A DNA stretch of 63,831 nucleotides, filler included, from Rhabdomonas costata (Eukaryota): assembly GCA_019059605.1 (NCBI GenBank). It is 55 parts of 55 records of this genome, joined end to end, with 100 filler letters (N's around TTAATTAATTAA, not from the genome) between each part and the next. Parts side by side here need not be neighbours in the genome. Positions count along the whole stretch, not along the records: positions 9,301 to 10,362 come from JAHMHO010030642.1; positions 10,463 to 11,525 come from JAHMHO010030643.1; 53 more parts are not named here. The stretch is one strand, 5' to 3'. The notes below the pieces were generated by a model. That model was given only the letters and a program-made list of their open reading frames with translations, was not told the origin of the DNA and did no database searches. Position numbers and translations under genes: made by a program. Below are positions 1 through 63,831 of this stretch, piece by piece (position 1 is the stretch's first letter; the number at the start of each line of letters is the position of its first letter).

Positions 1-1063
1 GGGGGGGGGGTGGGACAGTGTATTACTTGCATAAGTTTGCATCTGTCTGCGTGAGTGTTTGCGCGCCAAAGAAAACGACGGAGGAGAAAGGCTAAAACGG
101 GAAGAAAATGGTAAGAAAAGAAAAGGGATCTTAGTCAAGACGCGTGTAGCCTAAATGCTTGCACGGGGGGTCCCTCGGTACTCGGCACTCAAAACCGTAG
201 AAATTTGAGATTTTGAAACGGTCTTCGCAAAGCCGGTCTTCCCTAATCAGAATAATCCCGGTGGCCAGGGAAGTGTCTGGAGTGTCGCGAGGACATCTGT
301 GACCGCGAACTTTGAACGGAAAGAAATTGCAAACTAAACCAGGGGACATGGGAGTCAAGAATAAAAAGAATAAACCACCTTGGTCGGGTTCCCCTGTACC
401 TTCTTCGCGTTCGGAAGTTTCCTGCATTCTTGCAGTGTTTGCAAGCGGATTCAGAGACCGCGATGCGCGGGTCACCCCCCTAGCTTTTTGTGCTTTTGTT
501 CATCATGGTTCATCCAAGCTCGCAGTGATTAAGGGCCTGGGGTGCGACAAAAAAGAAAAAGAAGAAGTCCCGTCCCATAAAGAACTTTCTAAACCAAAAA
601 CAAAATTCCACATCCGCCAAACTATCCCCTTTAGAAGGGTCGAGATTGTGCTAGATGGCGCTTAATGGGCATCCGGGGCTTTTCCATGCCACCAGTCCGA
701 AGATGGACACATCAGAATTAAAGATTGAGCCCGGAAAACTGAAAACTAAAGTTGAAACGCGTCAATATTTCTTTGAATCATTGCTAATGTGTTGACGCCA
801 TAATTACCCGCAAAGATGAGCTTGGTTTTCTCGGTCCGCAATATTCCCTTAAAGATTCAGCTCGAAAAAAGCTAATTTGGTACTGCGTTTGCGAGTTCCA
901 AGGTATTCTCCGGCAGAGCTGGCCGTGTCTTTCTTTGTGCTCACACTTCCCTGCCTGGCCTTCCAGTGAGTAAGGACACCTTTTATTTTTCTTCCTCGGG
1001 CTTTTTCTTTCGCGCACAACAAATTCAAACTTATACAAATATATACACGGTCCCACCAACCCC

Positions 1064-1163
1064 NNNNNNNNNNNNNNNNNNNNNNNNNNNNNNNNNNNNN
1101 NNNNNNNTTAATTAATTAANNNNNNNNNNNNNNNNNNNNNNNNNNNNNNNNNNNNNNNNNNNN
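1064..1163. other. Artificial contig spacer N44-TTAATTAATTAA-N44 (first of ~54, recurring every ~1162 bp to 62769)
   Basis: An identical 100-bp unit separates all ~1060-bp contigs. The 12-mer gives stops in all six frames and produces the '...XXXLIN' ORF ends. Confidence 0.99.
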
Positions 1164-3163
1164 TGGTAGCGCAGCGGGCCCTTGTAGACAAATTCCCTTT
1201 TGCAGAAGCGGCCGCACTTGACCCTTTAACTGTGAAAACGTTTCTAACACACGGAAGGGACATGGATATTCTCTTCCGGCACACGGTCAAAATTTGTGGC
1301 ACGTCACAGACACGCTCAGTTCCACTTTAACTTATGCGTATTCACTGCCGATCCGGCACCACACAGGCTTAGACTCGTTTGCCCAAGCGGGAAATTTGAT
1401 TGGTAGGATTTTTGTTACGTGCCATCAATGAAATTGTGGAGCGACTGCCTCTTTCGAGAACCATTCATAAAAGAGTTTTAAATACGTTCGTGAGGTAGTT
1501 TATGGAACGCCGGGGCGGGCTTGACAGCATTTTAAAGTCCACTGAAAAGGTTACATGAGAGGAAATCAGCGCTGAAGTGTTGAATGCGCGACCTAGAATT
1601 GTAGCCAGGCGCACTATGAAATGTTTTTATTGGCGTTGAATCCGCGTTGCTTACGCAAATTGCGCTAGTTTGTGGATTAAAAAGTTCATGAAAACAGTTT
1701 TTGAAAACGTTAACTGGAGAAAATATTCAGGCCATCCTCTTTTTCACCATCCCGGATGCCTGTTTTTCTGCGCTTCGCCTTTCCAGCTCACGTGTGTGTT
1801 CTCCCCGTTTGTTGCTGTGGTAGTCTTTGGCCTGTGCTTCGGATTACTTTTTTTTTTGTTGCGTCAACAGTTTTGCCATCGGCCATCACAGGATTAATGG
1901 CCATCCATGTTCCCGATGCCGAAAAGCTTCGTATGATGGAAATATGACTTCCCGTGGTAGATGTGAAAGAAAAAACGGAGGGATAGGGCAAAGATACCCC
2001 GCATATGCCAATGGAAACGGCCTGGGATGGCCAACCTAGCCTTCAGCATTGTACCGGCAGAAGGGATGTCGGCGGTGAACGAATAGAAACGGATAGGAAT
2101 TCAACGTGGCATTTCAGATTAAGTTTTGGTTTGGTTACGATGGGGTAAAAACCAGGGTCACCTTAACAAAAATAGCGGCGGCGTTTTTGGGCGGAAGGGG
2201 GACGGATCGGACAAAGGCCATCTCTTNNNNNNNNNNNNNNNNNNNNNNNNNNNNNNNNNNNNNNNNNNNNTTAATTAATTAANNNNNNNNNNNNNNNNNN
2301 NNNNNNNNNNNNNNNNNNNNNNNNNNCCTTGCCTTTCTCCGCTGCGAAGAGTTCGAGTTGGCTGTGGAGCCTGCAGAAGAGGGCGTTGCGCATGCCCCGT
2401 CGGGATCCACAACTTTGTCAGAGCTGCGGTCGCTGAGCCTGAGGGTGTTGAAGGATGCGCATGGACAGGCCTTGCAGGTGCGAAGAGAGCGCTTTCTTTC
2501 TTTCTTACTTTTTTCTTCTTCTTCTTTATTTTTTCTTTTTGGAATTTGGGGTTTTTGCAGTCGCTTTCCGAATCGGAAGGAAGAAGGCGGGCGTAGAATT
2601 TCCAATCGCCGATTTTTTGTATGCTTGAACGCCGAAGTCTGCCGATGTGAGTATGTTTCCTTTTATGTTTCGAGTTGGGAACTTCACGTGCACTGCGGTG
2701 GTGAAGGGTTTGACTTTGTTTTTTTTCATTTGGATTAGGCGGACCTTTCTAATGCTCTTTTTCCTTCCACACATAGGTGCTGCAATGTGCTTTGGCAATG
2801 AGAGAAGAGGGTGTTTCCGCAGGCTTTTACAGTTTGGAAGGACAGTGAGAGCAAGGTGCAAGAGTATCGTTGTCCTCAGGAGCCTGGAAGCCACAACAAG
2901 CCTCTCCCACTGTGGTTTGTTCGATGTTGCAGGAGGGGTGTGTCTACATGGTTTTGGTGCTGCTCGCGGGGGACCCCCGCCAGCCCGAGGACTCGTGGAC
3001 TGTCTGCCTCAAAGCCACCGCGTCTCCATCTTCATCCCCCAACCCCTCGGCGGAGGCCCTTCAATGATGGGTGTGCACTTGTATAGAAACTTTTCCGTTC
3101 TATACCTGTTTTATTCGATTACCTTTGGTTGGCCCTTCTTTTTCTGTGCAGGTGTGGATTCCC

Positions 3164-3385
3164 GGTGTTTGATCTTTTTTTTGTTTTCCAGAGGTCAAAG
3201 AACGATGATAGATGTCAATGGAGGCCATGGTGCCCCCCCGAATACCCCGAAATGTACTACATTAGGGCATAGTTGGTGTATTTGCCTAATGTAGTAATTT
3301 CGGGGTTTCGGGGGGGCACCATGGCCTCCAGTGACATCTATCATCGTTCTTTGACCTCTGGAAAACAAAAAAAAGACCAAACACC
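3164..3385. repeat. ~220-bp imperfect palindrome (hairpin/MITE-like)
   Basis: ggtgtttgatc...gaggtcaaagaacgatgatagatgtcaatggaggccatggtgcccccccgaa... pairs with ...ttcgggggggcaccatggcctccagtgacatctatcatcgttctttgacctc...gaccaaacacc, with a short loop near 3270-3280 and scattered mismatches. Confidence 0.9.
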
Positions 3386-3539
3386 NNNNNNNNNNNNNNN
3401 NNNNNNNNNNNNNNNNNNNNNNNNNNNNNTTAATTAATTAANNNNNNNNNNNNNNNNNNNNNNNNNNNNNNNNNNNNNNNNNNNNGGGGGTGTGGGCGCT
3501 GTACCAGGGCTTCTCCGCGGTACTGGTATTGTCCACCCC

Positions 3540-3781
3540 AGGTCGTACGCGGTGTAGTACACGGCATGCCCCGGGGTGGACAATACCAGTACCGCGGAGA
3601 AGCCCTGGTACAGCGCCCGCACCCCTTCCTGCCGCAGCACGGTGCGCAGCCCAGAGACGAGCCCCGGTGCTCGGCCAGCCTGGATCCGAGCCCGAAGGGT
3701 GTCAATGGGGTGTGTGGCGAGGTCCGCGAGAACCCCGGCCAGACCCCCGCAGAGCAGGAGGGTGTCCGCAGTGGCGGACAT
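3540..3781 (-). CDS. Mitochondrial carrier (SLC25) family protein, N-terminal part
   Basis: MSATADTLLLCGGLAGVLADLATHPIDTLRARIQ...QEGVRALYQG contains the Px[DE]xx[KR]x[RK]xQ signature and the EGxxxxYxG motif. The 3' end is replaced by a fold-back copy. Confidence 0.92.
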
Positions 3782-4648
3782 CAGAGGGGAGCGGAGGGGG
3801 GCACTGATGTAGGGGAGGGGTCACCCCAAAGATCGACAGGCAACCTCACCCTTCTGCATATTTCCCTCACAATGGTGCTGTGAGAGCCAAAGACCGGAGA
3901 CATCACGGAGATTAGTGCGCACACTGGGTACGCGTGTAAAAGAATGTGAAAGACACCCTGTGAATCACTGACGCAATCGGGAGGCATTCGATTTTGTATT
4001 CCCAATTCCCAAAGGAATGTGGTCACATTGGAAAATCTGGTGCTGCCTGCCCAAATGAGTTGAGGCAACTATATCCAGCGTGAGCAAACTGCCTTGGTAC
4101 TCACTGGAAGAAACAAGCTACTGCAAGATGTACCGAGCTCCAAAAAGCGCGAAATATCTACTGCGGAGGCACGTGGCGCACTGGCCACAGTTAAACATTG
4201 GTTTGAGAGGAATCCAGAGGAAATGCAATCAAACAGAAGAAAAGACACTGCCGCAGTGAACACAAAAGAAAGAAAAGAGGAAGCAACCAAGCACAGCAGA
4301 CCTACAGGACAAAACATTGTTGCCCGTTACACGAGACTGCTCAGTTGCCAGGGGACGCGGAGCAGAGGAGCCGTGACTGACTGACTCCATAATACAGCAG
4401 CGCCCAAACTCAGGGGCGCACACAGCTGGAAAGCTGGAAACAAAATATCCCCAAAGACCGAAAGAATAAATGAGAAATGATGCCAATATAAGAGCATCGT
4501 GCATGGAAGGGGATAAAAATGTAGCATTCATAGCAGTGCCACACAACCNNNNNNNNNNNNNNNNNNNNNNNNNNNNNNNNNNNNNNNNNNNNTTAATTAA
4601 TTAANNNNNNNNNNNNNNNNNNNNNNNNNNNNNNNNNNNNNNNNNNNN

Positions 4649-5712
4649 TGCCAAGGAATCTGCTGCCATTGTGGACCAGCTGAGTTTGATTTCAACCGCG
4701 TTCCATTCATGTAGTGGCAGCCAGCGTTCAGAATTTGGTACAGGCTTAGTCGAGTAGCAAGCAGTGTATTGCATATTTACGACCACAGGGCCGTCTGTAA
4801 GTTGCGCCATTGGTTTAGGACAACACAAGGCAAATTCCCAAAGGAAAGCAAAGAAGAGCAAAGTCAATCTGACCCAAGGCCCAAAAGAGCCTGGGAGAAA
4901 GCCAAAACGCCTCGGGCTAAGCTAGAGTTCGCTCTGAACATGCGTTCGCCACATTCCCTAAGCCGTACGACAAGCACTACCCGCAACACTCCACAAACAT
5001 GCGGCATCAGGACTAGTGGACCTAGACCGCCAGTAGAGAGTGGCTTCTGCACCTTTCTGGTCGCAAATGGAGCAAGAGCTCAATTCTAAAGGTGATGGCT
5101 CTCAGAGACACAGACACTTCCAAAGGTACCACGGACTTGAAATACACAACCAGACAGTGGAATGCAAAGGGCTGGACTTACGCCCTCTACAACTTCTCTT
5201 CGTGACTCTGGTACTTCTTGCATACGGTGCGGAATTACTTGTCTTACACAGGGCGCTGGCCAATGAGACCGCCCATTTTTACTGCGCTCCTCTGGTACCA
5301 TCTCCATACAGTCTCTCTGGGGGACCCACCACCGCCGCATCACCCATTATGAGACTGGTCTCAAGGGGACGGACATCGGCCGTGTTACCACAACGTGTTG
5401 GGGCGGACCACCAGGTACCTCTATCGGTGATCTGCGTAGTTCTTAAAGGCTTTCTTGGTGGCGTCAAACAATTAGCACTGGTACATAGTCCCGTCGATCT
5501 TTTCCAGTGGACAAGAGGACAAAGTGAGGCAACAAGTACAGACATGTATCAACCGGCTGAAGTCTGAGTGGGCAGTGGCCCTGCAGGAGCTGAGTTACTG
5601 GAACAAATACAAGCTGCGAGAGATTCTTGACTGGATTCAAGCAAACTTTCCAGCCAGGAAGATGAAGGCTAACCTGATTTCTGTGGAAACGGCCATCATC
5701 TATGAACTCAAN
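4649..5712 (+). pseudogene. Intronless frameshifted coding remnant, probably transposon- or virus-derived, family unassigned
   Basis: Protein-like segments in shifting frames across the contig (e.g. RAWEKAKTPRAKLEFALNMR; CINRLKSEWAVALQELSYWNKYKLREILDWIQANFP) with no evident splice signals. Confidence 0.3.
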
Positions 5713-6532
5713 NNNNNNNNNNNNNNNNNNNNNNNNNNNNNNNNNNNNNNNNNNNTTAATTAATTAANNNNNNNNNNNNNNNNNNNNNNNNNNNNNNNNN
5801 NNNNNNNNNNNGTTGGGGGTGGGGGACTGCACAGTGAGAAGCGGCTTCATCACTGGCTTCATGTGTGAGTGGTGGTTTTTACAAAGCAAAGCGGGGGAAA
5901 ACGGGAAGAGGGAACGGGACAAAAAGCAACGTCGTTGGGGAAGGGTGGTCCAAGGTACTAAGCGTAGACAGAGTTGTTTTTACTGATCAGAAGGAGGCAA
6001 GAAGACAATAAAGCACTGCAAGTTGCCCACCCAAAAACGTCACGCGTCACCGAATGGAGAACCCTGCAAGAAAGCAGGTACGGAGCGGGGGTCTTTTTTA
6101 AAATGCCCTCCGAATGATTTCTGAATGATGCACAATGTCGTGGTTGGCAAGTTTGGATTGCAATACCTCATTGAATCCCTGCCATCAGCCCATTTTTATT
6201 CCAAAACGTTAGAAAAACGGACGCAAAGCATATGTTGACTGCGGGAACAAAAAAAGACTTGACTCAACACAAGCTTTCAGACCAAAGGGTAGAAAAGAGC
6301 AAAGGTGAGCGTGCAATGTATCGCAGCGATGAATCATCGCAAGTTGCGCCAAAACGAAAAACGCACAAAGCAAGCCATGGACACTGTGCCTACAACTGCG
6401 CCTTCTCCCAAGGGCTCGCGGCAGCAGCAGTCGCGTCCTCAGAATGCCCCCCAAGTCACCACTGGCAACAACCTTACCGCCCACCGCACAACACTACCAC
6501 TGGCGACAACCACACCGCCGCCAGCACCGTGC

Positions 6533-6650
6533 CCTGCCGCAAGTCCCAAACCGCCGCTCCAGTGGGTCCGCAAATACCACTTGATTCACGGACTCCGTGT
6601 GCCCAGAAAGCGTCACCGTTCGCTGAACGTCCCATTCAGCCCGACAGCAC
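6533..6650 (-). CDS. WD40-repeat protein exon
   Basis: tcacag| acceptor followed by CCRAEWDVQRTVTLSGHTESVNQVVFADPLERRFGTCGR, a WD40-like LxGHxxxVxxVxF pattern. Confidence 0.65.
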
Positions 6651-7052
6651 CTGTGACATGATGGCAGGTTTTGCCCAAGCAAGAAACAAGGCAAAAGGCG
6701 ACAAAGAAAACACCGCCCAAAAGGGGGGGCAAGGGCAGCTATCGGGGCTAAACTGCACTGAAGAAACTCAAGCGTTGTGCTGGCGAGGGTGCAACGCGTT
6801 GTCAACCTCGCAACTCAAGGTCTAAAGAGGTATCTTTCGCAAAGAAAAGTTCACATGTGAGGAAAGATGAAGACNNNNNNNNNNNNNNNNNNNNNNNNNN
6901 NNNNNNNNNNNNNNNNNNTTAATTAATTAANNNNNNNNNNNNNNNNNNNNNNNNNNNNNNNNNNNNNNNNNNNNTTGTTGGGTTTGGAACGCGGAACAGG
7001 TGTGCAATCTTTGGGTGGTAAATTTGTTTTACGACTTCACATGCATTTCCAG

Positions 7053-7771
7053 CGACGCCTCGGTGCTGTGCAAGGATGATGACATGGCCAGTGGCATTCT
7101 GCAGGCCGTGCGCCAGGCAGCCGGGACTCACCTGGAACGCGATTGGATCGACTTGACCGAGTTCACGGAGGTCGCACAGATGCTCTCGTCGAGCTCGCAG
7201 GCGGGCATTGCTATGGAACGCGGCCAAGACGAAACGGTTGCCGCCTCTGTCTCCCTGCGAGATGGAGTTGCTTTTGTACAATGTCTTTTGTCTGTGTCTC
7301 CTCCCTTTTTGTTTCACGGTTTCCTATGCTATCCTTATTCAAGTTGGTTCGGTTGGTGCTCGTGTCAGTTTTCTCGTTCTTCTTAGGTGATGGGGGCGAC
7401 CTCTGCACCTAAGCGATCGATATTCTTGAAGTTCTTGAGGGGGCTGTGCCGGCGCCACCGGAACCAGCAAGAAGATGAGGTCCTTCACTTTACTCCACCT
7501 GTTTATAGGATGCGCTCGTTTGGGGTCGTTGCTATTCTTTTTGATTTCTTTGTTGCACCTTCAGCTGTACTCCACAGTGAAGCCGACGACGAAGCTGGTG
7601 ATGGTGATGGCGGCGATGACTCTGGTGATGTGTCTGTCGGTCGCGGGGACAGCGATCGGGTTAGACTTCAATAATGCCATTCGCAGCCAGCAGGAGAGCA
7701 TGCAGAAGGAGCTGGAGCTTGTGCAGACCGCCGTGGAAAGCTTCACGGTGACGCAAGCTCGGCAGCAAGCG
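7053..7771 (+). CDS. Three exons of a membrane protein (transmembrane helix followed by coiled coil; receptor-like)
   Basis: Exons ~7053-7200, 7387-7479 and 7565-7771 join in phase 0. Hydrophobic LVMVMAAMTLVMCLSVAGTAIGL is followed by QQESMQKELELVQTAVE. Confidence 0.6.
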
Positions 7772-9300
7772 GTATCTCTTTCCTTCATTTGGGCCGGGTT
7801 GAGTTAGGTTTACTGTGGTGTGCCCCAATTATTTCGGGATCGAGGCTTCTATGAACCCTTTGGGATGGTACTCCCAACGCAAATGCACCCCAAGGCGACA
7901 TTTGGGCATGAATTCAGGGCATTTCAACGTTCGAATAAGACATTTTCGAATCTCGAGGATCCTGGATAGTGGGTGCGTGGCGCCTGAGGTTTTTGGTGTC
8001 TGAGGGGGTCACTGGGTGGTGAATGTAACCACACACANNNNNNNNNNNNNNNNNNNNNNNNNNNNNNNNNNNNNNNNNNNNTTAATTAATTAANNNNNNN
8101 NNNNNNNNNNNNNNNNNNNNNNNNNNNNNNNNNNNNNGGGGTGGGTGGGTGGAACGTCCTGATGATAATGCTAATCTCACAAGATTAGCAAGATGAGCAA
8201 GGGCATAGCACACGACGAGTTCAACATCATAAACTGGCACACAATTGCGGATAGTTCTAATGTACATCAAAACGTACCGGCACATCACCAGAAGCAAAAA
8301 TACTCCAGTTGCTGCCGCGCGGGACCTCAATCAGATCAAACCAAGAAGATGTTGGACAAGCGGAAAAACATGACGCAAAACAGGTCACGGGTGTAGGCGC
8401 GGAATGTTATCAAAGGCAACAGGCAAGGATGATTTTGTTCAGTTGCTCGTTTACCAATTTCTGCCAGCGAACATCGAGATACGATTGCTTTGGGAGCTGC
8501 CCCCACCACGGCCACCATCCAACAGGAACCGCTGAACCACGGCACACACTCGCACCGCATTTTTCTTCACAATATATCCCCAAATCAACTCAGTGCCACC
8601 ACTGTCTCGTTTTCTGCTTCTAATGCCCGTTCACTACTTACGCGCGCGCAACTTTCCAGGATATGCTGTGCATCGCCGAGATGAAACAAAGTGCGGGAGA
8701 GCAATGATTTTAAGCAAATAGTAGAAGACGGTAATCTCGGGAATACACCGTATGAGCCATACAAAACTCCAAGTGGTGCTTTCCAAGCCCGGTCCGCGAA
8801 ACAACACCGAGCCGAAAAGAAGCACTCCTGGTCCTGAGCAGGGCAGAAGCTCATCGCAGAGGAAGTCGTGAAGATGTAATTGCAGTACGTTGGCGACCCT
8901 GGGGAGGGGAGCACATCAGAAAGGGCGCATGCCTGGTGCCCGGAACGCAACCCTCCCACCGCAAAACAATAAGACAACGCAAACAAAAACGGGGGCACGT
9001 AAAAAAGCAACAGCAGTGCAAGTTGAGCCCCGAAACCCACGAAAATTACAGCAGCGTGGGCACGGAGCTTGTGTCTAAAACGGCAAAAAGGCAGCCTCCC
9101 ACTCTCCTCTTCACCCCCAAAACGTCCATCTCCCGATGCGCCCCTCCAAAAACCCGCTTGTCTCTCACCTCACCTGTCCTCGCCCAACACCCCCACCACA
9201 NNNNNNNNNNNNNNNNNNNNNNNNNNNNNNNNNNNNNNNNNNNNTTAATTAATTAANNNNNNNNNNNNNNNNNNNNNNNNNNNNNNNNNNNNNNNNNNNN

Positions 9301-9480
9301 TTTGAATGGATTATAGACCAAGATTTTAAATGCTATTTATACAACAAAGAATTTGACTTGGAAATTGAAGATGGACATGTGAGTTCAGATTTAAGCGTTG
9401 ATAGAATAAACAATAAAATATATCATAGTAAACCCAATTGTAAATTATTTTGTGTAGATTGCAATAGGAAAAAGAAGTGA
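9301..9480 (+). CDS. HNH-type endonuclease domain, C-terminal 59 aa (not in ORF track)
   Basis: The frame from 9301 reads FEWIIDQDFKCYLYNKEFDLEIEDGHVSSDLSVDRINNKIYHSKPNCKLFCVDCNRKKK*, matching the DR-x-x-N...H...N...CxxCN HNH pattern. It is intronless and very AT-rich, unlike host exons. Confidence 0.8.
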   Translation, partial: FEWIIDQDFKCYLYNKEFDLEIEDGHVSSDLSVDRINNKIYHSKPNCKLFCVDCNRKKK

Positions 9481-10160
9481 ATATTCATACTTCATCAAAA
9501 TGATATAAAATTTAATACGAAATATTTTATAGGATTTTCATATTATGAATGCACTGGGTGTTCTCTATAAGTGTTAGAGATTATGAATGGACTGGGTGGA
9601 ATTCGGATTTTTGTGACCACGTTTTATAAATGTGAAAAAACGAACAAATGCGGCACCTCACAGTACCGCTAGGTCCGCGAGCGGGACCGGAGATCAGTTC
9701 AGGAGACCCCAACAAAAAACTACCTCCACCCAAACAAACCTATCAAGCAAAAAAGTGGTTTTGCTCATGCCGTTCCAAACACAGCTTGAGCGCGTTTACT
9801 TACGTTGCAGAGCGGCAGGCCCTGCGAAGTACCATCGCCATGAAGGAGGGGGATGGATCAGGATGCCTTCGGAGATCTTCAGTTTGGAAGGCGCCAAGAG
9901 AAGTGAGGGAGGGAGGGAGAGAGGAGAGTGCAGCATCCCGCTGCTGAAACCAATGCCGACGTACAGGGAGGCGACGATTATTGAAAAGCTTTTATGAAAT
10001 ATTTTATGGCAAATATTTCTGAAATTATTGTTTTGAATTTTTTGTGATTTTTTTCGGCTGAGAATAGGCACACCTTCTGAAAATGTTCGGAGAGAAAAAA
10101 GACCGGTTGTGGTGTGTGTAGAGTTGTTGTTGAATGTGGGCATGGTATACTACTACTACT
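9301..10160. mobile_element. Putative terminus of a Polinton/Maverick-like element or endogenous Polinton-like virus
   Basis: AT-rich HNH ORF, then ~680 bp of non-coding sequence ending in ACTACTACTACT (10149-10160), the reverse complement of the (AGT)n termini typical of Polintons. Confidence 0.55.
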
Positions 10161-10862
10161 ATAATATAATTATATAATCTTATTCCGGAATGTGGAAGGC
10201 ATTTGATTATATGGGTAATTTTTATTTACAGAAAATGAGGTTCTATTATTAGTAAATTCCGCAGCAAATGGCATTTCACACGGTTAGCGTGAATAGCGTC
10301 AATCGAGTGAAGGCTTAGTTTCCACTGATGTGTAATCTACGCTGATACAGCTATGTTTTGGANNNNNNNNNNNNNNNNNNNNNNNNNNNNNNNNNNNNNN
10401 NNNNNNTTAATTAATTAANNNNNNNNNNNNNNNNNNNNNNNNNNNNNNNNNNNNNNNNNNNNGTTTGTTTTGATCTTCCTGTGTTGAACTTACCGTGTGA
10501 TCTGTGATTCCCTACAGGTGAAAGTTTCCATCGATGATTATTCACTTCAGTAGAAAAGAATGCAAACTGTGATCACACACAGAAGAAGTTCTCGAGTTGG
10601 AATTTGTTAACTGAAATCAAATGGGAAAAAACCCAGAGTAGATCCTGGAGACCGGACTCTGGAACTGGTAGCAGAGGTTTTGTTTCGACCTGCGCCCACC
10701 CCCAAGGAAACCAAGTGAAGTTTGTTTTGCAAAAAGCACCATTGTTTCCAACAACGTGAAGTAATAGGATTGGTACAGTGGAAAAATTGTTTAAAAACAA
10801 TATCGCTAAATCCAATAAAAACTCACAGTACACATAGTTGTATGGAATAGAAACAAAGAACA

Positions 10863-11525
10863 ATGAGCGGTAACAAACGTGAAGGAGGAACACCAAACCA
10901 TGCGGGATTATCTACAAGACCTCAGGTACCTCAGACAGCGCCACTATCGCATGAATTCACACCAGGCATACTGGGACAAGCCATGACACTAATGACACAA
11001 AACCAAACAGCCATAATGAACATGATGCAAAATTTCGTGCAAGTTACGGGAAATATATCCACACCGTCACCTGCTTTCACCAGCATAAAAACGCAGAAGC
11101 AGAAACCTACGGAAGCTTCAAGAAGAAAACCAGAATTCGAAGTGTGTGATTTGAAACTTGGGCACTTTCTGAATGTCTCTTCCGAGTCGAGAAACTAAAG
11201 CAATATCGACTAGATCATACCACGTCGCAATTAGATACGCAAAGATAGCATTGGGTGACTGGGGACGAAGCCTTTTGTCAGGACGCATTTGCCTTGTGGA
11301 ACAGTATCACCGACCTGCAAAAAGCCCACTGCTTCTCCAAGTACTACCACCACCAGATCCTACAGGAATTGCAAACAAATGTGAGCATGAAAAACGGCCA
11401 TTTCCAAGCGCGAAGGCTAAATTCAAAACCATGGTCTAGTGTCTCCATGAGTACGGAACCGGAATGCTTGAAAGATGGATGGCGCACAGGGTCGCACAAC
11501 GGAACCCTCAGACACACCAAACCCC
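10863..11525 (+). pseudogene. Degenerate gag-like ORF of a retroelement (tentative)
   Basis: Intronless ORFs 10863-11198 and 11255 onward are broken by stops and frameshifts. A low-complexity Q/M/T-rich N-terminus resembles gag leaders, but there is no diagnostic motif. Confidence 0.25.
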
Positions 11526-11650
11526 NNNNNNNNNNNNNNNNNNNNNNNNNNNNNNNNNNNNNNNNNNNNTTAATTAATTAANNNNNNNNNNNNNNNNNNN
11601 NNNNNNNNNNNNNNNNNNNNNNNNNGGTGGTTTTGTCTCGTACATTACAG

Positions 11651-12688
11651 TGGTTTTCCAATCCAATTAAGTGCCGCGACAGCCCTGCCACCAATTACCT
11701 GGACCTCGTCAATCGCAGCACAACGTCTACCTTAATCTTCGAGGAGGTCAGCTTGGACTTTCGCCCAGAGATGAAGGCCCGCTACGGCGTTACAGGTCTA
11801 GTGGGGCCCCGTGCTCTTCTAAATTTACAATTGTTTCGTTTTGCTGGAGCATGTAGCATTCGTTTATGAACGTTTTTGGAGGGATGGTGGGCGGTAGGGC
11901 CGAAATCCACGTGCACCTTCCGAAAGTACTCCCTGCAGTACTACCACATGTGTCGGTTTTTCGACTACCTTATCTTCCACTCCGCCACGCTGAAGCAATT
12001 TGAGTATGTGTGGCGGATGGACGGGAACATCGCCCTGGCTAAGCCCCTGACATGTGACCCATTCTTGGTACCCACTTGCATTCCCTGTGAATTCCCCTGA
12101 CATGTGACCCATTCTTGGTACCCAATTGCATTCCCTGTGAATTCGTGAGCAACACGTTTAGGCTGTCCTCAGTCAGGGTTGTCCCAGTCAACCACTTGCT
12201 GCGGAACTCTGACGCATGAGTCCTTCCACGCTTCCATTCGCCATGAATTGCACCCACTGTTTTTGTCTTGCTTCTGAGTTTGTCCACACTGGCGTATCCT
12301 CCATCTGCCTGATTTGCACATTTGCTCAGAGTATTTATGATGGAATGTGTTGAAGTTTGCTGTCCCACATATCGTCAGCTCGCAAACCTGCATTTCACCA
12401 CGAGCCGTCTTGCAAATTTTGGGGATATGTTCATCAGGGATTTTGGTGGCTTTGATGTGCATTCATAGCATTAAAGGCCTCGATTTTGTACTGACTCTTG
12501 AATCCTGAGCCATTTCTACTGAGCTCGTTTGCCGTCCCCCTTCTTCTCTACCCAGGTGATGCGGAAGGCCAACGCCATCTTTGGGTTTTACCGCTGGGAG
12601 TACCAGGAGCCCAAGGGCTGCATGGGCCCGATCCGCGAGTGGGGCTTTGCCTATGCTACTTCCCGCAACTTCACCCCCCCCCAACACA
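11651..12688 (+). CDS. Glycosyltransferase family 15 (KRE2/KTR-like mannosyltransferase), 3 exons
   Basis: Exons 11651-11795, 11898-12067 and 12556-end join via GT-AG introns to give ...YGVTGPKSTCTFRKYSLQYYHMCRFFDYLIFHSATLKQFEYVWRMDG...CDPFLVMRKANAIFGF, with the YxHMCRF, YxWR and DPF..M...GF motifs. Confidence 0.88.
12044..12143 (+). repeat. 50-bp tandem duplication spanning an exon end and splice donor
   Basis: cccctgacatgtgacccattcttggtaccca(c/a)ttgcattccctgtgaatt occurs twice with one mismatch. Confidence 0.95.
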
Positions 12689-12788
12689 NNNNNNNNNNNN
12701 NNNNNNNNNNNNNNNNNNNNNNNNNNNNNNNNTTAATTAATTAANNNNNNNNNNNNNNNNNNNNNNNNNNNNNNNNNNNNNNNNNNNN

Positions 12789-13851
12789 GGGTGGCGTAGT
12801 CCTTCAACCACTGCTTCTCCTGTTGGCTGTGAGAGAAAAAGAGAAGCTCCCGATCGTCTGCAGAACACAGAGAGACAAACTGTGCCTTGAAGGAGGCGCA
12901 CATTGGAACAGCGACGAAGAGGGTGGTGAGGTATTCCGACTCCACAGGGCCTTCCTCCCCATTCTGTTGATACCACTGCTTGACGATGTTTGCGATCGGC
13001 TTGACGGCCAGTGTCCCTCTGCGTGCATGGCCAAAGCAAGCATTTTTCCAAGAAAGACTCAACTCACTGCTGTCTTTCAGGAGCAGCGTCACATACGTGC
13101 TCTTCTTCTTCACGCTGGCGAGTTTTTGCTTGACGTCGTTGTAGTCAGACAACCTGGTGCGAATGTTCTCCTCACCCTTCGCGACATTCTGAGCATACGC
13201 ACACATCGAGCGGATGGTCAACAACTTTTACCGCGCCTAATTGCACCGGGGTGCTTTTGTGGGTTCGTTCGTCGACTTCGAACTTCGAACTCCGCTGCAC
13301 AAAGACCCAAGACTTAACTTCAGCATACCAACCCCCAAAAAACTCAGGTGGAAAACGTACATCGACCCTGCAGGGATATGGCCTCAGAGCGGCGTGAAGA
13401 AAGCGGTGCCACCGCGAATGTGCATTCGGTCGTGAGTGAGGCAAAGTGTTCGAATGCTAGCGAAAAATTGTCGCCAAGGACTGTTGGCAAAATGCCAGAG
13501 CGGTGGGGCTCAGGATATAGATGTGAGGTGCGGATACTTCTGTAATGGATTGAATCAACTGCTTCAGGGGCTTGTTGATCGGATACTGCGCCTCATTCCA
13601 CTTGAAGTTGGAGAGGTACTCCTCTGTTCTCTTTGTTATGGTCGTCCCTGCAAGGAAAGGGCAAAAAACAAAAGAGGGCAAAAATTACGTTCCAAAGGCC
13701 GAGCTGCGGCAAAATTGCGCGCTGAGGGGACCTCCTGAGGGCTCATTGACCGCGGCGACGTCTTGGCTACCTGAAATGTCCTCAAGAATAGACAGGACCT
13801 TGAAAGTGGTTCCCTCAACTTGGGTGTCGATTTTCATGAGGTCATCGGAGC
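12789..13851 (-). CDS. ATP6V1C: V-type H+-ATPase V1 subunit C, 5 exons (internal fragment)
   Basis: Spliced (all GT-AG): SDDLMKIDTQVEGTTFK...EEYLSNFKWNEAQYPINKPLKQLIQSITE-NVAKGEENIRTRLSDYNDVKQKLASVKKKST-GTLAVKPIANIV...VESEYLTTLFVAVPI-QQEKQWLKDYAT. Confidence 0.95.
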
Positions 13852-13951
13852 NNNNNNNNNNNNNNNNNNNNNNNNNNNNNNNNNNNNNNNNNNNNTTAAT
13901 TAATTAANNNNNNNNNNNNNNNNNNNNNNNNNNNNNNNNNNNNNNNNNNNN

Positions 13952-14875
13952 TGGGTGGGGTCTGGGCTATTCTGCGCCGCAGGGGCTCGAAGAGGTACGC
14001 CTCGAAAGGGCATGGGGTGCCCTCAGGGGTGCGCCAGGCCTCCGTCATTAGGGTTTCCTCCAGGAACTCGTAGAGGTGGGGGACGTGAGGGGCGATGAAG
14101 ATGGTGTCCCCGGAGGTGTGGGTGGTGGTGAACTCCCGGCCTCGGGCGACCTGGGTCAGGCGGGCCTTGCCCCAAACAATGTGGTTGACCTGAAAAAACA
14201 GGGCAGCTGCCAACTTTGAAGATGCAGTGGGGATAAATAGCAGGGCTGCTCAATTTTTCACGCGATTTTCAACTTCAAAATGCACACAATCACACAATCC
14301 CACATCACGAAAACCCCTTTTTGGCTAACAATGAGCCGTTACCGAAGGCTGTAGCAATTTTCACAGGCGCGTGTGTGAGATTCTGTGATTCACGCTTTTT
14401 CACGACTTTTGGGACTTTCCACGTTTCCCCAAGGATTTTTTCATGAAGCAAAAACTGAGCGGCCTTTCAAGAAGAATAGTACGGAGCGGGTTTTCTTTTC
14501 CAGAACGAGGGCACGTCACTGGGGTCGATCTCAGAGGAAATGGGGCGTTTTGTCAAGACAAAGGGTAAAAATGAAAACGATGTCTGATATTTGCGTACCG
14601 AAACACATTCACATTATAGAAAGTGAACGACACGTGCAGTTGGGTTGAGAGGAGAAGATCCGGGCCGTTGGTGCGCGGACGCACAAACGCAGAGGGGTGA
14701 TGGAGAGGTAGGAGCGGAGTGCGGCTCCGAACTTACCTGCTCGCACTTGTGGAGGTCACCGGAGCGCTTGTGCCCCTTGTGGGTTTGAATGATGTTGACG
14801 TACTGGCCGTCGGCGAACTCCAGCCGCTGGTAGCTACCTCGCGCATCCTCAAACCGCTGCACAGCCAACCCATGC
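13952..14875 (-). CDS. Cupin-domain protein, 2 exons
   Basis: FEDARGSYQRL...THKGHKRSGDLHKCEQ|gtaagt...ttcag|VNHIVWGKARL...GDTIFIAPHVPHLYEFLE contains both cupin motifs. Confidence 0.85.
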
Positions 14876-15177
14876 GTCGGCCAACAACAAGGGACCAGCC
14901 ACCCATGACAACACCTCCAAAGCAAATCCAATACATGCAACTAACCAAACTTGTTAGCGGAATGTGCCCATTCGACAATTCTACAGCAAAGTTGCAGGGC
15001 AAGACCCCAACACANNNNNNNNNNNNNNNNNNNNNNNNNNNNNNNNNNNNNNNNNNNNTTAATTAATTAANNNNNNNNNNNNNNNNNNNNNNNNNNNNNN
15101 NNNNNNNNNNNNNNAAGCAACCGGGAAAGGGAGAGGAATTACATTTGGAAGTCCCGCCATTTTCGCTGCGTACCTAC

Positions 15178-16034
15178 AGCCTTCGTGCCGTATACTACCG
15201 CTCCTGGGCCGCGGTGGCTGGGTCCAAACCCTCGGGCGTCCAGGCTGCCTTCGCTCTCCTGGGGAGCGGGGTCCGCCCATAGAAGGTCAGTGAACATCCG
15301 CTGCAGCGCGGTGGATGAGCCCACGGCCTGCAGCTCGGGGGTCCGGCGCGCGCGAACCCACGCGGCGGAGTCACGGAGCAAGGCCATGCGGTCATCGGGT
15401 TGGTCCGCGAGAAGCCGAGGGATGCCACCGTGTACGCAGAACACCTGGCCGTCCAGGATCGCCGCCAGGGGCATCACGTCAAAGACGCTGTGCATAGCCT
15501 CGAAGACCTCCGGGGCACGCGCTGCGGAACGGAACAAGAAGCTGGGTGTTAGCCAACGCTGCGCACGCACAAATACACTCACTCACACACCCTTGCGCAT
15601 ACTCACTCACTCACTCGCACATTTTCCCTCCGGGGTCAAATTTCTCGATGACTAAAAGGGTACGGTTGCAAGCGGTGCCGCCAAAGAGACGAAAGAGACA
15701 AAATTGCAGTGCAAAACCACCGGCATGGAGGCAGATAGCAATGAAAAAACGCCACAACAGCCTAGTTGGCAAACCACAACCACAGTCCTTGCGAAGGGTG
15801 AGAAGCTGAACTGCACATGGCTCGTCACCCAGTGTTTTGTGCGTGATGGTGGTGTGGGGGGCTGAGTGCCCATGTACATACATCCAAATAAGCGGATGCA
15901 CTGCGTGTAGAGACTGTCGGGGAACATGCTCTTCATCTCCCGAGTCTCGTGGTTTCCTCGCAGCAGAAAAACCCTGTTTGGGGCGAGGGCCTTCAAGGCG
16001 AGCAAGTAGGTCACAACTTCCACGGAACACGGAC
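15178..16034 (-). CDS. Ser/Thr protein phosphatase (PPP family), 2 exons
   Basis: LLRGNHE, FCVHGGI and DLLWADP motifs. Exons 15882-16034 and 15178-15521 are joined by a GT-AG intron. Confidence 0.95.
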
Positions 16035-16907
16035 CTGCAGGAAGGGAAGGGAAGGGAAGGAAAAAACTGAAAACCAAACTTCCTGAAAGAACACACCGTG
16101 CCCCAGGAAACCGAGATCCCCAGCAAGCGGATTCTAACTGATGTTCGGGCCAAACTACTGGCACCATCAAACAAACCNNNNNNNNNNNNNNNNNNNNNNN
16201 NNNNNNNNNNNNNNNNNNNNNTTAATTAATTAANNNNNNNNNNNNNNNNNNNNNNNNNNNNNNNNNNNNNNNNNNNNGGGGGGTGGGCCTACAGAGAAGA
16301 AGAAAGACGGAAAAGTCGTGGCTGTTATCTGACAAGCTGTTCGTGACCGCAGCGGGCACAAGAGACGACGCTCACCCCGTTATTCACTACTGCGTGGCAA
16401 TCGCTGGGCAGTTTTTGCATATGGCGCTTACTACTCATGTGTCCAGGGTCCCAGGGCTTGGGTCTCGAATGGGTCGAATGGGGTAGCTGGACAGGCTTAA
16501 CATACTTTGCGTTATGTGTTCACGCTGTTACAATGCGGTCAATTACTCTACACATGCACTACTTTTCCGCCACGTTTGGGAACCAAGTGACCACTCTGGC
16601 CGCAGTTACAAGAACCCATGTCAGGCAGTAAATCCCACCTAAGTGAGTTCTGTGAGCTCTGGGTGATGGCACAAAGATTTGAGCGATATTAAGTCATCCA
16701 CCAATTTCGCTGCCTCCCCCTCATTCCATTTCAGGGGTGATCCCTAACATCATTGGTGCTCAGATCGGATGGCCAAGACAGACGCGGCGACATACAAGTG
16801 CTGCTAAAACTCCTCTACTTTCCCAAAAACAACGAGAACAGAAGTAATTCTTGCGCACAGACACTGCAAAAGGTGAGAGCAAGAGAGAGCCGCGGACACG
16901 CGCGCAC

Positions 16908-17120
16908 CGCGAGGTCCTTAGGCAGCCTCACCGCCACGGGGTCATCCCACACAAAGAGCCGCTCCTCACGGCGCTCGGCGCGAGCTGAGGGCAGAGCCAG
17001 CCCTGCCACACTGGCACGGAAGAAGAGCTCCTCTGAGGGTGCCTCCTCCCCCTCGACCTCTACCGCCGCCTCACCGAAGGCACGGCCAGGCGCGGGCTCT
17101 GAGGGGCTGCCGCGAAATGT
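16908..17120 (-). CDS. Exon of an unidentified protein
   Basis: GC-rich frame TFRGSPSEPAP...LFVWDDPVAVRLPKDLA bounded by cggcag| and |gtgcgc. Confidence 0.5.
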
Positions 17121-18603
17121 CTGCCGCAGAGACACATACGCACACATATACACATACACATATAAGAGGCGGCACAAGAATGTTTAACGACCCCCTCTTG
17201 CAATCAGCTTCACAAGCAAGTTTTTGCAAGTGCATGTCGCTTCATAAGTGTTGCATGGCCCTCGCCGCGCTTCGCGTGACCAGCCCCGAGTCGGACGCCG
17301 CTCGCCAACGGCTCGCTCCGCCCACCTCTAGAAACCAAAANNNNNNNNNNNNNNNNNNNNNNNNNNNNNNNNNNNNNNNNNNNNTTAATTAATTAANNNN
17401 NNNNNNNNNNNNNNNNNNNNNNNNNNNNNNNNNNNNNNNNAGATGCTGACAAGCAGTTCCTTCTGTATGTCGTTGATGCTATTGCCTCAACCGCCCAATT
17501 ATGCACTACCAAGAATAGAGGTTTGCTTCAGAGTGGAGACTCTTTGCTCAGACACAAACTTCAGAAACAATTGCCTGACCTTTTCGCATACTCAGACCAA
17601 TTGAAAAATTGAAATAATGGGTGCTACATTAATAAGATAATTTTATTAATTAGTTCAAACGTCTGTATTGTATCCCATTGTGGACATTGCAAATAAGACT
17701 GTTGAAGCTCCACTTTTCATTACACACCACTTCCATATTATCTAAAAGACTGTTTTGGTCACATGAAAACGATGAGGCCCAGCAAACATCGAGAGGTTTC
17801 AAAATAATTATGCTCAGGTGTTGTTTGTTAAACGGAACTATAAACTTATCGAAGTCACATTTAAACCACCCCATGTATTACACTGCGTTAGATTCCACCA
17901 CTGACAGAGACGTTACATGAAGTGACGTAGTCCGACGGCTAACGCGGTGGCACCGGAATCATCTTCTCATAAGGTGCTAAAGGATTCCGAAGACTGCGTT
18001 GTCTAACGCGTTGTATTCACTGCCTCTGCCGTGCTGGAAATTTTGAACATGAAGGTTGTCGTTCTGTGCCAAGTCAAAGGTACTACGTGCACCACTCCAG
18101 CCACCTCATGCTCGTTCTTTTGTGCTCATCAGATCAAAAAAGGAATCTGACGATTTGGGATTTGAGAGCACCTTCTTTTGGAGGTCAAGCACCTTTGGGA
18201 ATTCGCGTTTTGATGTCCGCGGGTTTCAAATAATGGTAGATCGGTAGCCGGAGGTTCCTCTAAACTGAAGGGCGGACGTTTTTTGGCGGACCGCGGTTAG
18301 TCGCTCTTAAGTCGGTTGGACGGCTGGCCAAGCCGATGTTCCGGAATACGTCGCACTCGATCCGGGTCGCGGGCAGTGCCAGTCCGTTTTGGTGTGTTTG
18401 GTGTCTTTCTGGGAGTTGGCCACCGGCCACCGGCCACAATGAACATTTTGGGGGGAAGGACGACGACGACAACAACAACAACAACAACACACCCACACCC
18501 ACCNNNNNNNNNNNNNNNNNNNNNNNNNNNNNNNNNNNNNNNNNNNNTTAATTAATTAANNNNNNNNNNNNNNNNNNNNNNNNNNNNNNNNNNNNNNNNN
18601 NNN

Positions 18604-18694
18604 GCATCCGGAAGCCATCCTGCTTGGGGTTGCCGGGGATGTACCGCCCCCCGGCCTCAATCTTCGCCTTCTTTGTCACCGGTGGCTTCGGCAT
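18604..18694 (-). CDS. aguA: Agmatine deiminase (iminohydrolase) N-terminus (not in ORF track)
   Basis: ATG at 18694 gives MPKPPVTKKAKIEAGGRYIPGNPKQDGFRM(P), matching the P-x-x-DGFRMP(AEW) N-terminal motif. Truncated by the contig end. Confidence 0.75.
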
Positions 18695-19766
18695 CAGTCA
18701 AACTGTGCTCAAAAAAAGCTAAGTTAAGCAGCAAAAAATAGAAAGGCAACAAACCAAAAAAAAGCCTCTTTCATTTCATGGACTACATACACGAGGAATT
18801 GTATTTCATGAATACATACATGAGGAACTGTAAGCATATGGATGGAAAAAAAACGTTGTCAGGTAAGTGCTTGACACCATATAGAAACTCCCATCCAATA
18901 TAGAGGTACAGTATACATGGAAAACTCCAGGCTCTCGTCAGTTCAAGGAGGCCAATATTCAAAAAAAGTCTCGAAGTACTGAAGAAGCAAAATTGAGAAG
19001 CTGTGAAGAAATCAGCTCCTCTAAAACACAGCGCAGTCAGGATCATGGATCCACAGCCCTAAAGTTCACGCGGGTACTGCGATCCCAAAATCTCTGTATG
19101 TTGCCATGGCTTCCCCCAGGGACTTGGCAGGTTACGTACGAGTGAATGGAGACATTTCGCGTGTTTGTTGATCGAGCTAGCATTTTTCAGCTTATTCGCA
19201 GTATTCGCAAGCAGAGAAAGCCAAATGCTCAAAAAGGTGAATCCTCCAAAAGCACCACTGGTCCATGCAAATCAGTCCAGAAAGTTTCGGGCACCCGGTG
19301 AACAGTCAGCACACGTCAAAGCCAAACTAGGAGGAAAAACCAGAACCACCAGAAGGAATAAAATGGCGCAGAGGATTCCAAGCAAAGGGCCTCTCACAAA
19401 TAAGCCAATTTGGAATTTCGAAGAGATGGCTGGTTCTGTTGAAGGATAGAATCCACCACATGCAGAAGTTCGCTTGCACTTGAGAATGATCATCATCAAG
19501 CGACTGATGCGTAGCCTCACCGCGCGAGAGGCGATCCGTCGACCGCTCGTCGCACCCAACCATATCACGAGGCCATTTATTGCATAGCAGCCAAAGAGGT
19601 GCCGAAGGAATGCATCTTTGATCCTGAAACTCATTGTGACATCGACCCTTGAAAGTAAAAAAAACANNNNNNNNNNNNNNNNNNNNNNNNNNNNNNNNNN
19701 NNNNNNNNNNTTAATTAATTAANNNNNNNNNNNNNNNNNNNNNNNNNNNNNNNNNNNNNNNNNNNN

Positions 19767-19943
19767 TTGACGCAGTGGAGCGCTGGGCAATTCTCTGTCC
19801 TGTTGGCTTCATTACCTTCTGCACCAAAGTTGTGCAGTGGCCCCACTGAACCTGCACTTTTCTCGGCCTCACTCCGCCACGCGGTGTTCGCTTCGGCCGT
19901 CGAGTACAACCCCGGCAAAGCGGCCAGGCTTCTGTTCTACAAC
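19767..19943 (+). CDS. Exon fragment of an unidentified protein
   Basis: Open frame LTQWSAGQFSVLL...AVEYNPGKAARLLFYN ending at |gtttcg. Confidence 0.4.
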
Positions 19944-20999
19944 GTTTCGGGAGGCTTGCTGAAAATACCAGTCCTATTTCGGCTTAGCTCTGCCCAAACA
20001 ACAGATGTTTTTGGTTCTTCAAAGTCACGGCAGCAACGCACAGGGTGTTCAAAAAGGGTCCGAGCAAAAGGAAATGCAATAATTCTGACTCACCTTTGGT
20101 TCGTTTGGGGAGGGAACTCGACCTTGTGTGGGGTATCGGTATGAGTTGGGTTTGCGAAGCGGTGAGGCAGCAACTGGCCAACCCTACCAACCCCGTTTTT
20201 CTTTGCTCCTCTCGCTACGCATTTTCTGTAATCTTCGAACCCCATCTCCGCAGCGACACTAACACGCACTTCCACGCTCCCCGCCGCATTTCCGCTCGGG
20301 CTTTCCCACTCAGTCTGCCCCGTCTCACCCTCCCATCTCATTCCTTCTCATTCCTCTCCTCCCGGCTATCCTTACCAGCCTCTTCAGCTCTGTTCCCACA
20401 TCCCAAATCGTCATGTGCACAACCTTTTGAGCAAGCACAGTTAGCTCGACAGCAGCGTGCAGCATGCGCTTCAGCCCAAGAGCGAGATTAAGAACACCAG
20501 TCTACCAACCAGTTACCCCAAGGTATTGGGAGAACAATAAGAAAAAAGTGAATTAACTTGTCAAAAGACTCGGTGAAGAACGCTGGAACTTGCACTTTAT
20601 GAGTAGCAAACCTCTTTCAGTTCAGGGCCAGCACTGGATAAATTCACGAAACTCACTTGTATCCAGACGCCGTACGAAGGAAAGTCGGCAACGCAAGCAA
20701 TCAAGCAATACAGTGTCAACCTGAGCCTTTCGAGGGTGTCGCCCGATGTCAACATAGGGGCAACCCCGCGTCTTGCAGTGTCCCTTGCCATCGTGGGTGC
20801 CAGGCAGAACCCCGAAATCTTCCACAAAANNNNNNNNNNNNNNNNNNNNNNNNNNNNNNNNNNNNNNNNNNNNTTAATTAATTAANNNNNNNNNNNNNNN
20901 NNNNNNNNNNNNNNNNNNNNNNNNNNNNNGTTTTTTGTGCTATCAAATAAGTTTCGGATCAGAAACGAACGTGAGACTTGCGACCTGCCCCCAACAACT

Positions 21000-21800
21000 T
21001 ATTTTGTTCCCTTCGTTTGGTTATCACGCGGCACGAATTTGTGAACGATCCACTTTTGAATGCTGTCGCGGACTTTTTCCGGGACTGAAATCTTTATAAA
21101 AAAGCCGCCGCCATTTGCTACCGGCCATTTCCGGCAATGACCATGGAGGTACGGCCAAAAACGTGGCCGCTCCCCAATCTTTTGCCGTTTGCCCACCCAA
21201 GGCCCACCCAAGGGAAAGGAAGTGCCGATTTCTAAACGTCTTATGCCATCCCTCCTTTTGGATATGGGATGAAGGCAAGAAAGTTGAACTGTTGAAGCCG
21301 CCGGGCGCGGTGAAGTAATGTGTGTATTGACTATAACGCTCTACCAGGACTTCCCTGCGCCCGCGCTGTTCCCAGAGTTGCTCAACCACAGGTCAAAAGT
21401 CAATGCCCCTACGCCTCCGCAACAATGCTGTGGTTTAAAGCATTGTCGATATAGCCGATTCGACACACCATGCCATAAGTTTGCTTACAGGAGGCACCCG
21501 CATGCCTGATTCCTCCGAACAGTGGAATTTTCAATGCCCATCCTTGCCATACTTCCACCGCGCACTTGGCCACCATATGCATCCATAATGGGCTCTTCCC
21601 ATATCACTGGGTAAGGATAATATGCCGCCCTCCGCTGAATGTAGTGTTCCCGTGCTTTGATCAGATCTATTAAAGGTGGAACAGCACAGTAATGAAGATC
21701 TTGTGGGTCCGTGCGACTTTGTCCAAAAGCTCAGGTATGGCATTTTCCCATTGAAGGTGGCGTTGGGGTCAAGGGCGACGCTCAATTAAACAACAAAAAG
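21000..21800 (-). mobile_element. Degenerate DIRS/YR-type retrotransposon remnant (methyltransferase-like region)
   Basis: Frameshifted pieces VALDPNATFNGKMPYLSFW / LHYCAVPPLIDLIKAREHYI / AEGGILSLP / VIWEEP resemble the D-x-F-A...N...NPP(F)...L-x-x-P-x-W methyltransferase pattern of DIRS elements. Confidence 0.35.
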
Positions 21801-22299
21801 CCACCACCATTACCAACATTACATGGTCGTTTGCGCGATAACCCGAACACAAGGATCCGAGCGCTCGCCAACAATGGATGGTGCACATTCCAACCCAACG
21901 CGGTAAACAACCGGTAAAAACCACCAGTGGGGCCGATGAAGGCAACCGAAGAGCGACGACCACCATCACCTTTTAGCCTTTTACACCCCCCCNNNNNNNN
22001 NNNNNNNNNNNNNNNNNNNNNNNNNNNNNNNNNNNNTTAATTAATTAANNNNNNNNNNNNNNNNNNNNNNNNNNNNNNNNNNNNNNNNNNNNCGCACACA
22101 GATCGGGTTGTGCGAAAATGCAAACCCAAACTTTGCAGAAATGTAGACGGCACGTGCACAAACAAACATAGGCAGTCATTCTTCTTTTCTCCGGAAGTCA
22201 CTTTCTGACGGCAAATACTTATTGCTGTGGCAGTGTGTTGGGCTTTTTGCATGCGGTGGAGTTCCCCACGACTGGTAAGCCCCACCTGATCCTCCACAA

Positions 22300-22943
22300 C
22301 AAAGTTTTTCTGGGCGAACCCCTCCTTGGAATTTGCTTAAGATTACTGCCCTGTTTTGGACGATGCCGTTTTTTTTTCATTTCCGCGACCTCCACGATTA
22401 TCTCTTCAGCTCATTCAAACCCAATACCCATTACCAGGCTGCTTCGGTTTTTGTTCGACAGGAGCTGAGATACCGCTCCCCTCCTTCCCACTGCTTTTAC
22501 CGGCGGATTGCAAACTGGCGACGATCTGATGACCGTGCCAACACCCAGTATTCCCTCAGAGTCCGCAGCCCACCCAATGCAAGCACCACCTCCCTGCGGG
22601 GTCCCACCGGTCCGGATACCAGATTTTGGTATACCCCCTCATAATGGTCGATGCTGATTCGGTAATTGTTGTAGCGGTGCCTTTTCCGGAAAGGGTCAAA
22701 CAGTGGGTGCTGTGAGTTGCGCTCTTGGTTTTTGAAGCGAGCTTCATATTCGGCGTTCGCCGGCTTTCGCTTAGCGAAAGGTTTGGGGCAGTTCCGAGTT
22801 TGCAGTATGTCACACCACTTCGGTCCATGTTGGGATATGCAGCGTTGAGCCCCAACGACTCTAGGCTCATCTCGCTCTCGCTCCCAGGTTTTGATTGCCC
22901 TGCATATTTTTAACAGTGAGCTTATCCGTCCAGTCCTCCTCAC
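22300..22943 (-). mobile_element. Degenerate non-LTR (LINE-like) reverse transcriptase remnant
   Basis: Frameshifted pieces LSGKGTATTIT / NNYRISI / TIMRGYTKIW and a later GVR-like segment resemble RT domain 1-2 (K..G....NYRPISL...K...KI) and the G(V)RQG motif. Confidence 0.4.
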
Positions 22944-23902
22944 TTACAGCTTGAGCAGTTCTTGCTTCCCCCTCACTTTACCCGTCCCTGCTCCCTCCTC
23001 CCTCTTTTTCCGCTTGTACCACCAACTACACCGATCCCAGACCACCCTCAGCATGCACACCACCCTAGCAACTCTGACCCACCTTGACACCCGCAGCAAC
23101 CTTCGACACCGACACCCCACGCACCACCATCCCAAACAACACCAAACACACCCCANNNNNNNNNNNNNNNNNNNNNNNNNNNNNNNNNNNNNNNNNNNNT
23201 TAATTAATTAANNNNNNNNNNNNNNNNNNNNNNNNNNNNNNNNNNNNNNNNNNNNTTAGTGCGCATATGGACGATGTTTTTTGGCCCTTGGTATGTGACC
23301 TTTGGGGCGCCGGGTTCTTGTTAAGCATGTATTGTGATAGCTCCGAACGCTTGCGTTTTGGGGCCGTTTTGTACGCGCATTTAGCTGGAGCTGACTGCCG
23401 CGGCCATTTTTCGGTGTAGTTCCGTTCATACTAACCCTCGCTTACGAGGTGGTTAGTCCACGGGTGGTCTGGTGCAGAGTGTGGGCAGGACACTGTGCAC
23501 ACGCGATGCCATTAATGAATAGTCTATGCTAGGTCTTCTGTGGGTCCAGGGGTGTATTTCCTTCCCGCCGGTTTTGGAGCGTGTTCTCTGTGGTGATGCC
23601 ATTTACATCATTTTGCAGTTGTATACCGCATTGTGCGTATAGTGGGTGCGGGTACGTGACTGCGGTTCTGCGCATTGAGCGGCTGATCTAGTTTACCACC
23701 AGCAAAATTGCTGTGAGCTGCTGGCAAACTCTGTTGCACTCCGGAAATTGGGAAATTGGAAATTGTGTGCTCTTTTGGAAAAGCAACCACATTGACATGA
23801 TTTCAAAAGCCCAAAGATGCACCACTCTACACCACGTAAAGTGGAGTTGAAACCAGTATACTCAACTCAAAACTTCCGGGTCATGCACAGTTGGTGGGGG
23901 GC

Positions 23903-24114
23903 GGTGTTAGACGTCTAACGGTTTTAGACGTCTAACATACCCTCCTGTTGAAATCCCAGGGGGCACGTGTGTCGCATTCCTAACCCCTGCAAAAAATTCC
24001 AGGTGACACTTGTGCCGCATTTCCAAACTACTGCACCACCGGCAAAGGTTCTGTTGGAATACCAGTGGACACGTGTGTCTAACGTCTAATAGCGTTAGAC
24101 GACCCTCTAACACC
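23903..24114. repeat. ~210-bp element with palindromic TTAGACGTCTAA motifs and imperfect terminal inverted repeats (MITE-like)
   Basis: GTTAGACGTCTAAC at 23906-23919 and TTAGACGTCTAA at 23924-23935. An inverted degenerate copy acgtctaatagcgttagacg...tctaacacc lies at ~24082-24114. Confidence 0.55.
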
Positions 24115-24790
24115 CGTTAGATGGCGCCCACTACCCACAACTTTACAAGCCCCAAACTTCCCGTAACATGTCCAACTGTTATCTCTAACACATTACCTCA
24201 TTAATTCTGGATGACTGTAATTTGCATGGTGCGTTATATAAACTGTTATCTACAGTTGGCCTATCGAAAACAAGTATGTTGCGTCGCGTCATTAGCTCTT
24301 GTTTTGTGATAATAGAAANNNNNNNNNNNNNNNNNNNNNNNNNNNNNNNNNNNNNNNNNNNNTTAATTAATTAANNNNNNNNNNNNNNNNNNNNNNNNNN
24401 NNNNNNNNNNNNNNNNNNGGTGTTTTTTTCAACAGAAAACAAGATCGGCTCTCCAGCGAATTGCCAAACCCTGCTCGTCTCCAGCTTCAGCTGAAGAAGA
24501 AAAAATTGGTCACCCGGGCACTGAAGCAAAGGATAGCGAGCGTTATGCGGATGAATGAAAAACGGGGAAAACGACTTTCCAGAGCGAACTGAGCCCAGCA
24601 AGGCCCCCCAAGTGCGCTGTGCGCAGGCGCTGCCAATCCGTGTTCCGGTGCACTGAATTGTGAAGTCTTCCGGTTCCGTCCCCTGCCTCAGTGTTTACTT
24701 GGCAGAGGGTTGGGTTTTCGACGATCTCGACGGCTCGAACACAGGAGCGAGTGCTCCCTCCTCGACCGCTTTTACACATTCTACTCAAAG

Positions 24791-25038
24791 GTGCGGCTGC
24801 AGGCCACCCCTGGGCCTTCTGTGCGGTCCTGCCGTACGCTGCGCGCGGCTCTGGGGGTGTATTGGCGCCTGCTGTGGGTGCGGCCTTACTCCGGAATCGC
24901 CATTCACCTTCCCCAGTACGCCGCGCTCAACGCACTGCGATTTGCGGCTTTCGAGGCGGCAAAGCCCTGGGTTGGCGTGATCCCGAACGGCCCCCCGCCG
25001 ACCACCAAACAGCTCTTCCTATCCGGGGCCTTCGCAGG
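24791..25038 (+). CDS. Mitochondrial carrier family exon (second carrier)
   Basis: caaag|VRLQATPG...PYSGIAIHLPQYAALNALRFAAFEAAK...KQLFLSGAFAG|gcatgc follows the carrier repeat architecture. Confidence 0.75.
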
Positions 25039-25857
25039 GCATGCTTTTGTTTTACAGCCTCTTTTTCCCGCTGCTGAGCTTCTCGCTCGTCTTCATCTTT
25101 CGATTTGGCACACAGACATGTGCACGCCGACATGTTGTGTTTCTCACATACGCGTCTGAAAGGATGCTTGAGAGAGCAACCACTCTTGCTTCTGTAAAGT
25201 GTAGCGATAACAGCTACACTGCTGTATCTACACTGCTTTTTCTCACGAATCGGTAAAGTATGAAAGGAAGAAGCTCAAACGAGAGCGCCGCCCGATGCAC
25301 TCCGATTGCTCCACTTGCTGATTCTCGAGCACAAAAGAGAAGGATTAATCCTACTTCACAAAGAGTTCGACCATTTTATGCTGTTGTGTGATAGTGCTGC
25401 TTGTTGAATCTGGGCTCTGGGTTCTTGAACAACGAGTTCTCTCAAAATAAAACCCTTGTTGATATTTGAACACCAACACCCNNNNNNNNNNNNNNNNNNN
25501 NNNNNNNNNNNNNNNNNNNNNNNNNTTAATTAATTAANNNNNNNNNNNNNNNNNNNNNNNNNNNNNNNNNNNNNNNNNNNNTTGTTGGGTGGGTTTGGTG
25601 TTGTGGGTGTCTGTGCAGCTGTGCTTGGTCTTAAATAGGTATATCAGACTTAAAGACTGAAGTAGAATAGACAGACGGTGTCTAGTGTTTGGTGTGCGTG
25701 TGTGTCTATCGGTGCTATTGGCGTTTTATTTTCTCCCTGCCCCCCTCATCGTCGTTAACGTGCATGAAGTGGTGGGTTCATGCTGGAATGCTCTGCGTCA
25801 GATTCTCTTTCCAATCTTTCTCTCTTTGTTCTTCCGTACACATACACGAGTCCAGAG

Positions 25858-26087
25858 ATGGGCCAAGTGCAGTCGTGTGTGGAGGCGGTATACGACCAGG
25901 TGGACCGGCTGCTGGACTTCATGCTCTTTAAGGCCGGGCCCACGGTGCCCGTGCCATTCTACCTCGTCATCAACGCTCAGAAGACCACCATGTTCGCGTA
26001 CATCCTGGGCCTGATGAAGTACTACTCCAACTGGGGCATCACCGCCCACGTCTACCTCGCTCTGCACGGCACCTACGGCCTGTGCTG
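25858..26087 (+). CDS. DUF1295 / steroid 5-alpha-reductase-like membrane protein, first exon
   Basis: MGQVQS...VINAQKTTMFAYILGLMKYYSNWGITAHVYLALHGTYGLCW|gt with the YLALHG(T/S)YG motif. Confidence 0.75.
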
Positions 26088-26742
26088 GTCTTTTGCATTG
26101 TTTGTTGCCTTGGGGTTGGTCAGGTAGTTGGGCTCATTCAGAGCAGTGTCCGTTCATGGCAGAGGTCCGTGACTGCACCCCCCACCAATGAAAATGGACA
26201 TTAAGACGACGCCTTGTAACACATATCGCCCCTTTACCCCCTGTCGATTTTCTGCTGGAGTTCTAAATGGCAGGTGCATTGTCCAACTCTAAAAACCCTC
26301 GGTTCTCGAACTTCAGTGGGAGCAAGGGCCCTCGGGAAAGTCATGGCAGGTTCATATTTCTAGTGCCTGATAACTTGCGGGAGGGGGGGCAGCAGAGCTC
26401 CTGCTGTGGTCCCTCCAGCGTCCCGCCTTCCTAGAATGCCATGTTCAGAGGGAATAAGCAGCGTGCGTGTTTCGCGCAGGACTTTTGTACTGACTCTCTC
26501 ACATTAGCCAACTTCGCACTGTTGTCTTTGATTTTGTGGTTGTTCGTTTTTTATGAAACGTTGGCAACGTGAGTATCTGATGAAAACCACCCCCCCCCCC
26601 CTGCCTTCCTGCAGATGCACACCGCAGTTCCCGAAAGATGAGNNNNNNNNNNNNNNNNNNNNNNNNNNNNNNNNNNNNNNNNNNNNTTAATTAATTAANN
26701 NNNNNNNNNNNNNNNNNNNNNNNNNNNNNNNNNNNNNNNNNN

Positions 26743-27258
26743 CCGTGGAGCTGGAGAGAGTGATGCTTGGACTGGAGGTTGTGGCGGTCTGCTGAGACTT
26801 GAAGGCTTTGGAGCTGGAGCGGGGCGAGCGAGCGGTAGAGGTGAAGGTTCCCGTCAACTTCATTGCAGAGACCACTGTCGACGAGGGCAAGTTCGTGAGG
26901 CGCAGATTCCCGGAAATGGTGCAAGCAGACAGATTCAGGTACGTCAGGGAGCTGGGAAGGCTCAGGCTAAGCGACCCTTGGATTGTATTGTCAGAGAAGG
27001 TGAAGCTCTGGAGCGAGCTGGGCAGGGAGCTGATGGTGAGGCTGGAGCTAAACGTGGAGCTGGAGAGCTGCAGCGTTGTCAGAGAGCTGGGAAGATTTAC
27101 GATGTTAAGAGTGCTTCCGAAGGTGGCCGAGGAGATCTTAATGTAGGTCGCGGAGGAGAAGTAGGAAAAGTCCAGCGTGCCCGTGCACTGGTAGCCAGAC
27201 ATATTCACTGAGGTCTGGTAAGACGGCACGCTGTTCTGGTCGGCCCACGTGGACACAC
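26743..27258 (-). CDS. Ser-rich leucine-rich-repeat protein exon (surface-protein-like)
   Basis: Repeats LPSSLTTLQLSSSTFSSSL / LPSSLQSFTFSDNTIQGSL / LPSSLTYLNLSACTISGNL; acceptor ccctgtag|. Confidence 0.85.
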
Positions 27259-28004
27259 TACAGGGAACTGATTAAAAAATGTTCGTGTGGACGATCAAAA
27301 ACGTGGGCGGAGCAATACGGATTTCAGGATTAATGGATGGTGTTGCAAGCGGACCCCTCCCCCATTTGAAAAGCAAAACGCCTCCTACCCCCACTCTTTC
27401 TGAATCTCACAAAAAAATACAAAGTTAAGAAAAAGAAACAACTAGGAGAGACTTTCATGTTGGTCAAAAATGTGAACCGGGGGACACGACTTGCAATTTT
27501 CGATATTAAAACTTGGTGTGAACATCTTTCCTCATCGAGATGCCAAAAGATGAGGACAATAGCCGTCAGCGCTGATATAATGCTAACAGCAGGCTGATCG
27601 CCGGACACCACGAGAGAGGTAGCATCTTCCTTCCGTCCGCAGACCATCTCTTTTGACACTACTTATGTTTCGGAGCAATTTTTGTGCACCAATAAACGAA
27701 TAACCCAACTCGCAGCGCCGCAGGGCGGAGGATGCTCCACCACTCGTGGGCAGCCCCGATTCTCCGGCTTGCCCCTCGCCTGATGCCTCAACTCAAGCAG
27801 CTGTTNNNNNNNNNNNNNNNNNNNNNNNNNNNNNNNNNNNNNNNNNNNNTTAATTAATTAANNNNNNNNNNNNNNNNNNNNNNNNNNNNNNNNNNNNNNN
27901 NNNNNGGGGTTTGGGGGAATTAAGTACGCCAGCGTTTCTCAGAGTTTGGGTGTTTGCACTGAGTTGGCTTGGTTGATTTTGAACTGAATGCATCTGTTGC
28001 TCAG

Positions 28005-28792
28005 GTGGAGCGAAAGGGCGGCTGCTGAAGACCTTTCACTGCGAACGGGAGGGCCTGGATGTTGTTGTCAAGGTGTACATGAAGCGTGTTGACCTGTCCG
28101 ACAAAGAACGCCTTCGGCAGGCAACCATCACTCTGAAAAGTTCGTTTCGATGTGTTTTTCTTCTGCACTTGAGTGTTACGTGACCTTAGTTTTCCGCACA
28201 GGGGCTGAAAACCTGTTGTCTTTTTCTGATCAGGTTCCGAAGCGAAGCTCCGGGCACACATTCAGGTGTTGTGGGGAAATAATAGCCGCATTACAAACGT
28301 TTGTGGCTACGGAAAGATGGAAGAAAACGAAAAGGGTATCTCCTGCTCATACTCGTCTCGTCGTGCAACTTTTGGGCTCGCCAATCTCCCTGCATGTTAG
28401 TGATATGTTTACGTGTTGTTTGTGCGCGTGCGAAGAAAGATTACTGTGAATTTCCGTTTGTTCCTTTTCCTAGTCGGGTACTTCGTTCGACAGTACTTCT
28501 ACCAGTCGTTGTACGAGCGTATCGTGACAAGGCCGTTTCTCTCGCACATAATGAAATGCTGGATTGCATTGCAGCTGCTGAAGGCTGTGGATGAACTCCA
28601 CCGCACCGGGGTATCACGTGCCTTTGTGCATTTTCGGAAGTTTTCCAAATCTGAGCCTGCAATTTTTCTAAATTGTCTGTGTTCTCCTAGGTAGCTCACG
28701 GAGATTTGAAAGCTGAGAATGTGATGATGACGTCGTATGGATGGCTCTTCATCACCGACTTGGCGCCATTTAAGCCGACATACCTCCGGATG
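28005..28792 (+). CDS. VPS15: VPS15 / PIK3R4 kinase domain, 4 exons
   Basis: [21 protein letters not shown]...[80 protein letters not shown] introns are phase-compatible. Confidence 0.95.
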
Positions 28793-29479
28793 GTACGAGG
28801 TTTTTCTTTCGCATTTTCACGCCCTTTTTTCTCCCTTTCGTTGTTGTGTCTTCATTACTTTTCTCCTCTGGTCTTCCCCATTCACTCGCCTTCTGTGATT
28901 TTCTTTTGTCTTGCTCGTTTTTGTTTCACTTGCGACTTGTACAACTGAGGCATTTTTTCCTCTTTTCNNNNNNNNNNNNNNNNNNNNNNNNNNNNNNNNN
29001 NNNNNNNNNNNTTAATTAATTAANNNNNNNNNNNNNNNNNNNNNNNNNNNNNNNNNNNNNNNNNNNNTAAATGTGCCAGGGAAAGTGGAATATTCAAATT
29101 AGCGAACACATTCGCCACACACATGAGCCCCCAAATGAGGGGGTCTTGCACATGGGTGGGGCCGCATAGCATCAGCTCCACAGAGGAAGACGTGGCGTAA
29201 CTACGACGGCCCCGCTGAAGTGTCTTGGGCGATTCATATCCAAATAAGACTTCAATGCAACTTTACATCAATACTAAAAGTATCTTTCAACCACTTCTGC
29301 AACTTTCTACTGCAATAACCTTCATTGCTGTCATTGGGTCGTTTATCTTTTCATTTGCGACAGCACACGTCTGCAGTACTTCTACTTATAACATAGAAAA
29401 ACAGTTGACCACATTGACAGCTGTCTAAGCTTTCCGGTATATGAGGAAAATGCTCAACACTTCAACTCCACATTTCCAA

Positions 29480-29950
29480 CTACAGTGCGCTTCTGCATAA
29501 TCTTCACAATATTCACATTATTCTGCATTTAGAGACTCTTCTGAAGCAAAAGGACCGTTCAAAAACCTACCAACTCGAACATGTTTTTCATTTCAACCAA
29601 GACTGGTATCTGGAACATCTCACCTCTGTCCTTGGAAGTCGCTACTATTACCTTCAGCACCATCTTCCTTGTCTTCATGTATCATTATCACTGGATCCAC
29701 TAATCTCCTGTGGTCTCTTTTGGTACGCTAAAATGGAACAAAGATTGAGCTCTCCACCTGAGATACTTTGAGATGTCCAACGCAAACGTTGTTTCTGTAA
29801 TTTGTTTCACAATAGTGAAGAGCCTCACGTCTTTTAAAATTAAAATTTTTACTAAATCTTTCCTTGTAATGGATCTTTGTGTTCATGAGCACGTCGTGCC
29901 CATGCTAATGGGAATGTCATCGGCCATAACCGCAATGTCATATTGCAACA
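29480..29950 (-). mobile_element. Degenerate Ty3/gypsy integrase C-terminus (GPY/F module), possibly with chromodomain
   Basis: Minus frame reads LFTIVKQITETTFALDISKYLRWRAQSLFHFSVPKE, similar to GPFxI.....Y.L.LP....HPVFHVS.LK. Downstream SFASEESLNAE is chromodomain-like. Many stops. Confidence 0.55.
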
Positions 29951-30376
29951 ACTGCTTGTGAGGAGTGGCAGTCCATATTGATTTCTGTTACAATCACACT
30001 GGTTTTTAACACAGACTTCTGCGACAATGTTAACAAAATTCTAGCTCGCCATTCTGATTGCTGACTGGTTTCAATTAACAGGGTTGCGGAATGTCCAATA
30101 CCATCTCTAACACCAGAACGTTTCTGACTTNNNNNNNNNNNNNNNNNNNNNNNNNNNNNNNNNNNNNNNNNNNNTTAATTAATTAANNNNNNNNNNNNNN
30201 NNNNNNNNNNNNNNNNNNNNNNNNNNNNNNGTTTGTTGGTCACCCCAACAGATACACAAAAAATGCATCGAACGCTGATCTTCTTCTGGTACCAACTGCG
30301 GCCTTTTTTCTGGTACGATGAGATACTCACAGGACCCACCCCAGCACCCGCCCGCCCGCACGTACGCACGCAGAAC

Positions 30377-31292
30377 CGCCAGGGTCAGCCCGATGGCCCA
30401 GATGTCAGCGGGGGTGCCGTAGCCCTCGCCACGGACCCGTTCGGGGCTCATGTACGCCGTGGAGCCCACCGCGCAATGCACCATCCCCCCGTCCGAGGGG
30501 ATCGCCACGCTGACTCCGAAGTCCGACAGCTTCGCAACCCCGTCGCGGTTCAGCAGAACATTCGAGGGCTGATTTGAGAATGGATATCGGGTGCGGGGAA
30601 CGAGCTATAGCTATTCGCTTACGAAACATGCCTGACAGGCTCTGGTCATTCTGCAAACGAGTCCGACAGGAGGTGCGGAGTGGTGCATTTTTAATACCCT
30701 GCCAACTTTTCAAATCAGTGGAAAAAAGGGCACAAATGCAACCAGTGCAGAACTTTGGCTCAAAATGGAAAAAAAAAGAAGAACAAACGCATGCTAACGC
30801 AAAAAATGGATCCAAGCCAAACTTTCCGACCCAACAAGGTTTAGAAATGCACACAGATGGAGTTGCACCCTCAGCGCGTGGGGTGGGAGGGCGGTGATCG
30901 AAACCAGACAGTTGTGTTCCAGAAAAGAACAACCAAAACAACGAATCGACCCCTTCAATGAGCGGTGCGATTCCAAAACGAAAACAAACAGTTCAAAGGC
31001 ACAGAAAAAGTCATTTCTTCTCGGCAACAGACCAATGCCTACTATTTCGAAAGCCCAAATTGTGGGCCATGTTATTGTTCGGCAGCTTGGGGGCATCCCC
31101 CCCCCCCCGTGACATGGGAAGTGGGCGAGGCAGAATGGCACGTTCAGTACCCTAATGAAACCACGAGTTTCCCACCTCACCCCAGGAGCATAAACTCACC
31201 ACTCCCAAACGAACCTTGAGGTCTCGGTGCAGAAGCCCCGCACGGTGCAGGGCATCCAGGCCGCGGAGGACCTGGCACGCCAGGCCACGCAA
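30377..31292 (-). CDS. MAP kinase kinase (STE7-like) catalytic domain, 2 exons
   Basis: Exon 31215-31292 QVLRGLDALHRAGLLHRDLK joins exon 30377-30568 PSNVLLNRDGVAKLSDFGVS...VGSTAYMSPERVRGEGYGTPADIWAIG. Confidence 0.93.
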
Positions 31293-31392
31293 NNNNNNNN
31301 NNNNNNNNNNNNNNNNNNNNNNNNNNNNNNNNNNNNTTAATTAATTAANNNNNNNNNNNNNNNNNNNNNNNNNNNNNNNNNNNNNNNNNNNN

Positions 31393-32095
31393 GGGGTGTG
31401 GGTGGGCGTCGCGGAGGCCAGCGAAAGCTTTTGCATGTCAGAGTTTACGGTCCAGTACAGCAGCAACGGCTGTGAGCCGTTGATGCGAGAGCCATTAACT
31501 CCCGGGTCAAAAAACCCCATTTGACGCTCTCCATTAGGAAGTCGTTTGACGCTCATATACGAACCCGAGGATGTAGCATATCCCATAAACAGAGGGCCCT
31601 CGATAAAAGTCAGCGCACGGTGAAGATAGCTGGGCAGGGTAACTGCGCTAGGGTCCACCAACACGGCAGCTGCAGCCATTTGGGCGATAACCGCCATCCC
31701 TCTGGTGAGAACGCTAATCTGAGCGGCCAACTGCAACTGAACCACGTCGAAAACGCGGCCAGCAACAGAGTCAACTGATTGTGATGCAGTTGCCGAGGTT
31801 GTCCTCCACAGAACAACCATGAAGGCCACGGCCACAAGCAACGCTGGAACAATGAGACTCACTGACATGGAACTCCACATTTGTGCTTCGGCGTGGGGGC
31901 CACTAGTCTCGCAGAAACAGTAGCTTCCGGGATGCGAATTGGGGAAGCAGGTACAGGCACTTCAACAATATCGGAATTGGTTGACAAAACAGTTGAAGCG
32001 CACTGTTGCGCTCGGGCAGCCGAGTTCCCGCGCGGACTGCTGGTTACTGGTTCACTCGCCAAGTCGACTTTGCGAGCAGGGAGAGGTTGGGACAT
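31393..32095 (-). CDS. Receptor-like membrane protein N-terminus with an apparent 1-nt frameshift
   Basis: ORF 32095-31859 (low-complexity N-terminus ...KHKCGVP) overlaps ORF 31880-31393 (MSVSLIVPALLVAVAFMVVLW transmembrane helix plus extracellular-like domain). Confidence 0.55.
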
Positions 32096-32901
32096 TTGTG
32101 GTTTGACGTTCCGCAGAAAAAAATTGTGCTGTAAGGAGGAGGAGGAGGAGGAGGCAGACTATAACGGCGACGGCACAGTTGACCTCTTCAACACCCACTC
32201 ACCTACTTCAGTCCTTAAGTCCTCAAATAATTGCACCCAGTAGGCTTCTGTTTCTATTGGCAATATTAGTGATCACTAGTAACCAGTTTTTGGCCGGCTT
32301 TGCCGATCCTGAAACAAAAAGCCGACCCACCAAACACACCAAAAGAGGGCCGAAGGTTGGGGAAAAGGTCAAGAACTCCACCTAGCAGCATTTGCCGTTG
32401 TAAGACATCACTACTGTTGCTGCGTTGCAAATGCTAGAGATAATAAAAAATAANNNNNNNNNNNNNNNNNNNNNNNNNNNNNNNNNNNNNNNNNNNNTTA
32501 ATTAATTAANNNNNNNNNNNNNNNNNNNNNNNNNNNNNNNNNNNNNNNNNNNNGGCTATGTAGTGGGCAGCACGGACTGCAGCCTATTGTGGTCCCCTTG
32601 GGGAGCGGGAGAAGCGCGCAACGACTCGGCCCACTCGTTGTTTCATAACCAACAGCTTGAGTTCAGCGCCCTCCTCCGCACTCTCGGGCACCACAGGGAC
32701 GCACGCGCTGTCGAAGTATTTATTCGGAGGCCCCCCTCCTCTCTCTCTTCGAGGTTCTCGAGGTTCTCACTGCAAACCAATGAGCGCCACTACCTCCCAC
32801 TGTGTGCTGGGTCCTGCCATGATTTAGGTCCACGCGTGAGTGAAGCGCACAGGCAATAAACGTGGAGAATGGCAAACAAAAATGCTAACAGGCATTCACA
32901 C

Positions 32902-33308
32902 CGATCATGAGGGAGTTTAGAATAGCGAACCAATGGATGTTGGAGGCGCTGGCGTCCGAGCTCCACAGGTAGTGGTCCCATCGCGAGCTCCACGCAACGT
33001 CACGGTCTTCAACCCACCGCACGCTGCAAATACCACCGTGGATGCATCCATGCAAACACAGAGTGTGTGTGACAACCCCAGCGTCTCTGGCACCGGCGCA
33101 CCGGCTCTGGCTGTGGTCACAGTGTCCAGAAGGGTCCAAAAAGGACTGGAAGCGTCTTCATTGAGGGAATGAGCAGATGGGTAACGAGGAGGCTCAGAGG
33201 GAAACCCCAACTCACTGCACCTGTAGGACCACGTGATGTGCTCGGTCTGATGCTCCTTGCCAATCTCCATGGTCTGCACATGGCGGTTGTTGGGGTCGAA
33301 CTCCTTTC
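32902..33308 (-). CDS. TM9SF: TM9SF / EMP70 nonaspanin, 2 exons
   Basis: ...EHITWSYS-VRWVEDRDVAWSSRWDHYLWSSDASASNIHWFAILNSLMI; GT-AG intron 33024-33220. The upstream exon boundary is uncertain. Confidence 0.93.
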
Positions 33309-36300
33309 CTGAGCGTATGGCATGTTTCTCATGCTCATCTTCTTCATGCTTTGGTAATCCGAAAGCTAAGGGTTCCGAGTCGCTCACGGACGGACATGAA
33401 AATTCAAAATAAACGCAGACCAGAATCCAACCGGTTATTTGCGCCACTGCAGCCGTAGTAGAGATCTGGAATGAAAGGACGCCGTCTCCGAAGAATTCAG
33501 GCGCGGACCCGTTAGGGTTGCAAAGAGCCGGTGTACCGGGCAAGCAGGCTGCACACATTCGCACACATTCTGGCCATCAGGGGCCAAGGCACCCCCCCGT
33601 CACCCTCCCCACCCANNNNNNNNNNNNNNNNNNNNNNNNNNNNNNNNNNNNNNNNNNNNTTAATTAATTAANNNNNNNNNNNNNNNNNNNNNNNNNNNNN
33701 NNNNNNNNNNNNNNNGTGGGGGTGTTCAACCTGCCCTTCACCACAACTGCGCGCCAGCTTAAGACCTTCTTGTCCACCTTCCCGGGCTTCGACAAAGTTC
33801 GAATGGTTTGTTATGTGTTGTGGTGTTCGCTGGGGTAGCCTGGCGCATAAACTCTCAGGCATCGGGCATCGGGCAAAGGCTCAACTCTCGAGTCATCGGG
33901 GGAAGGGTTCCCAATTGTAAGTTTGTGTTGGAATTGGTGGGGTGCTTTTGCAAGGATAGAGAATATTTTCTCTGGTTAGAATGTAGTAATATTTCTGTTG
34001 GACGGAAGGGGTGCCATTTCCCGAGACGACGAGGCAATAGGGAGGATACTCGTCTGGTGTCTGTGCACTTTTGTGCTCTTTCTTCTTCTTCTTTGGCTCC
34101 TCCTCATCTTACTCACCCACTACTGGACTTCTTGGGCTGTTCATACCAGCTCCCTAATTGCAGCTGACAAAGGAGTGAAGTTAAAACGGGCACTGTGGGT
34201 GTTTTTCCTTTAGCTTTGATGAGGGACCAGGCTCCACATCATCCCAGTGGCGACTGCTGGAATTAGGGTTGGGTAGTTTGCATGGCCAGGCACCTCTCAT
34301 CATTTGATCACTGAGTGCCCATGGTTGAGGGTGGATCGGGTGGGACTCCGGGGCAAGGGCGCAAGGGCCCTGTCATTGTCACAGCGCTCAGGCAGACCCC
34401 TCTCAGCCGATTAAGAATGACTGAATTAGGACTTGAACCGTACTTAATCCCGTTGGTTCTGGTCTGGTTCTTCAAATCTCCCGGCCCGCTCGGGAAGGTT
34501 GCCAGCGTAGTCTCGGCCGGAGCAGCGTCTCACTTCTGGCTACCGGCTCAGATTTGGTGACAAAAAGCAAAAGGCGGGGGGGAGTCACCACCTCATTTGT
34601 AAAAAATGAAATATAAAGTTCTTAGGTATATATATAAAGTTCTTCAAATTGTTGTTCTAATACATTTTACAAAGTCCGTGCACTTTCTCCGCCCTCCGTG
34701 TCAGTCCTCGGCCCCGGCCAACCCTGACAAAACAGCATCACAACACTACCTCTTCACATGGATGTGCACCAACCCCCNNNNNNNNNNNNNNNNNNNNNNN
34801 NNNNNNNNNNNNNNNNNNNNNTTAATTAATTAANNNNNNNNNNNNNNNNNNNNNNNNNNNNNNNNNNNNNNNNNNNNGGGTGTGGGGTGAGCAAGTCTTT
34901 CAAGTTTTCAGGGTCATCAATGCTGGAGCGAAGGAGCACCACTGAACAAGGAGAGGTTCCTTTGATTTGCATTTTATAAATTACACCTGAAGATAAAATA
35001 GACTCACATTATTTTGTTCCACGAAAAAAAATGCCCGTGATCGTGCTTCAAAGTTCCTGCATTGCAACGTTTGCCTTCCTCCATTTGCTCAGGGATCTGG
35101 GGGGTGTTTCCAATAGGGCGCAGAGTGGGTCATGGTGGTGGGCACGAAGAGGAGTGTTTGGATGGCGGATATAAACACCAGCATCCCCCTGACGGTGGGT
35201 TTGGTGGTGGGCTGTGGAGCAGGGTATGCGGTTTCTGTGGGGTGCCTTTTACTTCTTAACCTAATTCAATCCTTCAAGCTGGGTGGCCTCTGTCCTTCAG
35301 TTTCGTCTGTCGTCTTTCCGTATTCCACCTGCAGGACTGAGACCAGTCAAAATAAGATCCCCATATTTCAACACCACAGGCCACGTAAACATCAGCAGTG
35401 CGGGAGGGGGGGGGCTTTGCTCCAAACCGAAAGAAAAATTAAGAAGCAAGTAATCTGATGTTGATGCCGGCCAACTTGAGCTGTCATTACTCCTTTTCTT
35501 TTCAGTGCAAAAACCCTAGACCGCCCCCACCACCCCCAGTCCAACCGTCCAGCCACCGCTGCGTCTGTCATTCTCTCAAAAAAAAGGTTTCTGGTTCGAC
35601 GAAAGTCCCAAAAAAAAATAGTACAAGGGAACAATTAGTTTGCATTGCTAGTGGGGAACATCAAGCGCCACCAACAAGCAAATGGAGTTTCGGAAGCACC
35701 GTCACCAAGCGCAGCGGTTATGTTTCGTCCCCCCCCCACACACACACACTCACACAGACTCGAACCACCACCACCACCACCGTCACCACCAAGATCCCCA
35801 ACCCTTATTTCCCGTGCGCAATTGCGCAGATGTGCGGCTCCATAAACCAGATTCTTGATCAAAAAATGTCAAAAGTGAGAAGCGGAAAACCAAAGCTAAC
35901 GTCGCAAGGACATCCGGAAACATCGGCATACACCACAAANNNNNNNNNNNNNNNNNNNNNNNNNNNNNNNNNNNNNNNNNNNNTTAATTAATTAANNNNN
36001 NNNNNNNNNNNNNNNNNNNNNNNNNNNNNNNNNNNNNNNTTTGATGTGGTGACGCGGCTATTCTTGTGAACTCGACTGTTATATATAGGTATTGTACGTC
36101 CAATAAGCACTTCTGCTGTCAGGACAGAGCGTTCTTAGCCATATACCCAGATAAAACAGTCGAGTTCACAAGAATAGCCGCGTCACCACCACCACTCGGC
36201 AGCCTCGTGCAGAGGTAAAGTTGGATTCCGGACTCCTCCCTCGCCAGGAACAATGTCTTGTTGGATAAGATGGAAAGCCTGCCCGTGTCCAATTGGTTGG

Positions 36301-36477
36301 GAAAGCAGCCGAGGCATATGATCCGACAAGATGAGAAGGGACCCTGATTTCTCCAGAGTCGCTCTCTCCCTCCCTTTCTTCCAGTGAGGTGGGAAAAGCA
36401 TGGGCTCACAAGTGAATAGCAGGGTGAAGTCAGAAGGAAAAGGTAGAAGGGGGGTGCGGGGATTGCGGCAGCAGGAC

Positions 36478-36949
36478 CTTCGCCAGGCGGATGGTGCATC
36501 CCGCCGCGCTGCGCTCCGCGGATGCATCGGAGAGCTCGAAGGCCTGCTCCACCTTCAGGTTGGGCAGCCCTGTGAGCGAGTAAGAGGGAGCGAGTGAGTG
36601 TGTGCGAGTAGTAGGTGGGTGTCCACATTTTCCATGAATCGGGATTGGGCGCCCAGCGCTCAGGTGCATGTGTGGTCAGTTTCGGTCTTTATCCCTGCTG
36701 AAAACTTTCGCCCCCTCCCCCCTCGTTCCCCTCCATTGCAGGGTCAACCCACCGCGCACTGGACAGGTTCGGGTGGAGATCTCTGAAGGGATGGGGGTGA
36801 GGGGTTGGCATGCCCTCGATTTCGAGGATGCGGCCGTTAAAGCAGTTCTTCTTGCCCGCCTTGGCGACGGTAAGCAGGCCCCTCTTAATAGCGGCGTACG
36901 GGATGGCATTGACCAGGTCGCGCAGGGTGATCCCAGGCTGCATCGTGCC
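36478..36949 (-). CDS. acnB: Aconitate hydratase B (bacterial-type AcnB), 2 exons
   Basis: Exons 36814-36949 and 36478-36569 give [76 protein letters not shown], closely matching the conserved AcnB segment. Confidence 0.95.
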
Positions 36950-37829
36950 CTATGGATACACACACACACACACACACACACCGGCACCAGGGGGGAAGCT
37001 TCTCTTCCCAATCAAAAACTCACTTTATCAAATGAAAAGAATCTCGAAGGTCCATTTCCACACCCCTCCTGCGCGCGGTGAACTATCTCCCTCAACCACC
37101 CCNNNNNNNNNNNNNNNNNNNNNNNNNNNNNNNNNNNNNNNNNNNNTTAATTAATTAANNNNNNNNNNNNNNNNNNNNNNNNNNNNNNNNNNNNNNNNNN
37201 NNGCATGAAAAGACACTTTTCTCATAACCAGGTCCGGAACACAAAGGGCAAGTTTGTAATGTGATTTGTGAAAAGGTCAAGAGGAAAGTGGCGAAACATC
37301 AAAATAATTAGGAAGAAATACAGCGAAAAGTTTTCTAGCGGAAACTTTTGTTTTCACGGTGGGAATGGAAACGTCACAACGGCCAAGAAACAGAGTCCAC
37401 AGAGAACAGCTGCGCACAGGTGCGCACGAACAAAGTTTCTAAGCACAAAAAAGTGAATCTAGAACGAGGTAGGTGGAAACCCAGCAGGAAGCCACGCTCT
37501 TCTTATTTGAAATCGTCACTAGACTGTCACCAGAAATGGAAGGGGAAACGGGTCGGAGGCAGATGCACTACCGAGCCGATTGTTCGACAAATTTCAGGGC
37601 CAAAATTCTGACGAACGCAAGCCCGTTCCAATCAGAAGAGCATGTCAGCCATTCAAGGAGCGGAATAAAAACAGAGTGTCCTGAACGGCTTCCTACGTCC
37701 CCTCAAAGGAGGGTTGGAGGGCCCGTTCCGTTGCCGTTTGGTTCGAATCCCATTGCCTTCTTTTCACATTGCCTGCAGTTTCAGTCATTTTCTTTTGGTC
37801 CTGACGGTGACGTTTTTCTTGAACTTGGC

Positions 37830-38255
37830 ATGGCCCAACCTCAGGGCGCTGTGGTGTTGCCTCCACCCCCACCCCCGGGGGCTGCACTACCTCTCGTCGC
37901 GCTGTTACCAGCTGCCGCTGCCCCTGCTGCTGCAGTGAGTGAAGCTGATCCCATTGCAATGTTTCCGCTCAAGTTTCGCTTCAATAAAACCACTGGAGAA
38001 TCTCCTGCTGAGTATGGCCCACTTCCTCACTGTTTCATGGACCGCTACTACCACCATCCTTTCAAGGCGGCGGTATGCGCGGAACCTGCACCCCTCGCGC
38101 TTGACTTTTTCCTTTGGGAGCTGATTTTTTTTGGTCGCGACGCCTATGACCGGCGGTCTTTTTCTATGGTGGGTGTTCTTCTTTTTCTCGAGATTTCTTT
38201 CACTCAGGCGTGCACGCGAGGCGAGAAAAAGTACAAAAGAGAACATCTTCAGTGA
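37830..38255 (+). other. Intronless ORF with Pro/Ala-rich N-terminus, possibly transposon ORF1/gag
   Basis: MAQPQGAVVLPPPPPPGAALP...FPLKFRFNKTTGESPAEYG; no diagnostic motif. Confidence 0.25.
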
Positions 38256-39218
38256 AACAAACACNNNNNNNNNNNNNNNNNNNNNNNNNNNNNNNNNNNN
38301 NNNNNNNNTTAATTAATTAANNNNNNNNNNNNNNNNNNNNNNNNNNNNNNNNNNNNNNNNNNNNGGTAGATATCTCGGAGCTAACCCATTCGGACTTTTC
38401 GCTGGAACTCTCATGAGGTCTGATCGAAGAATCGAACTTTCTCCACTGAGGTGCACTTCTTGGATAGGAAGCTTTTTCAGTAAAGAAGAACTTCACACGT
38501 GGGATTCAGAAAAACCCAGGGAAAAGAAGCAGTAGTTACCACCGTGTCTTCTCAGACTTTCACGAGCACTCAAAGAAGACACTAAACTCAACTGCCGCAC
38601 ACACAGCCTCTATCTGCATTCGTTCCAAACACCCGGAAAGACAAAGCATTTGTGAGCTGGGCTTTCGCGAAAGCTGAGCACACACCTCAGATTCCATAGA
38701 AACAATATCACAATCTGGGAATTGCCCAGAGTTTCAGGGAGCCACAGAAGTCCACGGCGCGGCTCTTGTGGGCAGAAGACATGCAACACAACACTGGGCA
38801 CTGAGTGGTGCCATCAGTGGTAGGACATAGAAAAGATGCTGGAAGACAGGACTTCAATTTGCCGGAGTCTCTGATTCGCTTCATTCCAAGAATTCCCAGG
38901 ATTTCACTGCCTTTAGCCCGCAGCCGCGGACTCAAACAAATCGCACTGAGCCAGATATGGCAAAGAACCTTTCTTAAAACCACATACAAACAGTTACCAT
39001 CACGCTGGTTTGGTTCCACGACCACAGCCCTAAGTTCACCTAAACTGGAGCCGATCCGTCTGTGGACGCTTCGCACCAGTCACTGTCAACAAACCCAACA
39101 TATGGTGGATGCTGAGGACAGTACAAAAAGAGAATCCAGTACCCTCTCGCCTCTAATCTTTTGCCTGGAATACCCCCATTCTTCTCCTCCTTCTCCCTTA
39201 AGAAGGTTCGACTCTCGG

Positions 39219-39420
39219 CTACGGAAGAAGCCACACACGGACGGTGCCGTCTGAGCTGCAGCTTGAAATGTACTCCGAGAATGCGGAGACAAACGTCACT
39301 GCTGCACTGTGGCCCCGCAGCGTGGCATCCTTCGTTCCGCTCGGAAGGCTCCACACTCGCAGGGCGTGGCCACCGTCCGCAGTTACGATGCGAGTCCCGC
39401 CGCCACCACCATCTGCAAAC
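39219..39420 (-). CDS. WD40-repeat protein C-terminus
   Basis: RIVTADGGHALRVWSLPSGTKDATLRGHSAAVTFVSAFSEYISSCSSDGTVRVWLLP*. Confidence 0.88.
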
Positions 39421-40688
39421 AACCCCNNNNNNNNNNNNNNNNNNNNNNNNNNNNNNNNNNNNNNNNNNNNTTAATTAATTAANNNNNNNNNNNNNNNNNN
39501 NNNNNNNNNNNNNNNNNNNNNNNNNNTTGTGTGCTGACTCCTGCTACCGCAAGAACATTTGTGCTTGAGTGAAGTTGTGGCCATCAGGGCTACTTTTTGC
39601 ACTTATTGGTGAGCCTTATATATGCTGGTCTGCCCAGCGTACCTCCTTTGTGTCCTACCAAAGGTCTTGCATTACTTGTTTTGTGATGTTGAGTGTGTCA
39701 TCTGTCTGATACTGAGGGACCGTCGCACGCACATCTGGGTACTGAAACTCCACCTACCTTTGGTTTGATGGCTCTGGTCTCTTACCCTTCTTTTTCATCT
39801 TCGGTACACGCGTTATGCAGGATTATACGGCCGCTCTTAAAAAAATACCTTTGCACGAGAAGGAGACATGCATCTTGTGTCGGTCAGCACCCACATCAGA
39901 ATAACTGAAGCGTGGCTCTTTTTCAGGCTCTTCAGCCCTGATTAGATTTGTGCACGGTCACATCTTTCTTCAGTCAATGCCGGGCCGCACTTATGTGCAC
40001 CTATGCGCTCAACTGGCGCAAGCGCCACCGTAGCCAACCATTCAGGAATTCAGGAGCCGCTTCGGCTTCCTGTCGCCGCATACGCCTGGGATGGTCATGC
40101 ATAAAATTATGTTGGTATTCTGAGGAGATTAAAGAAACTTTGGGAGATTGGTTATGGATATCAAGCCCTCTCCCTTTGTTTCTCAGGACAGCGCCGCTCT
40201 GAATCGGGAGATTGCTCAACTTGAGGAGGAAGTCGGTACGCCTGCAATGAGTGCAGCTTCACTCCACCCCCCCCCCATTTTCTGGTTTCTTCTCCTCGAT
40301 CTTCACTAATCAGATCAATTTTCTTTATCATCTTCAAGCCCCGTTGTTGGTATGATTAATTTTTGTAATCAAGCACGCTTGCGTTCCCAACAAAAATGCA
40401 CTGGAGCGCAAGGCCAATATATGAATCAACATCGGTTGGACCACGTCAACCCCCTTTAAGACAGTGGAAGAAGTGGCCCAACATTTTGGGAGAGATCAAA
40501 AGACTCGCCAAGTCCAACGACAACCTGGATCATGTGCAGGTAACAAATCAGGAAATTCAGGAAAAACACAACCACCCACACCCACCACNNNNNNNNNNNN
40601 NNNNNNNNNNNNNNNNNNNNNNNNNNNNNNNNTTAATTAATTAANNNNNNNNNNNNNNNNNNNNNNNNNNNNNNNNNNNNNNNNNNNN

Positions 40689-41555
40689 TGTGGGGGGTAG
40701 GGCATGCACTCCACATATCATCCATGGTGGAGGCCTGTATGTCACTACCGGGGGAATTTTCGCGTGGGTTTGTGGACTTTGTTTTTTCGCGTTCCGCTTT
40801 GGTGTTTCTTGTGTTCATCGGTCTACGCTGGCATCTGGGTGCTGTGTTGCGTGGGTGTGTGGGTTCGCGTCTCGGGGTTCGCTTCAGTCTTTGGTGGGTT
40901 GTTGTTGTGGGGTTCGGCTTGATCCTTAGTGCTATTCGGGTTCTTGGGATGTTGTATATGGGTTGGTGTTACTGTGTGTCTTGAGTCTGAGAGCTGCTTC
41001 TCGGTCTTCTGGTTACGGTTTTCGGTCTTTCTACTCCAAGTCTCGGTGAACCCCAGCAGGGTAAGCATTTCCGGCCTTCATGATGTCCGCCTTCAGGTCT
41101 TCGGGTTTTGGGTATTGGATGCTGATTTCTGGGGTTCGTGGTTCGGGTGTTGGGTTCTGGGTTCTTGGTGCAGGTGTCTGGTGTTTCGGGATGTGTGGGT
41201 TACGGTGTCGGGGTTGGATTGGGTGTTGGGGGCTGGATTTCGCGTTCTTGTGTTCGGGGCTTCTTGTTGATGCCATTTCTGGTAGGGCTTGCAATCGTGA
41301 TTCGTGTAATGGAAGGTGGTTGTGCTGGAGGGTTGGGTGTCGGTGGTGGGTTTATGTGGGTTCGGTTTCTGGGTATTGGGTGTTGGGTTCGGTAGGGTAT
41401 TAAGGGATCTTATGTGTCGGAAGGTGTTTCTGTGTTGGTGCTGGGGTTGGGTTTTGGGTTGCGTGTGGTTTGGGTGGTGATGTTGATGGTAGGGGTTCCG
41501 TGTGTACGTGGTGCTGTATGGAAGCGGGGTGTTGCATTCGGGGGACGGGGCTTCC
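40689..41555 (+). repeat. G/T-rich, A-depleted low-complexity tract
   Basis: ~870 bp dominated by gggtt/gggtgtt/ttcggg variants with strong strand skew. Confidence 0.85.
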
Positions 41556-41967
41556 TTGTTTTTCTGCTCAAGCCCACCAATTACCAACCCCAGAAATTGC
41601 ATTGCGATCCAATTCTCTCATTTCTTGAAAGTTATCTTGTAATAACTTTTTGATATCTCCAGTTTCCTTTGCACGCTTCCGAACTTTTTTCCGCCTCAGC
41701 GTCCCCTCCGACTTCCCTGACGTCCTCCCCGACCTCCCCGACCACACACANNNNNNNNNNNNNNNNNNNNNNNNNNNNNNNNNNNNNNNNNNNNTTAATT
41801 AATTAANNNNNNNNNNNNNNNNNNNNNNNNNNNNNNNNNNNNNNNNNNNNGGTTGGGTTGGCCACCGTAAAGAACTGTGATTTTCGGGGGTTGTTTGAGG
41901 GTTTTTGCCGGCCTGACACGCATGTACACGCATCCACATTCGCACATACACACACACACACCTTCAG

Positions 41968-42110
41968 GCACGAGCATCGCTCAGCAGAGCCACACTGGGG
42001 GCAAGCAGGAGCTCTTCTCCGCGGCGTCGAGGGTGCCCGCTTACCAGCAGATGGTCAATCTCTTCATGAACGCCTACATCCTCAAGCACCATCTCCGGCT
42101 GACATCCCAG
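41968..42110 (+). CDS. Exon of an unidentified protein
   Basis: ccttcag|...TSIAQQSHTGGKQELFSAASRVPAYQQMVNLFMNAYILKHHLRLTSQ|gttcgc with high GC3. Confidence 0.65.
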
Positions 42111-44621
42111 GTTCGCACCTGTGCGTTCATAAGAAAGGCGAAGGCCCGTAACCTTACTTAAAATCACCTGTGTGCCCACAACCGAGATGCTGCGAGGCAG
42201 ACAACCCTATAAAGCATAACCATACATGCACACAAGCAGAGTATCCCTTCCCGTGCTCCCACCCCCTCCCACACACAAAAAAACACTGCAAAAAAAAAAC
42301 AGGTTGGTAGCAGCTCCGAACAGCAATGTCCATAGGCAGAAGGGTAAAACGGGATAGTTTGGGAATGGGAGAGATTGAAAGGCTTTGCTGCGGAGTGAGA
42401 GAGGTACGGTAAAACTCTCAATAGTGGGCAAGGTGGTGATGGAGACTATCCCCCACACACACAACCACACACGCACACATGCAAGTTCCAACGGTGTCCC
42501 TTTGTGCACCCGAGGGAGGATCACCAAGAACGGACCCGCCCTTATGCTAGGGCCAACGGGAAGCCAAAGTACTCGCAGACGCAACAGGGCAAAGAGTGTG
42601 AGGCAACCTTGAGGTCCCGGAGGCTCAGCGGAAGAGGGCAGGAATAGCCCGCAACGCAACAGTATAGCTATGTGCTGGTTGTAGATACCGGTGCTGCCCG
42701 TTCACCCATCCGAAAGAAAAGCTCAAAGGGGCGTTCCCGCGAGAAAAGGCCCCCAGCCCCCCAAGGAAGGAGTGTGGAGTCGCAGAGACCTGAGCCGCAA
42801 TGGAGCAATGCAAGTAGCCGCTGGAAAAGAGCAGTTGTTGTTTGTTGTTTGCTGTTTGCTGTTTGCATGTGGACCTACCAAGTGCCGAACGGTGTCCCCT
42901 TCGAAAACCAACCNNNNNNNNNNNNNNNNNNNNNNNNNNNNNNNNNNNNNNNNNNNNTTAATTAATTAANNNNNNNNNNNNNNNNNNNNNNNNNNNNNNN
43001 NNNNNNNNNNNNNGTGGTGGGTGTGTTTGGTTTTGTTTTGGATGAAATATCGAAAGATGCTTTATGAACTCGGCGGGCGTTTGGCGTTTGAAGGCAGCAC
43101 AGAGGAGGATTGAGTTGACTAGGTTTCGCTCTGTGAGATGATTTTGAGCTATCTTGAAGTCCCACAGCGGGCGGATCTTGCGGAACCCAATGCCTGAACC
43201 CTCTACGACCGGCTTTGATAAAAAGGTCGCAGGCATCAACGAACCAGATAGGGCACCAGAATCCCGCATATATTGCGATTGTGATGGTTGCTCTGTGCCC
43301 CGTGGGGGACCTCTCTGTTGCTGTAAGGATTGCTATTATATCGCGGTGGACAAACTTTTATATGTCGAACTCAAAAAGGTGGATTGTGAGCAATCCAGTG
43401 CACACAATAAACCAGTTTCTCCCCTGGAAACTCCAACCAAAGTAGGACCCAAAAATGTCAAAACTTGACTTGAAAGAGCTCAAATCAAAATACGGGCGAA
43501 GTTCAGGTCCTATGGATCCCGACGAGCTCGGTTGACATTGTTTTTGGTGGGGATGCCTTTCAGAACGAAGAGAGGTCACTGCCCTTTTACAACGCAGTGC
43601 AGATTTTTCTCTCTCTCTCCCCCCCCCCCCCGAAAAAACTCCCAGGTCCCAAAGTTTCTCATTTTGGACAAAAAGGCACACCAAATGACAGCGTTCGCCA
43701 AATAAAAGTGTCGACCACGATATAAAAAAATTTAACCGCACGAGCGCTGCTGAACTGTGCTGGTCCCCGAGGGAACAGTCCTTGCTAGTTGTTCGTTTTT
43801 GGGTGCGTTTTTCCCTTCAGGTGAGAACGAGCTGGGAAGCCAGGGTAAGTGCTTCTGGTTTCGTCTTTTCCTCTTCGCTGATTTCTGTTTTCTTAGTGTT
43901 GCTTAGTAGAGTGGTTTGCGCTCCAGCACTTTGCACCGTAATTTCTGAACACATGCCTTTTTAGCGACGGTAACATAACAATGTTTGAAACTTGTCATAT
44001 TTTCATTCGACCACATCAGGGAAAAGCACAACATCCAGAAAGTGGCGGGTGTTCCGCAGCAGGCAACCAAAACAANNNNNNNNNNNNNNNNNNNNNNNNN
44101 NNNNNNNNNNNNNNNNNNNTTAATTAATTAANNNNNNNNNNNNNNNNNNNNNNNNNNNNNNNNNNNNNNNNNNNNAAATCGGGATGAGTGCTTTACAATT
44201 CATACATAGGTCTAATCACCAAACGCTTCGCAAGGTTGTGGCATGCGCGGTCTGGCTATCCGGGGGGTCAGTGCGCAGTGACAGAATTTTATGACCGGGA
44301 AAATCATAGCTTCATAAGCCCGATTCAAGCGGCTTCCTTCAATTCTTTAACTTCGTCATAGCCGATGTTCTCTCTTCCCTCCCTCTCTCCCCTCTCTTTC
44401 ACTCTCCCTCCGTCTTTTCCGGATGCTTCCCTTTTCTCTTTGGGTGACGAATGTCGACTTGAGTGGTGGCGCGGGAGTTCGGCTTCCGCTTCCGCTGGAG
44501 TATCTTTAAGACACTCTCTCAATTGAGGGGGAGAGAGAGTCCCCTGTTCGGCTCCCAGGGACGTCAGTTGCGTTTTGCTTTGTTCTGCGTCTTGTGCGGA
44601 ACCCAGAACATCCTCGCTTTC

Positions 44622-45212
44622 TTATTGGTGATGGACTCCTGGATAAAAAACTTGGGCGGTGCAGAAGGGGGGGGGCATTTCAATGAACTCACCCAGAACG
44701 TCCGGCATGACTTGGTCGACCGCGAAGCGCTTGTGGGGGGTCAGCCGGTAGTATTCGGCGGGCTTTAGACTATAGTTCAGCACCACCAGCACCCCGTCCG
44801 AAGTGAGTGCTTGGCGGGCCTGCCTGAGCATTACCTTGCACGGCAAGTCTGGAAGCGCGTGCAGGTGGTGCATTACAATCACTTGGAAGCTCCCAGCAAG
44901 GGGTAGACCATCGTCTCCTTGAAACGTGGCAGGGTCTCCAAGATTCCAGCAGAAAATCCTCATTCTGGACACCACCCTCAGAAAAGCAAATAAAACGAAG
45001 CGAGGTCAAAACCTCATCAACAGCCCCAAGAAATCGTCGGGGACAGTGGAAACGCCCGGTTTCAATGGAAATGGGTGAGACGGGTGCCATGCCTATTTCC
45101 TGCTGAGCGATCAGGAAAATATACCGGATCGTGTTAGCACGCAATGAAAACTACCGACGTGCCTGATGCCGGCTGCTGAGTTGCCCACGCAGTCGCCGGA
45201 GTCGAGTCCCCA
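44622..45212 (-). CDS. Class I SAM-dependent methyltransferase, C-terminal 2 exons
   Basis: GLDSGDCVGNSAAGIR then RIFCWNLGD...GSFQVIVMHHLHALPD...MLRQARQALTSDGVLVVLNY, i.e. the F-x-V-I...H...D...L-x-x-x-G methyltransferase motifs. Confidence 0.7.
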
Positions 45213-46066
45213 AAAACCCACCACCCACACCCACCACNNNNNNNNNNNNNNNNNNNNNNNNNNNNNNNNNNNNNNNNNNNNTTAATTAATTAANNNNNNN
45301 NNNNNNNNNNNNNNNNNNNNNNNNNNNNNNNNNNNNNGTGTGGGTGGTTTGCAGGCCAACCTTATACTTGTGGCCAACTTAGATTTTGACGAGTTCTCAG
45401 TGAACCCCCTCCTTCTTATGAACGAAACAGTCAGTCAAACACATTGGCCGCTTCACTCCTGGTTTAAGTCTATACCACTTTCTCTGATCGCATTTCTGGA
45501 TATTCTGCCATGTGTGCCCCATCTAGGCACAACAGGCGGGACTCTCACCCATCGTCGGGGTCTCACCGGAAATGGCGGTTATTTCGCCCTGAACGTCACC
45601 CTATTCACTGGGCGGCATAAACGCTAATCCGGCACCAGGCAGGGTCGGTGGACCGCTATTCTGCCCCACGTCAACGTCTACGTCAAGATACGACACCTCT
45701 CACGGTGCGATTTGGCTCTCATCAATTCATCACAAGGCGGAAACGTTCATTTGGTGAACTCAACATGTAATAGTACAACCAGCCAGTTGCTGCCATGCAA
45801 ACCCATTTTCTGCTCCAAAAAGGCGCTAGTGCATTTATGTCCCCCCTATCAAAGTACATTTATGCCCCCTTCCCCTCAGTAATTATGGCCCAATTATAAA
45901 ATGTGGCTGTTAAAGGACTCAAAAGGAATCAAAATATGGACACAGTTCCGGTGCTTTGGGACATCAGAGAGCTCGGTTGGAGATGCTTTTAGTGGGTCCT
46001 CAGAAGAAAGAACAGAACAGCTTGGCGAAGAGAAGAAGCGGCGGCGGGTGACGGGGGGTAGCACAC

Positions 46067-46310
46067 CCACGAGGCAGGGCACGTTGACCTTCTCGCCGGG
46101 GCCCAGGCTGCCGCCGCCGTTAGCGTTGGTGGGGCTGCTGGGGTACATCACCTGGCTGGCACTGGCGGTGCTAGCAGATGCCGGGAGGGAGCGGTCGTTG
46201 GTCATAATCTCGTAGAATTTGGTCATGGCCTTCTCCATGTTCTCCTTCCTCTTGGTCGCAATCAGGCAGTAGGCCTCCAGCAGGGCCTTCTTGTTGCGGT
46301 CCGTAACTTC
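46067..46310 (-). CDS. IFT139: IFT139 / TTC21B intraflagellar transport protein exon
   Basis: LLEAYCLIATKRKENMEKAMTKFYEI...NVPCLVG resembles the TTC21B segment [24 protein letters not shown]...HIPALLG; tttag| and |gtgtgc boundaries. Confidence 0.8.
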
Positions 46311-46499
46311 CTAAAATGAATGAACAAAACCTATACAGCAGTGAAGGAAGCACGAACAAGGAGAGATCTGCGGTATGTAAGACAGTTACCCCACACAACN
46401 NNNNNNNNNNNNNNNNNNNNNNNNNNNNNNNNNNNNNNNNNNNTTAATTAATTAANNNNNNNNNNNNNNNNNNNNNNNNNNNNNNNNNNNNNNNNNNNN

Positions 46500-47562
46500 C
46501 TATCGGCACACCAACAGGTGGCGGAAATCGGTAGTTGAAGTGGGTCCGGGCTCGGGGATCGACGTTCAGCTCATTCGGTCCAAAACCGGGGATAATTTGG
46601 CGTCGAGTTAGATGGTCGTAGATGTGGTGGTAGTGGTGCCGAGCATCAAAAAGTGACCAAAAGCTCGAGGTGTAGTCGGTATTCCGCGAGAGTCTCGCGT
46701 TGCTTCAGTCGTTGTGCATCGGCTGCGTTAATGTTGGGGTTCGGCATTGAAGTTCCGAGGCGATTGGCTCCCGGACGACTCCGGTGCCAGTCCTGTCGAT
46801 GCCTGGTGTCGGCGATGTTGGGCTTCAACGATGCGCTCGGCTTCGGCAGGCGGTTCGGACCGTCGGTCCGGTTGAGGTTGACTACCAGCTTGTCGGCGTT
46901 GTGTCGGCTGGGTGTTCGTCAGGTTGTTCATCTCTATGGCTTGGCTCGTCGAGGTAATTGTAGGAGAAGTGGGTGGTGAGGATGAAAACCACTCAGGTCT
47001 TCGTCGGTTGATGTTCGAATGCTCGGTGGAAAGGACGGTGCTTTGTAGCGTGCCAGATAGGGGATGTGAAGGGATTGACTCATCACCCCGGTGAAAACTC
47101 GATCAAAAAGCTCGGCGTCGAACTCCTTGGAGTTCAGGCTTCGGATGAGGGTTCGGTAGTGAGTGATGAAGTCGTATCCGGTTGAGGCCGCTTGGAATTG
47201 AGTCGAGGCATCTTGCCATCGGGCCAAAGTCCGACCGTACGTTTCTTTGAGGTGTGGCTCGGCCAGTGGAAGATTGGAAGAATCGATGGTAGAAGCCGCA
47301 AATTCCGATAAAAATTCTGACGTTCCATGGGGTCGGCCACTCCGAGATTGACTGCAATTTTTCCGGCCCTTGGCGGATACCTCCGCTGCCGACTATGTAA
47401 TCGACGAATTCGATTTACGGAGAAAGAGAACTTCTTCAGATTTACAAAGACTCTCTCGGCGGAGGCGGTCCAGGACTCTCCAGAGGTGGTTCAGATGCTC
47501 CACTCAGGTTTCCAAAAAACAGCAATGTCGTCGACGTAGATGTCGGTGAATTCCGTCATGTC
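46500..47562 (-). mobile_element. Degenerate Ty3/gypsy LTR retrotransposon pol (reverse transcriptase)
   Basis: From 47562: DMTEFTDIYVDDIAVFWKPEWEHLNHLWRVLDRLR, later SISEWPTPWNVRIFIGICGFYHRF; frameshifted. Confidence 0.9.
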
Positions 47563-47781
47563 NNNNNNNNNNNNNNNNNNNNNNNNNNNNNNNNNNNNNN
47601 NNNNNNTTAATTAATTAANNNNNNNNNNNNNNNNNNNNNNNNNNNNNNNNNNNNNNNNNNNNTTGTTGGTTGTCCAAAATTAAACAAAATACTGTCCATA
47701 ATTGTGAACTTCACCCTTTTGGTGGTGGTTTTTTTTTTAGCTTTGGTGGTTATTTTTCTCCTTCGTTTTCCTTCAACAAAG

Positions 47782-48268
47782 GGAAGCCGCTGATGCTGCC
47801 ATTGCGGGGATGCACGGGTGCAGCCTGCCTGAGTCCATGAAGCCCCTTCAGGTTTTCAAAGCGATGCCGGGTCACCTCCCTTTTCTGTTCCTGTGATTGC
47901 TCGACTTCTCTCCTGTTGCAGGATTTCAAACGAGAAATTTGCGGTAAGGGGAATGATGCGAAAAAAGGTTACTGGCAGTAGATCCTTCCGATATTGCGGA
48001 GCGTCTCCCGCACCCGATTGCGGTGGAGGTGGGGTCGAGCAATTTAGATTTACTTGGGATGCGTTGGCAAGGACTGGCGCTTCTCTTTTCACCACAGGTT
48101 CGGTATGCTGACCCCAGGAAACCCGGCCAGAGCCCCCTGTCCACAGCCGCTGCGGCCGCAGCGGCTGTACTGTCCGCAGCAACAGCGGCCTCCGCTGGGG
48201 GAACTCCCCCAGAGGTGAAACTTTTCGTGGGAAATCTCCCGCTCACCACGACAAAGGAGATCCTCACG
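47782..48268 (+). CDS. Multi-RRM RNA-binding protein (CELF/ELAV-like), 2 exons
   Basis: EAADAAIAGMHGCSLPESMKPLQ-VRYADP...EVKLFVGNLP (end of one RRM and RNP2 of the next). Confidence 0.88.
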
Positions 48269-50055
48269 GTACGCTGCGTCGTTCCCTGCGGGGTTGCCGT
48301 AAAGAAACTGCCTGGAAAGTCGGGGAGTAATTCAAAACTCATGTTGACGCACCTCCAGGAACATCAATGCCTCCCATATGATGGCGCGACCCATCAAACC
48401 CGAAATTAGGACTCTACGGGGTGGGAAAGGCCGCGAGATCCGGACTCACAAGAACGGACACGCACTACGGAAAGGAAGCATTCGCCGCTCGACGTTTGGT
48501 GCTGGGTGGCTCTGCTAAAAAATGCAGTGTAAGATCCGGAAATTGTATTTTATCCCGCTATGCTTTTCTCTGCCAAAGCCCTTCATTCCCGCGTCAGTGC
48601 GTGGGTGCGCTCTTTCCGGACGAGAAGCTGTCAGTGTATTATTGTGTTTGGACTCGGGCCAGGCGCTGTTTGCACCTTTTGGGGCGCTTGTGGAGGCCTT
48701 TGTATTTCCCCGAGGCACAACACANNNNNNNNNNNNNNNNNNNNNNNNNNNNNNNNNNNNNNNNNNNNTTAATTAATTAANNNNNNNNNNNNNNNNNNNN
48801 NNNNNNNNNNNNNNNNNNNNNNNNGGGGGGTGGTGGGGAAATTCCTTCCCTACCCAAAAACCCTTAGCGGTGACTCTGAGGAAGGCAGTGTCTTCCCGCA
48901 AAGGAAAGGAGTGATGTGCCCAGAAAGAAAAGGTATCGACTCGGTAGTTATGTATCGCGGGGTTACGCGATAAGAAGAAGAGGAACCGCGCGGTCAGAAT
49001 GTGTCTTTTCCGGGAATCAGAACCGCACAGTCAAGAAGAGCGGATGTCCCCGATGCAGACCGAAAGGTAGCGGACAAAAAAACCAGAGGCACAAAGCACG
49101 CAGGGGGGGATGACAGGTCCGCTGGAGATTGCTAAGGAAAATATGCTCCGTGTGAGGTCAAGAGGGAAAACGCAGTCAAAGCCCAAAACATGCATGGAAA
49201 AAAGGGCCCATTTGAGCTGTTTGGCACCGAAAAAGCGTGCTTTTAGATCATACTGAAAGAAAGTAGATGCAAATGGGACAAGTAGGCGTTGCACACGCGT
49301 GCGAGGCACGGCCTCCGTAACCGATGTACCGTCAAACTAGAGCACAACTCTACCCCTGGATAGTTGCACTGCCCAACCTCATGCATACACACACAGAGTT
49401 GGGTGAAAGGGTAACACTAGCACCGAAGCAGCTCGAATCCATATCACGGTCCAACGCGCAGGTCTCGATTGGGCGTTAGTTGACGGCAACTCTGGCCCCA
49501 CCCACCACCGTGGAACATGGGAGCCAGTAGGTGCCTGGTTGGGCACATACGTACCCACACCCACGCTGACTTGTGTGGATGAATTAGCATCCTTTATCCT
49601 TTCGCGGAGTTGACTAGGGGGATGTTTTTATCTCATAGTCCAGTGTGTTCTACGGCCTCGTAGCTGGCAGCGTGCGTGGCCCCGCACGGAATTCACGCCG
49701 TGCAGAGGGCGCGACAGCACACACACACATGGAGTTGCCGCCACTTGCTCGGATTCAGTTAGATTCCTATTTCTATTCCGCAATATTACGGCGGGTCGAT
49801 GACGGAGGTGTGCACGCTTTAGTGTGTCCTATTCCGCTTTCCGTATCTTGTGAAGGTTGCTGGCACAACTGAAACCAACCCCCCCNNNNNNNNNNNNNNN
49901 NNNNNNNNNNNNNNNNNNNNNNNNNNNNNTTAATTAATTAANNNNNNNNNNNNNNNNNNNNNNNNNNNNNNNNNNNNNNNNNNNNTGTTGTGTGTAGGGT
50001 CGGGGGCGTTTTTCCTGTTGCTTCCTTGATTTTGCCTCCATGCTTTTTCTCCCAG

Positions 50056-50595
50056 GCTGGTGCGGAACCCATTCACAACGGGTACGGTGTCATTCGCTCC
50101 ATTCAGCATGTGCGCATCCCTTCCCGCATTCCCTGTGGCCCGGAGCAGTCCTTCCTGAAGACGCCTGGCGCCCCTATTCACCCCTGGTCGATGTACACGG
50201 ACAAGGGAGGTGCGTCTTTGTTTTCTGAATTTGGGGATTCAGTTTTTGGTAGTTCTCTTCTTCGACATAGACCAAGACTGAAAAGTCATGACTTAAAGTG
50301 ATAAGACTTGAAGTGTAAAACGAAAATGAAAAGTCCAAGTGAACCGAGAATTCTTTCTGCTTCTGAATGAAATTAAACTGTTAGACGCTGACCGACGTCT
50401 CCTTGCAACAAGAGCGAAAAAGAATAATGAAATGCACCACTTTGGAGCGCTCATGTCCCCTCTTCCCTTGTTCTCCAGACTACGTCTTCGGAATGGGGAC
50501 CCAGCTCGGAAGGCACTACATCCGCAAGTTCATTGCGGTTAACCTGTTCATCGGCGGTGTGGCCTTCAGTGCCCTCTGGCTGTTCCTGGCCGCAG
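50056..50595 (+). CDS. Protein with one visible transmembrane helix, 2 exons, unidentified
   Basis: Exons 50056-50209 and 50479-50595 are phase-1 compatible: ...PIHPWSMYTDKG-DYVFGMGTQLGRHYIRKFIAVNLFIGGVAFSALWLFLAA. Confidence 0.7.
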
Positions 50596-51147
50596 GTGCC
50601 AGCCCCGTCAACCTCTCCAAAAAAACACCAATTCCTGCTTTTTTTCCCTCTGTGGAGGGTCCTGGGACCGCAAGGATGACTGTACTCCGGTTTTTTTGAT
50701 ATCACTATGAAACTCAGACTGCTTCTGAATGGTTCAGTTTTTCTTTCGGGGTGCGTTTAAACCAATTGTCGGTGGTTGATTACGGCAAAGTGGCCGCTCT
50801 GTGGTAATCAACAGAAGAAGTGGGAAAACGGAAGGGAACGCTTTCTTCTGAGAGGGCTTACCCAAACCCTGAACCATTAAAAAAAACATTAAAACACGAC
50901 GTCAAATTTACCAAACCCTTCTGCAAGGTCATCGCATGGTCATAGCCAAACGTTTCCCGGTTCCCTTGTGACCCGTGTGGCTGGCACAAGGAGTTTTTTC
51001 ATACTGACAGGCGCAATACTGGGATGTTACCTCATCTTTCCTCCCAANNNNNNNNNNNNNNNNNNNNNNNNNNNNNNNNNNNNNNNNNNNNTTAATTAAT
51101 TAANNNNNNNNNNNNNNNNNNNNNNNNNNNNNNNNNNNNNNNNNNNN

Positions 51148-52208
51148 TTTGTTTGGGGCACCAGCTGGGGGACTGCGCAGCGGACAACCTTGTACTCGGA
51201 GGGGACAACTTCGCATTCTCCGTCACCCTTCAGCTGCACCCCTGCCAATCCAAAACAACAACCTGGATAATGCAAGTGTTCTCGGAAACGGGTGACAATT
51301 GAGCGCACCGACTCCTCGAAAAACTGCTTCTGAGCTGAGAATTCTTAATCTGATCAATAATGTTGTGAGGTTGCACGCCCGTCGGCCAGTTCAGAAATAA
51401 CAGTGTGTGCAGCTCACCGCAAAAAACGAAAGCAGTTATACAATACTTGTACTCTGTACCTAGTTAAAGTCTGTTTTAAATTTTTGAACACATACTGCCC
51501 ATACTGTGGAAACCTGAGAGAAATAGTATGAAAGAAAAACCACAATCCAAACAAGTAACAAGACTCACTCGCAGTTCAGCAGGCCCGGTATTGGGCAAGT
51601 GGCTTTCAGTGGGCATTTTGCCGATTTAACAACCACAACCGAGAATCCTGCTTTTAGGGGGGTTCAAGAAGAAAAGCCTGCAAGTTTCTTCTATCCAGAC
51701 TCTGAATCAGAGTCTGAATAGACTGAATCGCCCAATTACTCTTGCTTTCGGCTCAGTAACGTTCCGGTGAACAAGAGGTTGATGAAAACGATGAATGTCG
51801 CTGCACAATGGCCGTGAAGACGCAAGAAGGCAGTTTTGGTCGAACCCCAACTGAAACTATGAACTCGAAGTGTCTCACGGCAAATACAAGAGTCCTTCAC
51901 TCCACCCACTTGACAACGCGCAACGCGCAACGCGCGCACCAACGTAAATCAGGATTGCGGAGTTAGTGTGACGCACAACTCCCGTAATGAGGTTCTCCGC
52001 CTCCACCTCGACCTCAACTTCCAAGCTGTGGGCCGAGGTGAAAGTAAGCCTGGCAAAAAACCGCGCTAGCTCCCCGACAAACATTGGCTGGACATAATCC
52101 ACTTGGCACAGGTGGGCAAGAACGGGGACCACAGCAGGTCTTTTCATGGAAGAACCGCCCTCAGAGGAGAGGGCAGTGGAATTGCAATGCCGGGCGGCAA
52201 CCACAAAA
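51148..52208 (-). CDS. Hotdog-fold acyl-CoA thioesterase (ACOT7-like), 2 exons
   Basis: AARHCNS...VDYVQPMFVGELARFFARLTFTSAHSLEVEVEVEAENLITGVVRHTNSAILIYV; exons 51940-52208 and 51148-51241. Confidence 0.9.
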
Positions 52209-53578
52209 NNNNNNNNNNNNNNNNNNNNNNNNNNNNNNNNNNNNNNNNNNNNTTAATTAATTAANNNNNNNNNNNNNNNNNNNNNNNNNNNNNNNNNNNN
52301 NNNNNNNNTTGTGGGTGGGAGGAGGAGGAGGAAGAGGTCTGCGGGGGCTTGTCCCGCAGCTTCGCCCGAGTGCTCATCAGCTAAGAATGAGGCACCGGAA
52401 GCCAGGTGTATGCGTGTGTTTGTGTGCTGACTGTTACCCGAAAAGAATGAGTGGATACAGAGAACATAGGCAAAAAACGACCGGCTGCACTCCTAATACG
52501 AGCTCAGGCTCGGTAGCTTTTAAAATATCGTTTCACCGGAGCCCACCGATCACGGGTAAGAAAGCATCAGCTTCCCCGGCGCAACGCTCAGTCCCAAACA
52601 CTACAACAGTCTTACGCAATGAAAACACGCCCCTGGAACCTCTTCTTCACTGTCAGAGCCTCGGGGATTTTTCTTTCTGGACCGCCCGTGGGGCTCGGCA
52701 TCCGAAGAAGCCGCGACAGCAGCAGACATCTCCACTCGCACGCAAGCTGAATAGGTGCAAGGTTGCCAACGGCTGTAACCTACAGGCCTGTGGTTCAATT
52801 CATGATGCGATGGAATCAGAAACCAAGCACACAAGATGCAGAGTAAGCTGCAGGTGTGAAGAACATAGAAGCATCGCACAAAGGCGTCGTCACTGCGTAG
52901 CAACAGCAAAAATGAGCACAGGAAGACACAAGATGGCACACTGGCCAAGCTGTTCACAAACAAGGGCAACAACATGGCCGTGATTCTCCACCCCAATGGC
53001 ACCAAATTAAATTTATTATAAATAAAACGGAACTTAGAGGCATTATTTTGAAGGCAGACCAGCCCAGGTTATTGCCTCCTTGCAAACCCCCGAAAAGGAC
53101 TTACTGCTTCCGTTACCCACCCAACCACACCGACACGCTCAAAAGAACGCAAGCAATTCGTGCAGGCGAGAAGCACATGCATGGCATGCTCTCAATAGGT
53201 CAGCTGCAGGACAATCGAAGCTCTATTTCCACTTTCACAGTCCACCGCCTCAAGAACATCCATCGTCAAAGGTCCTCCACTCGGAGCCACACAGTACGTC
53301 CAAACCTTTTCAACGGGGCAAACGAGGCAGCCCAATTGATCTGCTGACGAAAGGATAGATAACCCACACCNNNNNNNNNNNNNNNNNNNNNNNNNNNNNN
53401 NNNNNNNNNNNNNNTTAATTAATTAANNNNNNNNNNNNNNNNNNNNNNNNNNNNNNNNNNNNNNNNNNNNGGGGGTTTGTCGTGACATTCCATGCATTAT
53501 GGAATGTGTGATATCGATTTAGGTGACCGGGAAGATAATGTTCCGCTGTTGTGCAGGCCTATTGCCGCGGTGCGACAC

Positions 53579-54532
53579 CTGCGCTGCTCTTGTGGGGGCC
53601 CATGGTGGCTGGCGAGGTCGGGGGATCGGCGGCGGGACTCTCGTCGAAGGTGGTGGGACAGTGCTGGGTGAGGAACTTCTCCAGGGGCTCATCCACGTGG
53701 ACGTCGTCTTCGTCCAGCACTAGCCTCTTGCGGCATACTGGGCAGCAGTCCGATGTCTCCAGGCTCTTCGTGATACATACCCAGCAGAAGCGGTGTGAGC
53801 AGTCCAGGATGACCTGAGGCCCATCCGAAGGTCAGTGCGGGCAGTGCAAGTGCAAGCAAGTGCAAGTGCAAGTGCAGAAAAGCATGCAATAAAGAATGCC
53901 CAATTGTGAGAGTGCGATAGAGCACTAGAGGGGTTTGTGGGCTTTGCAGTGATTCGAGTGCAAACATAAGTAAGTTTAGGCTTGACGTTGACGCGTTTAC
54001 ACTGGTTGTCTACGGTGTACGATCTATGGCCATACGTTCGCAGCTGGATGTCACAGCTTCCCCCTTTATGGCGATCTCTTCACACAAAGGTATTTGGTCC
54101 CCCTACCTGGGTCTGGTGTGGCCGTCGCGAGGACAGAGTTGCCGAAATGAGGTGAACACCCACTGATGTGGTCCATCTCGCATGCCTCCGGAAGAGGTTC
54201 GGTGCGGGTCCCACAAGTTGCCTAGTACTAAAATCTTGTACACAGTCACCAGCATATGACAGAGACGGCGATTGAATTCGCCACACACCACACACACACA
54301 CACACACCACACACACACTTACGCACACCGGGTTGCACAGGATGTCCAGGCACACGGGGCAGGTCCAGTCGCTGCGCTCCACGGCGGCCGGACTAACGTA
54401 GCACAGTGCCAGCATCTCCGCCCTCACCAGAAGGTGGGCGAAGCAACGGCTGTGGTAGAAAGGCTGCAGGTGGAGGATCGCGAAGGCGTCAAGAGCGGCG
54501 CGGCCCTCCGCTGGAAAATCAACCCCCCCCAC
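53579..54532 (-). CDS. RING-HC E3 ligase, probably SPX-RING (NLA/BAH1-like), 2 exons
   Basis: LHLQPFYHSRCFAHL...CPVCLDILCNP-VILDCSHRFCWVCITKSLETSDCCPVCRK gives a complete C3HC4 RING after splicing 54329/53813. Confidence 0.88.
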
Positions 54533-54899
54533 NNNNNNNNNNNNNNNNNNNNNNNNNNNNNNNNNNNNNNNNNNNNTTAATTAATTAANNNNNNNNNNNN
54601 NNNNNNNNNNNNNNNNNNNNNNNNNNNNNNNNGGGTTTGCGTGCACGCGCAGAGGAAAGATGCACGGGTAGTATGCAGCTTTTCTCTTCGATTGCATAAC
54701 CTGTGGATAAGATCTGAATCGAACAAACGAAGCCTTCGTTTGACGAAGGCGCACGATTTGGGCTCCAGCTCATGGGTACTGTGTGATTCCGGCCAGTGAG
54801 CCTTTCTGTGTCCACAGGGTTCGGGACAGGCACATCGAAGGGAAGGGAGGAAAGAGGGGAGGCGGGGATTGAATTGTGGTGATGAGGATACACTACACG

Positions 54900-55190
54900 T
54901 CACTCCATCGCGTAGGGACTCTTATGAGCGTTTGCTGTTCCAGCTCTGGCGGGTGTCGGCGAAGACTGCACTGCTTGGCCTCTGGTTGAGCCTGTTTGCT
55001 CACAGGCAACCGGGTTAGGGTAGGTTAGGTAGTCTTCTCTTGGGGTGAAAGTTGGCAGCACAGCTCGGGTGCAATTGACGTTGGGGTTGGGGCGACAGGT
55101 TATGGTTACCTCTAGTGACAGTTTTTCTTTTTGGTCATAATAGATTTCTTCATCAGTGGTGTGGTTAAATCCCATCCAAGTGACGTTCTG
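54900..55190 (-). CDS. Possible terminal exon of an unidentified protein
   Basis: NVTWMGFNHTTDEEIYYDQKEKLSLEVTITCRPNPNVNC...* following a cag| acceptor. Confidence 0.4.
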   Translation of the reverse strand, partial: QNVTWMGFNHTTDEEIYYDQKEKLSLEVTITCRPNPNVNCTRAVLPTFTPREDYLTYPNPVACEQTGSTRGQAVQSSPTPARAGTANAHKSPYAME

Positions 55191-56058
55191 CCCGCTTCAG
55201 CTGCCCGCAAACGAATTCTGTCCAACTCGTCTGCCCAGATCCCAGTCATAGGTTAGTCCTTATTCAGCAGATTTGACGTGCAAACCAAGGATACTAAAGC
55301 AGCCTCATTTCGAAGGTGCTTGCATCAGCTTTCAAGTTAAACAACAACAAGTGCTGACATTTTCTGTTACCACAGGTAACGGTCCACCCCCCCCCCCAAC
55401 GTCGACTAGACCGAAACACCCGCAATGACATCCCTAACAGTCTGCAGTCGGAGATATGGCTACCCGCTCCGGCGCTGGTTTTGAGAAATATCTCCCACTG
55501 CAGCGATTAATTATAGCAACCACTTTAGTAATGGCAACTTCTCTCGGCTGACAGGTGTTGCTGTCAACCGTCGTTTCCTTTTCTTTGCGTACCCCTCCGC
55601 CGAGGACCTCCGATGTCGTGGAGGCGCACAGGCCCCTTGGGTGCCCCTTGAGTGTCCCTGGGGCTTCGATCTCCCTCTGGCTGTGATACTGGGNNNNNNN
55701 NNNNNNNNNNNNNNNNNNNNNNNNNNNNNNNNNNNNNTTAATTAATTAANNNNNNNNNNNNNNNNNNNNNNNNNNNNNNNNNNNNNNNNNNNNGGGTTTT
55801 TTTTGCGTTCCCGTAGATCAAGTTACCTTTGCTTGGCTGTTGGAAATGGACATGCTGAAAAAGAGCGTTTCTATGTGGTGTGGAACATTTCTGTGGTTTT
55901 TACGCGACGAGCTTCATTAAACCCGTCTACGAACCACGAATTCTTGACTGCTCGGGCTCAACACGATGCGTCCCTCTTTTCTAAATAGATTCAATCTCTT
56001 CCTTGTATCGTTCGAGGTTGTTTTCTCCTTCCTTTTTGCTCACATCGGAAAACCGCAG

Positions 56059-56277
56059 CTGGTGTCCGCTCGACCGGCGTTTAGCCACGAGGTGCAGTTT
56101 ACCACCCTGCAGAGGTTTGCGTACAAGCAGAGGGCGCGTCCACAGCTTCTCCTGAGCCCCAACGGCAGCTTTCCCACCCACCTGGTCACTGCTGTAGAGG
56201 AGCTGAAGGCACACAGGACGTTCACTCTGGTCACTCCCATTGATCGATCCGCACCGCTCGGGAGCCACCCGCCGTAA
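56059..56277 (+). CDS. Terminal exon, possibly beta-propeller glycoside hydrolase (GH43-like) C-terminus
   Basis: AFSHEVQFTT...RARPQLLLSPNGSFPTHLVTAV...TFTLVTPI resembles the (E)RPxLL...PTHL...TxTLxxP C-terminal pattern. Confidence 0.45.
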   Translation: MVSARPAFSHEVQFTTLQRFAYKQRARPQLLLSPNGSFPTHLVTAVEELKAHRTFTLVTPIDRSAPLGSHPP

Positions 56278-58140
56278 CTCGTTGGCAGGCGAGGCTTGTA
56301 ATGACCACTGCATCGCTCTCCGCGAACCACAAAGACGGGCAGGGAATGTCGGAAAAGATACATTAAATGTGGAGGAACCCCAAATCAGGGGAAGTTGTTG
56401 TCAAGCAACAAACAAATATTGCACCCGCTTTTTTTTGCCCCGTTGAAGCGACAGCATGCTGAAGATCTCACAAGTTATGGACCCTGAAACGATGCTGCTT
56501 GTGAGAGCCTACTGCTAGCCTACTGCTTGCTGTGTTCCGGCACGCGAGAATGGCACTGAAGGACCTGGTTGGGTTTCTATGTGTGTGTATGTGTGTGTAT
56601 GTGTGTGGTGTGTGTGTTCCCCGCGGAAAGGACTAGAACAAAGTGTGTGCTCTTGCTTGTCTCTTGATATTTCTTTCTTGCAGGTTGCCTGTTGTTCTCT
56701 ATTCATACAAACATTTGCATCTTTTATGAATGTCGTCGCCACCTCCTGAGTCTGTGTTCGAGCAAGAATGCTGCTTAGGCCGTGTGCTGGTACTTTGCAT
56801 TGCTGCCTTGTTCTCCCCTTGTGAACTCATCCACGTTTGACAGTTTGACCGAATGGNNNNNNNNNNNNNNNNNNNNNNNNNNNNNNNNNNNNNNNNNNNN
56901 TTAATTAATTAANNNNNNNNNNNNNNNNNNNNNNNNNNNNNNNNNNNNNNNNNNNNCCCGAGGGCAGCGCCGTGAGGAGCACCGGGGGCACGGACAGCAG
57001 GGCCTATCCCCAGAGAAAGCACACTCGAAACCCAAATCCACGGTAGCTCGGTGGCTCTTTTCTCGTCCCTTGTGAGACAGTTTTCACACAGCGATAAGGG
57101 ATAAGGGATATTCGAGGAATCAGTAACCCCACAGCCTCTTTGCACTCCTGCAGTCTCACCGCTACACGAAAGCTGCAGTATTACAGTAGTTCAAACGGAA
57201 ACCCGCCCCACACAATGTTCCAAAGCCGGCGCAAAGGATCTATTCCCCACCACCACCACCACCAAAAAAAAAAGCACCCAGCGTCAGATTACTATTGCCA
57301 CTGTTGAGGTAACAGGCAGAGAGGTGCGGAGGGGGGGGGGTATGGAAGCACCCTGGACATATCCGTGATGTTGCGGATGGAGAGGATTCCACGTTCAACG
57401 GTGGCCCGCTTGCTGCAAGCCTACCAGACAAAAAAAACACGAAGTCCACAGAATCGTGACACTTCTATGCAATAAATTGTTGCTGCCAAAAAATGCAAAA
57501 GAAGAAAGTTATTGAACAATGGAGAGCTCCATAGCGCTCCTCCTCCTCCTCCTCCTCTACCCAAACAAATAAGCGCATTGTGCTCACCGCACAAAAGCAC
57601 CTCCGCGGATTTATGGGTTTTGATCTTCGCCTGGGCCTGGTGCAGTCGAGTTAGAACCACGTGGGAAGCTTCGTGGGTGTACAGCAGCCTGCAACACGCG
57701 CCAAGGAATGACTTAGGCACAGGATCAAAACCCGGTAGCCAACAAGCGGCTGTTGACTAGGAAGCTCACGGAACCAAATTGCGCTTCTTCCCTCTTCCCT
57801 CTTTCTTTCTCCCCTCCCTTTTTGTTTGTTTGATAGTTGGATTTTGCTCGTTCCCTTCCTTTCATTGCTTCCTCACACCCTTCTCTCATCAAACTATTCG
57901 GAGGCAACTATAATTGAATGCGTCAGCACTCCTGCCCCGCTCCCTCCCCAGCTGCTTCTGAATAGTTTGATGAGAGAAGGGTGTGAGGAAGCAATGAAAG
58001 GAAGGGAACGAGCAAAACNNNNNNNNNNNNNNNNNNNNNNNNNNNNNNNNNNNNNNNNNNNNTTAATTAATTAANNNNNNNNNNNNNNNNNNNNNNNNNN
58101 NNNNNNNNNNNNNNNNNNTGTGGTGGGTGTGCGTGGGGGG

Positions 58141-58188
58141 TGGTTGTGGTTGTGGTTGTGGTTGTGGTTGTGGTTGTGGTTGTGGTTG
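58141..58188 (+). repeat. (TGGTTG)8 microsatellite
   Basis: Eight perfect hexamer units. Confidence 0.97.
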
Positions 58189-60464
58189 TCGCTTTCTCGA
58201 GCGAGCGAGCGAGAGAGAGATTTAACTGCATCGTCCTTCTTCCGATTCAAGACACGAAGTGGGGTAAGCGGTTTTCCTGGAACTCGGAGCTCTTCTCGAG
58301 AACCCCGAGCTGTAGAGCAAGAGGATACGCTTCCGTTGCTTCCGAATAGTGTGAGCCTGTGCCCAGTCGCCGCTGGTGGCAGAGAAAGAAATACGTTCCG
58401 AAGCTCTGTGTGCGATGTTCTTGCGCTGGGAACTGCGACTCCACTCTTCGTCACTGCTGCATCGGCAGCGATCCTGTGATGACACGACAGCATACGTTCA
58501 ACTGTCACGGTGCGGTGGAGCCCATAATTGCAAAATGCGGTTAACAAATCCGGAACGACGAACTCTCCGAGGGAGTGCACTAAGCATGCTCCATCATCCC
58601 AAGCTCAACCTCCGTACTCTCCCGTTTTGGCAGTCAAAGTTGTTCTTCTGATAGGAAGTGTTCATTGCCGCCGTCATCATGCGTCCACTTCTGTAATGCT
58701 ACTCGCCAGATGTTGGTATCGACACCCCAAACGAGAAGTTGGCATGCCTGGCTCAGAAAACTCGCACAGGCTGGACGCCGACGAGGTGTAGGGGTTACAC
58801 CAAATGATCCAGAAGTGTGCCTTCGACTCGAGAATGAGCGCTTTCGCATCACTCGTGTTGGTAAGGAGGGAGGGGCGACTCAGCGTCCCCTATAACTCAC
58901 CAGTCCACTTTTCTCATGCGGGCGGGCGCTCACCGAGGGTGGTGTCCAGCTCTAAACGTTTATCACCTCGTGGACATGCTGTTTACCTCAGTCAAGGATT
59001 GCCCTGAAGGGTACCTCCCGGGCGTGCTCAACCCATGCTAGCCACATGCGATCAAAGCACCCGACCACCAGATGTGGATACTTGCCAGCAGATGACAGGG
59101 TTCGGACTCGACATAACCAGAATCCCACCGATCTAAGAGGTGGCCAAGATGCCTCAGGACGATCTCATTGCAACAAAACANNNNNNNNNNNNNNNNNNNN
59201 NNNNNNNNNNNNNNNNNNNNNNNNTTAATTAATTAANNNNNNNNNNNNNNNNNNNNNNNNNNNNNNNNNNNNNNNNNNNNGGTGGTGGGGGGGGCTGCAA
59301 GTTGCCTTGCAAGCCTTGAGCTCTTTCCCAAATTTTCAGGGAGTTTTTCACTTGAAAATTGAAAAAGAATTTTTTCGACGAGTTATCCCTCCCTTCTCAA
59401 AATGCAGACTGGTTGGCGGCTCGCGCGCTTCACGGGCAAATATCCCATGTTCCTCCTTTAATTTATTGGTCGTGCCGTTGGGGGTACCGTTTGGCTCAGC
59501 CCTGGTGACAACAAAAGATGAAAAAGCAACTCAGAAGGAGGCACGACCCCAATGGGTTCGCCATTTTTTAAAATTGAAAAAAATAATCTAGCTCCTGAAA
59601 AAATATGGTTAGTAAAAAAAACTGAAGAAAAAAAGGTTAATCTTTAACATGGCCTGGGAGGCAAAATACGGTATGGAAATGAGTTTTGCGCGCCCAAGGC
59701 GCGGGGATTTTTTAGTTTAAATCTGCTGTTCTTTCTTACTAAGAGGTACACTGCAAAGGCGAAGTTTCGGCCTAAAGAAAACTCTTTTTAAATGTGACAC
59801 AGGCGTGTTTCGGGTGCACGGCATGCACCTTGAACGCTACACTATATACTTTTCATAAAAATTTGGAACTATGTTTGCAACGCTGGAACGCTGGATTTCA
59901 AATTTGAGGGTATCGGGGGATCCGCCCAGGTCTGTTTCCACCCCATGACCATCACCTGGTTGTATATGTCCGAAAAATTGGAGATTACCCGGCTTTGAGT
60001 TTTTTGTGAACAAGCAGGAACATGACGGAAAGCATTTGCGCTGCCAACCCAGCCACGCGGAAGTCTATTGAGTACCCCGAAAAAACCCAGTTTCTGGTTT
60101 TTCGCATATTTTTTTCCCGTCTGGCGAATGTAAAGGAACAGGACCATTACCCCGTCCGCGTGAGATACTCGGCCTTCTAAAGGTGTACGTTTTTGGGGGA
60201 CGTTCCGCGCGGTACGGTTCTTTCGTGGGATGTATTCGCCAGGCCCTTTCTCTCTCTCTTTTTCTTTCCCGTTGCTATTCTTGTTGTCCACACAAAGCCC
60301 AACCTGTTGGTCGCGAAACCAAACAACCAAACACGCCCAACACNNNNNNNNNNNNNNNNNNNNNNNNNNNNNNNNNNNNNNNNNNNNTTAATTAATTAAN
60401 NNNNNNNNNNNNNNNNNNNNNNNNNNNNNNNNNNNNNNNNNNNGTGGTGGGTGTGTTTGGGGTT

Positions 60465-60577
60465 TGGGTGGCGGAGATGGCCTCCGAGATTCGTGCGTTC
60501 TGTTCGGTGACCTGCGGACAGTGTGCGATGAGGTGGGGGCCCTGGCACCGCGAGCACCTCACGGTAGCCGCCGCCAT
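60465..60577 (-). CDS. N-terminus with CCHC zinc knuckle
   Basis: MAAATVRCSRCQGPHLIAHCPQV (C-x2-C-x3-H-x4-C), preceded by a long pyrimidine tract; could be a host gene or a retroelement ORF. Confidence 0.5.
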
Positions 60578-61829
60578 CGCGCAGGCGGGCGGCGGAGGGG
60601 AGAGCAGAGAGTGATGCGCGGGTTGGGGGGAAGAGAGAGAAAGAAGTGAAGGAATGTCCTACAGGGAGAAATTGAGGGAGTTGGGAGAAAAGTGAATGAG
60701 TGGGAAAGAGGGAAAGAGGAGGAAAAGAATCAGAGCAACGAAAGAAAAAGAGAACAAAAAGAAAAAGAAGGTCCAAAAAACAATGCCTGCGTGCACGATA
60801 CAATTAAGCAGGAATAGCTCAGTGCAATGTGCTTGTGGCGAGTATGAATCAAGGCCGAAAGGATTCAACGCTGAAAAAAGGGCACATCATGAATCCAAGA
60901 ATGGACCACCAACATGTGAAGGAAAAGGGCTCGATTCAATACAGATCCAGCCTTTTCCTTTTTTGCGAAAAAAATCTGGCTCGAGGGATGAATACAAGCG
61001 GGCAGTCCCGGAGTAGCAGGGTCATTGGGACCCGGTGAAGGATCCGAAAACCAGAGCTGGGTCTTGCCCATGTTCACGTGGAAAACAATTGCAGCTATCA
61101 CGGTAGTCCTGGACAAGAAGAACAGCTGACAGTTTACATAATCATCTGATGTAGAAAACAGGCCCGCAGTTCACTAACACAGAAACCCCAGAAAGGATAT
61201 GCGGTAACGAAAACAGCCTCCAGGAGAGAGGTTGCGACCAGAACGTCGCCAACCGCGAAGCAGCAACAGAGTATGGAAAGCTTGGGAGTCGTCAGGAGGA
61301 GTTGGGTGCCACGGTCGCAGCCTTCTCTTCCAATTAATTCTATGACTGCAAAGATTGGCTTAAGTTCTTTCCTATTGGGAAATGCTGCAGAGAATGAAAG
61401 GGGATCAGACGCGGATCGCCAGGGCGAGAGTGGTGACGTGCGGACCTGGCCAGAGCGGCAGGACCCACGGACACCGGCTCTGCTGCGCGGGCTTCTGGCA
61501 GGGCTTGNNNNNNNNNNNNNNNNNNNNNNNNNNNNNNNNNNNNNNNNNNNNTTAATTAATTAANNNNNNNNNNNNNNNNNNNNNNNNNNNNNNNNNNNNN
61601 NNNNNNNGTGGGGTTGGGGAATACTTGAAGAGACCGGAAAAGGACCACTTATAAGGTCCACTTACGAAGAAAATTCCCGTTTATGGAGAGGTAGACTTTC
61701 AAAACCCAAAGAACTATTCTGGTGGAACGCTCACTCTCCTGCTCTCCAAGAATCATCCATGCCGCGTCCTTCGGGTCCCGAGACTGTGCGCATCGGGGAG
61801 ATGCAGTTTTGCTTTTTTTTCCTTCCCAG

Positions 61830-62132
61830 AAAGCAGAACCCGGCCACCTGGATGCTGGACGTGGTAGGCAGCAGCGATGGCTCTGGGGTGGACTGCTCGG
61901 AGTTCTATCGGAAGAGCCCGCTTGCCGGTGAAGCTAATGCCAAGCTGCGAGAAATGAGACGACCCATCCCCAACAGCACGTCATCTCCAGCGCATGGCGG
62001 GAAGGATCCTGAGCTTGGGGAGCCTGTCGGAAAGCATAGCGCCAAGCGCTCAAACTCAGAGCCCCGGTACGCACAGCCGTACTACGTGCAGTTTGCGGAG
62101 CTCGTGAAGAAGAGCTCGACGACACTCTGGCG
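61830..62132 (+). CDS. ABCG/PDR-type ABC transporter exon (NBD-TMD linker)
   Basis: NPATWMLDVV...FYRKSPL...RYAQPYYVQFAELVKKSSTTLWR with ttcccag| and |gtctgt boundaries. Confidence 0.9.
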
Positions 62133-63272
62133 GTCTGTTCGCTCGACGCTGTCATGCAGCTTGGCTGCTCTGATGGAGTTTCTTTTCGCAGTTGTAGTCT
62201 CTTTGTCCGTTGTCTCTATATGGGCCTGGCATATTTTTTGAGGGGACGAGGTCTCACCCACCCGTCCACCAAAGCCAATGGAAAAATAGTTTAAAGCAGT
62301 CGAATTCAATCCGCATAACTCAGAAGAGGCGCAATAAGACCAAGATGCTGATTTTGTGCCTCACTTTATTTTGCCACGTGCAACCGCTGTAACTTCCCTT
62401 GCCGACCCCACTCCGTCGCCTCCACCCCTCACCTACCCGTATTTCCCGAAGCTTTCGTATACCAAGTTTACGCTTTGGTTTATGCCTTGATTGCGTTCGA
62501 TTTGTTCTCGCCCCTCGTCAATTCTCTCTGCCCCACATACTAGGCTGTGGAAACCGAAGTTGCGTTTTCCAGTTCAAGTTCAAGTTCCAGTTCAAGTTGC
62601 TCCTCCCGATCTCCGTCAAAAGAAGGGAAGTTTCCCTTTATCAAACCCAACCCCACACACACCCAACACNNNNNNNNNNNNNNNNNNNNNNNNNNNNNNN
62701 NNNNNNNNNNNNNTTAATTAATTAANNNNNNNNNNNNNNNNNNNNNNNNNNNNNNNNNNNNNNNNNNNNCACGTTGTTGGGGGGGGTGGGGGGCGGACCC
62801 CAGACCCCCACGCGCGTGTATGTAGACCTAACCCCTGTGAGAAAAATACTACTATTCCCTGTGGGATAAATTAAGGTGCGTCAGGTATTCTTGATTTGAG
62901 CTGCTCCGTACCTTCTGGTGGCACACTGATGTCAAGGGGTGGGGTAGGGTGCAGCTTCCTGGCACTCAGCGGAACAGTGTAATGTTGAGTCCAGTCTCCG
63001 ATTTACGAGTAGAAGCTTTCTGTCTCCTTTGACAATTTCAAATCAATTTCAAACGAGGCTCATAATATTCTGCGGGAAAATTGCAACATGAGGCAAAGAG
63101 AACGGATTTATGGGGTGGGAGTGTGCACGCTCCGTCCTCCCGGCTGCAACCCCTCTCGGTTCCGTTTTCTTGCTTGCTGCGTTCTGTTGCAGATAAACTG
63201 TACAGTGGTACTGTGTGTGTGTGTGTGTGTGTGCGCGCGCGCGCCTTCGTTGCGTTGCATTGCGTCATGCAG

Positions 63273-63409
63273 ATCCTCAGCAGCAGCAACAAGTTGGGTT
63301 GCTCTGGGAGCAGCTTCAGGCGGAGCGGCAGCGCACCGCCGAGCTGACAGAGATGGCGCAGCAGCTGGAGGCCAAGCTGGAGAAGCAAAAAACAGGGCTG
63401 AAGGAGGAG
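63273..63409 (+). CDS. Coiled-coil protein exon
   Basis: LWEQLQAERQRTAELTEMAQQLEAKLEKQKTGLKEE|gtgcgc. Confidence 0.7.
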
Positions 63410-63831
63410 GTGCGCTGCACTCTTCTGCCCCCCCCCCCTCCCTTTACCAATGTACAGTGGTGTGGGGGGATCCTCAAACCTACTCATTTATGCCTTACCC
63501 ATTTTTCATCGTTGCAGTTTTCTGCGAACAAAATGCCTTGTGCACTCAACGTGTGGGAACTCACTGTACGGGCAATTGCATTGGGAGAGGGGTGGGGGCG
63601 TTGAACGTTAAATGTCGGGAGTCAAGTTGCAATACCCCCAATAGCACGTCCCCGCCTCATTCAGCCGCGCAGACCGGTTTCAGCAGCCCGCCCCGGGAAT
63701 AATCCCAAAAGGTTCACAAAGATGCAGAACGCCGTTAACTTTAACGCCGTTAAACGTTGAGCGCCGTCCCTCCCCCCCCCCCTCCCTTTACCAATGTAAA
63801 GTGGTGTGGGGGGATCCTCAAACAAACCCAC

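Follow-up and report, generated by a model that had tools for sequence, protein, structure and literature searches.

The virus world to which the locus described here is related includes the Polintons/Mavericks proper, a related virus class defined by an active protein-primed family B polymerase (pPolB), an integrase, terminal inverted repeats (TIRs) and a 6-bp duplication. Closer to the locus are the Tlr1-like helicases of Polinton-like viruses (PLVs) and some virophages, which, as outlined by Krupovic, Yutin and Koonin (2016, PMC5499653), are proteins of 1,000 to 1,400 aa composed of an inactivated pPolB followed by an SF1 helicase and a C-terminal HNH domain. Their genes were found on AT-rich elements of ~15 to 20 kb together with those for an A32 ATPase, a capsid protein and often rve. 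In IMG/VR, the large helicase-HNH gene was present in 7 of 12 related loci, on contigs of 5.7 to 20 kb and 24 to 31% GC, and related contigs of ~15 to 21 kb in the same GC range bore genes for a Sputnik-type capsid, an A32 ATPase and an rve integrase. Sputnik-type major capsid genes (PF21915/PF22031) were found in L002 and L007, the latter also carrying a V18/19 minor capsid gene; virophages with this type of capsid (class Maveriviricetes) share the helicase-HNH gene, which stands beside the capsid genes in both loci. A32 ATPase genes were found in L003 and L006. Protein atlas neighbors of P0009 were helicase proteins of 1,200 to 1,340 aa, those of known taxon being Preplasmiviricota, and one neighboring cluster had the HNH domain PF01844 on 84% of its members. 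HNH genes that stand alone but share the motif also occur on phage-like contigs (L008 to L012, E values of 1e-4 to 9e-4), an observation that counts against the family assignment.

The window, that is, the whole stretch of 63,831 nucleotides that was analyzed, consists of 55 segments of 1,059 to 1,064 bp each, joined by 54 artificial spacers (N-TTAATTAATTAA-N). The segment of interest and the coding features recognized on it are as follows.

9301 to 10362, no strand: stand-alone contig of 1,062 bp with an artificial spacer on each side; GC, 0.384.
9301 to 9480, plus strand: probable 3' end of a Tlr1-like helicase gene, comprising its last 59 codons (linker plus HNH, or beta-beta-alpha-metal, nuclease domain) and TGA, from homology and fold.
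9340 to 9342, plus strand: TAC (Tyr14) in the first CxxC zinc knuckle, where relatives carry its second Cys, from the alignment of relatives.

This contig had the lowest GC content of the 55 segments, the remaining 54 having a GC content of 0.513. Compared with the other 54 contigs, it matched over no more than 34 bp (82%), and no further copy was present within the window. The initial annotation had described an open frame, and we recovered it as quoted: positions 9301 to 9477 on the plus strand are free of stops and encode 59 residues, followed by TGA at 9478 to 9480. It runs uninterrupted from 9301, the first base of the contig; since both 9301 and 10362 are contig ends, the frame is truncated at the contig start and the adjoining DNA of the window is unrelated.

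A phmmer search with the 59-residue peptide gave 62 matches at an E value of ≤1e-3, the best at 7.6e-14 with 50% identity. Thirteen of these matches were the extreme C termini of proteins of 1,208 to 1,433 aa, 11 of which contained SF1 helicase Pfam domains (Viral_helicase1/AAA_30/AAA_19/UvrD_C_2), and the window residues aligned with the linker and HNH domain of these full-length relatives. Identity over the HNH domain was 39 to 53% to 19 members of the Tlr1-like helicase family and 38 to 42% to L002 and L007; the window contig, as distinct from the Sputnik-type virophages, carries no capsid or other virophage gene. PHROG matches of the peptide were endonuclease VII (1.4e-5) and HNH (9e-4). 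Scans against Pfam and NCBIfam returned no family even at an E value of 10, a single-sequence search of the PDB gave no match, and a word-indexed search for longer homologues found none. The polymerase-like N-terminal part of the Tlr1-like helicases is taken here from PMC5499653, as far as that account goes, and not from our own profile search: the DNA_pol_B Pfam domain was detected in none of the 13 full-length relatives (E value of ≤1e-3), and a HMMER profile of the relatives run against the PDB matched helicases only (RecD and Dda), leaving that part undetected. No match was obtained by protein and DNA searches of a phage collection of 50,697 records or in 185,579 prokaryote genomes, and neither metagenome contigs nor IMG/VR contained a close relative of the contig. 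Judged by these sequence comparisons, the source is neither prokaryotic nor phage. The full-length relatives indicate that the peptide is probably the C-terminal HNH domain of a ~1,300-aa helicase fusion, the helicase part of which would lie off the contig. This family, the domains it combines and the viruses that encode it have been described before; the assignment is tempered by the short comparison of 59 residues, over which the closest known sequence shares 50% identity.

The predicted model of the domain (pLDDT, 91) displayed strands at residues 31 to 35 and 47 to 51 followed by a helix at 52 to 58, that is, the beta-beta-alpha fold of the HNH superfamily. The best 16 structural matches found with VIA-align were all HNH nucleases, with Z scores of 5.2 to 3.9, which are low in absolute terms for a domain that is very short; the top ones were Gme HNH (Z, 5.2; rmsd, 1.9 over 51 residues), McrA (5.1) and the HNH domain of ZRANB3 (5.1). 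Foldseek against the PDB returned nothing at an E value of ≤0.001. Residues D34, R35, H42, N46 and N55 were all present and are invariant or nearly so among the relatives. The usual "DH" position reads D-R in the window domain, as it does in PacI, the catalytic base being assigned tentatively. PacI (PDB 3ldy/3m7k) was also the top solved-structure match of the domain profile (E value, 0.035), with D-R, Asn and the C-x2-C-N helix aligned, and superposed with a Z score of 4.2 and an rmsd of 3.9 over 57 residues. PacI differs in having Tyr at the family's invariant His42 and in being a free-standing bacterial restriction enzyme, a small HNH nuclease rather than a domain of a helicase; this weak match thus suggests a resemblance in mechanism, not membership. 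Together with the PHROG and structural matches, it bears out the reading of the peptide as an HNH-type nuclease made in the initial annotation, and the homologues and the gene context of the relatives likewise support placing it among the Polinton-related viruses, broadly understood (Preplasmiviricota). What did not hold was the assignment to a separate small gene of a Polinton/Maverick proper, since the nuclease is probably the C-terminal part of a helicase fusion that marks PLVs and some virophages.

The first zinc knuckle reads C-Y-L-Y. Position 14 is Cys in every other row of alignment A1 (19 of 19) and in 22 of 23 rows of alignment A2, the remaining row being gapped, which confirms the earlier reading that TAC at 9340 to 9342 has cost this copy one zinc-binding Cys relative to all 19 aligned A1 relatives. 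The second knuckle (C51 and C54) is intact. A sequencing error might account for the Tyr codon.

Downstream of the stop codon, the contig is a mosaic of the following features.

9481 to 9640, no strand: AT-rich noncoding stretch after the stop, GC 0.275, with virus-like k-mers, from composition and k-mer score.
9641 to 9965, no strand: GC-rich block, GC 0.548, of host-like composition, lying between AT-rich stretches, from composition and k-mer score.
9966 to 10362, no strand: AT-rich noncoding tail reaching the contig end, GC 0.348, with no gene recognized, from composition.
10149 to 10160, plus strand: (ACT)4 triplet run ACTACTACTACT, from the sequence.

The DNA between the stop and the end of the (ACT)4 run had been called noncoding, and the 882 bp after the stop indeed lack any ORF resembling those of the related viral loci: tblastn against 9481 to 10362 with every ORF from the 12 loci, rve genes included, gave nothing at an E value of <1e-2, and the rve integrase is absent from this region. 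Within the first AT-rich stretch, a unit of ~33 nt occurs twice (9528 to 9560 and 9566 to 9598, 38 bp apart and 79% alike). A 19-nt repeated unit after the stop was matched exactly at 5 places in IMG/VR; as none of these matches extended beyond 20 to 24 nt, they were set aside as chance.

True breaks in composition lie near 9640 and 9965, around the 325-bp block. Twenty percent of host 325-bp windows were at least as GC rich as this block (host median, 0.511), and its virus-versus-host log-odds ranged from -10 to -19, similar to the host mean of -12.7. It had no Rfam, tRNA or repeat match, and a 26-nt stretch of it was matched exactly in none of the metagenome contigs. The block may be inserted host-type sequence, or it may mark a recombination or assembly joint; the joints near 9640 and 9965 could be assembly chimeras. 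A 12-nt exact direct repeat (family D3; 9520 to 9531 and 9996 to 10007) flanks the block plus 109 AT-rich bases and was considered as an insertion target duplication, which remains unproven given a chance of ~0.1, by rough estimate, in AT-rich DNA. Of the host 397-bp windows, 0% were as AT rich as the tail, which has a mixed k-mer profile that peaks at +17.1 in 10151 to 10250. A search of the contig against Rfam gave one snoRNA match, at an E value of 0.92, which is chance level.

The sequence homology, the HNH fold, the loss of Cys14, the alternating composition and the lack of a gene downstream are observed directly, and from them we infer that the contig is probably an AT-rich fragment derived from a PLV or virophage (Preplasmiviricota), presumably integrated into a eukaryotic genome of ~51% GC and already eroded in part. 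Its only recognizable gene piece would be the last 59 codons of a Tlr1-like helicase, the copy would be a nonfunctional remnant, and the (ACT)4 run would be internal to it.

Three other explanations were weighed against this one. The contig could instead belong to a giant endogenous viral element (Nucleocytoviricota) invaded by host repeats, with the helicase-HNH gene coming from a PLV, virophage or similar parasite inside it. There is a precedent in Euglena gracilis, whose giant endogenous viral elements are described in PMC12455990 as having 25 to 35% GC in a genome of ~51% and as being invaded by transposable elements. AT-rich DNA likewise surrounds the host-like block here and the other 54 contigs have a GC content of 0.513, and the contig of relative L001 was binned with a giant-virus metagenome genome. 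Against this, Nucleocytoviricota markers were sought on the contig and on the other 54 contigs and none was found, and the relatives for which a context is available lie on small contigs of virophage or PLV size. We therefore regard a giant element as unlikely.

Still less probable is a source outside the host genome, either a free virus or some other organism present in the culture, in which case the GC-rich block would be an assembly chimera and nothing would be integrated. The contig is very short and belongs to a highly fragmented assembly, it is the sole virus-like contig among the 55, and its GC content is the lowest, all of which would fit a foreign source; such a source would, however, need two chimeric joints within 1 kb, and, as noted, the IMG/VR, metagenome contig, phage and prokaryote collections hold no close relative. 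Searches of the other 54 contigs for virus-like pieces found none, and capsid or packaging genes were absent both from the 1,062-bp contig and from those 54. The 31 ORFs of at least 150 aa on the other contigs gave 1 Pfam match, an FNIP repeat, and the protein atlas neighbors of that ORF were generic leucine-rich-repeat clusters only. Neither Rfam families nor tRNAs were found in the other contigs.

The last explanation is that of the initial annotation, which sees in 9481 to 10160 the right TIR of a Polinton/Maverick-like element that has integrated, in (ACT)4 the motif for protein priming at its end and in ATAATA a duplicated target site. The run and the 6-mer that follows it are present as claimed, and the run resembles the end motif of vertebrate Mavericks, which according to PMC8097293 end in 5'-(AGT)2//(ACT)2-3' with 6-bp duplications; moreover, the contig has no gene downstream of the helicase-HNH frame. 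A junction at 10160 nevertheless finds no support in the DNA on either side of it. Composition does not change there (GC, 0.354 to the left and 0.342 to the right), only 0.2% of 202-bp windows from the other 54 contigs are as AT rich as 10161 to 10362, and the stretch to the right is the most virus-like in the 3' part, the peak of +17.1 exceeding the maximum of 15.1 among all left-out host windows. The putative TIR, of which the window contained no inverted copy, would also have to include the 325-bp host-like block. In its own right, the exact 12-mer is rare under shuffling: allowing ≤1 mismatch, it was matched once against 0.08 expected, and a match occurred in 8 of 100 shuffles. Runs of at least 4 triplet copies nevertheless numbered 11 in the 59,079 non-N bases of the window, or ~0.16 expected per 882 bp, and the (ACT)4 run is therefore unremarkable as a microsatellite. 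None of the related loci had ACT/AGT repeats at a contig end, the 12 loci yielding 2 internal matches. Because the polymerase of the family is inactivated, at least as it is portrayed in PMC5499653, a protein-priming end motif is not expected, and the contig lacks the active pPolB of Polintons/Mavericks proper. Nor is the helicase gene as a rule the last one among the relatives: rve directly follows the large gene in 3 of the 7 loci that have it (L001, L003 and L005), and other genes follow in the rest, although a long noncoding terminal region after the helicase gene may make it last in this particular element. We thus read (ACT)4 as an internal microsatellite in AT-rich DNA, with the end of the element not on the contig, and hold a Polinton terminus at 10160 to be the most improbable of the three.

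Returning to the endogenous PLV or virophage fragment, the live element would have had a Tlr1-like helicase unwinding the linear viral genome and a PacI-like HNH domain nicking or cutting DNA, with a metal presumably held by the conserved Asp/Asn, the invariant His acting as the base and two Cys4-type zinc sites serving as a scaffold. In the window copy, a zinc ligand is lost (Cys14 to Tyr), neither an integrase nor any other gene lies downstream, and the AT-rich noncoding DNA is broken by the 325-bp host-like block, which together suggest a nonfunctional remnant. As the 59 codons are still open in DNA of 27% GC, the decay would be slight or recent.

A bolder version of this reading, which we put forward as tentative and on the doubtful side, is that the contig does come from a PLV or virophage resident in the nuclear DNA of a euglenozoan or of another protist that has been sampled as little, that the 325-bp block reflects erosion by host repeats and that the whole is a trace of a past three-way contest among host, giant virus and virophage. 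Our literature search turned up no report of PLV or virophage elements in euglenozoans; all it returned were insertions of giant viruses in Euglena.

Being the tail of a gene, 59 residues long, on a contig of 1 kb, the finding serves mainly as a seed for searches of the full assembly. If the integration is true, it would add one more protist lineage with endogenous PLV or virophage DNA, which is thought to serve in defense against giant viruses. Were Euglena in addition the host, the finding would be consistent with the giant-virus insertions described for Euglena in PMC12455990.

The 63,831-base window consists of 55 segments of 1,059 to 1,064 bp and 54 identical artificial spacers, each built as an N run, TTAATTAATTAA and a second N run. 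The contigs being artificially concatenated, a reading that crosses a spacer or depends on one connects unrelated DNA. The contig under study is a single segment of 1,062 bp (9301-10362) bounded by spacers; its first and last bases, 9301 and 10362, are therefore ends of a contig, to which the adjoining DNA in the window is unrelated. The frame quoted in the initial annotation is present on this contig: positions 9301-9477 (+) encode an uninterrupted run of 59 residues that ends at a TGA codon (9478-9480), and no stop precedes it as far as the first base of the contig.

Pfam, NCBIfam and single-sequence PDB searches with the 59-residue peptide gave no match, and PHROGs returned matches to endonuclease VII, with an E value of 1.4e-5, and to HNH endonuclease, with one of 9e-4. 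An AlphaFold model of the peptide, built from 24 sequences, had a pLDDT of 91 and a beta-beta-alpha layout. With this model, Foldseek returned nothing at E<=0.001; in an alignment-based structure search of 48,161 PDB representatives, all of the 16 best rows were HNH nucleases, among them Gme HNH (Z 5.2, rmsd 1.9 over 51), McrA (Z 5.1), ZRANB3 HNH (Z 5.1), several Cas9/IscB HNH domains, Cap5 and PacI, the modest Z values being expected for 59 residues. Positions C11, R35, H42, N46, C51, C54 and N55 are invariant in the alignment of relatives. The best match of the domain profile was PacI, a small HNH restriction enzyme (E 0.035), in which the D-R motif, an Asn and the C-x2-C-N helix align with the peptide family, whereas a Tyr stands in the place of the invariant His42. 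We conclude that the peptide was rightly read as an HNH domain and that it represents the PacI-like "D-R" variety; the choice of the residue acting as its general base is one that we infer.

When 1.84 billion representative proteins were scanned in full with phmmer, 62 reached E<=1e-3, the strongest of them with an E value of 7.6e-14 and 50% identity. Thirteen hits were proteins of 1,208 to 1,433 aa matched at their extreme C-terminus, and the window residues align to the linker and nuclease domain of such full-length relatives. In a Pfam scan of 30 of the hits, including all 13 long proteins, SF1-helicase families were present in 17, and in 11 of the 13 long proteins they (Viral_helicase1, AAA_30, AAA_19, UvrD_C_2) lay directly upstream of the match. 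Another long hit, P0038 (1,641 aa), is a beta-propeller/peptidase protein and was set aside as clearly unrelated. In the protein atlas, the full-length relative P0009 adjoins clusters of helicase proteins of 1,200 to 1,340 aa, one nearby cluster has the HNH domain PF01844 in 84% of its members, and the neighbors are Preplasmiviricota where taxa are known. This architecture is shared with the Tlr1-like helicases described by Krupovic, Yutin and Koonin in 2016 (PMC5499653), which are 1,000 to 1,400 aa long, contain an inactivated protein-primed polymerase domain and an SF1 helicase in their C-terminal part, and in Polinton-like viruses (PLVs) end with an HNH homing-endonuclease domain. Since a PDB profile search of the relatives gave helicase matches only (RecD, Dda), the polymerase-like part is taken from that paper. 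The HNH claim held for the domain, on the structural, PHROGs and PacI profile matches, but not for a separate small nuclease gene. The peptide is instead the predicted C-terminal tail of a replication protein already known from PLVs and some virophages, and it does not mark Polintons/Mavericks proper.

Scanning IMG/VR gave 12 related loci, seven of which (L001 to L007), on contigs of 5.7 to 20 kb with 24 to 31% GC, carry the large helicase-HNH gene. Sputnik-type major capsid domains were found on L002 and L007, the latter also with a V18/19 minor capsid, and an A32-type packaging ATPase on L003 and L006, with a weak match, slightly below the Pfam cut-off, on L002. The gene next to helicase-HNH was compared in six of the seven loci. 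In L001, L003 and L005 it encodes an rve integrase and begins no more than about 50 bases further on; in L002 it encodes the ATPase, in L007 a Bro-N protein, and in L006 it is an unassigned gene on the opposite strand. Besides its helicase-HNH and rve genes, the 20-kb contig L005 has a gene for the small subunit of ribonucleotide reductase (4625-5587, PF00268, E 1.4e-99), which is unusual in an element so small. In the other five loci (L008 to L012, contigs of 5 to 55 kb), the HNH motif lies in free-standing open reading frames of about 150 to 180 aa; of these, L008 was scanned with Pfam and proved phage-like, having a family A polymerase, a carbamoyltransferase and a methyltransferase. The same motif being free-standing on phage-like contigs and fused on PLV/virophage contigs, the domain moves between such genomes. 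The contig itself had no protein or DNA match in 50,697 phage records, and exact 8-residue words, which exclude close relatives only, gave no relative among 185,579 prokaryote species (one genome each) or in a metagenome scan. On the phage and prokaryote results, the latter speaking to close relatives only, a prokaryotic contaminant was rejected.

The first CxxC of the peptide does read C-Y-L-Y, with TAC at 9340-9342. Position 14 is Cys in 19 of 19 other rows of one alignment of the peptide with relatives (A1) and in 22 of 23 rows of a second (A2; one row gapped), so that the window copy alone is without this zinc ligand. The change from Cys14 to Tyr needs one base, TGC to TAC, and the TAC may be a sequencing error. 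As to the suggestion that the copy may be decaying, the domain is otherwise intact and no stop interrupts the 59 codons although the DNA has 27% GC, so any decay is slight.

The contig has the lowest GC content of the 55 segments (0.384). The other 54 together have 0.513, which is compatible with Euglena gracilis as the host, and their similarity to the contig never exceeds 34 bp at 82%. Their 31 long open reading frames gave one Pfam match (FNIP repeat, E 4.4e-9), their translations look non-coding, and no RNA families or tRNAs were found in them. They contain the following features:

12044-12144: 50-bp unit duplicated in tandem, near-perfect (98%)
26744-27271, minus strand: FNIP-repeat open frame of 176 aa (Pfam PF05725), with generic leucine-rich-repeat clusters as atlas neighbors
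58140-58189: (GTGGTT) x 8.3 without mismatch, beginning 22 bases from a contig start; a candidate satellite or telomere-like repeat

Along its length the contig is a mosaic, with a GC content of 0.271 over 9301-9640, 0.548 over 9641-9965 and 0.348 over 9966-10362, and the other contigs contain no 340-bp window that reaches the AT content of the first part and no 397-bp window that reaches that of the last. The GC content of the central block is usual for the host: 20% of the windows from the other 54 contigs equal or exceed it. It had no Rfam family, tRNA or repeat match, and a 26-mer from it had no exact match in metagenome contigs. An exact 12-nt direct repeat (9520-9531 and 9996-10007, family D3) lies on either side of the block as a possible target duplication; the chance of such a match in AT-rich DNA is, as a rough estimate, about one in ten. 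The block may have arisen by insertion of a host repeat into the viral DNA, by recombination or as a chimera of the assembly.

In the initial annotation, the DNA after the gene was read as ending in the right terminal inverted repeat and host junction of a Polinton-like element, at 10160. The (ACT)4 run is there (ACTACTACTACT at 10149-10160, followed by ATAATA), and under dinucleotide shuffling such a 12-mer is rare (one found against 0.08 expected with at most one mismatch; a match in 8 of 100 shuffles). Real genomes contain microsatellites, and the window's 59,079 non-N bases hold 11 triplet runs of at least four copies, which gives an expectation of about 0.16 for the 882 bases 3' of the stop codon. 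In the 12 related loci, ACTACTACT has only two matches, both internal and none at the ends of these contigs, which seldom are true ends; no inverted copy of the proposed repeat was found within the window. In tblastn with every open reading frame of at least 50 aa from these loci, the HNH region was the sole match on the contig, and 9481-10362 held no integrase, ATPase or capsid remnant. Directly 3' of the stop codon, a unit of about 33 nt occurs in two copies 38 bp apart (9528-9598); exact IMG/VR matches to their shared core, ATTATGAATGnACTGGGTG, extend no further than the core, and no relative was found.

GC content is alike on either side of 10160 (0.354 left, 0.342 right), and the AT-richness of 10161-10362 is matched by only 0.2% of host 202-bp windows. 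Fourth-order k-mer log-odds of virus loci versus host contigs, per 100 nt, were +12 to +18 over 9301-9600, -10 to -19 over 9601-10000 and mixed thereafter, with a peak of +17.1 at 10151-10250, directly 3' of the ACT run; left-out host windows had a mean of -12.7, a 99th percentile of 4.1 and a maximum of 15.1. Within the 3' half, the DNA to the right of the supposed junction is thus the stretch that least resembles the host. Breaks are visible near 9640 and 9965, and not at 10160.

We consider it likely that the contig is an AT-rich fragment derived from a PLV or virophage, probably endogenous and eroded, with the HNH-encoding 3' end of a Tlr1-like helicase gene that has lost one zinc ligand, the ACT run being an internal microsatellite. 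The initial annotation was confirmed in part as to observation and supported in part as to interpretation. It is unlikely that the contig is a piece of a giant-virus insertion carrying a PLV/virophage-type element, a reading favored by the resemblance of its composition pattern to the giant endogenous viral elements of Euglena gracilis, described as having 25 to 35% GC versus about 51% for the genome and as invaded by transposable elements (PMC12455990). A free virus or a chimera, an assembly chimera being among the readings of the GC-rich block, is quite improbable. Slightly less probable still is a terminus at 10160: vertebrate Mavericks do end in 5'-(AGT)2//(ACT)2-3' with 6-bp duplications that serve jumping-back in protein-primed replication (PMC8097293), but in the present gene family the polymerase domain is inactivated (PMC5499653).

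Endogenous copies of PLVs and virophages have been documented widely among protists (PMC10120064); the text of that paper lists one discoban, Neovahlkampfia, and does not mention Euglenozoa, kinetoplastids or Bodo. Literature listings and abstracts gave no report of Polinton-type elements in Euglena or Euglenozoa, and the supplements of these papers may list further hosts. Until the full assembly is searched, the interest of this probable PLV/virophage remnant is low to moderate.
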